Below, one piece after another: positions 1 through 44,131 of a stretch of DNA of 44,131 bases (within the stretch, counting starts at the first letter, position 1; the number at the start of each line of letters is the position of its first letter). The notes under the pieces were generated by a model, which was not told the origin of the DNA, did no database searches, and saw nothing but the letters and a program-made list of their open reading frames with translations. The position numbers were made by a program, and so were the translations under genes. This stretch comes from Chloroflexota bacterium (GTDB taxonomy: Bacteria; Chloroflexota; DTOL01; JACQYG01): assembly GCA_040754915.1 (NCBI GenBank), contig JBFMCB010000003.1, positions 1 to 44,131 of the forward strand, written 5' to 3'.

Positions 1-2
1 AA

Positions 3-746
3 AGGGAACTGCCAGCGGATGAGCGGAACCGCGTCCCCATGGCGGCAAATTGTCTCTTGATTCAGGGCGAGGGCCGGCGCATCCTGGTGGATACCGGCAT
101 GGGGACGAAGCTCTCCGAAAAAGAGCGTGGCTTCTTTTCACTGGCCGACGACAGTGGCCTGGAGGCAGGCCTGGCGAGGTTAGGCCTGGGGGTCGGCGAC
201 ATCGATATCGTCATCAACACCCACCTGCATAGCGACCATTGCGGTGGAAACACCAAGCTGGTGGGCGGCAAGCCTGTCCCCGCCTTTCCCCGGGCCTGCT
301 ATTGGATTCAACGGCGGGAATGGAGCGATGCGCTCTACCCCAATGAACGCACCCAGGCCACCTACCAGGCGGGCAACTTGGTGCCGCTTAGCGAAAGCGG
401 GCAACTAGAGCTAAAGAGCGGAAACGTCAGGGTTACACCGAGTGTAGAGTGCCAGATAACCAGAGGCCACACCTATGCCCATCAAAGCGTGATCGTCAAA
501 TCGCAGGACCTGGTGGCTATTTACCTGGGCGATGTGGCGCCTTTTACCGTCCACATGGAAAGGATCGCCTGGATTCCCGCGTTCGACGCCGAACCGCTGG
601 AGACGGTAGAGACCAAACGGTCTTTGCTGCGCTGGGCGTTGGAGCAGCGCGCGCTGCTCATCTTTGGTCACGATACCAGGATTCCCATGGGCTATCTGCG
701 GCGGGAGGGCGATGGATACCGAGTTGAGCCAGCCCGGTCTTGGTGA
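3..746 (+). CDS. MBL-fold metallo-hydrolase, YtnP-like (5' end lies outside the window)
   Basis: The frame is open from position 3 (RELPADERNRVPMAANCLLI). It has LVDTG, THLHSDHCGG (HxHxDH), GHT, GD and C-terminal GHD metal ligands. The PADExNR..MA.NCLL N-terminus is typical of the YtnP group. Confidence 0.85.
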   Translation, partial: RELPADERNRVPMAANCLLIQGEGRRILVDTGMGTKLSEKERGFFSLADDSGLEAGLARLGLGVGDIDIVINTHLHSDHCGGNTKLVGGKPVPAFPRACYWIQRREWSDALYPNERTQATYQAGNLVPLSESGQLELKSGNVRVTPSVECQITRGHTYAHQSVIVKSQDLVAIYLGDVAPFTVHMERIAWIPAFDAEPLETVETKRSLLRWALEQRALLIFGHDTRIPMGYLRREGDGYRVEPARSW

Positions 747-801
747 GCGAATCGTTCCCGGACTCGGAGCGGATGAACATATAAAAAGGGGGAAACGTGC
801 C

Positions 802-1341
802 ATGAAGATCGTCATTAAAGGGAAGAATGTCGAGGTGGCGAATGGAGTGCGCGAGTACGTGGAGAAAAAGTTGGGCAAACTGGATCGGCACCTTGACAAC
901 ATCACCGAGGTGCTGGTGGAGCTCTCCAACGAGAGAACCAGGAGCGCCGAGACGCGCCAGGTGATACAGGTTACAATCCTGGCCAACGGCCGTATCCTCA
1001 GAGGGGAGGAGAGGTCGGGCGACGTATATGCCGCGGTGGATGCTGTGGTGGACAAGATGAAGAACCGCATCGACCGCTACAAGGGTAGACTGTATGGTGG
1101 TAAGGGCAAACTGGCGATGGCTGACGTTCTGGAAGCGATTGAGATCGGGGAGGAAGAGAGCCGCATCGTTCGCACCAAGCGCTTTGAACTGAAACCCATG
1201 TATGCCGAGGAAGCCATCGAGCAGATGGAGCTGTTAGGCCACGACTTCTACATTTTCTTCAACGCTGCCGCCGAAGGCATCAACGTGGTCTACCGGCGGC
1301 AGGATGGAAACTATGGCCTTTTGCAGCCGGAGCTGCCTTGA
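802..1341 (+). CDS. hpf: Long ribosome hibernation promoting factor (HPF/YvyD, RaiA family)
   Basis: MKIVIKGKNVEV..REYVEKKLGKL N-domain, DVYAAVD, and C-terminal S30AE domain IVRTKRFELKPMxxEEAIEQMELLGHDFYIF..NVVYRRxDGNYGL. ATG 802 follows a G-rich RBS; the longer ORF from 664 overlaps the upstream gene. Confidence 0.95.
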   Translation: MKIVIKGKNVEVANGVREYVEKKLGKLDRHLDNITEVLVELSNERTRSAETRQVIQVTILANGRILRGEERSGDVYAAVDAVVDKMKNRIDRYKGRLYGGKGKLAMADVLEAIEIGEEESRIVRTKRFELKPMYAEEAIEQMELLGHDFYIFFNAAAEGINVVYRRQDGNYGLLQPELP

Positions 1342-1419
1342 AGCAAGATGGGCGTCCTTTTTTACTAGCGAGGAACTTGGGTATTGGGCAGAGGCTCAAT
1401 ACCCAAGTTGTTGGTAGAA

Positions 1420-2553
1420 GTGTCCAGTGACGTTTCCTTAATGATCTTCGTCGGCGGCAGTCACGCCAGCCCGGTGGAGGAGATGGTGACCGGCGCACAA
1501 TACGCCATTGCGGTGGACACCATTGAGAAAGCCGTCATCACCGGATCATTCAAGGAGATCATCCTGATCACCGATTCCCGGGAACTGGCGAGCCGGTGCT
1601 CGGCTCTGCCGGTGAGTGTTGAGATTGATGGCGGCCCCTTCCACTTCGGTCGCCGAATGAGAGAGATCATTGCCAGGTACCGCATAAAGAAGCCTTTCTA
1701 TATAGGAGGTGGCAGCGCTCCATTGCTCTCCACCGCGGAACTTTCCAGTATTGCGGAGAGCATCCGGACCGCCGAAAACTCCTTCATCGCTAATAACATT
1801 TTCTCTGCGGATTTCCTGGCCTTTACCCCGGGTGAGGCCATCGAGCGCATCGAACTGCCGAGCTTCGATAACAACCTGGCCTGGCTGTTGAAAGAGCAGG
1901 CAGGATTGACCGATATCCCCCTGAACCGCACCGTCGGCACTCAACTGGACGTTGACACCCCCACCGACCTAATGGTCCTCCAGCTTCATCCACTGGTGGG
2001 TCGAAACGTGAAGGAGTACCTGGAAGGCCTCAACCTGGACGTGTCACGCCTGAGGCGTTCCATGAAGCTTCTTACCGACCCCATGGCGGAAGTGATCGTA
2101 GCGGGCCGTGTGGGGTCCTACGTGTGGGCACACCTGGAGACCGATGTGGCGTGTCGGCTCCGGGTATTCTCGGAGGAGCGCGGGATGAGGGCCAGCGGCA
2201 GGGAGGAACGGGGTCAGGTCCGGTCGCTCTTGGGCTACTATTTGGGGTCGGTGGGCCCCAAGAGGTTCTTTAGGTCGTTGGCGCAACTGGGCCAGGCTGC
2301 CCTGATCGATTCTCGGGTCATCTTCCATCATCTGCATTTGAACCTCTCGGCACCGGACAGGTTCTATTCCGATCTGTTTCAGCCGGAGAAGGTGACAAAT
2401 CCGGTCGCCCGGGCCTTTACTGAGGCGGCCCGAGAAGCGACGATCCCCGTGGTTCTGGGCGGGCACACGCTGGTAGCTGGAGGCCTGTGGGCGCTCATCG
2501 ACGCCGCCTGGCTGGAAAAGGATAAGGAAGAGACTGGAGGATCTACGAGATGA
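1420..2553 (+). CDS. Uncharacterised protein with an N-terminal CofC/GT-A-like nucleotidyl- or glycosyltransferase fold
   Basis: Long ORF with normal codon bias. Motifs GGGSAPLL, NNIFSAD, DNNL and LDVDTPTDL (CofC-like DxDTPxDL). Start uncertain (1384, 1420 or 1441). The stop overlaps the next start (ATGA 2550-2553). Confidence 0.6.
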   Translation: MSSDVSLMIFVGGSHASPVEEMVTGAQYAIAVDTIEKAVITGSFKEIILITDSRELASRCSALPVSVEIDGGPFHFGRRMREIIARYRIKKPFYIGGGSAPLLSTAELSSIAESIRTAENSFIANNIFSADFLAFTPGEAIERIELPSFDNNLAWLLKEQAGLTDIPLNRTVGTQLDVDTPTDLMVLQLHPLVGRNVKEYLEGLNLDVSRLRRSMKLLTDPMAEVIVAGRVGSYVWAHLETDVACRLRVFSEERGMRASGREERGQVRSLLGYYLGSVGPKRFFRSLAQLGQAALIDSRVIFHHLHLNLSAPDRFYSDLFQPEKVTNPVARAFTEAAREATIPVVLGGHTLVAGGLWALIDAAWLEKDKEETGGSTR

Positions 2554-5162
2554 GAGTCACGTACGACCGCCACAGCCTGATCGTTGACGGCCGACGGGTG
2601 TTCCTGCGGTCCGGCGCGTTCCAGTATTATCGCCTGCCCTCCACTGGCCTCTGGCGCGATCGGTTGTGGAAGATCAAGCGGGCGGGATATAACGCCGTGG
2701 ACCTATATTTCAGTTGGGCCTACCATTCGCCGGCGGAGGGGGAGTGGGATTTCCGCGGCATCAGGGACGTGGACTACCTTCTGGGGCTCACCGAGGAGGT
2801 GGGCCTCTATGTGGTGGCCAGACCGGGCCCGTACATCAATTCTGAGCTAAGCGGCGGAGGCCTTCCCGGCTGGCTGATCAACAAGCATCACGTCCCCCTG
2901 CGTTGCGTCAGTGACGGGGCCTACGTCGAGTCCCCGGAATACCTGAAATATGCCCGGCAGTGGTATGAGCAGATCGTGCCGCGCATCGCCCGCTGTCCCA
3001 ACCTGGTGCTCTTCCAGATCGAGAACGAGCACGCGAACGATGACCTGACCCCCGATTACATGCAGAGGCTCTACGACTGGGCGCGCCAGTTGGGGATAGA
3101 GGTGCCCATTTTCCATAACGACGGCTGGGGACAAGGCTGTTGGGCAGGCTTGGTCGATATCTACGCCGTCGATACCTATGCGATAACACGGTTCGACCTC
3201 GACTGGCGCATTGTTCCTGAGACCTTTCGGCAGGTGGATGGACTGGCGGAGATCTACAACGAATTCGCTCCCGAGTCGCCTCGTTTTGTGGCCGAGCTCC
3301 AGGGCGGGTGGTTCGATCCCTGGGATGGTCGGGGATACGATGCGTTACGTAAAGCATTGGGTAAGGAAGCCCTGGAACTCGTGAGCTGGAGCGCCGTGGC
3401 TCAGGGCGTGACCCTTTATAACCACTACATGTTCGTGGGTGGCACCAATTGGGACCACATTGGCTGCCCAGCTGTAAACACCTCGTACGATTTCGCCGCT
3501 CCGGTGCAGGAATGGGGGGGGCTATCCCAGCGTTACCACGCGGCTAAAGCGATGGCCTGCCAGAATGGGGCTCTGGAGGGATTTTTCACCGAAGCGGAGA
3601 CGGTCCAGGACGTGGCGTGTAGCGACCCTGAGGTATTCTACCGGGCCCTGGGCAATGGTGAAGCCCGGGTTATCTTCCTGCGCAATCTCACCGGACAGAG
3701 GCGCTCAACCACCATCCAGGTTGGAGCGTTGACTGTCCCTCCAGTGACGCTGGCGAGCAGCGAGATGCGCCCGGTAGTGGTCAATCTGGAACTCAGCGGG
3801 CTACGAATCGTCTATGCCACCAATTCTATCTTCGGCGCCTTGGATAAGGACGGCGACCACGTCCTGGTCTTTGTCGGCGAAGGCAGCGTAGCCTTCGATC
3901 TGCCGGTCAAACCCGAAGTTCTTAAGGATGAGCTGGGCTCGGAGTGGGAAGGCTCGCGCTGGAAAATCTACTACGCGGGCAGCCAGGTACAGGAACTCGT
4001 CTTCTCAGCGGAGAAGGCCCGTTATACCCTGGTGTTCATTCCCGAGGCCGATCAGGCCTGGTTGGTGGAGAACACCCTTATCCTGGGCCCGGATTACGTG
4101 GGGGAATCCAGGATGGATGGCGAGGCTCTGGACTGGGAGATGTACGGTGGGAGCAGGGGCCAGGTGAGGGTCTACGCCGCAGGGCGCCCGCCCAGGGTAA
4201 CCGTGGACAGCCGGCCCGTGGCGCAGGGATATGACCCTGGGACCGGCAAGGTGAGCTTCATTTTGCCCGAAGGGCCTGCCCTGAAGTTACCAGCCCTGGA
4301 CAGCTGGCGCGTGGCTGGAGCCTGCCCTGAGATCGCCGTGGACTACGATGATCGAGCCTGGCATGTCATCCCCACCGGTGGCAGGACCGATATGGATAGC
4401 TTGGGGATATACCAGGGCGTTTGCTGGTATCGTGGTGAATTTCATGGCAAAATGGCGGAGCTATCGCTGGCCATCCGGCATAACGCAGCCCTCTACCTCA
4501 ACGGGAAATTCGTGGCCAGGCTCGATAACTACCAGAACGAGAGCTGGGAGGGCGGTCCGGAGATGGAAGGGGTGGAGCCGGCGGCCGTGGCATTGCCGGA
4601 AGAGCTTTGCGGGCCGGGCCAGAACGTGGTTGCCGTCCTGGTGGAGAGCCTGGGCCACAACAAGGGCTATCTAGAGAACGTGCGGCTGCCTAGAGGGTTG
4701 CTTGCCTGGGCCTCTGATCGAGAGATTCGTTGGAGATTCCGGCCAGGCTTCGCGGGGGAAGCCGAGGGATTCGATGCCACCGACTACGAGGATGGGGGTT
4801 GGACAGCAGTCAAGGACTTATCCCACGCACCCCGCGATGACGTGGTTTGGGCTCGCTGCCACTTCCAGCTCGACCTGTCCCCAACCGTATATGCCCTCCT
4901 GGGCCTTGTCTTGGAAGGGGTGGCCGATAAGGCGCACGTCTACTTGAACGGCGTGCTCATCGCCCGGGATTGGAGCATCTCACCCCAGCGAAAATTCTAT
5001 CTCCCCGAAGGTCTCCTGGACCTTCATGGCCAGAACACCTTGGCCATTCTCCTATGGCGGCGGGGCGGCCCTCCGGCGAACGGTAGGGTTTTTCTGGAGC
5101 CCTATGGCGTCCAGTGGGTGTACCGCTGCCATGCCGACGGGTTCATTCCCCGTGAGACGTAA
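2550..5162 (+). CDS. Glycoside hydrolase family 35 (beta-galactosidase-like) with C-terminal beta-sandwich domains
   Basis: SGAFQYYRLP, WRDRLxKIKxAGYN, ARPGPYINSE, GGLPGWL, QIENE (acid/base), ELQGGWFDPW (nucleophile), YMFVGGTNW, TSYDFAAP. No signal peptide is evident. Confidence 0.9.
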   Translation: MRVTYDRHSLIVDGRRVFLRSGAFQYYRLPSTGLWRDRLWKIKRAGYNAVDLYFSWAYHSPAEGEWDFRGIRDVDYLLGLTEEVGLYVVARPGPYINSELSGGGLPGWLINKHHVPLRCVSDGAYVESPEYLKYARQWYEQIVPRIARCPNLVLFQIENEHANDDLTPDYMQRLYDWARQLGIEVPIFHNDGWGQGCWAGLVDIYAVDTYAITRFDLDWRIVPETFRQVDGLAEIYNEFAPESPRFVAELQGGWFDPWDGRGYDALRKALGKEALELVSWSAVAQGVTLYNHYMFVGGTNWDHIGCPAVNTSYDFAAPVQEWGGLSQRYHAAKAMACQNGALEGFFTEAETVQDVACSDPEVFYRALGNGEARVIFLRNLTGQRRSTTIQVGALTVPPVTLASSEMRPVVVNLELSGLRIVYATNSIFGALDKDGDHVLVFVGEGSVAFDLPVKPEVLKDELGSEWEGSRWKIYYAGSQVQELVFSAEKARYTLVFIPEADQAWLVENTLILGPDYVGESRMDGEALDWEMYGGSRGQVRVYAAGRPPRVTVDSRPVAQGYDPGTGKVSFILPEGPALKLPALDSWRVAGACPEIAVDYDDRAWHVIPTGGRTDMDSLGIYQGVCWYRGEFHGKMAELSLAIRHNAALYLNGKFVARLDNYQNESWEGGPEMEGVEPAAVALPEELCGPGQNVVAVLVESLGHNKGYLENVRLPRGLLAWASDREIRWRFRPGFAGEAEGFDATDYEDGGWTAVKDLSHAPRDDVVWARCHFQLDLSPTVYALLGLVLEGVADKAHVYLNGVLIARDWSISPQRKFYLPEGLLDLHGQNTLAILLWRRGGPPANGRVFLEPYGVQWVYRCHADGFIPRET

Positions 5163-5197
5163 GGGGCAGGCAACCGGTTTTTAACAGCAAAGAGCCC

Positions 5198-6907
5198 TCA
5201 GCTCGTGCTCGACCGAATCCCCCGTAGATTGAGCTGAAGGGTCTTCGCGCCGTTCCATTCGTTGGTCTCCAGCGTATAAGCCAGGTCGACCCAAGGATTT
5301 AGGGCGATCTCCCTGGCCTTGTCTCCCAGGCGGAAGCCAATAGCGTCCCAGGTCAGGCGACCGTCGGTGAGCTTGAGTTTCAGGTGGTTCCCGTTGGTGC
5401 CAACCAGACGATAGTCTTTCACCCTGGCACGACGGCTTAAGAAGACGGGCTGCGGGTTGCCACAGCCATAGGGCGCCAGGCGACTGATCCAGTCGTAGTT
5501 TTCCCAGGTCACCTGGCTCAGCTCGAGCCGTGCGTCCAGGTACAGGGTGGGCTGCAGATCCAGGCCGAACAGTTGGCGCCGGGCGATCTCCAATAGCCGG
5601 CTTCTGAGCAGGGGCAGGTTGTCGGCAGTGACGGTGAACCCCGCGGCCTGGCGGTGGCCGCCGTGCCGCAGGAGCAGGTCCTGACATTCGTCCAGGGCGG
5701 AGATGATGTCGAACTCAGGGATGCTGCGGGCCGAGCCGCGACAATGTGCCTCCCCCTTTTCCACCACGATAGCGGGCCGGTAGAACTCCTCTACTAGCTT
5801 GTTGGCCACCAGGCCCACTATGCCTGCTGTGTAGTCTTCGCCAGCTATAAGTAACAGGGCGTCATCGGCGAGCTCATGGACCTCGTTCTTTGCTCTGTCT
5901 ACGGCGGAGCTGGTCAATCGTTGGCGTTCCTGGTTTAACGTCTCCAGGGATTCGGCCAGCTCTCGGGCCTGCTCCGGCGAGTCGGTGAGCAAAAGGTTTA
6001 AGGAGGTGAGGGCGCTCTCGATGCGCCCAGCGGCGTTGAGTCGGGGACCCAGGATGAAGCTGATGGCGTAGGTATCGAGCCGGCCCAATTGCAGCCTGGC
6101 TTTTAGGACCATCTCCTGCAGACCAGGCCGCTCCGTGCCGTTCAGCGCAAGAAGGCCCAGCTTGACCAGCTTCCGATTCTCCCCGATCAAAGGGGCAAGG
6201 TCGGCAACGGTGCCCAAGGCCACCAGGTCCAGGGATTGGTTAGGACCCATCGCTGCCACCGGTGCCGCACCACGTGACTCCGTCATGGCCTGGACCACCT
6301 TGAAGGCCAGGCCCACGCCGGCCAGCTCTTTATGAGGATACCGGCAATCGGATCGCTTGGGATCGATGACCGCCAGGGCTGGAGGGAGTTCGAGGGGGAC
6401 GTGGTGATGGTCGGTGACGATGACGTCCATGCCGAGCCGGTTGGCGTGGGCCACCTCCGCGCGCGAGCCAATGCCACAGTCCACGGTGACAACCAGGCTG
6501 GCTCCCTCGGCGCGCAGGTTTTCCAGGGCCTGGGCGTTCAATCCATATCCCTCGTCTACACGATGAGGGATGTAGGGGATCACCGCGGCACCTAGCTGGC
6601 GCAAGGCCAGGGTCAGCAAGGCGACGGCGGTGATGCCATCCACGTCGAAGTCACCGTAAACAGCGATGATTTCCTGACGATCCAGCGCCTGGAGAAGGCG
6701 ACTCACCGCTTTGTCCATATCTTTGAGCTCGAGAGGGTCACCAAGAGACAAGCCCTCTGGACCAGATAGAAAGTCTTGGGCCACTTGGGGATCGCAGATG
6801 CCACGGTTGTGCAGTATCTGGGCAACGAAGTCAGGCAGGTGCTGGAAACGCTGGAAGTGTTCCGCTGGAGCCCGTGGTAAAAGCTGCCACCTTCTAGGGT
6901 GAGGCAT
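5198..6907 (-). CDS. recJ: Single-stranded-DNA-specific exonuclease RecJ
   Basis: YGDFDVDG, EGYGL, TVDCG, TDHH, GTVAD, PRLNAAGR, RGSARS, GGHxxAAG, PYGxGNP. Confidence 0.97.
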   Translation of the reverse strand: MPHPRRWQLLPRAPAEHFQRFQHLPDFVAQILHNRGICDPQVAQDFLSGPEGLSLGDPLELKDMDKAVSRLLQALDRQEIIAVYGDFDVDGITAVALLTLALRQLGAAVIPYIPHRVDEGYGLNAQALENLRAEGASLVVTVDCGIGSRAEVAHANRLGMDVIVTDHHHVPLELPPALAVIDPKRSDCRYPHKELAGVGLAFKVVQAMTESRGAAPVAAMGPNQSLDLVALGTVADLAPLIGENRKLVKLGLLALNGTERPGLQEMVLKARLQLGRLDTYAISFILGPRLNAAGRIESALTSLNLLLTDSPEQARELAESLETLNQERQRLTSSAVDRAKNEVHELADDALLLIAGEDYTAGIVGLVANKLVEEFYRPAIVVEKGEAHCRGSARSIPEFDIISALDECQDLLLRHGGHRQAAGFTVTADNLPLLRSRLLEIARRQLFGLDLQPTLYLDARLELSQVTWENYDWISRLAPYGCGNPQPVFLSRRARVKDYRLVGTNGNHLKLKLTDGRLTWDAIGFRLGDKAREIALNPWVDLAYTLETNEWNGAKTLQLNLRGIRSSTS

Positions 6908-8381
6908 TCGCTGTGATCTCCCTCACGTATTCCAGGGCCTCGGCCCGATTGTTTACCATGCCCATCGCCTGGGCCTCCCTGACCTTTTCCAGCAGGTTGC
7001 CGATGAGGGGCCCGGGCTCCAGGCCCAGGACTGCCATGATGTCATTGCCGTCAAGCAATCTGGGTGGAGAGACTGTCTTTTCTTTCTCTGCAAAATACTT
7101 TCGAAACATATCAACGGTCAAAGCCATGTGCTTATCCCAGCTTGCTCTGTCCAGAGCCGGTCCCCGGGTTGCCAGGTGGTCGGCCAGGGATAAAACCAGG
7201 GTGTCCAGGCCCTCCGGGCCGGTATCTCGGAAGAAGCGATAAACTGCTCGGCCGGTGAGGCCGGGCCCGTCCAGGAGTTGCCTTGGCCTCAAATGGTTAG
7301 CAATGACGGTCCGTACCACGTCGATCTCCTGGTTGCTGAATCGCAGCCGTTTCATCACCTCTGCCGCCGCTTCGGCGCCGAGGAGTTGGTGGCGCAGAAA
7401 ACGGATGCGGCCGTCAGGTTCTCTGCTCCTGGTCTCAGGCTTGGCGATGTCATGTAAGAGGGCGGCCAGCTTCAGCAGAGGCAGGCGACGGTGGTCCGCC
7501 GAGATAGCCTCATTGAAGTGCCCTTTTAGTGGCTGGAATAAGGGCCGGGGCCAGTGAACCAGCCTGGACCGGTATCCAGCGAAGACGCCGATGAGCTTCT
7601 CAATCCCGGCCACTGTTTCCACAGAATGGCCGAAGACATCCCAGTGGTGTTCTGGCGGTTGGGTGACTCCTTTCAGGGCTGCCAACTCAGGGATAATCGC
7701 CGTAAGCAGCCCCAACTCATCCAGCCGTCGCAGGGCCGCCGGTGCGCCGAAGAGTGAAAGGATGTGCCAAAACTCATCTCTGATCCTCTCCGGCGAGGCT
7801 CCGGCAAGCAGGCCCAAACCGCTGGCAAGCAGTGCCCACGTTATTGGCTCGATCTGGAAGCCTAACTGGTGGGCCAGGCGCACTGCTCGGATCAAACGAA
7901 TCGGGTCCTGGGAAAAAGCCTTGGGCGAGGCGGCGCGAACGATCCTGTGCTCCAGGTCTCGGCGCCCGCCCGAGGGGTCGATGATCTCCAGCATCCATTC
8001 GCCTCCCGGCTTCACCCGAGCCAGGGGCAAGGCTAAAGCGTTGATGGTGAAATCCCGCTGGGCCAGGTCGGCCTGGAGGTCTTCGCCCCGTAGTGGTTGA
8101 AAGTCGAGGTACGTCGGTGGCTTCCGTCGAGCGGCCTTGTCCGGCAGGATCACCCTGGCCAAGGCGTTGCCGGTTCCCAGCAGGACAAAGGCGCCGCCAA
8201 AATGATTGGCCACGGCCCGGGCCAGTTCCACGTGATCGCCGGTGACGGAAAAGTCCAGGTCGTTGTTGGGCCGGCCCAAGAGCGCATCCCGCACCCAGCC
8301 CCCCACCAGGAAGACACCCTCAGCCCGGCGTCCCAGGAAACGGTCAAGCTCGGTTATTATGGAAAACGCGCTCTGTGCCAA
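6894..8381 (-). CDS. Class II tRNA nucleotidyltransferase with HD domain (probably CC-adding type)
   Basis: VGGWVRDALLG..DLDF, RDFTINA, DPSGG..DL, DPIRLIRAVR, SPERIRDE, HD domain (HSV..LLHDIAKP..H), C-terminal PGPLIG. The segment before RDFTINA is short. Confidence 0.88.
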   Translation of the reverse strand: MAQSAFSIITELDRFLGRRAEGVFLVGGWVRDALLGRPNNDLDFSVTGDHVELARAVANHFGGAFVLLGTGNALARVILPDKAARRKPPTYLDFQPLRGEDLQADLAQRDFTINALALPLARVKPGGEWMLEIIDPSGGRRDLEHRIVRAASPKAFSQDPIRLIRAVRLAHQLGFQIEPITWALLASGLGLLAGASPERIRDEFWHILSLFGAPAALRRLDELGLLTAIIPELAALKGVTQPPEHHWDVFGHSVETVAGIEKLIGVFAGYRSRLVHWPRPLFQPLKGHFNEAISADHRRLPLLKLAALLHDIAKPETRSREPDGRIRFLRHQLLGAEAAAEVMKRLRFSNQEIDVVRTVIANHLRPRQLLDGPGLTGRAVYRFFRDTGPEGLDTLVLSLADHLATRGPALDRASWDKHMALTVDMFRKYFAEKEKTVSPPRLLDGNDIMAVLGLEPGPLIGNLLEKVREAQAMGMVNNRAEALEYVREITANASP

Positions 8382-8382
8382 A

Positions 8383-9294
8383 CTATCCGTTCCCTAGGGG
8401 CTGCCGATTGTTCGCCGGACCCGCGCCTAGTCCCAGCGTCCCTACCAACTCGCCCACCTGGCTTGGGCTCTTGGCTACCTTGACGCCTGCTTTCTGCAAA
8501 GCAGCGACCTTTTCCGCTGCTGTGCCTCGGCCACCGGAGATGATGGCGCCGGCGTGCCCCATTCGTTTGCCCTGGGGGGCAGCCTGACCGGCGATGAAAC
8601 CTACCACTGGCTTGGTCATCCTGGAACCGATGAATTCGGCGGCTTCTTCTTCGTCGGTGCCGCCGATCTCGCCGATCAGCACCACGGCCTCGGTGGCGGG
8701 GTCTTGCTGGAAGAGGGAGAGCACGTCCACGAAGCTGGTTCCGATGATCGGGTCGCCGCCAATGCCCACGCAGGTGGATTGGCCGAACCCGCGTTGGGTA
8801 AGCTCCCAGACTACCTCGTAGGTGAGAGTGCCACTGCGGGAGACCAGTCCTACCTTGCCGGCGACGTGGATGGGGCCGGGCATGATGCCCACCTTGGCCT
8901 CGCCAGGGGTTATGAGCCCGGGACAGTTGGGGCCGATGAGCCGGGCCCCCTTGAACTTGACGTAATGGTATACCTTAAGCATGTCCAGTGTAGGGATGCC
9001 CTCGGTGATGCAAACGATGAGCGGGATTCCGGCATCCACTGCCTCATAAATGGCATCGGCGGCAAAGGCCGCTGGCACATAGATGATCGAGGCATTGGCG
9101 CCGGTCGCCTCTCGGGCCGCCTTGACCGTGTCGAAAACCGGGACCCCAGCCACCTGCATGCCCTTTTTGCCTGGGGTAACACCGGCCACCACGTTGGTGC
9201 CGTACTCCAGCATCTGGCGGGTATGGAACTCGCCCTCCCGGCCAGTGATGCCTTGAACCAGAAGTCTGGTTGTCCTGCCGACCAGGATGCTCAT
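8383..9294 (-). CDS. sucD: Succinate--CoA ligase subunit alpha
   Basis: [52 protein letters not shown] (phospho-His). Confidence 0.97.
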
Positions 9295-10421
9295 CTGGCC
9301 ACCTCGACGGCTTTTTGCGCTGCCTCCTGGAGAGTGGTGGCGGTTATCATCCTGGCCTGGGACAGGAGAGCACGGCCCTCGGCCTCATTGGTCCCCACCA
9401 GTCTAGCCACCATGGGCACGTCTGGCCTGACCTCGTCCAGGGCAGTGATGATGCCGCGCGCCACCTCATCGCAGCGGGTGATCCCGCCAAAGATATTGAA
9501 GAGAACAGCTTTGACATTGGAGTCGGAAAGGATGATGCGCAGGGCCGCGGCCACCTTGTCGGCCTTGGCCCCGCCGCCGATGTCCAGGAAGTTGGCCGGG
9601 GCGCCGCCATAGAGCCTGATCACGTCCATAGTGGCCATGGAGAGTCCAGCGCCGTTGACCATACAGCCGATCCGTCCATCGAGCTTCACATAACTTAGTT
9701 CGTTCTCCCGGGCCTGGCGCTCGTACGGGTCTTCCTCATCGGGGTCTCGCAGGGCCTCCAGGTCCTTGTGCCGGAAGAGCCCGTTATCGTCCAGGACGAT
9801 TTTGGCATCCAGCGCCCAAAGCTGGCCCTGGGCGGTGAGGGCGAGAGGGTTGATCTCGACCAGGGAGGCGTCCACCTCCACAAAAGCCTGGATCAAGCCA
9901 CGCGAGATGGTAATGAAGTCGCGCAACAAGCTGGGCGGCAACTGGATTTCAAAAGCGAGGTCCCGGGCCAAATAATCGGAGAAACCGATGAAGGGGTCAA
10001 CGAAGACCTTCGCGATCTTCTCCGGTGTTCTGGCGGCCACCTCCTCGATGTCGACGCCCCCTTGGCTGGAGGCGATGAGGACAAGGCGCCTAGCGGAGCG
10101 GTCCAATGTTGCGCCCAGGTATAACTCCTGGGCGACGCTGGCGGCTTGAGCCACCAATACCTTGCGCACCGGGCTACCCTTGATGTGTAAGCTGAAGATC
10201 TTCTTGGCCGCATCCTCCGCCTCGTCCGGGGTGCTAACTAGCCTGATTCCCCCAGCCTTGCCTCGCCCGCCCACCAGAACCTGGGCCTTCACTACTACCG
10301 GGCATCCCAAGCGCCGGGCGATGTCGCGAGCTTGTCCGGGACTGTACGCCACCTCGCCGGGCGGAACAGGGATGCCGTAGCGAGCCAGGACTTGTTTCGC
10401 CTGATATTCGTGGATCTTCAT
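9291..10421 (-). CDS. sucC: Succinate--CoA ligase subunit beta (ADP-forming)
   Basis: [69 protein letters not shown]. Confidence 0.97.
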
Positions 10422-10454
10422 TGGCTTGACCGCCTCCTCGTTGAGGATGGTCGT

Positions 10455-10650
10455 GGGTGGGTATCGTACCCGCCCTTTATTAATACAGGCGCATTAAATA
10501 AAGCGTCATTGCCAGGGGCGGAGCGACGAAGCAGTCTCAAGGGCCTGTCATTCTTAGCCCAGCGAAGAATCTCTCCTTTCACTGCGAAACGCTTCGCGAA
10601 AGGCGACATAAGACTGAAACATGCTACACGATCGGTCTCACAATGGCAAT
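10455..10650. repeat. Cluster of REP-like palindromic elements between def and sucC
   Basis: Hairpin gggtgggta-tcg-tacccgccc (10455-10475). AT-rich inverted repeat ctttattaat/attaaataaag. Degenerate gtcattgc...gcgacgaagcagtctc and tgtcattcttagc...gcgaagaatctc units resemble the element at 31848-31977. Confidence 0.6.
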
Positions 10651-10686
10651 GTAAAAGCATTCAGTATGTTAGCTAAAGAACCGGTC

Positions 10687-11217
10687 CTAAAGACCCGTCT
10701 CAGCTCTCCCTTGCTCTTGCGGCGGCCGGTAGTGCAGGCTCTCGATGTCCTCCAGGCGGTCCACGAAGAGGATGCCGTTCAAGTGGTCTACCTCGTGCTG
10801 CAAAGCCCGGGCCAGAATCCCGGCGCCCTTGATCTTAACCGTTCTGCCCCGGCGATCCTGGCACCTGACGACCACCGTCTGCGCGCGCTTGACCTCACCG
10901 TAGTAGTGAGGCAGGCTTAGACAGCCCTCCTCCCTGGTATCCTCACCCTCAGCGTGCAGGATCTCCGGGTTAACCAGGACGTAGAGACGGGTCTTCACTG
11001 GGGCGTTCTCTGTCTCATCGCTGAGGGGGGCCTCAACCACCGCCAAGCGGAGGGGCACCCCGATCTGAGGTGCAGCCAGCCCCAGGCCATTGGCCGCATG
11101 CATGGAATCAACCATATCGGCGATGAGCTTTTGTAAGGAATGATCGAAGTGTTTGACCTTTTGTGATTTCTGTCGCAGCAGCGGGTTCTCGGCATGAAGT
11201 ATAGTGTGTACTGCCAT
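10687..11217 (-). CDS. def: Peptide deformylase
   Basis: GLGLAAPQIG, EGCLS and QHEVDHLNG motifs. ATG at 11217 (MAVHTIL); alternative start 11232. Confidence 0.96.
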   Translation of the reverse strand: MAVHTILHAENPLLRQKSQKVKHFDHSLQKLIADMVDSMHAANGLGLAAPQIGVPLRLAVVEAPLSDETENAPVKTRLYVLVNPEILHAEGEDTREEGCLSLPHYYGEVKRAQTVVVRCQDRRGRTVKIKGAGILARALQHEVDHLNGILFVDRLEDIESLHYRPPQEQGRAETGL

Positions 11218-11232
11218 TGGTTCTAAGATCAC

Positions 11233-11469
11233 CTATTTGTTCTCGGCGGCAGCGCCCATGCGGGTGGTGTGCCCGGGACCACGAGATATGAATTTCTTGA
11301 TACGGCGCTCCAGGGTGCTTCTGGGGAGCAGAATGCGGCGCTGGCACTTGCAACATTTCAGGCCGATGTCAGCGCCCAGTCTCACTACCAGCCATTGGTC
11401 GCTGCCACAAGGATGGCTTTTTCGCAACTGCACGATGTCGTCCAGGAAGAGTTCCATTACCGGCTGCAT
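11233..11469 (-). CDS. DUF951 family small protein (YyzM-like)
   Basis: [40 protein letters not shown] is the DUF951 signature. ATG 11469 has an upstream GGTGG. The longer ORF extension overlaps polA and is rejected. Confidence 0.9.
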
Positions 11470-11494
11470 GGAGCACCACCGCAAAAACCGCCGT

Positions 11495-11523
11495 ATTATA
11501 CCACACCCCGACGCCACTGCCAA
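11495..11523 (-). promoter_or_regulatory. Sigma-70/sigma-A-type promoter for DUF951-def
   Basis: Minus strand TTGGCA (11518-11523), 17 nt spacer, TATAAT (11495-11500), with a TG extended -10. Confidence 0.65.
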
Positions 11524-11553
11524 TTGACAGGCTCTTGCCGAGCGTGTTAAACT
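11524..11553 (+). promoter_or_regulatory. Sigma-70/sigma-A-type promoter for polA-mutM
   Basis: TTGACA (11524-11529), 18 nt spacer, TAAACT (11548-11553), with TG at the extended -10 position. Confidence 0.65.
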
Positions 11554-11625
11554 GAGCGAGGTATGGTTGTTTTTATGTATCGCGATTAGGGGGCTTTTAG
11601 GTAAAAAAGCCGGCGAAGGTGTGAA

Positions 11626-14439
11626 ATGGCAAAGCTGTTGTTGCTCGACGGGAATTCCCTGGTTCACCGGGCTTATCATGCGATCCCACCGCTGACCACC
11701 TCGAAGGGCGAGCAGGTGAATGCAGTGTACGGCTTCGCCTCGACATTGTTCAAGGTGTTGGCTCAGGAAAAGCCTGACTACGTGGCGGTGAGCTTTGATG
11801 TGGGCCGGACGTTCCGCCACGAGGAATTCGACCGATACAAGGCTCAGCGGCCGGAGATGCCCGAGGATCTGGCGAGCCAGTTCGCCCGGGTTCGCCAGGT
11901 AGTGGAGGCCCTTAACATCGCGGTGTTTCAGGCGGAGGGGTATGAAGCCGACGACTGCATAGGCACCCTGGCGGCACAGGCGACCAAAGAGGGGATCCAG
12001 ACCCTGATCGTCACCGGCGACAGCGATGCCCTGCAGTTGATCGACGGCTCGGTGGAGGTGATGACGCCTGGCCGGAAGTACTCAGAGTACGTGGTCTATG
12101 ACCAAGCGGCGGTACGGGAGCGCTATGGGCTGGAGCCAAAACAGCTCATCGATTTCAAGGGCCTCAAGGGCGACGCCTCAGACAACGTTCCCGGCGTGGC
12201 GGGCATCGGTGAGAAAACCGCTGCCCGGTTATTGCAACAGTTTGGTTCAGTCGAGGGGATATACGAGCACCTGGACCAGGTGGATGCCAAAACCAGGGAA
12301 AAGCTGGAGGCGGGACGAGAGGCTCTTGCCTTTAGCAAAAGGCTGGTGACGATCGTCACCGATGCCCCGGTGAAGCTGGATTTAGCCGCCTGTCATGTGA
12401 GCGGCTATCAGCGGGAGCGGGCGGTGGAGTTGTTGCGAGAGCTGGAGTTCTCCAGCCTTTTGGGCAAGCTCCCATCCGAGCAAGAGGCCGCTGCCCCTCA
12501 GGCAGCGCTATTGGCTGAAGCGCCTGGCAGGGAGGCCGCGGTGCCGGCCGTGCCTCTGCAGATGGAGCTTTTCGCTGAACCGGCCCCCGCCGCACCGCCC
12601 CGATCGGTGGCAACGCTGCCGGGGCCCGTGGGGGCACGTCCTAAATCGCTGGTGCAGTATCACGTTGTGGACTCCTGGTCGGAGTTGGAGGGGTTGGTCG
12701 CTAAGCTGGCCCAAGCCCGGTCTTTTGCGGTGGATGTGGAGAGCACCGACCGGCAGGCCATGCTGGCCGACCTGGTGGGCCTGGCGGTGGCGGTGGATGG
12801 CAATGAAGCCTATTACATCCCCTTGCGACATCGGGGCACGGACCAGCAGTTGCCGGCACAGCCCGCCCTTTCTAAGCTGAAACCGGTGCTGGAGGAGGAA
12901 AAAATCCCTAAGTATGCCCACAATGGCAAATACGATATGTTGGTGTTGGCCCAGGACGGCGTGCAACTTAAGGGTCTGGCCTTCGATACCATGGTAGCGG
13001 CGTATCTTTTGAACGAGAAGGCTCTGGGGTTAAAAGATTTAGCCTTCACCAGGCTTGGCGTGGAAATGACGCCCATCAGCGCCCTTATCGGCGGTGGCAC
13101 CAGGCAGTTGTCCATGGCCGATGTGCCGGTGGAGGCGGTGGCTCCCTATGCCAGCGCTGACGCCGCCATGACCTATCGGCTTAAGGAATACCTGGAGCCC
13201 AGGCTCCAGGAACAGGGGCTTTGGCAGCTTTTTGCCGAGGTGGAAATGCCCCTGGTTGAGGCGCTGGCGAGGATGGAGCTGGACGGCGTGGCCCTGGACG
13301 TTGAATTCCTCAAGCAGATGTCCCGAGAGCTCTACCAACGCCTTCAGCTCCTGGAGAACGAGATATACCGATCTGTCGGGCATGCCTTCAACGTCAACTC
13401 CACCCAACAACTGGGAGCGGTGCTGTTCGATGAGCTGAGGCTGCCCTCGGCCGGCAAGACAAAGACCGGCTACGCCACCGACATGGCGGTGCTGGAAAGC
13501 CTGCGAGGCGTTCATCCGATCATCGATTTGATCCTGGAATACCGCCAGCTGGTGAAGATCAAGTCCACTTACGCCGATGCTCTGCCGCTCCTGGTCAATC
13601 CCAGAACCGGCCGGGTGCATACCTCATACAATCAGACCGTGACCAGCACTGGCCGGCTTTCCTCCAGCGACCCCAATCTGCAGAACATCCCTATCCGCAC
13701 GGACATCGGCAAACAGGTCCGCCGGGCTTTCATCGCCTCGGACGGCGCGCCCTACCTTTTGGCGGCAGATTACTCTCAGATTGAGCTGCGCATCCTGGCC
13801 CACATCTCCCAGGACTCTGGGCTCCTATCCGCCTTTGCTGCTGGCGAGGACATCCACGCCGCCACGGCATCCACGGTCTTTGGCGTGGCCATGGATCAGG
13901 TGGACCCAGCCAAGCGACGGCTGGCCAAGACCATCAACTTCGGCGTGATCTACGGCATCACCGATTATGGCCTGGCCCAACGTACTGAGCTCTCCCGGGA
14001 GGATGCGGCCAGATTCATCGCCGCCTATTTCGCCAAATATCCGAGGGTCAAAGAATACGTGGAGCACACCAAGCAGGAAGCCCGAGAGAGGGGCTACGTG
14101 TCTACACTTTTAGGGCGTCGGAGGTACTTGCCGGAGTTGAAGTCACCGAATCGGCAGTTGGTGGCAGCCACCGAGCGCGAGGCTATCAATATGCCCATTC
14201 AGGGTACGGCGGCGGACATCATCAAGATCGCCATGGTCCGGCTCTACAGGGAGATACAGGGCCGGGGCCTGCGAAGCAAGATGACGCTACAAGTGCATGA
14301 CGAATTGCTCTTCGAGGTGCCGGAGGACGAGCTAGGCATAATGAAAGAGCTGGTCAAGGCCAGGATGGAGGAAGCGTTAGAGCTCGACGCGCCGCTGAAG
14401 GCAGACATAAAAGTGGGCAGGAACTGGGGAGAGCTGTAA
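11626..14439 (+). CDS. polA: DNA polymerase I
   Basis: 5'-3' exonuclease ([25 protein letters not shown]), 3'-5' exonuclease motifs (DVE, HNGKYD, YASAD) and polymerase motifs ([46 protein letters not shown]). Confidence 0.98.
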
Positions 14440-14441
14440 GA

Positions 14442-15263
14442 ATGCCAGAGCTGCCTGAAGTGGAAACCGTGGCCCGCAACTTGCAGAAGACGGTCCTGGG
14501 ACGAACTATCACTCAGGTGCGGGTGCTCTATGGCAAAGCAGTGGAGGGAGCTACGCTGGAGGAGTTCGCCCGTGGCGTGCAAGGACAAAAGATAAGTGGC
14601 GTTGGGCGCAGAGGCAAATATCTATTGATCGATCTGGCCAATGGCCGGAGGTTGGCGGCGCACTTGCGTTTGAGTGGCCGCATGATCGTGTCGGCTCCCT
14701 GGGAGCCCATTGACAAGTACGCCCAGGTCGTATTCGGCCTGGATGATGGTCGGGAGCTACGTTTCGGCGACGTGCGCAAGTTTGGACGGATAGCCTTCTT
14801 GGGAGAGCGAGAGTACAGCACTTTGCACCGCAGGCTGGGGGTCGAGCCCCTTTCCGATGATTTCACGGTGGAGGTGCTGGCCGAGATCCTGAGAGGCCGC
14901 AAGGCCCGCATCAAGCCGCTGCTTTTGGACCAGAAGTTCATCGCCGGCCTGGGCAATATCTACGCGGACGAGGCTCTCTTTTTGGCCGGCATTCACCCCG
15001 CCCGAGAGGCCCGATCCGTTTCGCCGGAGGAGATGGGCCGACTGCATGGTGCCATTCGCCGGGTCCTGGCTTCCAGTATCGCCAACCGTGGCACCACCCT
15101 CGTGGACTACCGAAATGCCGATGGCTCCCGGGGGAATAACCGTGAGACGCTACTGGTCTTCCGCCGCACTGGCCAGCCCTGTCCCCGCTGTGGCACGGCC
15201 GTAGAGCGCCTCAAGCTGGGAGGACGGGGCACGCATATCTGTCCAAAATGCCAGAGCGAATAG
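14442..15263 (+). CDS. mutM: Formamidopyrimidine-DNA glycosylase/AP lyase
   Basis: N-terminal MPELPEVE, RRGKYL, DVRKFG, LLDQKFIAGLGNIYADE (H2TH) and C-terminal zinc finger CPRC...CPKCQ. Confidence 0.97.
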   Translation: MPELPEVETVARNLQKTVLGRTITQVRVLYGKAVEGATLEEFARGVQGQKISGVGRRGKYLLIDLANGRRLAAHLRLSGRMIVSAPWEPIDKYAQVVFGLDDGRELRFGDVRKFGRIAFLGEREYSTLHRRLGVEPLSDDFTVEVLAEILRGRKARIKPLLLDQKFIAGLGNIYADEALFLAGIHPAREARSVSPEEMGRLHGAIRRVLASSIANRGTTLVDYRNADGSRGNNRETLLVFRRTGQPCPRCGTAVERLKLGGRGTHICPKCQSE

Positions 15264-15288
15264 TTTCTGTACTAGTGAAGAAACGGGC

Positions 15289-15621
15289 ATGGCCACGCGA
15301 ACGCGGGGCCCCGGCACTAGCGCTGCTCCGGCAAATCAATGGCGGGTGAGGGTGGCGAGCGAGTGTCTCACTCCCCTGGGCGTTCAATCGGGGGATTTGG
15401 TTGTCGTGGACTTGGCCAGCCATCCCAGAAATGGGGATCTGGTGGTGGCCGTGTCGCCTGAGAGCCAGTTGGTGGTCAAACAATACTTTGAAGAGGGCGG
15501 CCATGTGGTTCTGGCGTCACCTGCCCCTGGCCATCCGGCTACTTTTACCAAGCTGAGCGAGATCGTAATCCTGGGAGTGGTATCCTCGTTCGATCTCTAT
15601 AATCGGCAACAGCGGGTTTAG
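15289..15621 (+). CDS. Stand-alone S24/LexA-UmuD-like peptidase-fold protein with an atypical active site
   Basis: RV..ECL.PLGVQSGDLVVVD...RNGDLVVA...VVKQY..EGGHVVL...IVILGVV matches the LexA/UmuD C-terminal domain pattern. No HTH domain. Confidence 0.75.
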   Translation: MATRTRGPGTSAAPANQWRVRVASECLTPLGVQSGDLVVVDLASHPRNGDLVVAVSPESQLVVKQYFEEGGHVVLASPAPGHPATFTKLSEIVILGVVSSFDLYNRQQRV

Positions 15622-16898
15622 AGGGCCAGTAACCTGGCGAAGCGGTCATCGTTCTCGAGAGGTCCCACCACGGCCAGGTTCAGTTTCTCAGTGACAAAGA
15701 GGCTCTTCGCTACCCGCTGGACGTCGTCGGCGGTGACGGCCTCGATTCTCATGACTACCTCGTCCGGGGTCAAGATCCGGTCAGACAGGAGCTCCTGGCT
15801 CCCAAGCCAGGAGGCGACCGACCGCGAGTCCTCCATCCCCAGGAGCAGTCTTCCCTTGGAGAGTTCCTTGACCTTAGAGAGCTCCTCCGGCGAGACCGGT
15901 GCATCTTTCATGCGGGCCAGTTCACCCAGTATGGCCTGGATCGTATCCACCGCTTTGTTTGGTTCCACGCCGGCGTAGACCACCACCGACCCCGTGTCCT
16001 GAAAGCGATTTACATAAGAATGCACATCGTAGGCCAGGCCCCGTTTCTCGCGGACTTCTTGAAAGAGCCGGGAGCTCATGCCCTCGCCTAGCAGGGTATT
16101 CAGCACCCCCAGGGCGAAGCGCTCTGGATGGTTGAGGGAGAGCCCGGGCACGGCCAGACAGATATGGGCCTGTTGGGTGTCCTTATATTGGATTCGGTGC
16201 CGTGGCTCGGCCTGCACGTCCTTCACCTCCTGCCAGCTTCCGCCCGCGGACGACCGCCAACCGCCCAGGGCTCGATGCAAGCTGTCGACTGCCTGGTCGT
16301 GAGTGACGTTTCCGGCCACACTTACCACGGTGGTGTTGGGGGAATAGTGACGGACAAGATACGCTACCAGGTCTTCGCGTTGAAAACGCGATACGGTCTC
16401 TTTGGTGCCAGCGATGTCTCGGCCCAGGGGATGTTCACCCCAGAGCACCTGGTCGATCAGGAGGGTCACCAGGTCGCTGGGGGTGTCAAAGATGATCTTG
16501 ATCTCTTCCAGGATCACCTTGCGCTCTTTCTTGATCTCCTCCGGGGCAATCTTCGAATTCAAGAGCATGTCCACCAATACATCCAGGGCCAGGGCATAGT
16601 GGGGTTGCGCGACCTTGGCCCAATACACGGTGGTCTCCTGGCCGGTGGCGGCGTTCAATATGCCTCCCACACCCTCGATGGCCTCGGAGATATCTTTCGC
16701 CGTAGGGCGTTTGGCGGTTCCCTTGAACAGCATGTGCTCCAGGAAATGCGAGAGGCCACCCTGCCCGTCCAGCTCGTAGCGGGAGCCCACACCGATGAAG
16801 AAGGCGATACTGGCCGAACGGGTGTGGGGCATCTCCGAGGTCAAAACCCGTAGTCCGTTGTCGAAGACGGTTTTGCGGTAAAACTCAGAGCCTGGCAT
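15618..16898 (-). CDS. M16 (pitrilysin/insulinase) family zinc peptidase
   Basis: GSRYE, HFLEHMLFKGT (HxxEH), NAATGQE, GMSSRLFQEVREKRGLAY. Confidence 0.95.
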   Translation of the reverse strand: MPGSEFYRKTVFDNGLRVLTSEMPHTRSASIAFFIGVGSRYELDGQGGLSHFLEHMLFKGTAKRPTAKDISEAIEGVGGILNAATGQETTVYWAKVAQPHYALALDVLVDMLLNSKIAPEEIKKERKVILEEIKIIFDTPSDLVTLLIDQVLWGEHPLGRDIAGTKETVSRFQREDLVAYLVRHYSPNTTVVSVAGNVTHDQAVDSLHRALGGWRSSAGGSWQEVKDVQAEPRHRIQYKDTQQAHICLAVPGLSLNHPERFALGVLNTLLGEGMSSRLFQEVREKRGLAYDVHSYVNRFQDTGSVVVYAGVEPNKAVDTIQAILGELARMKDAPVSPEELSKVKELSKGRLLLGMEDSRSVASWLGSQELLSDRILTPDEVVMRIEAVTADDVQRVAKSLFVTEKLNLAVVGPLENDDRFARLLAL

Positions 16899-16951
16899 CT
16901 TTTAGTCAATTCCTTGATTTTCAAGACTTAAGCTTGGCATAGCCACCGGCA

Positions 16952-16980
16952 ATCTTACCACAGGGTTGGCCGCGATGCAA
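16952..16980 (-). promoter_or_regulatory. Putative sigma-A-type promoter for the M16 peptidase
   Basis: Minus strand TTGCAT (16975-16980), 17 nt spacer, TAAGAT (16952-16957), with TG extension. Confidence 0.5.
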
Positions 16981-16998
16981 CCAAATAATTGACTATTC

Positions 16999-17007
16999 TG
17001 GTATAAT
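16999..17007 (+). promoter_or_regulatory. Extended -10 promoter element for the zinc-ribbon gene
   Basis: TGGTATAAT about 25 nt upstream of ATG 17031, followed by RBS AAGGAGG. No correctly spaced -35. Confidence 0.5.
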
Positions 17008-17030
17008 TAGCCAAAGAAGGAGGCGGGAAG

Positions 17031-17741
17031 ATGCGCATGCCAAGCTACCGGATTGAGAACGATGGTCAGGGCCCTTATGCCCGGTTTTCGTGCGAGATGT
17101 GCGAGCGGGAGTTTCCCAGCACGCCCATCAGCCTGCCATCGGCAGCGGACCGGACCTCTTTGACACCACGGGAGCTGGCCGAGGCCTGGCAGCAGGTCCA
17201 GGTCAATTTCCGGGAGTGCTCAGCATGTGCCCGGGTGGTATGCGTGTCCAACTTCGATTTTGCCGCGGGTAAGTGCGAGGTGTGTTCCGGGCGACGCCAG
17301 AAAGAGGCGGAGAGATGGATGGGCGCCTTGACCGGACTCGCCAGCGCCTTCGGCCTGGGCATCCCGGCCGCGGCGAGAGGCGGGCAAGCCTGTCCCCAGT
17401 GCGGCAGGCTGGTGACCGAGGGAGCTAGTTTCTGTCCCTCATGCGGCGCCAGGGTCCCGGCGGGAGCGCCGGAGGTCCTGGTTTGTCCGCAGTGCCGGTC
17501 TGCATCGCCTCTGGGAACGAAGTTTTGCCCAGACTGCGGCGGCGTACTTCCGGTGTCAGGGCAAGAGAAAACGGTGACATGTCCCTCCTGCCGTGCGGCC
17601 ATGCCAGAGGGGACGAAATTCTGCCAGGAGTGCGGAGCCAGGATGCCGGTCCCCCAGATCGCGCCCTCGGTCTGCCCACAATGCGGTGAGCCCACCAAAG
17701 GGGCGAAATTCTGCGGCACCTGCGGAACCAGGTTGTTGTAG
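17031..17741 (+). CDS. Multi zinc-ribbon (double zinc ribbon, DZR-type) protein
   Basis: Strong RBS. N-terminal Cys-rich domain (CEMC, CSAC, CEVC) followed by four repeats of CPxC-x(9-10)-FCxxCG. Confidence 0.85.
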   Translation: MRMPSYRIENDGQGPYARFSCEMCEREFPSTPISLPSAADRTSLTPRELAEAWQQVQVNFRECSACARVVCVSNFDFAAGKCEVCSGRRQKEAERWMGALTGLASAFGLGIPAAARGGQACPQCGRLVTEGASFCPSCGARVPAGAPEVLVCPQCRSASPLGTKFCPDCGGVLPVSGQEKTVTCPSCRAAMPEGTKFCQECGARMPVPQIAPSVCPQCGEPTKGAKFCGTCGTRLL

Positions 17742-17773
17742 AGAACGGATCACAATAGGACACTTGTCTAGTT

Positions 17774-17805
17774 AAAGAAACGGCAGCCGGCAGCGGTAGC
17801 TGCCG
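17774..17805 (-). terminator. Putative intrinsic terminator between convergent genes
   Basis: cggcagc/gctgccg stem (left arm present twice) next to aaagaaa, which reads as a U-tract on the minus strand. Confidence 0.45.
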
Positions 17806-17836
17806 ACTGAGCTTTGGCCCTCTGGATTGACTGGAC

Positions 17837-18565
17837 CTAGTGGAACCTGGCGGACCGCAGGATGCGAGCCCGGTTGTGGGCGTGGGGCAGACCCTGGGCG
17901 AACATGTCGGACACCACCGCCTCTACGTCGTAGGCCACCCGATGCCGCTCGAAGTGCCATTTGCCAAGGGCCAGTTCGAAGATCGTATAAGGGGCACGGT
18001 TGTCTCCGTCAAAGGGCAGGCCCACGCTCCCCAGGTTCAGCCAGAGCCGATCGCCGAAGGAGCGATGAAACGCATGGTGGACATGGCCGCAAGCGATGAC
18101 CGCGGCTCGAGTGCTGGTGAGCGCCTCCGAGTACGCCTCATCCTCCGCGGCGGGCCTGATTGTTTCAGAGGTTGACCGGGGCGTGGCATGAACCAGCAGG
18201 AGCTCACCGCCGTCATCCGGGCGTAACGACCAGCAGAAGGGGAGCTGTCTCAGGCACCGCAAGTCCTCGGTCAAAATCATCTCCTTAGCCCACCAGGCCC
18301 AGTCGTCCATGCGTGCCTGGGAATCAGACGACCCATCTTTGGCCCTTGAGCTGGCCTCCACCACCATTTCGTCGGTATTTCCCCTGACGATTACGGCGCC
18401 TAACCCTCGCAGGCGGGCCATGACCTCTCTAGGCCGGGGGCCCCCGAAGACCAGGTCACCCCCAATGGCCATCTGATCTACCGGCTTTTGCTGAGCCAGG
18501 TCAGCCAGGACCGCCTCTAAGGCAGCCAGGTTACCGTGGATGTCCGAGAACATGGCGATGCGCAT
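17837..18565 (-). CDS. Metallophosphoesterase (calcineurin-like, YfcE/MJ0912-type)
   Basis: SDIHGN, GDLV, RGNTD, HATP, GHVH, NLGSVGLPFDGDNRAPY. Confidence 0.92.
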   Translation of the reverse strand: MRIAMFSDIHGNLAALEAVLADLAQQKPVDQMAIGGDLVFGGPRPREVMARLRGLGAVIVRGNTDEMVVEASSRAKDGSSDSQARMDDWAWWAKEMILTEDLRCLRQLPFCWSLRPDDGGELLLVHATPRSTSETIRPAAEDEAYSEALTSTRAAVIACGHVHHAFHRSFGDRLWLNLGSVGLPFDGDNRAPYTIFELALGKWHFERHRVAYDVEAVVSDMFAQGLPHAHNRARILRSARFH

Positions 18566-18622
18566 CTAGCTCACTTCCCTGTGATTCCCAAATGAGTCGT
18601 ATTCGGTGTGTAACCCGTGGGG

Positions 18623-18651
18623 AGTCTACCACCACTTATACAAGCTGTCAA
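18623..18651 (-). promoter_or_regulatory. Sigma-A-type promoter for the metallophosphoesterase
   Basis: Minus strand TTGACA (18646-18651), 17 nt spacer, TAGACT (18623-18628), with TG extension. Confidence 0.6.
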
Positions 18652-18805
18652 CGCGGACTTGGTGACGATGGCACTCTAGCGAGCCTCGGCAGCTTTCCTG
18701 GGTGTGGCAGCACCCCGTGGTTGTACGATTTGCCACAACAGTGTTCAGGCTGGAGCGATGTCCTGGCGCTGAGGTGATTTCTTTCACTGGCACAGCTGAT
18801 CGCCC

Positions 18806-18834
18806 TTGCGGTTTGCAGGCGGTTGAGATATACT
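18806..18834 (+). promoter_or_regulatory. Putative promoter of the zinc-ribbon/copA cluster
   Basis: TTGCGG (18806-18811), 17 nt spacer, TATACT (18829-18834), then a GGAGG-like RBS around 18848-18852. Confidence 0.45.
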
Positions 18835-18863
18835 TGGCCGACAGATTGGAGGGCGTCAACAGT

Positions 18864-19223
18864 TTGGGCACCGTGTGTTTTCCAGTAAAGGCATCATTGG
18901 CCGCCCTTGGCCTTCTGGGCGGCTTGGTGGTGGCCTACAACGCGCTGGGGTCCAGCGGCCTCGCCTCAGGCTGGGCCGGGCAGGGTTGCGCGCAGCATCC
19001 TTTCGTCCTCGGCAATCCCGGCGGCCCGGCAGGCCTGCTCGTGCTACTGTTATCCGCAATAGCGGGCCTCGCTCTTCTCGTGCCCGTGTTGTTGGCGGTT
19101 GGCAGCCTCCAAAGGCGGGATGGCGGCAGGCCTCGGTGTGCCAATTGTGGGAGGAGTCTGGAGCCGGGGTGGCAGGCCTGCCCATATTGTGCGACTCCGC
19201 TTGGGGAAAGTGTCCGACAATGA
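18864..19223 (+). CDS. Small membrane protein with a C-terminal zinc ribbon
   Basis: Two hydrophobic stretches, then CANCGRSLEPGWQACPYC. Start uncertain (TTG 18864 or GTG 18873). The stop overlaps the next ATG (ATGA). Confidence 0.65.
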   Translation: MGTVCFPVKASLAALGLLGGLVVAYNALGSSGLASGWAGQGCAQHPFVLGNPGGPAGLLVLLLSAIAGLALLVPVLLAVGSLQRRDGGRPRCANCGRSLEPGWQACPYCATPLGESVRQ

Positions 19224-19507
19224 TCTTGGTACCCCTGGCCATCTTCGCCATCGTGTTGGTGGTTCTATACCTTAGGTGGCAACCGCAAGAGACTTTCTTT
19301 ACTAGTGAAGTCTGTCCAAAGTGCCATCATGCCGTCCAGGCCGGCTACCTGATCTGCCCGGTTTGCCTACAGCCGCTCCGGCACGCCTGCACCTCTTGTG
19401 GCAGGCCGATAGAGGTTAACTGGACCGTGTGCCCGTTCTGTGGCCGGTCAGTGGAGCCGGGCGAGCAGCCAAAGGAACTAAATAGTTACAAGCTTTCGGA
19501 GCTTTAG
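19220..19507 (+). CDS. Single-pass membrane protein with a double zinc ribbon
   Basis: [18 protein letters not shown] transmembrane anchor, then CPKC..CPVC..CTSC..CPFC. ATGA-coupled to the upstream gene and ends 2 nt before copA. Confidence 0.8.
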
Positions 19508-19509
19508 AT

Positions 19510-21948
19510 ATGCCGACGAAACAGATCACTTTGCCGATCGGTGGTATGACCTGCGCTTCCTGCGTGGCCACCATTGAATCGGGGCTTTCGGGCCTGGAAG
19601 GCGTCAGAGAGGCCAGCGTGAACCTGGCTACGGAGCGAGCCACCGTAATCTACGACCCGGAACTGGTAAACGAAAAAAAGCTGGTGGAAACGGTAACCGA
19701 GCTCGGCTATGAGCCACGGGTTGAGAAAGTCACCATTTCCGTTGGCGGGATGACCTGTGCCTCCTGCGTCGCCACCATTGAAGGTGCCCTGAGCCAGGTG
19801 CCAGGTGTGGTCACCGCGTCGGTGAATCTGGCCACGGAACGAGCTACGGTGGAATACCTGCCCACCCAGGTGACGGTAGGTATACTAAAAAGGGCGATAA
19901 TCGAAGCTGGATATGAGGCGAGGGAGGTGGTCGGCCAGGGCGAGCTGCGGGACCTGGAAAGGGAGGCCCGGGCCAGGGAGATCCAAAGCCTGAAGATCAG
20001 GTTCGCCTTCAGTGCCGCCATGAGCGCACTCATCCTGCTGGGCACCTTTCGCGAATGGCTGACATTCGTCCCAGGGTTCCTGGGCAATAACCTGGTGCTT
20101 TTCGCCCTGACCACGCCGGTGCAGCTTTGGGCAGGCTGGCGGTTCTACCGCGGAGCCTGGGGGGCTTTGAAGCACAAGACGAGCGACATGAACACATTGA
20201 TCGCCGTGGGCACCTCGGCGGCATACGTCTACAGCCTGATCGCTACGTTTTTCCCCGGCATCTTCGCCATTGGAGGGCTGATGCCCGCGGTGTACTACGA
20301 TACGGCGGCGGTGATCATCACCTTGATCCTCTTGGGCCGCCTGCTGGAGGCCATCGCCAAGGGGCAAACCTCGGAGGCCATCAAGCGGCTCATGGGCCTG
20401 CGGGCCAAGACGGCGCGGGTGCTTCGGGGGGACGCGGAGATCGACATCCCGGTGGATGAGGTGATCGTCGGAGACATCGTCGTCGTGCGCCCTGGCGAGA
20501 AGATACCGGTGGATGGGATGGTGCTGGAGGGCCATTCGGCGGTGGACGAATCCATGCTCACCGGTGAGTCCATGCCGGTGGAGAAGAAAGAAGGTGACCC
20601 AGTCATCGGAGCCACGGTCAACAAGACCGGGAGCTTTCGGTTCAAGGCGGCGAAGGTGGGCAAAGAGACCGTTTTGGCACAGATCATACGCCTGGTGGAA
20701 GAGGCCCAGGGATCCAAGGCCCCGATTCAGCGCTTGGCCGATAGGGTGGCCAGCGTCTTCGTGCCGGGGGTAATCGTCATCGCCCTGGTGACCTTTGTGG
20801 CCTGGCTTGTCTTTGGTCCCCAGCCTGCCTTTACCTTTGCGTTCCTGAACTTCGTGGCGGTGCTCATCATCGCCTGCCCCTGTGCCCTGGGCCTGGCCAC
20901 ACCAACGGCGATCATGGTGGGGACTGGAAAAGGTGCTGAGAACGGGGTCCTGATCAGGAGCGGCGAGAGCCTGGAAATGGCCCACCGCATTCAGACGGTG
21001 GTGCTGGATAAGACGGGCACGCTCACCGAAGGCAAGCCCTCGGTCACGGACATCTTGCCGGCCAACGGCTTCGCTGCGGAGATGGTGCTGGACCTGGCGG
21101 CCAGCGCGGAGAAGAACTCCGAACATCCACTGGGGGAAGCCATTGTCAGTAAGGCCAAAGAGCTCAACCTTCCGTTGCTGGACCCGGAGGATTTCGAGGC
21201 AATACCCGGCCACGGCATCGCGGCCACCATCGCTGGCAAGAAAGTCTACCTGGGAAACAAGCGACTGATGGACGATCAGGCCGTAGCACTGGGTGAGCTG
21301 GTGGCCCGGGCCGATGCCTGCTCGGCCGACGGCAAGACGCCCATGTTCCTGGCCGTTGACAGCAAGCCGGCGGGCATCGTGGCCGTGGCGGACACCCTTA
21401 AGGTCAGCTCCAGGCAAGCGGTGGAGCGATTGCACCGGCTGGGACTCCAGGTGGTCATGATCACCGGCGACAACCGCCGCACGGCCGAGGCCATCGCCCG
21501 CCAGGCCGGGATCGGTGACGTCCTGGCTGAGGTCTTGCCTGGGGACAAGGCCGACCAGGTGAAAAGGCTACAGTCCGAAGGCAAGGTGGTGGCCATGGTG
21601 GGCGATGGGATCAATGATGCGCCGGCCCTGGCCCAGGCCGACGTGGGCATCGCCATAGGAACGGGCACCGACGTGGCCATGGAGGCCGCCGACGTGACCC
21701 TGATGCGCGGCGACCTCATGGGTGTGGTGACGGCCATCGCCCTGTCGAAGCGGACCATGCGGACGATAAAGTGGAACCTCTTCTGGGCCTTCGCCTACAA
21801 CGTGGCGGGCATACCGGTGGCCGCAGGGGTGCTGTATCCCTTCTGGGGGATCCTCCTTAACCCTATGATCGCTTCGGCAGCTATGGCGTTCAGTTCGGTC
21901 TTCGTGGTCACGAACAGCCTGCGGTTGAGAGGATTCAAGGCGGCGTGA
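19510..21948 (+). CDS. copA: Cu(I)-translocating P1B-1 ATPase
   Basis: Two HMA domains (GMTCASC), [36 protein letters not shown] and MAFSS Cu(I) signature residues. Confidence 0.96.
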
Positions 21949-21982
21949 GCATTATGCATTGGCGAAGGGAGGCGGGTCTGAC

Positions 21983-22153
21983 ATGGCAATCGATCCGGTC
22001 TGCAAGATGACGGTGGACGAAAAGAAAGCGGCAGCCACTTCTGAGTACAAGGGCAAGACCTACTACTTCTGTGCCAAGGGTTGCAAGCTTGCCTTTGACA
22101 AGAGCCCGGAGAAGTACCTGGGCGAAAAGGCCCAGGGCGGCCAGGGACATTAG
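21983..22153 (+). CDS. YHS domain protein
   Basis: MAIDPVCKMTV...YKGKTYYFCAKGCKLAFDKSPEKY; RBS GGGAGG. Confidence 0.92.
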   Translation: MAIDPVCKMTVDEKKAAATSEYKGKTYYFCAKGCKLAFDKSPEKYLGEKAQGGQGH

Positions 22154-22282
22154 CAGGGAGCAGGGAGCGGCCAGCAAGGGCGAGTCATTGGTCGCCCAAC
22201 ACGATTGGGCTTCTACCCTGCTATCTGCTGCCTGCTTCCCTAAATTTACCCGATGTCCCGGAGTTGAACTCCGGGACATCGG
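22152..22282. repeat. Inverted heptamer arrays followed by a perfect 16-bp inverted repeat
   Basis: agcaggg-type 7-mers (22152-22179) face complementary cctgct-type 7-mers (~22210-22241). Then ccgatgtcccggagtt-g-aactccgggacatcgg (22250-22282). Confidence 0.7.
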
Positions 22283-22312
22283 TGGGAGTGATGATTGAAA
22301 GAGGACAGCACG

Positions 22313-22942
22313 ATGGGTCACAGCTCACCGGCAACGGTCGATGACGTCTCAAGAGAGCCCGGCACCGGCACTAAGCTGCGGCAGGTGCTTTTGGGCATCG
22401 GCATCGGCGCAGCAGTCGTTGCGGCTGTCTATCTGGTCATTGGGGGAGGCGGAGGCACCGCTTCTTTCGGTACGGTGCCTGGGGTAGTACCCACGGCAAC
22501 GAGCGGCGCTGGGGCGGTGGAGGCCAAAGAGGGCAACCTGGCCCCGGATTTCGAGTACACCGATTCCACCGGAAGGCGGGTCAGGCTCAGCGACTATCGG
22601 GGCAAGGCGGTGATGATCAATTTCTGGGCCGCCTTCTGCCCACCCTGCCGCACGGAGACCCCGGCCATCGAGGCCTACTACCGGGAGCACCGGGAGAGCG
22701 TGGTGGTCCTGGGCATCAATGTGGGCCAGGAGGGAGATGGCACCATTGGCAACTTCGTCCAACAGTACGGTGTGTCCTATCAGGTCCTGGCCGACCGGAC
22801 GGGGGCAGTGAGCGCTTTGTACTACGTGGATGCTATCCCGCACAGCGTCTTCGTGGACAAATCTGGTATTATCAGAAAAATTCAGATCGGGTCTATGAGC
22901 AAGGCCATGCTGGCGGCCAATTTTCGGAAGGCTCTGGATTAG
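22313..22942 (+). CDS. Membrane-anchored TlpA/ResA-like thiol-disulfide oxidoreductase
   Basis: N-terminal TM helix, APDF, RLSDYRGK, INFWAAFCPPCRTETP (CxxC), cis-Pro motif AIPHS, VDKSGII. Start 22313 (alternative 22295). Confidence 0.92.
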   Translation: MGHSSPATVDDVSREPGTGTKLRQVLLGIGIGAAVVAAVYLVIGGGGGTASFGTVPGVVPTATSGAGAVEAKEGNLAPDFEYTDSTGRRVRLSDYRGKAVMINFWAAFCPPCRTETPAIEAYYREHRESVVVLGINVGQEGDGTIGNFVQQYGVSYQVLADRTGAVSALYYVDAIPHSVFVDKSGIIRKIQIGSMSKAMLAANFRKALD

Positions 22943-22996
22943 CCTGCTGCGTTGTGGCGTGAGCTCCCTTCCGGGACGAACGATCGTAGGGAGCCT

Positions 22997-23818
22997 GTGG
23001 TGAGTAACGGTGTTCGCTCAGTGAAGCCGCCCAGGGGTCTGCACCGCGGCCGGGGGCAATGGGCGGCCTTGGGCGTCCTGACGGGCATGGCGCTGGCGTT
23101 CTCTCTGGCCCCCTGGTCCCTGGTGGACAAGCTCCGGGCGGTGGGCTACGGGGTTTGTGCCCAGCGCCCGGCCCATTCCTACTTCCTGGGTGGCGTGCAG
23201 CTTCCCCTGGAGGCCAGGATGGTGGGGATCTACGGCGGCTTCGTGGTTTCCTGTCTCTGCTTTTGGGCTGCCGGTCGCGGCAGGGCCGCCAACCTGCCCA
23301 GGGCAGAATACCTGGCCTTGGCCGTAGGCTTCATCGGGATCATGGGTTTCGACGGTTTGAACGCTACGGCCTACGACAACGGCCTCCCGTTCCTTTATTC
23401 GCCCGACAATCGCCTGAGGCTCGCCAGCGGTCTTTTGGCGGGCCTGGGCATGGCCATGTTCCTGTTGCCGATCCTGAACTTCAGCCTGTGGCGTGATCCC
23501 GAGCTAAAGCCGGTGGTAGAAGACGTGCGCCAGGTGCTGGGGGCGCTGGCCGCTCTGGCGGCCTTGGGCCTGGGCGTGGTCTCCGGCTGGTCATGGCTCT
23601 ATTATCCCATAGGTTTTCTTTCCAGTGGCGGTGTGCTGGTAGTGGTCGCCATCGTCAACCTGGTGGTGGTGCAGAATCTCACTAGAAAACGGGGGCAAAC
23701 CATCCGGGAGGCCCTGGTGCCCGTGACTTTGGCTCTGGTCCTGGCATCGCTGGAACTGGCAGGATTGGGCGCTTTTCGAGCCTGGGCTCAAGCGGTGGCC
23801 GGCATCGTCGCACTCTGA
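22997..23818 (+). CDS. DUF2085-like multi-pass membrane protein
   Basis: CAQRPAHSYFLGGVQLPLEARMVGIY, DGLN, NRLRLASG and several TM helices. GTG start after AGGGAG. Confidence 0.75.
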   Translation: MVSNGVRSVKPPRGLHRGRGQWAALGVLTGMALAFSLAPWSLVDKLRAVGYGVCAQRPAHSYFLGGVQLPLEARMVGIYGGFVVSCLCFWAAGRGRAANLPRAEYLALAVGFIGIMGFDGLNATAYDNGLPFLYSPDNRLRLASGLLAGLGMAMFLLPILNFSLWRDPELKPVVEDVRQVLGALAALAALGLGVVSGWSWLYYPIGFLSSGGVLVVVAIVNLVVVQNLTRKRGQTIREALVPVTLALVLASLELAGLGAFRAWAQAVAGIVAL

Positions 23819-23838
23819 GAAAGCGAGGGGTTGGATTA

Positions 23839-24495
23839 ATGGCCCGAATCGTGGTCACCGGCAGAAGGCGCGACCTGGTGATCTTTCTGGACCGGCTGAT
23901 CCTACACTTCACCCGGCACTGGCTTCTATTGGCGAATGCGGCCTTGGGGTTATTTGCCGCTCTGCCCCTTTTCGCACCTTACCTGGCTTCCCGAGGCTAT
24001 ACGTTGCCGGCGAAAGCCATCTACGCCGCCTATCAGGTCACCTGCCATCAATTGCCGCAACGGTCCTTCTTCATCGGGGGGCCAAAGTCAACCTATTCCT
24101 TTGAGGAGATCTCCTCCGCCACGGGGGTTGGGGACCCCTTTGCCTTCTACCACTCCCCTCTGGGCAATGCCTCCCTTGGCTACCAGGTGGCCTATTGCCA
24201 GCGGGAGACAGCCATCTTCGCCTCCATCTTCCTGGCGGGGCTTCTCTTCTCCCTGGTCCGGCGCAAGCTCAAGCCATTGAGCGTATCGCTGTTCTTGGCC
24301 CTCATTGCGCCCATGGCGGTGGACGGCTTCACCCAGCTACTGGGCTTTCGCGAGAGCAACTGGCAACTGCGACTCTTCACCGGGGGGCTCTTTGGCGTTG
24401 CACTGGTGTGGCTCTTGTACCCCTACATGGAACAGGGGATGCGCGAAGTCCGAGAGCTCCTGGAGGAGCGCTTCGGCCGCCTGGATGCCAGGTGA
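23839..24495 (+). CDS. DUF2085-like membrane protein
   Basis: CHQLPQRSF, GYQVAYCQRETAI, PMAVDGFTQLLGFRESNWQLRLFTG. Confidence 0.85.
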   Translation: MARIVVTGRRRDLVIFLDRLILHFTRHWLLLANAALGLFAALPLFAPYLASRGYTLPAKAIYAAYQVTCHQLPQRSFFIGGPKSTYSFEEISSATGVGDPFAFYHSPLGNASLGYQVAYCQRETAIFASIFLAGLLFSLVRRKLKPLSVSLFLALIAPMAVDGFTQLLGFRESNWQLRLFTGGLFGVALVWLLYPYMEQGMREVRELLEERFGRLDAR

Positions 24496-24741
24496 GGCTG
24501 TTCATCCTCCCTCCAGCCGTGAGTGAATTGCCACAAGGGTGTGCGATTATCTGCGGTATCTCTACACCCTCGACAGTTTTGCGGACCTTTTTTGTATTTT
24601 TTGGGCAGATACCTTAAACTATCCTTAAGGTTTGCCCCAGGGCCCGGGGAGAATCATCGCCGTCCCTGGCTTAAGGCTCAGCTATCTTTGATATTGAGGA
24701 GGAAATGCGTTTCTTTGACTAGTAAAAAGAAGGCTAATCCG

Positions 24742-25353
24742 ATGTCTGCCCCGCCAACGGAAAACGTGCGTCATGTCAAGCGCAGCAAGTTCACCCAGGA
24801 GAGCAGAAGCCAGGGGAATCTGTTGTACGTATTGGTGCCCGCTGCCTTGATCGTTGCCTTGGCTCTGGGATATTTCTTCCTGCAGGGACAGGGGAGAGGA
24901 CAGCCAACTGTTACTACGGCAAACCAGGGCTCTGGCAGCAGCGCCTTGCGGCGCAGTAGTGCCAGATTAGCAACCGTTGTTGCCCAGGATGGGGCGGTGA
25001 AGCTGCCGGTGGCCGATTTTGCCGACGGCAAGGCCCGATTCTATACCTATCGCGAGGCCTCCTCCGGGAAGGAGATCGATTTCTTCGTCCTGAAGAGCTC
25101 CGATGGGGTCATCCGCGCCGCCATCGATGCCTGTGACGTCTGTTATCCTTTCAAGAAAGGCTATCGACAGGAAGGGGATGATATGGTGTGCAACAACTGC
25201 GGCCGGCGTTTCCCCTCCATTGAAGTCAACGACGTGACCGGCGGCTGCAACCCGGCGGCGCTGACCCGTTCGGTGCAGGGGGACATGGTGGTGATCCTGG
25301 AGAGTGACATTCTCAAAGACAACATGAGCCAGACCGGCCAGCCGCTATTCTAG
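24742..25353 (+). CDS. DUF2318 (FtrD-like, predicted Fe-S/Cys-rich) membrane-anchored protein
   Basis: TM helix, then DGKARFY, FFVLKSSDGVIRAAIDACDVCY..KKGYRQEGDDMVCNNCGRRF..GGCNP. Start at ATG 24742 or TTG 24715. Confidence 0.88.
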   Translation: MSAPPTENVRHVKRSKFTQESRSQGNLLYVLVPAALIVALALGYFFLQGQGRGQPTVTTANQGSGSSALRRSSARLATVVAQDGAVKLPVADFADGKARFYTYREASSGKEIDFFVLKSSDGVIRAAIDACDVCYPFKKGYRQEGDDMVCNNCGRRFPSIEVNDVTGGCNPAALTRSVQGDMVVILESDILKDNMSQTGQPLF

Positions 25354-25360
25354 CCGTAGC

Positions 25361-25376
25361 CCTGCCTGCAGGCAGG
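25361..25376. repeat. Short perfect palindrome cctgcctgcaggcagg
   Basis: 16-bp self-complementary sequence in the DUF2318-permease spacer. Confidence 0.5.
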
Positions 25377-25408
25377 CCTGAACGCGGTGCGAAAAGGAGG
25401 CGATCTAC

Positions 25409-26575
25409 GTGCGCCTGGCGGACATTTCTTTCAATAATCTCAGACGACGCAAGAGCAAGATGGTCTTCGTGATCCTGGGCCTGGCCATCGGGGTGGCCAC
25501 CGTAGTGGCGCTTTTCTCCATCACCGCGGCCATGCGGGACGACCTGCAGGACAAGATCGACCAGTTCGGCGCCAATATCGTCATCGTACCCCAGGCCAGC
25601 GAGCTCTCTTTAAGCTATGGCACCATCGTCGTCTCGGGCGTATCCTACGACGTCAAAGAGTTGAGCCAGGAGGACGTGCCCAGGATCAAGACCATCGCCT
25701 TCTCGGGAAACATCGCCACCATTGCCCCGAAGTTGCTGGGCGCGGTTCAGGCCAAGGGTGCTGGTGAGAGCAGGGCGTTGCTCGTGGGCGTGGACTTCCC
25801 GGCCGAGCTCAGGATGAAGAAGTGGTGGGAGATCAACGGCGCTGCGCCTAGCAGGGAAGGCGAAGTCCTTCTCGGCAGCCGTGCCGCAGGGGTCTTGATG
25901 TCCAGGCCGGGGGACGCGCTGATCATAGATGGGCGAAAGTTCACGGTGTCGGGTGTCCTGAAAGAGACTGGTTTGCAGGAAGACTCCGTCCTATACGTGG
26001 AACTATCGGCGGCACAGGCCCTCTTGGGCAAGCCGAGCAGGTTAAGCTTGATCGAGGTGAGCGCCTTGTGCAAGGCCTGCCCCATCGAGGACATTGTAGA
26101 GCAGATCTCAGGCGTGCTGCCTAACGCTAAGGTCTCCGCCCTCCAGCAAGCCTGGAAGGCTCGGCGACAGACGGTGGATCAATTGACCAATTTCTCTCTG
26201 GCGGTTTCGGCCGTGGTCCTGGCCATCGGGGCCATGATCGTGCTCACTACGATGATGTCCTCGGTGAAGGAGCGGACGCGGGAAATCGGCATCTTCCGGG
26301 CCATCGGCTTCCGGCGGATGCACATAGCTCGCATAATTCTCCTGGAGGCGTTGGTGCTAGGCGTGGCGGGCGGGGTTCTGGGTTGGCTGGCCGGCGTGGT
26401 CGTCAGTTCGCTTACTGCCCCCTACGTGGCCCAGACGGCCGTGACGGTGAATTGGAACCCAGCCCTGGCCGCTCTGGCGGTGGGGCTCTCGGCCATGGTG
26501 GGCCTGGGCTCCAGCATCTATCCGGCGATGCAGGCCGCCAATCTAGACCCGGCGGAGGCATTAAGGTTCATCTAG
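25409..26575 (+). CDS. ABC transporter permease, MacB/FtsX family
   Basis: NLRRRKSK N-terminus, one TM, a large extracytoplasmic domain, then SVKERTREIGIFRAIGF, three TM and AANLDPAEALR. GTG start after AAGGAGG. Confidence 0.93.
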   Translation: MRLADISFNNLRRRKSKMVFVILGLAIGVATVVALFSITAAMRDDLQDKIDQFGANIVIVPQASELSLSYGTIVVSGVSYDVKELSQEDVPRIKTIAFSGNIATIAPKLLGAVQAKGAGESRALLVGVDFPAELRMKKWWEINGAAPSREGEVLLGSRAAGVLMSRPGDALIIDGRKFTVSGVLKETGLQEDSVLYVELSAAQALLGKPSRLSLIEVSALCKACPIEDIVEQISGVLPNAKVSALQQAWKARRQTVDQLTNFSLAVSAVVLAIGAMIVLTTMMSSVKERTREIGIFRAIGFRRMHIARIILLEALVLGVAGGVLGWLAGVVVSSLTAPYVAQTAVTVNWNPALAALAVGLSAMVGLGSSIYPAMQAANLDPAEALRFI

Positions 26576-26594
26576 AGGTAAGGTGTGAATCCAG

Positions 26595-27263
26595 ATGGCG
26601 TTGATCGATATTCGCGGTGTGAGCAAGACCTACGATAGTAACGGCTGTGTGGTCCAGGCCTTAAAGGGGATTGATCTGTCCATCGACGAGGGCGAGTTGG
26701 TGGCCATGATGGGGCCTTCGGGCTCCGGCAAGAGCACTTTGCTCTCCATCCTGGGCGCCATGAACCCTCCTACCACCGGGACCGTCCTGGTGGACGGCAT
26801 CGACCTGTATGGGCTCTCGGTGGAGAAAAGGGCCGATTTCCGCCATGAGTACATCGGGTTTGTCTTCCAGCAGCTTCAGCTTATCCCCTATCTCACGGCC
26901 GTGGAGAACGTCCTCTTGCCACTCGCTATCAGCAAGAGACCCCATCGAGAACAAGAGGCGATGGCGTTCTGGGCGCTGGGGCGGGTTGGCCTGGAGGACA
27001 AGGCCCGCCGGCTCCCGAACCAATTGTCCGGCGGCGAGCAGGAGAGGGTGGCAGTGGCCAGGGCCATCGTTAACGAACCGCCGCTGATCCTGGCGGACGA
27101 GCCCACGGGCAGCCTTGACACGCAGACCGGAGAAGAGGTGATGCGGCTGTTTCAGTCGTTGAACGAGGACGGCCTAACTATAGTCCTCGTCACCCATAAC
27201 CCGGAGAACATCCGTTTTGTAGGAAGGACAATCCGGATCCGGGACGGCAGGATAGCCAGTTAG
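26595..27263 (+). CDS. ABC transporter ATP-binding protein, LolD/MacB family
   Basis: [44 protein letters not shown]. Confidence 0.96.
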
Positions 27264-27283
27264 TTCACTTTTCTTTACCGATT

Positions 27284-27311
27284 AAAGAAAGCAAGATGTC
27301 TTGCTTCTTTT
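27284..27311 (+). terminator. Putative (possibly bidirectional) terminator after the ABC ATPase
   Basis: aaagaaagcaaga-tg-tcttgcttctttt inverted repeat between convergent operons. Confidence 0.5.
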
Positions 27312-27442
27312 GGAATTCAGAATAGCCGGACACTACAGATGCTCACAGGTCCTGGGCAAGGGGGAGACTGTGAAGGCATCGGCAAAAGAAAATGAGGACC
27401 TGTGACATGGGGAGTCATGAAACTAGACACAAGAGGGATCAG

Positions 27443-27862
27443 CTACGCGCGCTTATGACTGGTTAACGAGTCCCGTATCTGAGCCGGAATGGGCACCGGT
27501 TTTCCGCTGGCGTCCACGAAGACCTGTACGGTCTTGCCCGTGGCCAGGATTCTCCCTGAATCCTGATTGACCACCTGGTAGCCCAGGGAGAAGCTGCGGT
27601 TTTTCACATCCTCCACCCAGGTCTTGACCGTGATGGCCTCATCGAAATGAGCCGGGGCATGGTAGCGGCAACTGGCCTCGGCGATGACGAAGCCCAGGCC
27701 CGATCTCTCCAACTCAGCATAGTTGAGGCCCAAGGCCTTAAGGTAGTTGACCCGTGCCACCTCGAACCAGATGAAGTAATTGGCGTAGTAGACGATGCCC
27801 TGGGCATCGGTCTCAGCGTATCGGACTCGCAGCTCGGTGACAACCTCGTGGGCATCAGTCAT
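27443..27862 (-). CDS. Acyl-CoA thioesterase, YbgC/4-HBT hotdog family
   Basis: LRVRYAETDAQGIVYYANYFIWFEVAR. Start at ATG 27862, overlapping the upstream paralog. Confidence 0.92.
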   Translation of the reverse strand: MTDAHEVVTELRVRYAETDAQGIVYYANYFIWFEVARVNYLKALGLNYAELERSGLGFVIAEASCRYHAPAHFDEAITVKTWVEDVKNRSFSLGYQVVNQDSGRILATGKTVQVFVDASGKPVPIPAQIRDSLTSHKRA

Positions 27863-28277
27863 GTTCTGGAGATCCCTCAAACAGGGCCCGCATATCCGCT
27901 GGAATGGGGACCGCCCGACCCTGGCAATTCGCACAGACATGCACGGTCTTTCCGGTGGCCAGAAGCTGGCCGGTCCGGCGGTCACGGGCTTCGTAGGCCA
28001 GGACGATCTGGCGGCTGCGAAAGGAATCCAGCCAGGCCCGGACTACTACGTCGTCGCCGTAGCGGGCCGGGGCCAGGTAGCGGGCGCTGATCTCCGTCAC
28101 TGGCAGGTAGTAACCCTTTTTCTCCCAGTGAGTATAGTCTGTGCCGCACTGGCGGAAAAGCTCACCCCGGGCAACCTCGAACCAGATCAGGTAATTGGCG
28201 TGATATACCACGCCCATGGCGTCGGTCTCGGCATAGCGCACCCGCAACGTGACTTCAGCACTGGCCGTCTCAGCCAA
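27855..28277 (-). CDS. Acyl-CoA thioesterase, YbgC/4-HBT hotdog family
   Basis: LRVRYAETDAMGVVYHANYLIWFEVAR. TTG start. Confidence 0.92.
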   Translation of the reverse strand: MAETASAEVTLRVRYAETDAMGVVYHANYLIWFEVARGELFRQCGTDYTHWEKKGYYLPVTEISARYLAPARYGDDVVVRAWLDSFRSRQIVLAYEARDRRTGQLLATGKTVHVCANCQGRAVPIPADMRALFEGSPEHD

Positions 28278-28287
28278 TCTGGCACCT

Positions 28288-29355
28288 CTAGGTCAGGCTG
28301 CCCACGCCAGCGGCCTTGAGTTCGTCCGTGAGCGCCGGGATGACCTGGTATAGGTCACCGGCGATGCCGTAGTCAGCGAACTTGAATATAGCGGCATCGG
28401 GGTTGGAGTTGACGGCCACGATATACTTTGAGCCGCGCATGCCCATCAGGTGCTGGATGGAGCCGGAGATGCCGCAGGCAAAGTACACCCGTGGGCGCAC
28501 GAGGTTGCCCGTTATGCCCACCTGGCGGTCCCTGGTAGCCCAGCCGGCCTCCACCGCGGCCCTGGAGGCGGCCACGGAGCCATTTAGCACCCGGGCCAGT
28601 TCCTCCAAGAGATTGAATCCCTCAGCGGTCCCCAGCCCCCGGCCGCCGGCCACGATGACCTGGGCCTCCTGCAAATCGGCAGGGCGGGGGAACTCATTCA
28701 CCACCCTGCGGGGCTTGACCCTGAGATCGCCATCATCCAGGGAAACCTCGGCTCTCTCCACCGCCCCCTCCCGGGAGGGGTCCGCCTGCATGGCGTGAAG
28801 CACGCCCGGGCGGACCGTGGCCATCTGCGGCCGATGCTGCGGGCAGGCCATGGTGGCCAGCAAGGTGCCGCCGTGGAGGGGCCTGGTGGATAGAAGCAAC
28901 CGCTCCGACTCGTCAATATCGATGGCCACGCAGTCGGTGGTCAACCCGGTGGCCAGTCTCTGAGCCAGGCGAGGGGCGAGGTCGTTGCCATTAGCGGTAG
29001 CCCCCAAGAGGAGTATCTCCGGCTTTTTCTCCTGGATCAAAGCCGCCAGGGCCTTTGTGTACGTCTCGGCAGTGTAAGTCGCCAGAAGTGGGTGCTCGGC
29101 CAGGTGAACCCGGTCCGCGCCGAAGCTGATCAGCTGCTCGGCCAAGGCTTCTACCCTGTCTCCAAGGAGCGCCACTTCCACCCGGGCTCCCAGCCGCTCG
29201 GCCAGCTCCCGAGAGCGTCCCAGTAGCTCTTTGGTCACGCGCAGGAGCTTGCCCTCTCGGTGCTCGGCAACCACCCAGATATGGCGATAGGCGGCCAGGC
29301 CCGTCTCTTCTTCGGCAAGCCCGCCGGTCAACGCCTGTAGATAATCCAAGTCCAT
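28288..29355 (-). CDS. etfA: Electron transfer flavoprotein subunit alpha
   Basis: IWVVAEH, GLTTDC, TRP..GG, RPQMATVRPG, VAGGRG, ASRAAV, QVGITG, GISGSIQH, AVNSNPDAAIF. Confidence 0.95.
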   Translation of the reverse strand: MDLDYLQALTGGLAEEETGLAAYRHIWVVAEHREGKLLRVTKELLGRSRELAERLGARVEVALLGDRVEALAEQLISFGADRVHLAEHPLLATYTAETYTKALAALIQEKKPEILLLGATANGNDLAPRLAQRLATGLTTDCVAIDIDESERLLLSTRPLHGGTLLATMACPQHRPQMATVRPGVLHAMQADPSREGAVERAEVSLDDGDLRVKPRRVVNEFPRPADLQEAQVIVAGGRGLGTAEGFNLLEELARVLNGSVAASRAAVEAGWATRDRQVGITGNLVRPRVYFACGISGSIQHLMGMRGSKYIVAVNSNPDAAIFKFADYGIAGDLYQVIPALTDELKAAGVGSLT

Positions 29356-29384
29356 GGTTTCAAGCCTCCTCTAGGAGATGTGCC

Positions 29385-30209
29385 CTATGAGAGTTCGAGA
29401 TTCGCTATCTCGCGCAGCCTGGCCCAGCGGGCTGGGCCGCTCAGGCATTCTATGGAGCGGATGTCCAGCGGGTCTAGCTCCTGGCGCAGCAGCCTGAGCT
29501 CCTCTGCGGTCGGCGCAGGTGTTTCCTTCAAATCTGGCGCTATGGCCAGGGGGAAACCGGTCTTCGCCTGGATGCTCTCCAGCGTGACCCCGGGATGGTA
29601 GGTGACCAGGCGCAGACGGCCGCCGTTGAAATCGAAGGTGCCCAGGTCACTCACCAGATACCGGCCTTTGGCCGCTGCCCCCGGGCCTCCCAAAGAAACC
29701 CCCAGGCCGCTCTTGAAATCCAACCTTTTCACGAACGTGGCTCGGCCGTGCCGGGGCACGTAGAAGTATAACTCATCGTAGTATGTGGTCACGTCGGCGA
29801 TGCCGCCGCATCCGGGCAGCCGCAGCCGAGGCCGGTGGTAGTTCCCGATGGCCACGTTGTTGGTATTCCCCCAGGGGTCGATCTGCGCTGGCCGCAGGAA
29901 TTCCTTGGGCTTGAGCGTCGGCAGGCATTCGCAAACGATCTCCGGGAAGGTCAGTTGGCGCAAGGCCTTGCCAACCCAGACGTCTTCTATGCCGGAGAGG
30001 GATAAGGGTGCCCAGTCGGAGCAGATGGCATTCCCGATGGCGGAGGCAAATATTATATTTCGCGCGTGGGTGCGCTTGGCCAAAAGATAGGCCGCCATAA
30101 CCAGGGGGGTGGCGATGCCCTGGACCACCACGTCGCCATCGTTGACCTGGTGGGCGATGCAACTGGCCATCAAGTCGGAAACGGTATAATCGGCGGTCAT
30201 CTTTGGCAT
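29385..30209 (-). CDS. Family I CoA-transferase-fold protein, beta subunit (GctB/AibB/IpdB-like)
   Basis: DGDVVVQGIATPL, AKRTHA, AQIDPWGNTN, RLPGCGG, SDLGTFDF, HPGVT...TGF. Confidence 0.85.
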   Translation of the reverse strand: MPKMTADYTVSDLMASCIAHQVNDGDVVVQGIATPLVMAAYLLAKRTHARNIIFASAIGNAICSDWAPLSLSGIEDVWVGKALRQLTFPEIVCECLPTLKPKEFLRPAQIDPWGNTNNVAIGNYHRPRLRLPGCGGIADVTTYYDELYFYVPRHGRATFVKRLDFKSGLGVSLGGPGAAAKGRYLVSDLGTFDFNGGRLRLVTYHPGVTLESIQAKTGFPLAIAPDLKETPAPTAEELRLLRQELDPLDIRSIECLSGPARWARLREIANLELS

Positions 30210-30221
30210 TCCAGCACCTGC

Positions 30222-31016
30222 CTAATCGCTGCCAAGGAAGCGCTCCAGGTAGCCGGGGAAGTCCTCCCGCTGGCAGGCCAGGACGTAGTCCAGTATCTCC
30301 AGGCTGGCCAAGGGGTATAGCGGGAAACAGGACGTGGGCTTGGCCCCGCCGGGGGCCTCTACCACCGCTGTCACCCTGGCGCCAAGCAGGTCGATTTCCC
30401 CACCCAGGTCAGCTGGGGAGTCCACGATGCGTTCGGCGGTGAGCACCATCCGGTTCGCAGTGAGGGCGATGTCGCGATCAATGGCCTTGTTCCCCAAAAG
30501 GCGGGCATTGCCATTCCTATCAGCGATCTGGCAATGTACCACGGCCACATCGGGCCGCAAGGCCGGGAAGGCCACCAACTGTCGCTTCGTGTACGGACAG
30601 GTCACGAGCTCGATGTCGGGCCGGACCGCCAGGATGTCGGTGCCCAGGAGTCCCTGCCCGGGCATGAATCCCACTCCCGCCAGGGTTGCTCTGAGCCCGA
30701 AGGCGATGGTGGCCTCGGTCTCCTCCACCACCTCCAGGCCACCGGAGCTGGCGAGCCTGGTGAACATGGGAGCGAGCCCGAAGGTCTCCAGCCCGAAGTA
30801 GCAGGTGCGAACCCGCCTTACCAGACCGGCCCCCACCAGGAGATCGCTCTCGAAGCCGCCGGTGAGCTCCAATAGCGTTAGCTCACCAACCCGCTGGCGA
30901 AGGAGTTCTCGGACGAAGGCCACCGGGCGGCGATAGAGCGTCATGCCACCCAGGGCCAGGATATCGCCCGGACGAACCAACTCGACCGCCTCTCGAAGGG
31001 TGATGATCTTGGACAA
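30222..31016 (-). CDS. Family I CoA-transferase-fold protein, alpha subunit (GctA/AibA/IpdA-like)
   Basis: MSKIITLREAV..VRPGD.LALGG, DLLVGAG, CPYT, PALRPDVAVVH..ADRNGN, TAERIV, GAKPTSC. Confidence 0.88.
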   Translation of the reverse strand: MSKIITLREAVELVRPGDILALGGMTLYRRPVAFVRELLRQRVGELTLLELTGGFESDLLVGAGLVRRVRTCYFGLETFGLAPMFTRLASSGGLEVVEETEATIAFGLRATLAGVGFMPGQGLLGTDILAVRPDIELVTCPYTKRQLVAFPALRPDVAVVHCQIADRNGNARLLGNKAIDRDIALTANRMVLTAERIVDSPADLGGEIDLLGARVTAVVEAPGGAKPTSCFPLYPLASLEILDYVLACQREDFPGYLERFLGSD

Positions 31017-31036
31017 CTTTCCCTACTATAAAGAGC

Positions 31037-31831
31037 TTAAACCAAGTTCTTCGCCCGCAGCCGGCCCACCAGGGCTCTGGCCTGCTCCTGGGGGCTGCCG
31101 GTCAACATCTCCGGAGGCCCTTTGGGCTCGGGCACCGTGCTAGCTCGTATCTGAGTGGCAGAGCCAGCGGCGCCTACCTTCTGTGGTTCCAGGCCCAGGT
31201 CCTGGGCGGTCCAGACCACGAACTTTTCAGATCCTGGTGGCTCCTGGTAGGCGTTCATTATCCGGGCACCATGGGGCAGTCGCGGCAGGTTAGCGGCGCT
31301 GTTCACGGTGACCAGGGCGGGCAGCGCCACCTCCACCTCCAGATAGCTATCCTCCAGGACCCTTTTGGCAAGGACGGAGCCGTTGTCTATCTCAAGGGCA
31401 CTGACATTGGTGACTTGAGGATAACCCAGACACTCAGCCAGGCGAGGGCCAACCTGGGCGTTGGTGCCGTGGCCGGAGAGCTGCCCGGCCAGGATCAGGT
31501 CGGGCAAGCCGATCCTATGGATGGCAGAGCCCAGGGCGTAGGTGGTGGCCAGGGCATCAGGATCGGCGAAGGCCGGGTCGGAGAGCAGGTAGGCCCGGTC
31601 CGCCCCCATGGCCAGGGCCTCCCTCAAAGCCTCCTCCGCCTCCGGTGGGCCCAGGGAAAGCACGGTTACCCTGGCGCCCAACGAGTCTTTCAATTTCAGG
31701 GCCTCCTCCAGGGCCCTCAGGTCGTCAGGATTAATGATCAAGGGGACCCCTGCGGTGACCAGCCTGCCCTGGCGGGAGACCCGAAGCTTTGTAGGATCGT
31801 GTATCTGCTTGACTAGGACGATTATCTCCAT
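31037..31831 (-). CDS. etfB: Electron transfer flavoprotein subunit beta
   Basis: IVLVKQI.D, GVPLIINPDD..ALEEALKLK, ALAMGAD, QVGP, LPALVTV, PR.P, GS.T. Confidence 0.93.
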   Translation of the reverse strand: MEIIVLVKQIHDPTKLRVSRQGRLVTAGVPLIINPDDLRALEEALKLKDSLGARVTVLSLGPPEAEEALREALAMGADRAYLLSDPAFADPDALATTYALGSAIHRIGLPDLILAGQLSGHGTNAQVGPRLAECLGYPQVTNVSALEIDNGSVLAKRVLEDSYLEVEVALPALVTVNSAANLPRLPHGARIMNAYQEPPGSEKFVVWTAQDLGLEPQKVGAAGSATQIRASTVPEPKGPPEMLTGSPQEQARALVGRLRAKNLV

Positions 31832-31847
31832 TCTGCTCTCCTATATC

Positions 31848-31977
31848 TGTCATTGCGAGCCGAAGCGAAGCAATCTCATTGCACCTGGGGATTGCGGAGC
31901 CTGTTCCGAGCGAAGCGAGGAATCCCCGAGTTTGCTTCGGCTCCGCCTCGCAATCGCTCCGGCTCCTCGCAATGACA
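31848..31977. repeat. REP/MITE-like palindromic element with 12-bp terminal inverted repeats
   Basis: tgtcattgcgag (31848-31859) and ctcgcaatgaca (31966-31977), with nested inverted pairs gattgcg/cgcaatc and ggagcc/ggctcc and internal gcgaagc units. Confidence 0.8.
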
Positions 31978-32017
31978 TCTGCCATCTCTCCTATCGAGGT
32001 TATCTCTCGCTATCCCC

Positions 32018-33184
32018 TCAAGGGCTGATGCGGACGCCGACCTGGCGGAAGATGTCGGCGGCCACTACGATGCGCTGCACCTCATTTGTCCCTTCGAAGA
32101 TCTCGGCGATGCGCGCATCCCGGTAGCCGCGCTCGATGGCAAACCCCCGCATGTAGCCCATCCCGCCATGGATCTGCACCGCCCGATCGATGCAGCGTGA
32201 TGCCACCTCGGAGCCGTAGAATTTGCAGATAGCGGCCTCGCGGCTGAAAGGCCGACCGGTGTCCACCATCCAGGCCGTGCGATACACCAACGAGCGGAGC
32301 GCCTCGATCTCTGCCGACATCTCCGCCACCATCCACTGGATCGCCTGCTTCTGGGCGATGGGGACGCCGAATTGTTGGCGCTGGGAGGCAAAGTGCACGC
32401 TCATCTCCAGGGCCGCTTGCGCGCCGCCCAGGCAGGCCGCAGCCAGGCTTACGCGGCCGATGTCCAGGGTCTTCATGGCGGTGACAAACCCGGCCCCAAA
32501 GGTGCCTAACACGTTCTCTTTGGGCACCCGGCAATCGTTGAAGATCAGTTCCGCAGTGGAGGAGCCTCGGATCCCCATTTTCTCCTCTATGCTGCCGATG
32601 GAGAAACCGGGGAAATCTTTCTCCACGATGAAGGCAGTGACACCACCGCGGGCACCTAGGGCTTTGTCGGTGACGGCGAAGACCGAGATCACGTCGGCGA
32701 TATCGCCATTGGTGATCCAGATCTTGTTGCCGTTGAGCACGTAGTAGTCGCCGTCGCGAACCGCCATGGTGCGGATGGCGGCCGCGTCGGAGCCGGCCTG
32801 GGGCTCGGTGAGGGCAAAGGCAGCGATCTTCTCCCCCTTGGCCAGAGGGGTCAGATACTTTTTCTTTTGCTCCGGTGTTCCATCCAGGTAGATGGCCATG
32901 GCCCCAATGCCGGTATGGGCGCCAATGACGGTGGCAGTGGAGGTGCAGACCTTACCCAGCTCCTCCATCAGGATGCAATAGCCGATCTCTCCAGCGCCGA
33001 CGCCTCCGTATTCCTGGGGGAACGGGACGCCCATGAGCCCGAGCTGGGCCGCCTTGCGCACCGTTTCCATTGGCACCCTCTCCGTCTCGTCTATCTCCGT
33101 GGCCAGGGGCCGCACCTCGCGCTCGGCGAATTCCCGGATCATCTTGCGCAACAGCTCATGTTCCTTACTGAAAGTGAAGTCCAT
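32018..33184 (-). CDS. Acyl-CoA dehydrogenase (butyryl-CoA dehydrogenase-like)
   Basis: FALTEPQAGSDA, LNGNKIWITNG, EEKMGIRGS, RQQFG, IFEGTNEVQR (catalytic Glu). Confidence 0.96.
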   Translation of the reverse strand: MDFTFSKEHELLRKMIREFAEREVRPLATEIDETERVPMETVRKAAQLGLMGVPFPQEYGGVGAGEIGYCILMEELGKVCTSTATVIGAHTGIGAMAIYLDGTPEQKKKYLTPLAKGEKIAAFALTEPQAGSDAAAIRTMAVRDGDYYVLNGNKIWITNGDIADVISVFAVTDKALGARGGVTAFIVEKDFPGFSIGSIEEKMGIRGSSTAELIFNDCRVPKENVLGTFGAGFVTAMKTLDIGRVSLAAACLGGAQAALEMSVHFASQRQQFGVPIAQKQAIQWMVAEMSAEIEALRSLVYRTAWMVDTGRPFSREAAICKFYGSEVASRCIDRAVQIHGGMGYMRGFAIERGYRDARIAEIFEGTNEVQRIVVAADIFRQVGVRISP

Positions 33185-33194
33185 GCCATACCTC

Positions 33195-34361
33195 CTACGG
33201 CATCAACCGCACTCCGACCTCTTTGAACAGGTCCGAGGCGATGACGAAACGCTGGATCTCGTTGGTACCCTCGAAGATCTCGGTGATGCGAGCATCTCGA
33301 TAATATCGTTCGATAGGAAAGCGCTTCATGTAGCCCATGCCGCCGTGGACCTGGACAGCCTTGTTCACCGCCCGCACCAAGATCTGAGAGCCCCACAGCT
33401 TGCACATGGCGGCCTCCCGGCTATATTTCTTGCCCATCTCGGCCAACCAGGCGGCGTGATAGACCATGTGGCGCAGAGATTCGATCTCCGTGGCCATGTC
33501 GGCGATGATAAATTGAATGGCCTGCTTGTTGGCGATGGGCCCGCCGAACTGCTGGCGCTGGGAGGCGAATTCAATGCTGGCCTTGAGGGCCGCCTGGGCA
33601 CCGCCCAGACAGGAGGCGCCAATGCTCAAGCGCCCGAAGTCCAGGGTCCTCATGGCGGTGAGAAAGCCCAGGCCCGGGCGGCCGCCCAGGAGGTTCGCAA
33701 CGGGGACGCGGCAGTCGTCGTAGAAGAGCTGGCAGGTGCTGGTGCCCCGCAGCCCCATTTTTTTCTCGCGCCAGCCCACCTTGAAGCCCGGGAAGTCCTT
33801 CTCTACGATGAAGGCGGAGATGCCCCGGGCGCCGGAGCCCTTGCTGGTGACGGCAAAGGTAACAATGAGGTCGGCGATGTCCCCGTTGGTGATCCAGGTC
33901 TTGGAGCCGTTCAATACGTAGTAGTCGCCATCTCTGACCGCGGAGGTAGTGATGCTGGCGGCGTCGGAGCCAGCATTGGGCTCGGTGAGCGCGAAGGCGG
34001 CCAGCTTCTCGCCCTTGGCCAGGGGCGTCAGGTACTTCTGTTTTTGCTCCTCGGTGCCGTCCAGGTAAATGGTCATGGCGCCCACGCCCACATCCACCCC
34101 GATGGTGCCAGCGGTGGCGGAGCAGACCTTGCCCAACTCCTCCATCATGATACAATAGGTGATGATGCCGGCATCAACCCCCCCGTACTTCTCTGGGAAG
34201 AGGATGCCGAAGAGATCGAGCTTGGCTGCTTTTTTCAAGGTTTCCAGAGGCGGACGCTCCTCCCGGTCCAGGGTCTCCGCCAGGGGCAGGACCTCTTTTT
34301 GGGCGAAATCCCGCACCATCTCCCGGAACATCTCTTGCTCTTCCGTAAAGGTAAAATCCAT
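33195..34361 (-). CDS. Acyl-CoA dehydrogenase (butyryl-CoA dehydrogenase-like)
   Basis: FALTEPNAGSDA, LNGSKTWITNG, EKKMGLRG, RQQFG, IFEGTNEIQR. Confidence 0.96.
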   Translation of the reverse strand: MDFTFTEEQEMFREMVRDFAQKEVLPLAETLDREERPPLETLKKAAKLDLFGILFPEKYGGVDAGIITYCIMMEELGKVCSATAGTIGVDVGVGAMTIYLDGTEEQKQKYLTPLAKGEKLAAFALTEPNAGSDAASITTSAVRDGDYYVLNGSKTWITNGDIADLIVTFAVTSKGSGARGISAFIVEKDFPGFKVGWREKKMGLRGTSTCQLFYDDCRVPVANLLGGRPGLGFLTAMRTLDFGRLSIGASCLGGAQAALKASIEFASQRQQFGGPIANKQAIQFIIADMATEIESLRHMVYHAAWLAEMGKKYSREAAMCKLWGSQILVRAVNKAVQVHGGMGYMKRFPIERYYRDARITEIFEGTNEIQRFVIASDLFKEVGVRLMP

Positions 34362-34376
34362 GTCCTACCTCCAGCC

Positions 34377-35900
34377 TTAACCTCTTAACTCGCTTTTGAG
34401 GATTTTGCCTGTCCCGCCCTTGGGCAGGGATTCCCGGAACTCCACAGTGCGCGGGTACTTGAAAGAGGCCATTCGTTCCTTGCAGTAGTCGATGATCTCC
34501 TGCTCGCTGGCGGACATCCCGGGTTTCAGGACCACGAAGGCCTTGACCTCCTCCCCCAGGGCCTCCTCCGGAACACCCACCACGGCTGCTTCCGCGATGG
34601 CGGGATGGCCGTACAGGACCTCTTCGACCTCCCGGGGATAAACGTTGAAGCCACCTCGCAGGATCATGTCTTTCTTGCGATCGACGATGAAGAAGTAACC
34701 GTCCTCATCCAGCCGGGCGATGTCCCCGGTGTGGAACCATCCGTTCTTCATGGCTTCGGCCGTGGCCTCGGGCCGTTTGTAATACCCCTTCATCACGTTA
34801 TGGCCGCGGATCACGATCTCCCCTAATTCACCGGGCGGCACGGGCACGTCGTTAGCGTCCACGGCTTTCATCTCGGTGCCCCAGATGGGCAGGCCGATGG
34901 AGCCCGGCTTCCTGGGGCGTTCGCGCACGTTGAATGACGCCACCGGCGAGGTCTCCGAAAGGCCATAGCCCTCCAGGATGACCACGTTGTACTTGCGCTC
35001 GAAGCCCTTCATCACCTCCACTGGGATAGCCGCGCCGCCGGAGACGCAGAGGCGCAGGGAACTGACGTCGTACTTGCCGGCATCGGGATAGTTCAGCAAG
35101 TAGAAATACATGGTGGGCACTCCGGCGAAGATGGTGACCTTGTCCCGCTGGAAGATCTCCAGGGCCTGCTCCGGCTCGAACCTGGGCAGCATGGTCAGAG
35201 TGGCGCCGGCGTAAAAGGTCATGTTCATGGCACAGGTCTGCCCGAAGGAATGAAAGAGCGGCAGGGCGGCGATGGAAACGTCCTGGGGCGTCACCCCCAG
35301 GAGACGATCAGCGCAGAAGGCCGCGTTGTAGAACATATTGAAATGGGTCAGCTCGGCGCCCTTGGGCCGGCCGGTGGTGCCGGAGGTGTACAGCAGCACC
35401 GCCGTGTCGTCGGGCATGGTCCAGGCCATCTCGAAAGCTGGCGAGGCTACGGCCGAGAAGGCGCCGAAGGAGAGGGCGCCGTCAGGGAGGTAGTCGCTGC
35501 CGGGGGCGTTCACTACGATGAGGTGCTTGCAGGTCTCCGTGGCGGCCCAGCCCTTGTGGGCCTCTGCGGCGACGGCCTCCCAGGTGAACAGGGCAACGGC
35601 GTCCGAATCCTCCAGGTGGTACTGGATCTCGCCCGCTTTAAACTGGACGTTCAAGGGCACGACGGTGGCGCCGAGCTTGAGGATGCCGTAGTAAACGATG
35701 GGGAATTGGGGCACGTTCGGGAGCATCATGGCTACCTTGTCGCCACGTTGAACGCCCAGGGAGCGCAGGGCGTTGGCCACCTTGTTGCTGGCCGCATTTA
35801 GCTCTCCATAGGACATCCGTTTCTCGTCCATGATGATCGCGGTCTTGGCCGGGTCACGTTTGGCGCTTTCGTTCATTATCAATGCCAGGTTTAAAGACAT
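34377..35900 (-). CDS. Long-chain-fatty-acid--CoA ligase (AMP-forming, FadD/LcfB-like)
   Basis: YTSGTTGRPKG, LPLFHSFG, EGYGLSETSP, WFHTGDI, IVDRKKDMILRGGFNVYPREVE, GKILK. Confidence 0.95.
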   Translation of the reverse strand: MSLNLALIMNESAKRDPAKTAIIMDEKRMSYGELNAASNKVANALRSLGVQRGDKVAMMLPNVPQFPIVYYGILKLGATVVPLNVQFKAGEIQYHLEDSDAVALFTWEAVAAEAHKGWAATETCKHLIVVNAPGSDYLPDGALSFGAFSAVASPAFEMAWTMPDDTAVLLYTSGTTGRPKGAELTHFNMFYNAAFCADRLLGVTPQDVSIAALPLFHSFGQTCAMNMTFYAGATLTMLPRFEPEQALEIFQRDKVTIFAGVPTMYFYLLNYPDAGKYDVSSLRLCVSGGAAIPVEVMKGFERKYNVVILEGYGLSETSPVASFNVRERPRKPGSIGLPIWGTEMKAVDANDVPVPPGELGEIVIRGHNVMKGYYKRPEATAEAMKNGWFHTGDIARLDEDGYFFIVDRKKDMILRGGFNVYPREVEEVLYGHPAIAEAAVVGVPEEALGEEVKAFVVLKPGMSASEQEIIDYCKERMASFKYPRTVEFRESLPKGGTGKILKSELRG

Positions 35901-35918
35901 GGGCCATCTCCTAGAGAA

Positions 35919-36005
35919 TGTAGTCCTGGGTCCTTAGTCATTGGTCATTGGTCCGTGGTCGTTAGTCAACGGACTACGGACTATGGACCACGGACTACGG
36001 ACTAC
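35919..36005. repeat. Heptamer-periodic palindromic element, copy 1
   Basis: Seven 7-mers ending in gtc (tgtagtc ctgggtc cttagtc attggtc attggtc cgtggtc gttagtc), then aac, then five complementary ggacYaY 7-mers. Confidence 0.85.
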
Positions 36006-36791
36006 CTATCTATCCTGAAACTTCGGCTGGCGCTTCTGCAGGAATGCCGCGACGCCCTCGCGCATGTCCTCGGTCGCGGTGATGGCGGCGAAGCCGTCAG
36101 CCTCCAGGAGCAGGCCTTTCTCCAGGGAGGTCTGCAGTCCCCGGTCTACCACCTCCATGATCTTGCCCACCGCCACCTGGCCCTTGGTGAGGACCTTCTT
36201 GGCCAGGTCTTTAGCTGCCTTCACCACCTCGCCCTCGGGGACCACCTTGTTCACCAGCCCAATGCGATGGGCCTCCTGGGCGGTGATCATGTCGCCAGTC
36301 AGGAGCATCTCCAGGGCCTTGGCCTTGCCGACGAGGCGGGGCAGGCGCTGGGTGCCGCCGAAACCGGGGATGATCCCCAGGTTGATCTCGGGCTGGCCAA
36401 AGCGTGCCCGGTCGGTAGCCACCCGCATGTGGCAGGCCATGGCTAGCTCGTTGCCGCCTCCCAGGCAGACGCTGTTGATGGCAGCGATCACCGGCTTGCG
36501 CATGTTCTCGATCTTGTTTAGTATTCCCTGGCCCATGAGCACCACGGCCCGGGCATCTTCCGATCCCTTGAGCGCGGCGATCTCGTTGATGTCGGCGCCG
36601 GCGACGAAGGCGTATTGGCCGGCGCCGGTGATGACGATGGCCTTCACGCCATCGTCGGCGGCCAGCTCGTCCAGGGCGCTATTCAACTCCTGCATGGTAG
36701 GGGTGTTCAGGGCATTGACCGGGGGATGGTCAATCGTCAACACGGCAATGCGGTCTTCCACGCTGATCTTGATGTACTGGCGCTCGGTCAT
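36006..36791 (-). CDS. Enoyl-CoA hydratase (crotonase)
   Basis: FVAGADI, KPVIAAIN, LGGGNELAMACH, FGQPEINLGIIPGFGGTQRL (both catalytic Glu). ATG 36791 after AAGGAG. Confidence 0.95.
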   Translation of the reverse strand: MTERQYIKISVEDRIAVLTIDHPPVNALNTPTMQELNSALDELAADDGVKAIVITGAGQYAFVAGADINEIAALKGSEDARAVVLMGQGILNKIENMRKPVIAAINSVCLGGGNELAMACHMRVATDRARFGQPEINLGIIPGFGGTQRLPRLVGKAKALEMLLTGDMITAQEAHRIGLVNKVVPEGEVVKAAKDLAKKVLTKGQVAVGKIMEVVDRGLQTSLEKGLLLEADGFAAITATEDMREGVAAFLQKRQPKFQDR

Positions 36792-36840
36792 TTTCGTCTC
36801 CTTACTTGAGTTTATTGCTTGAATGGCCAATCATACTGGT

Positions 36841-36880
36841 GAATTCCAATTTCGAATTGCGAAATTCGAATTTCGAAATC
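36841..36880. repeat. Short tandem heptamer repeat (aatttcg-type)
   Basis: gaattcc aatttcg aattgcg aaattcg aatttcg aaatc in the dehydrogenase-hydratase spacer. Confidence 0.7.
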
Positions 36881-36883
36881 ATA

Positions 36884-38110
36884 TTAGGTCGTATACTCGC
36901 TGAACCCCTTCCCGACCTTCTTGCCCAGGTGTCCGGCCCGGACCTTAGTGCGCAGCAGCCGGGCTGGCCGGAAGCGCTCGCCGTACTGCTTCTGGAACTC
37001 CTCGAGTTTTTGCACGACGGTGTCCAGCCCCATCTCATCGGCCAACTGCAGGGGGCCCATAGCCGTGTCACCCTTCCTCATGCCGGTGCCGGCGATCATG
37101 GCCATGTTGATGTCGCCGGCCTTGGCGATATTCTCTTGTAAGGCCAGCACCGCCTCGTTGATCAGAGGCAGCATCAGCCGGTCCACGCCGAAGGTCGTCC
37201 CTTTGACCGCTTTGCCCTCCGCCTGAACCTCTTTGATCATCTGCTTGACCGGCTCATCGGTCTGGTCACCGTAGCCGTAGAAGCCAGCCCCCGCCTTCTC
37301 GCCTAACCGCCCGGCTGCCACCAGCTTGTGGAACAGGGCTGCAGGGGTCACGCGGTCGCCGTATTCGGCGTATAGGTATTCGCCCACGTCGTAGCAGATG
37401 TCAATGCCCAGCATATCCATCAGGGTGAAGGGGCCCATGGGCCAGCCAAACTCCACCATGGCCGTGTCGATCTCCTCCGCCGTGGCCGCGCCCTCCTGCA
37501 GGCACAGGACGGCCTCGTTCAGGTAGGGCATCAGGAGCCGGTTCACCAGGAAGCCCGGGCACTCCTGGACCACCACCGGGATCTTCCGGAGCGATTCGGT
37601 GAACATAACCACGTCGTCGATGGTCTCCTGGTTGGTGTCCAGGCCGGGGATCACCTCCACCAGCTTCATCACGTGGGCGGGGTTGAAGAAGTGCATGCCG
37701 ATCATCTTGTGGGGCCGCTTGGTGGCCGCGCCCATCTCGGAGATGGAAAGAGCCGAGGTATTGGAGGCGAAGATGGTGCCCTCCGGGCAGACCCTGTCCA
37801 GCTCGGCGAAGACCTGTTTCTTGATGCCCATCTTCTCGGGCACCGCCTCGATGACGATGTCCACATCGCTGAAATCGGCATAGCTCGTGGTGGCCGTGAC
37901 CAGGTCCATCTTTGACTGCATGTCAGCGGCGCTCATTTTGCCCTTGTCCACCCGCCCCTGATAAATGGCCCTGATCTTCTCGACGCCCTTGTCCACCAAT
38001 GCCTGATTGACATCCTTAATCACCACCGGCAAGCCAGAGAAGGTGACTACCTGGGCGATACCTGCGCCCATGGCCCCGGCGCCGACCACGCCGGCCTTGA
38101 AAATGTACAT
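36884..38110 (-). CDS. 3-hydroxyacyl-CoA dehydrogenase with a duplicated C-terminal domain
   Basis: GAGAMGAGIA, IEAVPE..K, ASNTSAL, GMHFFNP, PGFLVNRLL, and two copies of the NEA..ID/N.AM..MGP..D..G.D..G.LG.K.G.GF domain. Confidence 0.94.
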   Translation of the reverse strand: MYIFKAGVVGAGAMGAGIAQVVTFSGLPVVIKDVNQALVDKGVEKIRAIYQGRVDKGKMSAADMQSKMDLVTATTSYADFSDVDIVIEAVPEKMGIKKQVFAELDRVCPEGTIFASNTSALSISEMGAATKRPHKMIGMHFFNPAHVMKLVEVIPGLDTNQETIDDVVMFTESLRKIPVVVQECPGFLVNRLLMPYLNEAVLCLQEGAATAEEIDTAMVEFGWPMGPFTLMDMLGIDICYDVGEYLYAEYGDRVTPAALFHKLVAAGRLGEKAGAGFYGYGDQTDEPVKQMIKEVQAEGKAVKGTTFGVDRLMLPLINEAVLALQENIAKAGDINMAMIAGTGMRKGDTAMGPLQLADEMGLDTVVQKLEEFQKQYGERFRPARLLRTKVRAGHLGKKVGKGFSEYTT

Positions 38111-38128
38111 GGCTCGACCTCCTTGTTG

Positions 38129-39328
38129 TTATTTCCTCTCCACGACAATCGCCCCTCCCTGGCCGCCGCCCACGCACATGGTGGCCAGGCCAAAGTGCAG
38201 GCCCCGCTTCTTCATTTCGTGGAGCAACGTCACCGCGATGCGCGCCCCCGAGCACCCCACCGGATGCCCCAGGGCTATGGCGCCGCCGTTGACGTTCACC
38301 TTGTTCCAGTCCCAGCCGTCGTCCTTGAGGACTTTGCCTACGGCCAGGCACTGAGCGGCGAAGGCCTCGTTGAGCTCGATGAGGTCAATGTCGGTGAGCT
38401 TGAGCCCGGCCCGCTTGAGGGCCTTGGGCACAGCCACGGTGGGACCGATGCCCATGACCTCCGGCCCCACCCCCCCATAGGCATAGGCCCGGATGTAGCC
38501 CATGATCTCCAGCCCCAGGGACTTGGCGCGGTCCGCGGTCATGACCAGCAAGGCCGCCGCCCCATCGCTGATGGGGCAGGCGTTGCCGGGGGTAACGGTG
38601 CCGTTTTCCTTGAAGACCGTGGGGTAAAGCGCCAGCTTTTGCACGGAGATGGCGGGGTTGATGCACTCGTCCTGGGTGATGGGCTCGGAGGCCACCTCTT
38701 TGCCGGCTACCCTCTTGGCAACCATCACCGGGACGATCTCATCTTTAAACTTGCCGGTGCGGGTGGCCATGAAGGCCTTCTTGTGGCTCTCCACCGCGAA
38801 CTGGTCCTGCTCCTCCCGGCTGATGTTGTACATATCGGCCAGGTTTTCTGCGGTGCGGCCCATGATCTGGTTCACCACCGGGTCGGTGAGGCCCTCCCAC
38901 AGCACGTCGATGAACTGGGTGTGCCGCAGCTTCAGGCCCCAGCGAGCTCCCCGCACCATGTACGGGGCGGAGCTCATGCTCTCCGCGCCGCCCACCAGGT
39001 AGGAATCACCATGGTTCACCTGGATGCCCTCGTAGGCGCTGGTGATGGCTTGCAGGCCCGAGGCGCAATTGCGCTGCACGGTGAAGCCGGTGACCTCCTT
39101 GGGGATGCCGGCGTTCAGTGACGCCACCCGGGCCATGTTAGGGGCGTCGCTGGTCTGCATGCAACAGCCAAAGATCACTTCCTCCAGGCCGGCGGGGTCA
39201 ACCTGGGTGCGTTTGAGCACTTCCTGCATCACGATCTTGGCCAGCTCATGGGCAGCAACATCCTTCAGCGCCCCACCGTGGGCGCCGATGGGCGTGCGCA
39301 CGCCGCCTACCAGGACCACTTCTTTCAC
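38129..39328 (-). CDS. Acetyl-CoA C-acyltransferase (thiolase)
   Basis: RTPIG, RNCASGL (catalytic Cys), GGAESMS, MGRTAE, ELNEAFA, NVNGGAIALGHPVG, MCVGGGQG. GTG start at 39328 after AGGAGG. Confidence 0.96.
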   Translation of the reverse strand: MKEVVLVGGVRTPIGAHGGALKDVAAHELAKIVMQEVLKRTQVDPAGLEEVIFGCCMQTSDAPNMARVASLNAGIPKEVTGFTVQRNCASGLQAITSAYEGIQVNHGDSYLVGGAESMSSAPYMVRGARWGLKLRHTQFIDVLWEGLTDPVVNQIMGRTAENLADMYNISREEQDQFAVESHKKAFMATRTGKFKDEIVPVMVAKRVAGKEVASEPITQDECINPAISVQKLALYPTVFKENGTVTPGNACPISDGAAALLVMTADRAKSLGLEIMGYIRAYAYGGVGPEVMGIGPTVAVPKALKRAGLKLTDIDLIELNEAFAAQCLAVGKVLKDDGWDWNKVNVNGGAIALGHPVGCSGARIAVTLLHEMKKRGLHFGLATMCVGGGQGGAIVVERK

Positions 39329-39374
39329 TAAACACCTCCTTGTGAAGTTGAAAACGGGTTCGCATTCGGGGGTC

Positions 39375-39425
39375 AAAAAGCAAAGCGAGGGGGACTGGCA
39401 GATGTGGTCACCAGGAACCCCTCGC
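39375..39425 (-). terminator. Intrinsic terminator within the 5' leader of the acyl-CoA operon (attenuator)
   Basis: RNA GCGAGGGG-UUC-CUGG-loop-CCAG-UC-CCCCUCGC followed by UUUGCUUUUU. It lies downstream of the predicted promoter and about 45 nt upstream of the thiolase start. Confidence 0.7.
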
Positions 39426-39540
39426 CTGAACGATGGTACGTAATCGTGGCCGTGAGGTGGCAGGACACGGTAGCAAATGTCACTATCCAGAGCTCCTTAG
39501 GCGGGTCTGGAACGGGATACGTGATCGGCCTTCCTGCCGT
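39375..39540 (-). ncRNA. Candidate cis-regulatory leader RNA (riboswitch- or attenuator-like, unassigned class)
   Basis: Nested helices GGCAGGA/UCCUGCC enclosing UCAC(G)UAUCC/GGAUAGUGA or UCCAGA/UCUGGA, then an ACGAU/AUCGU hairpin and a terminator. Confidence 0.45.
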
Positions 39541-39562
39541 AAAAACAGTTAATCTAATATTA

Positions 39563-39592
39563 ATTTTAGCGTTTGGCGGCTACAAAAGTCAA
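39563..39592 (-). promoter_or_regulatory. Sigma-A-type promoter of the acyl-CoA operon
   Basis: Minus strand TTGACT (39587-39592), 18 nt spacer, TAAAAT (39563-39568), in an AT-rich patch. Confidence 0.65.
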
Positions 39593-39594
39593 CA

Positions 39595-39612
39595 TGGTGC
39601 AATATTTCACAA
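39595..39612. promoter_or_regulatory. Rex-like operator
   Basis: TGGTGCAATATTTCACAA has two mismatches to the Rex consensus TTGTGAAnnnnTTCACAA and sits 2 nt upstream of the -35. Confidence 0.6.
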
Positions 39613-39717
39613 AGTTCCGGGCACTTGGCGAGGGGTGTGGTATGAATGCGGCGCCTGGCCGCTATAGTCTTATGCCGTGGTGCCTCGAGACGGTTCCGGA
39701 CGAGAGCATCTCTTTGT

Positions 39718-40980
39718 TCAGCGGGACATGGCTGACTGTAGTTTCCTTCGGAGCCGCTGCCGGCGATGTTCTAGTTCGCGTGCTTCAATCCCATCCCGAT
39801 CTGTTTCGCTCACGGCTCGACGCCAATCCAGGACGGCCAGGGCTCGGCTTACGCTAGCCTCAGCAGCCCGGTAGTCGTGTTGATGATGTTCGTGGTATTT
39901 GGCGAGTTCCACGTAAGGATAGAGCACCGCTTCAGGTTTAGTGGCGATCAGGTCTAGCCAGATTGTCGCCGCCTTTTCCAATTGCCCGGTGCGTTTTAAC
40001 AGAAAGCCTAAGTGCCGCTGAGCTTTTTCCCGGACCTCTGGGGTGGTAGTGGCGTCAGCCGCCATCTCATAGGCCCTTTGGCTGTCTAGCGGCCGGCCAG
40101 TCTTTTCGAAAAGCAGGCCCAGGCTAAGAAAATCTTCCGGCTCGTTGACCAGGCCCCCGAAAGGATTGGTGAGGATAGCGCAAAGCTGGATAGTTAAGGC
40201 CAAAAGAGAGACTACGTCCTGGACATTATGGTAGAAGACTTGGCGCAGGCAACTGGCATCGCCGAGGCGCAGGTATTGGAAGTAGAGGCTGGGTATGAGC
40301 CAACTGGGGACGTCCTCTTCCCTTTCCACCTCAAGGATATGTCGCTCCAAACTGGGCAGGGCACAGGATCCCAGCCGTCTTCGCCAGAGCCGGCGGGAGG
40401 GGAACAGGAGGTCCAGGTGTGGCGGGTCCACCAGCCCCATTGACATTCGCGAATAGACGAAACGGGTGGTGAGAAGTGGCCAGTCGAAGGCCTTTCCGTT
40501 GAAGGTGACGATGCCCCGAAAGCGCCCCAGCAGATCGTTGACGTTAGCCAGAAAGGCTTTTTCCTGGTCGTAGTCCCGCAGAAAAAACTGCTGGAGGCGG
40601 AATTCAGCCCCCTCCAGGTAGCCAATGCCTACCAGGAAGACGTAGGTGCCGGTGCCGCCGGATAGCCCGGTGGTCTCGGTGTCCAGAAAGGCAAGCTGCT
40701 CCAGCGGGATACTGCTCAGGGGCGGCTCGCTGGCCAAGAGGGCCGCCGCCTCGCTGGAGTAAATCCCGGCGGGGTCCAGGAGGACGCGGCCGTGCCGGTA
40801 GGTCAAGGGCAAGTACCGTTCGGTGACAAAGCATTCCCCCCACGCCGAACGCGCATAGGTGCCCTTTATGACCTGATCTATGGGAACTGATGGTTCAGCT
40901 CTGGGCTTCGAGGCCAGCCTGATCACCCGGCCGCTGCCCACCTCCACGCCCAGGCTCCGCAATCGCTCGTAGATATCCAT
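39718..40980 (-). CDS. RNase H-like (DEDD) exonuclease with C-terminal TPR-like helices, YprB/MrfB-like
   Basis: FLDTETTGLSGGTGTYVFLVG, TFNGKAFD, HLDLL, HNVQDV, and C-terminal ELAKYHEH. Confidence 0.85.
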   Translation of the reverse strand: MDIYERLRSLGVEVGSGRVIRLASKPRAEPSVPIDQVIKGTYARSAWGECFVTERYLPLTYRHGRVLLDPAGIYSSEAAALLASEPPLSSIPLEQLAFLDTETTGLSGGTGTYVFLVGIGYLEGAEFRLQQFFLRDYDQEKAFLANVNDLLGRFRGIVTFNGKAFDWPLLTTRFVYSRMSMGLVDPPHLDLLFPSRRLWRRRLGSCALPSLERHILEVEREEDVPSWLIPSLYFQYLRLGDASCLRQVFYHNVQDVVSLLALTIQLCAILTNPFGGLVNEPEDFLSLGLLFEKTGRPLDSQRAYEMAADATTTPEVREKAQRHLGFLLKRTGQLEKAATIWLDLIATKPEAVLYPYVELAKYHEHHQHDYRAAEASVSRALAVLDWRRAVSETDRDGIEARELEHRRQRLRRKLQSAMSR

Positions 40981-41093
40981 CAGCTAGACGCCCAACACCG
41001 GGCTTTCATGAGCATTTGGTTGGGCCTGGAGTCTACCCCTTATTGTTTTGGCCAAGTAACGATTAGAGAAGGCCACCACTTCGGAGTGTCTCT

Positions 41094-41167
41094 TGTAGTC
41101 CTTGGTCCTTAGTCATCGGTCATTGGTCCGTGGTCGTTAGTCAACGGACTACGGACCACGGACTACC
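41094..41167. repeat. Heptamer-periodic palindromic element, copy 2
   Basis: Left arm differs from copy 1 (35919) at 2 of 49 positions. It has the same aac centre and three ggacYac units. Confidence 0.85.
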
Positions 41168-41249
41168 CTTTGTCTCCCGAAGAACAACTAATCGGGCTTA
41201 TGGCCGATAATCCGTTGAGTCAGGGCAATGGCCCGGTCCGGGCCACCGG

Positions 41250-41861
41250 CTACTCGGCCTCCAGGTGGCAAGTGCAGTTTAGGGTTGATAGAGCCGCATT
41301 CCCATGTTCCAGCTTCAAGACACTCAGCGAGGCTTGGTCGATCCGGAAGCGGTGGATATGGTCCAGGTCAATGCCCATGTAATGGGCCGCGATGGCCCTG
41401 ATAACGTCGGCGTGAGAGACCAGTGCCACTGCGCCCGATGGTATCTCTGCCCGAAGCCTCTCGATGAGGCTCACGGCTCGTTCCTGGACCTCACTGAGGC
41501 TTTCCCCACCGGGGAATCTCACCGCCGCAGGATGGACCCGGTACTCCCGCCAATAGGGATCATTGGCATCCAGGTCCCTGATGAAGCGGCCTTCCAGCTC
41601 CCCTACTCGAATCTCGCCCAGGGCGTCCTCGATCGTAACCTGCATCCCCCGGCCATTGGCGATGATCTGAGCGGTCTCCCTGGCCCGGTCAAGAGGGCTG
41701 GAATAGATCGCCACCAGGGGCAGCGCAGCTATCCTTTGGGCCAGCCGTGTTGCCTGCCAGCGTCCTTTCTCGCTCAAGCTGACGCCGCGGACCCACCCCT
41801 GTAACCGTCCTTCTTCCAGCCACCCGGTGCGGCCGTGTCGGATCAACAGAAAAGTAGTCAT
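41250..41861 (-). CDS. Histidine phosphatase (phosphoglycerate mutase family)
   Basis: LIRHG, YSSPLDRARETA, EIRVGELEG, PGGES, LVSHADVI. Confidence 0.93.
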   Translation of the reverse strand: MTTFLLIRHGRTGWLEEGRLQGWVRGVSLSEKGRWQATRLAQRIAALPLVAIYSSPLDRARETAQIIANGRGMQVTIEDALGEIRVGELEGRFIRDLDANDPYWREYRVHPAAVRFPGGESLSEVQERAVSLIERLRAEIPSGAVALVSHADVIRAIAAHYMGIDLDHIHRFRIDQASLSVLKLEHGNAALSTLNCTCHLEAE

Positions 41862-41870
41862 GGTTCGGTT

Positions 41871-42851
41871 TCAGGCCAGAGGTAGCGCCACGCGCTGGCC
41901 GCTGCGGGCGCTCCGGTAGCAGGCCTCCACCAGCTCAATGGACTTGTAGGCATCGTCCACGGTGACCGGCGGCGCTTTTCCTTCCAAGACCGCGGTCACG
42001 AAGAGCTGGTCCTCCTTGATGTACCCCCATTTTTCGGGGTTGGTGAGCTGAAAATAGTCGCGGCGCACGATCTCCTGGCCCAGGCCCGGCGAGTAGGTGA
42101 CCTTCTCCATCTCCTCAGTGATGATGGCGGCGTGGTCGCCGTAGAGCTCAATGCGCTCGAAGGGGAAGGACCAGGTTGCGTGGGCACAGGAGGAGAAGGC
42201 GGCATACCGGTCGTTCTCGAAGGTCAAGATCATGACGAAGTCATCGAGGTCCGGGTAGACATTGGCCCGGGCGCGGCAGTCCAGCTCCAACACCTCGCCC
42301 ATGAGCCAGCGGATCATATCCAGCAGGTGGATGGTGGACTCGAAGAGGAAGCCACCGGTGATGTCCTTGTTCCACACCCAGGGCGGGTTCTTCAGCTCGC
42401 CCCGGTTCATCTTCACGTTGGCCGAGTAGGGCACCAACCCCTGGGCGATCTTCTCCTTGGCGAACTGGTAGACGGGGGCGAAACGGCGGTTATGGCCGAT
42501 CTGGTATAGCCTTTTGCTGGCCCTGGCCGCCTCCCGGATGCGCTTGGCATCCTCGAACGTGATGGCCATGGGCTTCTCGCAGAAGACGTGTATGCCCTGG
42601 GCCAGGGCCGATAACACGATGGGCGTATGCAGGGTGTTGGGCGTGGTGACGTACACCGCGTCGATGCCGGAGGATAAGAGTTGCTCATAGTCCGTGTAGG
42701 CCTTGCCCCCGAACTGGTTAGCCAAGTCCTGAGCCCTCTTTTCCACGACATCGGCGAAACCCACCAGCTTGACCCTTTCATCAGCGGCCAGGATGCGGGC
42801 ATGAACCCCGCCGATGTAGCCGGCACCCACGAGGCCGATTTTCAACATCAT
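41871..42851 (-). CDS. Gfo/Idh/MocA family NAD(P)-dependent oxidoreductase (inositol dehydrogenase-like)
   Basis: IGLVGAGYIG, TPNTLH, HVFCEKP, GHNRRF, GGFLFESTIHLLD. ATG 42851 after AAGGAG. Confidence 0.92.
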   Translation of the reverse strand: MMLKIGLVGAGYIGGVHARILAADERVKLVGFADVVEKRAQDLANQFGGKAYTDYEQLLSSGIDAVYVTTPNTLHTPIVLSALAQGIHVFCEKPMAITFEDAKRIREAARASKRLYQIGHNRRFAPVYQFAKEKIAQGLVPYSANVKMNRGELKNPPWVWNKDITGGFLFESTIHLLDMIRWLMGEVLELDCRARANVYPDLDDFVMILTFENDRYAAFSSCAHATWSFPFERIELYGDHAAIITEEMEKVTYSPGLGQEIVRRDYFQLTNPEKWGYIKEDQLFVTAVLEGKAPPVTVDDAYKSIELVEACYRSARSGQRVALPLA

Positions 42852-42914
42852 CTTTGACTCCTTCACCAATATAGACAGAGAGGCGCAGGTACTGAGTCGG
42901 CGTGCAAAGCCGAC

Positions 42915-43736
42915 CTACTGGAGCCCGAGGACCTCCTGAGTCCTGGCTTTGGCCATCTCGGCGACGCGCAGTGGCTCCCATTGCCAGTATTCCGGTCGAA
43001 ACAGCTCAATCGACGCCATGCGGTCGTAGCCCACCTTGCGGAGGGCCCTGATGATCGGTCTAAGCGGGATCACGCCCTGGCCGGGGAACAACCGGTGCGC
43101 GTCGGTGAGCTCCGACTTAGGGCGGTCTTCAGCATCATTGATGTGTAGGATGAACAGCTTCCTGGGGTCGATCTTACGGATGGAGGCCACGGTGGAATCG
43201 CCGGCGTAGAAATGGAAGGTATCGATGACCAGGCCAACGTTGGGCCGGTCCACTTGCTCCACTATCCGCCGGCAATCGGCCAAATTGCTCACGGTACGAT
43301 TGGGCTGGCCAATGAACTCGAAGGCCAGACCGACATCGTAACCCAGGGCCACCGCGGCAAGCTCGCGCAACACCCGCACTGACTCGGCAAATATCTCCCT
43401 TCTAGAAACGCCTTTAGGCTTATCACTGGGCACCACCACGACGTAGGGGCACGCCAAAGCCTGGGCGATGTGGCACAGGTAGTGGCAGCGCCGGACGATG
43501 GCCTCGTAACCCGCGGCATCCTGGAAAGTGATCTGTTCAATGGAGTTGATGCTATAGGGCCTCACCTTGGCTTGCGCCAGGATTTCCCCCAGGTTCTCCA
43601 CGGTCTTACTTTTCAGGAACACGTCCAGCTTGGCTGACCATATCTCTAGCAGGTCGTAGCCTGCCTGGCCTGCCACCTGCACGTCGACCTCCAGTTCAGC
43701 GCCCATGGTCGTGGCGCCGTTGAGCCCTATTAACAT
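42915..43736 (-). CDS. iolI: Sugar phosphate isomerase/epimerase, IolI (2-keto-myo-inositol isomerase)-like
   Basis: LNGATT, EFIG, VGLVIDTFHF, HINDAED, R.FPGQG, SIELFRPEYW. The motif order closely follows my recollection of B. subtilis IolI. Confidence 0.8.
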   Translation of the reverse strand: MLIGLNGATTMGAELEVDVQVAGQAGYDLLEIWSAKLDVFLKSKTVENLGEILAQAKVRPYSINSIEQITFQDAAGYEAIVRRCHYLCHIAQALACPYVVVVPSDKPKGVSRREIFAESVRVLRELAAVALGYDVGLAFEFIGQPNRTVSNLADCRRIVEQVDRPNVGLVIDTFHFYAGDSTVASIRKIDPRKLFILHINDAEDRPKSELTDAHRLFPGQGVIPLRPIIRALRKVGYDRMASIELFRPEYWQWEPLRVAEMAKARTQEVLGLQ

Positions 43737-43749
43737 ACTGACCTCCCTC

Positions 43750-43929
43750 AGAAGGTTTAAGGAACACTACAGGGGCGGTCTTTTCTTGGACTACCTCAAG
43801 TGACTGCTGGCCGATGCCTGGGACCAGAAGGTGGTGGGCCCGCGGCGCACCGCCCTGGTCTATCGCTTCCTCTACGATCGGGACATCGCCGATGAGGAGG
43901 CCTGGATCCGGCACACGCCCGAAGAGTAG
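43750..43929 (+). pseudogene. Gene remnant (3' fragment with an internal stop)
   Basis: Frame reads RRFKEHYRGGLFLDYLK*LLADAWDQKVVGPRRTALVYRFLYDRDIADEEAWIRHTPEE* with strong GC3 bias. No room for a 5' part or RBS; internal TGA at 43801. Confidence 0.45.
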
Positions 43930-44044
43930 TCAGAGCCATTCAGCTCCCAGGTGCGATACACTTCTCATGATACTGCTGGCAAACTACCGTTTGTGGGTCA
44001 AGATGGGGAGAATGTCTCTGACTATGGACGTTTTTGCTGCCCGA

Positions 44045-44131
44045 TTAGCCCGGAGCTAAGAAGCGAGCAGCGATATCCTGGGCAAACCGATCCAGATCGT
44101 CCAGGCCGGTGACCAGATTGTGGTGGCCAAC
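44045..44131 (-). CDS. 3' end of a gene that starts beyond the window (product unknown)
   Basis: Open minus frame VGHHNLVTGLDDLDRFAQDIAARFLAPG* from the window edge with typical codon usage. Confidence 0.5.
   Translation of the reverse strand, partial: VGHHNLVTGLDDLDRFAQDIAARFLAPG

Follow-up and report, generated by a model that had tools for sequence, protein, structure and literature searches.

Is the long leader that precedes an acyl-CoA operon in an uncultured Chloroflexota bacterium of the class Anaerolineae a new riboswitch, an attenuator of another kind, or simply a terminator placed in front of the first gene? The locus lies on contig JBFMCB010000003.1, in a stretch of 44,131 nucleotides that we refer to as the window, and an earlier note drawn up from the letters of that stretch had proposed that the leader is an unassigned cis-regulatory RNA, conceivably sensing CoA, an acyl-CoA, a flavin or a nicotinamide cofactor, or bound by an antiterminator protein. 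Anaerolineae are abundant and mostly uncultured inhabitants of sediments, groundwater and digesters, and to our knowledge gene regulation in this class is almost unstudied. We also know of no description of transcription attenuation for genes of fatty-acid or butyrate breakdown, and none appeared among the literature matches listed. Here, we follow up the proposal by computational analysis of the leader, its promoter and the corresponding regions upstream of orthologous thiolase genes.

Results

A predicted promoter and a long leader precede the acyl-CoA operon

The operon is encoded on the minus strand, and Pfam assigns its genes, in order, to thiolase, 3-hydroxyacyl-CoA dehydrogenase, enoyl-CoA hydratase, acyl-CoA synthetase, two acyl-CoA dehydrogenases, ETF beta, two CoA-transferase subunits, ETF alpha and thioesterase. 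The gene upstream of the leader belongs to the RNase_H_2 superfamily (39718-40980, minus strand) and ends at 39718. Between the two lie the following features, given with the operon itself in the direction of transcription.

39595..39612, minus strand: Rex-like operator TTGTGAAATATTGCACCA, ending 2 nt before the -35 box
39563..39592, minus strand: sigma-70-type promoter, with TTGACT at 39592-39587, an 18-nt spacer and TAAAAT at 39568-39563
39459..39538, minus strand: 5' domain, an 80-nt irregular hairpin closed by GGCAGGA/UCCUGCC (predicted fold)
39373..39483, minus strand: upstream ORF of 36 codons, with a GTG start, AAGGAG 9 nt before it and a TGA just past the U-tract
39417..39458, minus strand: predicted antiterminator, ACCUC...GGGGU plus GCC/GGC around an ACGAU/AUCGU hairpin (from folding)
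39375..39426, minus strand: intrinsic terminator, hairpin 39426-39384 plus U-tract UUGCUUUUU at 39383-39375 (from folding, identity within the genus and covariation)
39326..39341, minus strand: Shine-Dalgarno sequence AAGGAGG at 39341-39335 and thiolase GTG start at 39328-39326 (sequence reading and Pfam)
27443..39328, minus strand: thiolase operon (Pfam scans; co-transcription presumed from tightly spaced same-strand ORFs)

The promoter claimed by the earlier note is indeed present, at minus strand 39592-39563, and is a 10/12 match, with one site found versus 0.3 +/- 0.6 in shuffled sequences. In a scan of 38900-40100 it was the sole promoter-like site, and none was found between the terminator and the thiolase gene. 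Both hexamers are invariant in the genus, and the spacer between them is variable. Transcription is predicted to start near 39556 on the minus strand, which would give a leader of ~228 nt from this presumed start to the thiolase GTG at 39328, and one of ~180 nt to the end of the terminator.

The conserved element of the leader is a predicted intrinsic terminator

The terminator described in the earlier note, with GCGAGGGG pairing CCCCUCGC and UUUGCUUUUU following, was readily recovered; its U-tract ends at 39375, 46 nt before the GTG at 39328. The outer stem consists of nine pairs with the tail directly after it on the sense strand, as expected of an intrinsic terminator. Its folding energy of -24.2 kcal/mol (z -3.06; 1 of 200 shuffles as good) makes it the sole part of the leader that lies beyond chance by this measure when set against the 5' domain, the antiterminator and the whole leader. 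The tool used for the promoter scan accepts loops of up to 8 nt and for that reason missed the hairpin.

To survey orthologous leaders, we took 52 of 160 thiolase loci together with the window, giving 53 upstream regions. Loci were included at a thiolase protein identity of at least 59%, with the match starting at residues 1-6 and with at least about 200 nt upstream of the gene; truncated loci were omitted (for example L036, L042, L048, L119, L128, L129, L141, L142, L146, L150 and L151), and the -10 boxes that define leader starts were chosen by eye. A hairpin was called terminator-like if it reached -14 kcal/mol or better and had a T-rich tail within the last 200 nt before the thiolase start. 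Such hairpins occur in 25 of the 53 regions on the sense strand versus 9 on the antisense strand, and at -20 kcal/mol or better the numbers are 17 versus 3; leader counts of this kind are not independent, because the groups consist of related sequences.

Twenty Anaerolineae leaders, falling into four sequence groups, have in common the outer stem GGCRAGGG/CCCYUGCC with a U-rich tail behind it: four in group A (the genus of the window), seven in group B, six in group C and three in group D. At position 4 of this stem, groups A and D have G-C where groups B and C have A-U, and the basal pair, A-U in group A, in group C and in the three group D leaders, is C-G in group B. Two positions of the terminator stem have thus changed on both sides between groups with pairing preserved. 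The earlier note had made its switch model depend on conserved structure in homologous leaders, and for the terminator such structure is found, compensatory changes included. The stems also contain G-U pairs, which would read as A-C mismatches on the opposite strand and are therefore specific to the sense RNA. Within group B, RNAalifold predicted 30 pairs, nine of them compensatory and all within the terminator hairpin. L032 and L033 have a divergent upstream gene, so the hairpin there cannot be the terminator of that gene. The U-tract of group C is poor (UCUUUAUCG) and its hairpin lies ~10 nt from the ribosome-binding site; the group C hairpin may act on translation or stability instead.

Upstream of the hairpin, groups A to D cannot be aligned, and the sister genera carry unrelated sequence. 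Group B has a nearly invariant block of its own (GCAAUGAUGCUUGAGG...) and a second terminator-like hairpin, and groups C and D carry other upstream blocks. In cross-group MAFFT alignments only the terminator was reliably aligned, and in the A4 alignment its 3' arms were off by two columns, which is why stems were tabulated from each sequence's own fold and no covariance model was built for the hairpin. The terminator is the sole element of the leader conserved outside the genus. Given that the groups can be aligned only in the hairpin and differ upstream of it, we infer that the conserved object is an intrinsic terminator in the operon's 5' leader and that the putative sensor region is replaced from genus to genus.

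A regular-expression scan of the genome for other hairpins with a GGCRAGG stem returned a handful of intergenic sites, several of them at ordinary gene ends, and no regulon emerged from it. This stem was absent from the commonest perfect 7-bp hairpin stems with a T-rich tail in the genome.

The region upstream of the terminator is specific to one genus

The helices that the earlier note had drawn upstream of the terminator can all be located on the minus strand. The closing helix pairs GGCAGGA (39538-39532) with UCCUGCC (39465-39459), inside it UCAC-G-UAUCC can pair with GGAUAGUGA or, alternatively, UCCAGA with UCUGGA, and these are followed by CCUC-ACG-GCC-ACGAU-loop-AUCGU-UCA-GGC-GAGG. RNAfold reproduces them both in the minimum free energy structure of the whole leader and in a fold of the transcript as it would be before the 3' arm of the terminator exists. 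The predicted antiterminator occupies the GGC and GGGG of the terminator 5' arm and forms in all four genus sequences when the terminator 3' arm is withheld. In these folding models the terminator and antiterminator are mutually exclusive, as in the expression platform of a riboswitch. Folded in the same way, groups B, C and D gave no consistent antiterminator. The energies of this part of the leader are within chance: -27.6 kcal/mol for the 5' domain (z -1.80; 11 of 200 shuffles as good) and -12.4 kcal/mol for the antiterminator (z -1.28; 22 of 200). For the whole leader, z is -1.41, with 20 of 200 shuffles as good.

Among the 41 pairs that make up the 5' domain and antiterminator, none has changed on both sides in the four genus sequences, a comparison whose controls had no power; four pairs vary on one side by wobble, and two terminal pairs break, each in one sequence. 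Contigs from four DNA sequencing runs added variants of the same kind and no compensatory pair. One contig, from run X3, has A for G at 39534, a change that would disrupt a P1 pair; contigs of two runs have lost 1 nt at 39389, in the C-run of the terminator 3' arm, with the stem left intact.

Comparison of the window's genome with two other species of the genus gave identities of 92.5-93.8% for the 5' domain, 93.8% for the antiterminator, 96-98% for the terminator and 91-93% for the segment from there down to the Shine-Dalgarno sequence. The third codon positions of the thiolase gene are 91-92% identical, the non-coding DNA upstream of the promoter region 78-79%, and the presumed transcript 75% over its first 24 nt. 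Put in absolute terms for one of these species (G001), there are 12 differences in the 210 nt from P1 to the Shine-Dalgarno sequence and 29 in 132 nt of flanking non-coding DNA. Because identity from P1 onward is well above that of the flanking non-coding DNA, this part of the leader appears, by sequence comparison, to be under purifying selection within the genus, a selection that cannot be assigned to the proposed helices.

Outside the genus, the sequence of the leader was not encountered. A DNA search of 61 Chloroflexota genomes matched it only in G001 (92%) and G002 (91%), in a tally that includes G039 solely among the genomes without a match, and blastn with 7-nt words matched it in one of 80 genome loci (L031). 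We also built a covariance model (R1) of the 5' domain and antiterminator, whose reach is short because its four sequences are at least 91% identical. Against 75 thiolase loci, R1 matched only a metagenome locus (L111; next best E 0.39), and in the 61 Chloroflexota genomes it matched only the window's own genome, G001 and G002 (next best E 0.5). Neither the DNA search nor R1 found another copy of the leader or a target for it in the genome. Conservation of an aptamer across taxa with covariation in its helices was thus not seen, within the limited reach of R1 and with 0 of 41 pairs changed on both sides.

The earlier note had recognised no known riboswitch family here, and Rfam agrees. At the gathering score the whole window had no match, T-box, SAM, FMN, TPP, cobalamin, c-di-GMP and ZTP included, and 16 orthologous loci had none at E up to 1. 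With E raised to 10, the region 39200-39800 returned sR48 alone, on the opposite strand and at 16.8 bits against a 40-bit cutoff (E 2.6), a chance match.

A Rex-like operator adjoins the promoter

Absent from the earlier note is a Rex-like operator at the promoter. The Rex consensus is given as TTGTGAAW4TTCACAA (PMC2883068), and the box at this locus has two mismatches to TTGTGA-N6-TCACAA (10 of 12 specified bases). Taken alone, such a match is at chance level, with two found in the window versus 0.78 expected and 16 of 100 shuffles as good; the genome has 37 sites with at most two mismatches to the Rex-type repeat. The box is, however, invariant in the three genus genomes, where the neighbouring spacer is variable. 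Boxes with 0-1 mismatch stand at the same position in all seven group B leaders and in L037, L039, L125 and L127; of the 53 regions surveyed, 14, belonging to groups A, B and E, have a box with at most two mismatches beside the promoter. A 208-aa ORF of the genome encodes a Rex homologue (PF06971, 70 bits), and in clostridia Rex boxes are reported upstream of thiolase genes and of crt-bcd-etfBA-hbd (PMC5367854). Since the position of the box is conserved, the genome has a Rex and clostridial Rex boxes are found at thiolase genes, the promoter is probably Rex-controlled. Such an operator would offer an input for the NADH/NAD+ ratio at the level of DNA, so that sensing of a nicotinamide cofactor, which the earlier note had considered for the RNA, is more simply placed at the promoter.

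Discussion

On a reading of the sequence, from which termination itself, Rex binding, the antiterminator, the default OFF state and the kind of effector are deduced, we propose that the operon is under two-tier control, in which a Rex-type operator is followed by a default-off terminator with a weak antiterminator and an input; we give this reading a probability of about 0.5. In the first tier, the Rex-type operator at the edge of the -35 box would make initiation follow the NADH/NAD+ ratio. In the second, most transcripts would stop near 39375 by default (OFF), and read-through into the 12-kb acyl-CoA operon would need the helix 39458-39417 to hold the 5' arm of the terminator. Because the antiterminator is only about half as stable as the terminator, it would need help via the 5' domain, and we suspect that it is favored by something acting on this adjoining, genus-specific segment. 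That input would be a trans-acting factor or a kinetic one rather than a widely conserved metabolite aptamer, a preference that follows from the terminator being kept between genera when the sensor region is not. Probably, then, the leader acts as an on/off attenuator. As a lineage-specific leader attenuator it is a new variant, outside any described family, and a new riboswitch class is not supported on present evidence.

If 39538-39459 instead bound CoA, an acyl-CoA or another small molecule and thereby shifted the balance between antiterminator and terminator, the leader would be a metabolite riboswitch. The succession of closed domain, antiterminator and terminator is the classical one, a substrate-induced catabolic operon would suit an ON switch, and no Rfam family was matched. 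Moreover, the 5' domain is about fourfold better conserved in the genus than the flanking non-coding DNA, and four of the six substitutions at paired sites keep pairing by wobble. Against this stand a candidate aptamer that is single-copy and confined to one genus (R1 and blastn), sister leaders that keep the terminator downstream of unrelated sequence, a complete lack of compensatory changes (0 of 41 pairs changed on both sides) and a folding energy at chance. These facts speak equally against the 5' domain as a ligand aptamer, so that of the unassigned cis-regulatory RNA in the earlier note the terminator/antiterminator geometry and the lack of an Rfam family stand and the ligand-binding domain finds no support. 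We regard the riboswitch as unlikely; no class of acyl-CoA or thiolase leader riboswitch was described among the literature matches listed. Very unlikely, in our judgment, is the bolder version in which this leader represents the first natural RNA switch responding to the CoA/acyl-CoA pool, with a fast-evolving, genus-specific ligand domain on a terminator that is kept. Were it true, the fast evolution of the ligand domain would explain why searches for conserved aptamers have missed it, and the RNA would replace the TetR/FadR-type repressor that heads the same operon elsewhere. At the other extreme, the terminator might be constitutive, producing a separate ~180-nt RNA (a small RNA or a damped leader) with fixed read-through and leaving all regulation to Rex. 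No other RNA element here is both strongly supported and widely conserved, no effector can be named, the antiterminator is weak, and hairpins with the same GGCRAGG stem also stand at ordinary intergenic sites and gene ends of the genome. Yet a strong terminator before a 12-gene operon would be costly, the 5' domain and the segment after the terminator are also under selection in the genus, and the genome yielded neither a second copy of the leader nor a target for it; we hold this reading, too, to be unlikely.

The two remaining alternatives name a particular input for the attenuator. Ribosomes on the upstream ORF, which runs from inside the 5' domain through the antiterminator and terminator to just past the U-tract, could block the terminator hairpin and so sense translational capacity or amino-acid supply. 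Such coupling would explain why only the terminator is conserved, and it draws on the GTG with AAGGAG at 9 nt, on the ORF end right after the U-tract and on upstream ORFs with a Shine-Dalgarno sequence, ending in or just before the hairpin, that are readable in groups B, C1 and C2. The candidate start codon of groups A and B lies within a similar 5-bp hairpin with an A-R-U-G-A-Y loop, and between the two groups the stems differ by two compensatory pairs. The ORF itself, however, varies in the genus by eight non-synonymous changes versus one synonymous and is frameshifted by the 1-nt deletion at 39389 in the contigs of two runs, and it is therefore not constrained as a protein; it has no regulatory codon run, and no conserved peptide was apparent. 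One of the seven group B leaders has no such ORF and no upstream ORF is common to all of group D, and by a rough, uncomputed estimate a Shine-Dalgarno sequence with a start codon should turn up by chance about once in every 200-nt leader. Translation-coupled attenuation therefore strikes us as distinctly unlikely. Antitermination by an ANTAR protein would have the genome's single REC-ANTAR regulator bind the A1/G4 hexaloop UGGAU-AGUGAC-AUUUG at 39489-39474. The genome encodes one pair of a HisKA_2 kinase and a REC-ANTAR protein of 195 aa; CAT_RBD, CsrA and G3P_antiterm proteins were not found in this 93%-complete genome. A 5-bp A-R-U-G-A-Y hairpin occurs at a similar position in all four group A leaders and, with 5-6 bp, in four of seven group B leaders (one more has 3 bp), and a single hexaloop has been proposed as the minimal binding motif (PMC8934654). 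ANTAR targets are described as pairs of A1/G4 hexaloop hairpins set 2-25 nt apart, of which the second overlaps the terminator (PMC8934654; PMC8164766), an arrangement that the window's leader does not have: its A1/G4 hexaloops, at leader positions 18-33, 74-89 and 219-230, are separated by linkers of more than 25 nt, and none overlaps the terminator. The hairpin at 39489-39474, moreover, contains three G-U pairs and stands in competition with P2, a more stable helix, and short-stem A1/G4 hexaloops are expected about once per leader by chance (an uncomputed estimate), all of which makes an ANTAR switch a long shot.

As an observation apart, the hairpin at leader positions 74-89 resembles UGRGC-AAUGAU-GCUUG of group B, with loops alike and two stem pairs changed on both sides.

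A leader terminator kept across several genera, together with a probably redox-sensing promoter, offers a concrete and cheap experimental target. Discovery of a small-molecule effector would supply the CoA or acyl-CoA riboswitch that has long been missing; if there is none, the leader becomes a clear case of a conserved expression platform whose sensing part turns over.

Gram-positive bacteria use leaders with competing terminators and antiterminators as riboswitch platforms, in T-box RNAs and in protein-dependent attenuators such as the targets of BglG and LicT. Like these, the leader described here is a long 5' segment with a structured domain, a terminator near the ribosome-binding site and an upstream segment able to pair with the 5' arm of that terminator. 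Unlike them, it matches nothing in Rfam and has a sensor region confined to one genus, and, unlike the protein-dependent attenuators, it comes with no cognate regulator family that we could find save the one ANTAR regulator, whose motif it lacks. The ANTAR-target RNAs of EutV/eut and of actinobacteria are similar in opposing an antiterminator to a terminator, in the one A1/G4 hexaloop and in the REC-ANTAR protein of the genome, but differ in having a second hexaloop within 2-25 nt and one over the terminator. With the Rex-repressed thiolase and butyryl-CoA operons of clostridia, the locus has in common a repeat of the TTGTGAA-N4-TTCACAA type at the promoter (PMC2883068, PMC5367854) and an operon content of thiolase, hydroxyacyl-CoA dehydrogenase, crotonase, acyl-CoA dehydrogenase and ETF (PMC5367854). 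Unlike the clostridial operators, the putative operator here has two mismatches, and a leader terminator follows the promoter, of which the available excerpts of the clostridial report make no mention (PMC5367854). Operons of the same type are elsewhere under TetR-family (FadR-like) control of beta-oxidation. One Anaerolineae clade, with a thiolase of 64-66% identity, has a TetR gene directly upstream of the thiolase gene in all seven loci tested, and these TetR-headed loci are without a leader terminator; the window's operon has no TetR gene, and its genome holds only distant TetR relatives (36% identity). By analogy, the leader may fill in this genus the role that an acyl-CoA-responsive repressor of the TetR type plays in its relatives.

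Terminators and repressor genes ahead of the thiolase gene

The seven group B leaders (L032, L033, L114, L116, L117, L120 and L136), which lie upstream of the thiolase start, contain a nearly invariant block, GCAAUGAUGCUUGAGGAGAGGAGAGUGCA. This block is followed by a purine/pyrimidine hairpin with a U-tract and then by the conserved terminator, the hairpin with a U-rich tail found in the thiolase leaders of groups A to D, so that group B leaders carry two tandem terminator-like hairpins. In most of them, an ORF that opens at the block's AUGAUG extends to the second terminator.

A different arrangement was found in a thiolase clade at 64-66% identity, where a TetR-family gene lies directly upstream of the thiolase gene in all seven loci tested (L038, L040, L041, L043, L044, L046 and L047), with 20-120 nt between the end of this ORF and the thiolase start. 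The leader terminator is absent from the upstream regions of this clade that were examined. Judged from these sequences, the TetR-preceded clade is complementary to the clades that bear the leader.

The ANTAR regulator and the thiolase Shine-Dalgarno sequence

The sole ANTAR protein found in genome G000, that of the window, is the response regulator of the following locus.

L196 (G000:C4:5573-8731), ORFs 16-1050 and 1102-1689: HisKA_2 histidine kinase and adjoining REC+ANTAR response regulator

The thiolase Shine-Dalgarno sequence, AAGGAG, can occupy a hexaloop closed by CAC/GUG (window 39334-39345), whose first and fourth bases are A and G, as in the ANTAR target motif. This resemblance is probably due to chance because the stem is only 3 bp long.

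Distal genes and other elements

At the distal end of the operon (window 27443-31831), the ETF beta and ETF alpha genes are separated by an insertion of two CoA-transferase subunit genes, and the last gene encodes a 4HBT thioesterase. Directly before the thioesterase gene lies a second ORF that, by reading, looks similar to it. Two further elements lie in the window.

11161-11178: second Rex-like site (two mismatches), TTGTGATTTCTGTCGCAG
22252-22280: perfect palindrome, GATGTCCCGGAGT, a 3-nt gap, then the reverse complement of GATGTCCCGGAGT

In the window search, the match of the second Rex-like site was at chance level. The palindrome is present in one copy in the window, with 2 matches against 0.07 expected. 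Its stems, including CCCGGAG, TCCCGGA and GATGTCC, are the commonest perfect 7-bp hairpins of G000, at ∼200-290 counts each. Found throughout the genome, the palindrome looks like a REP-like repeated palindromic element.
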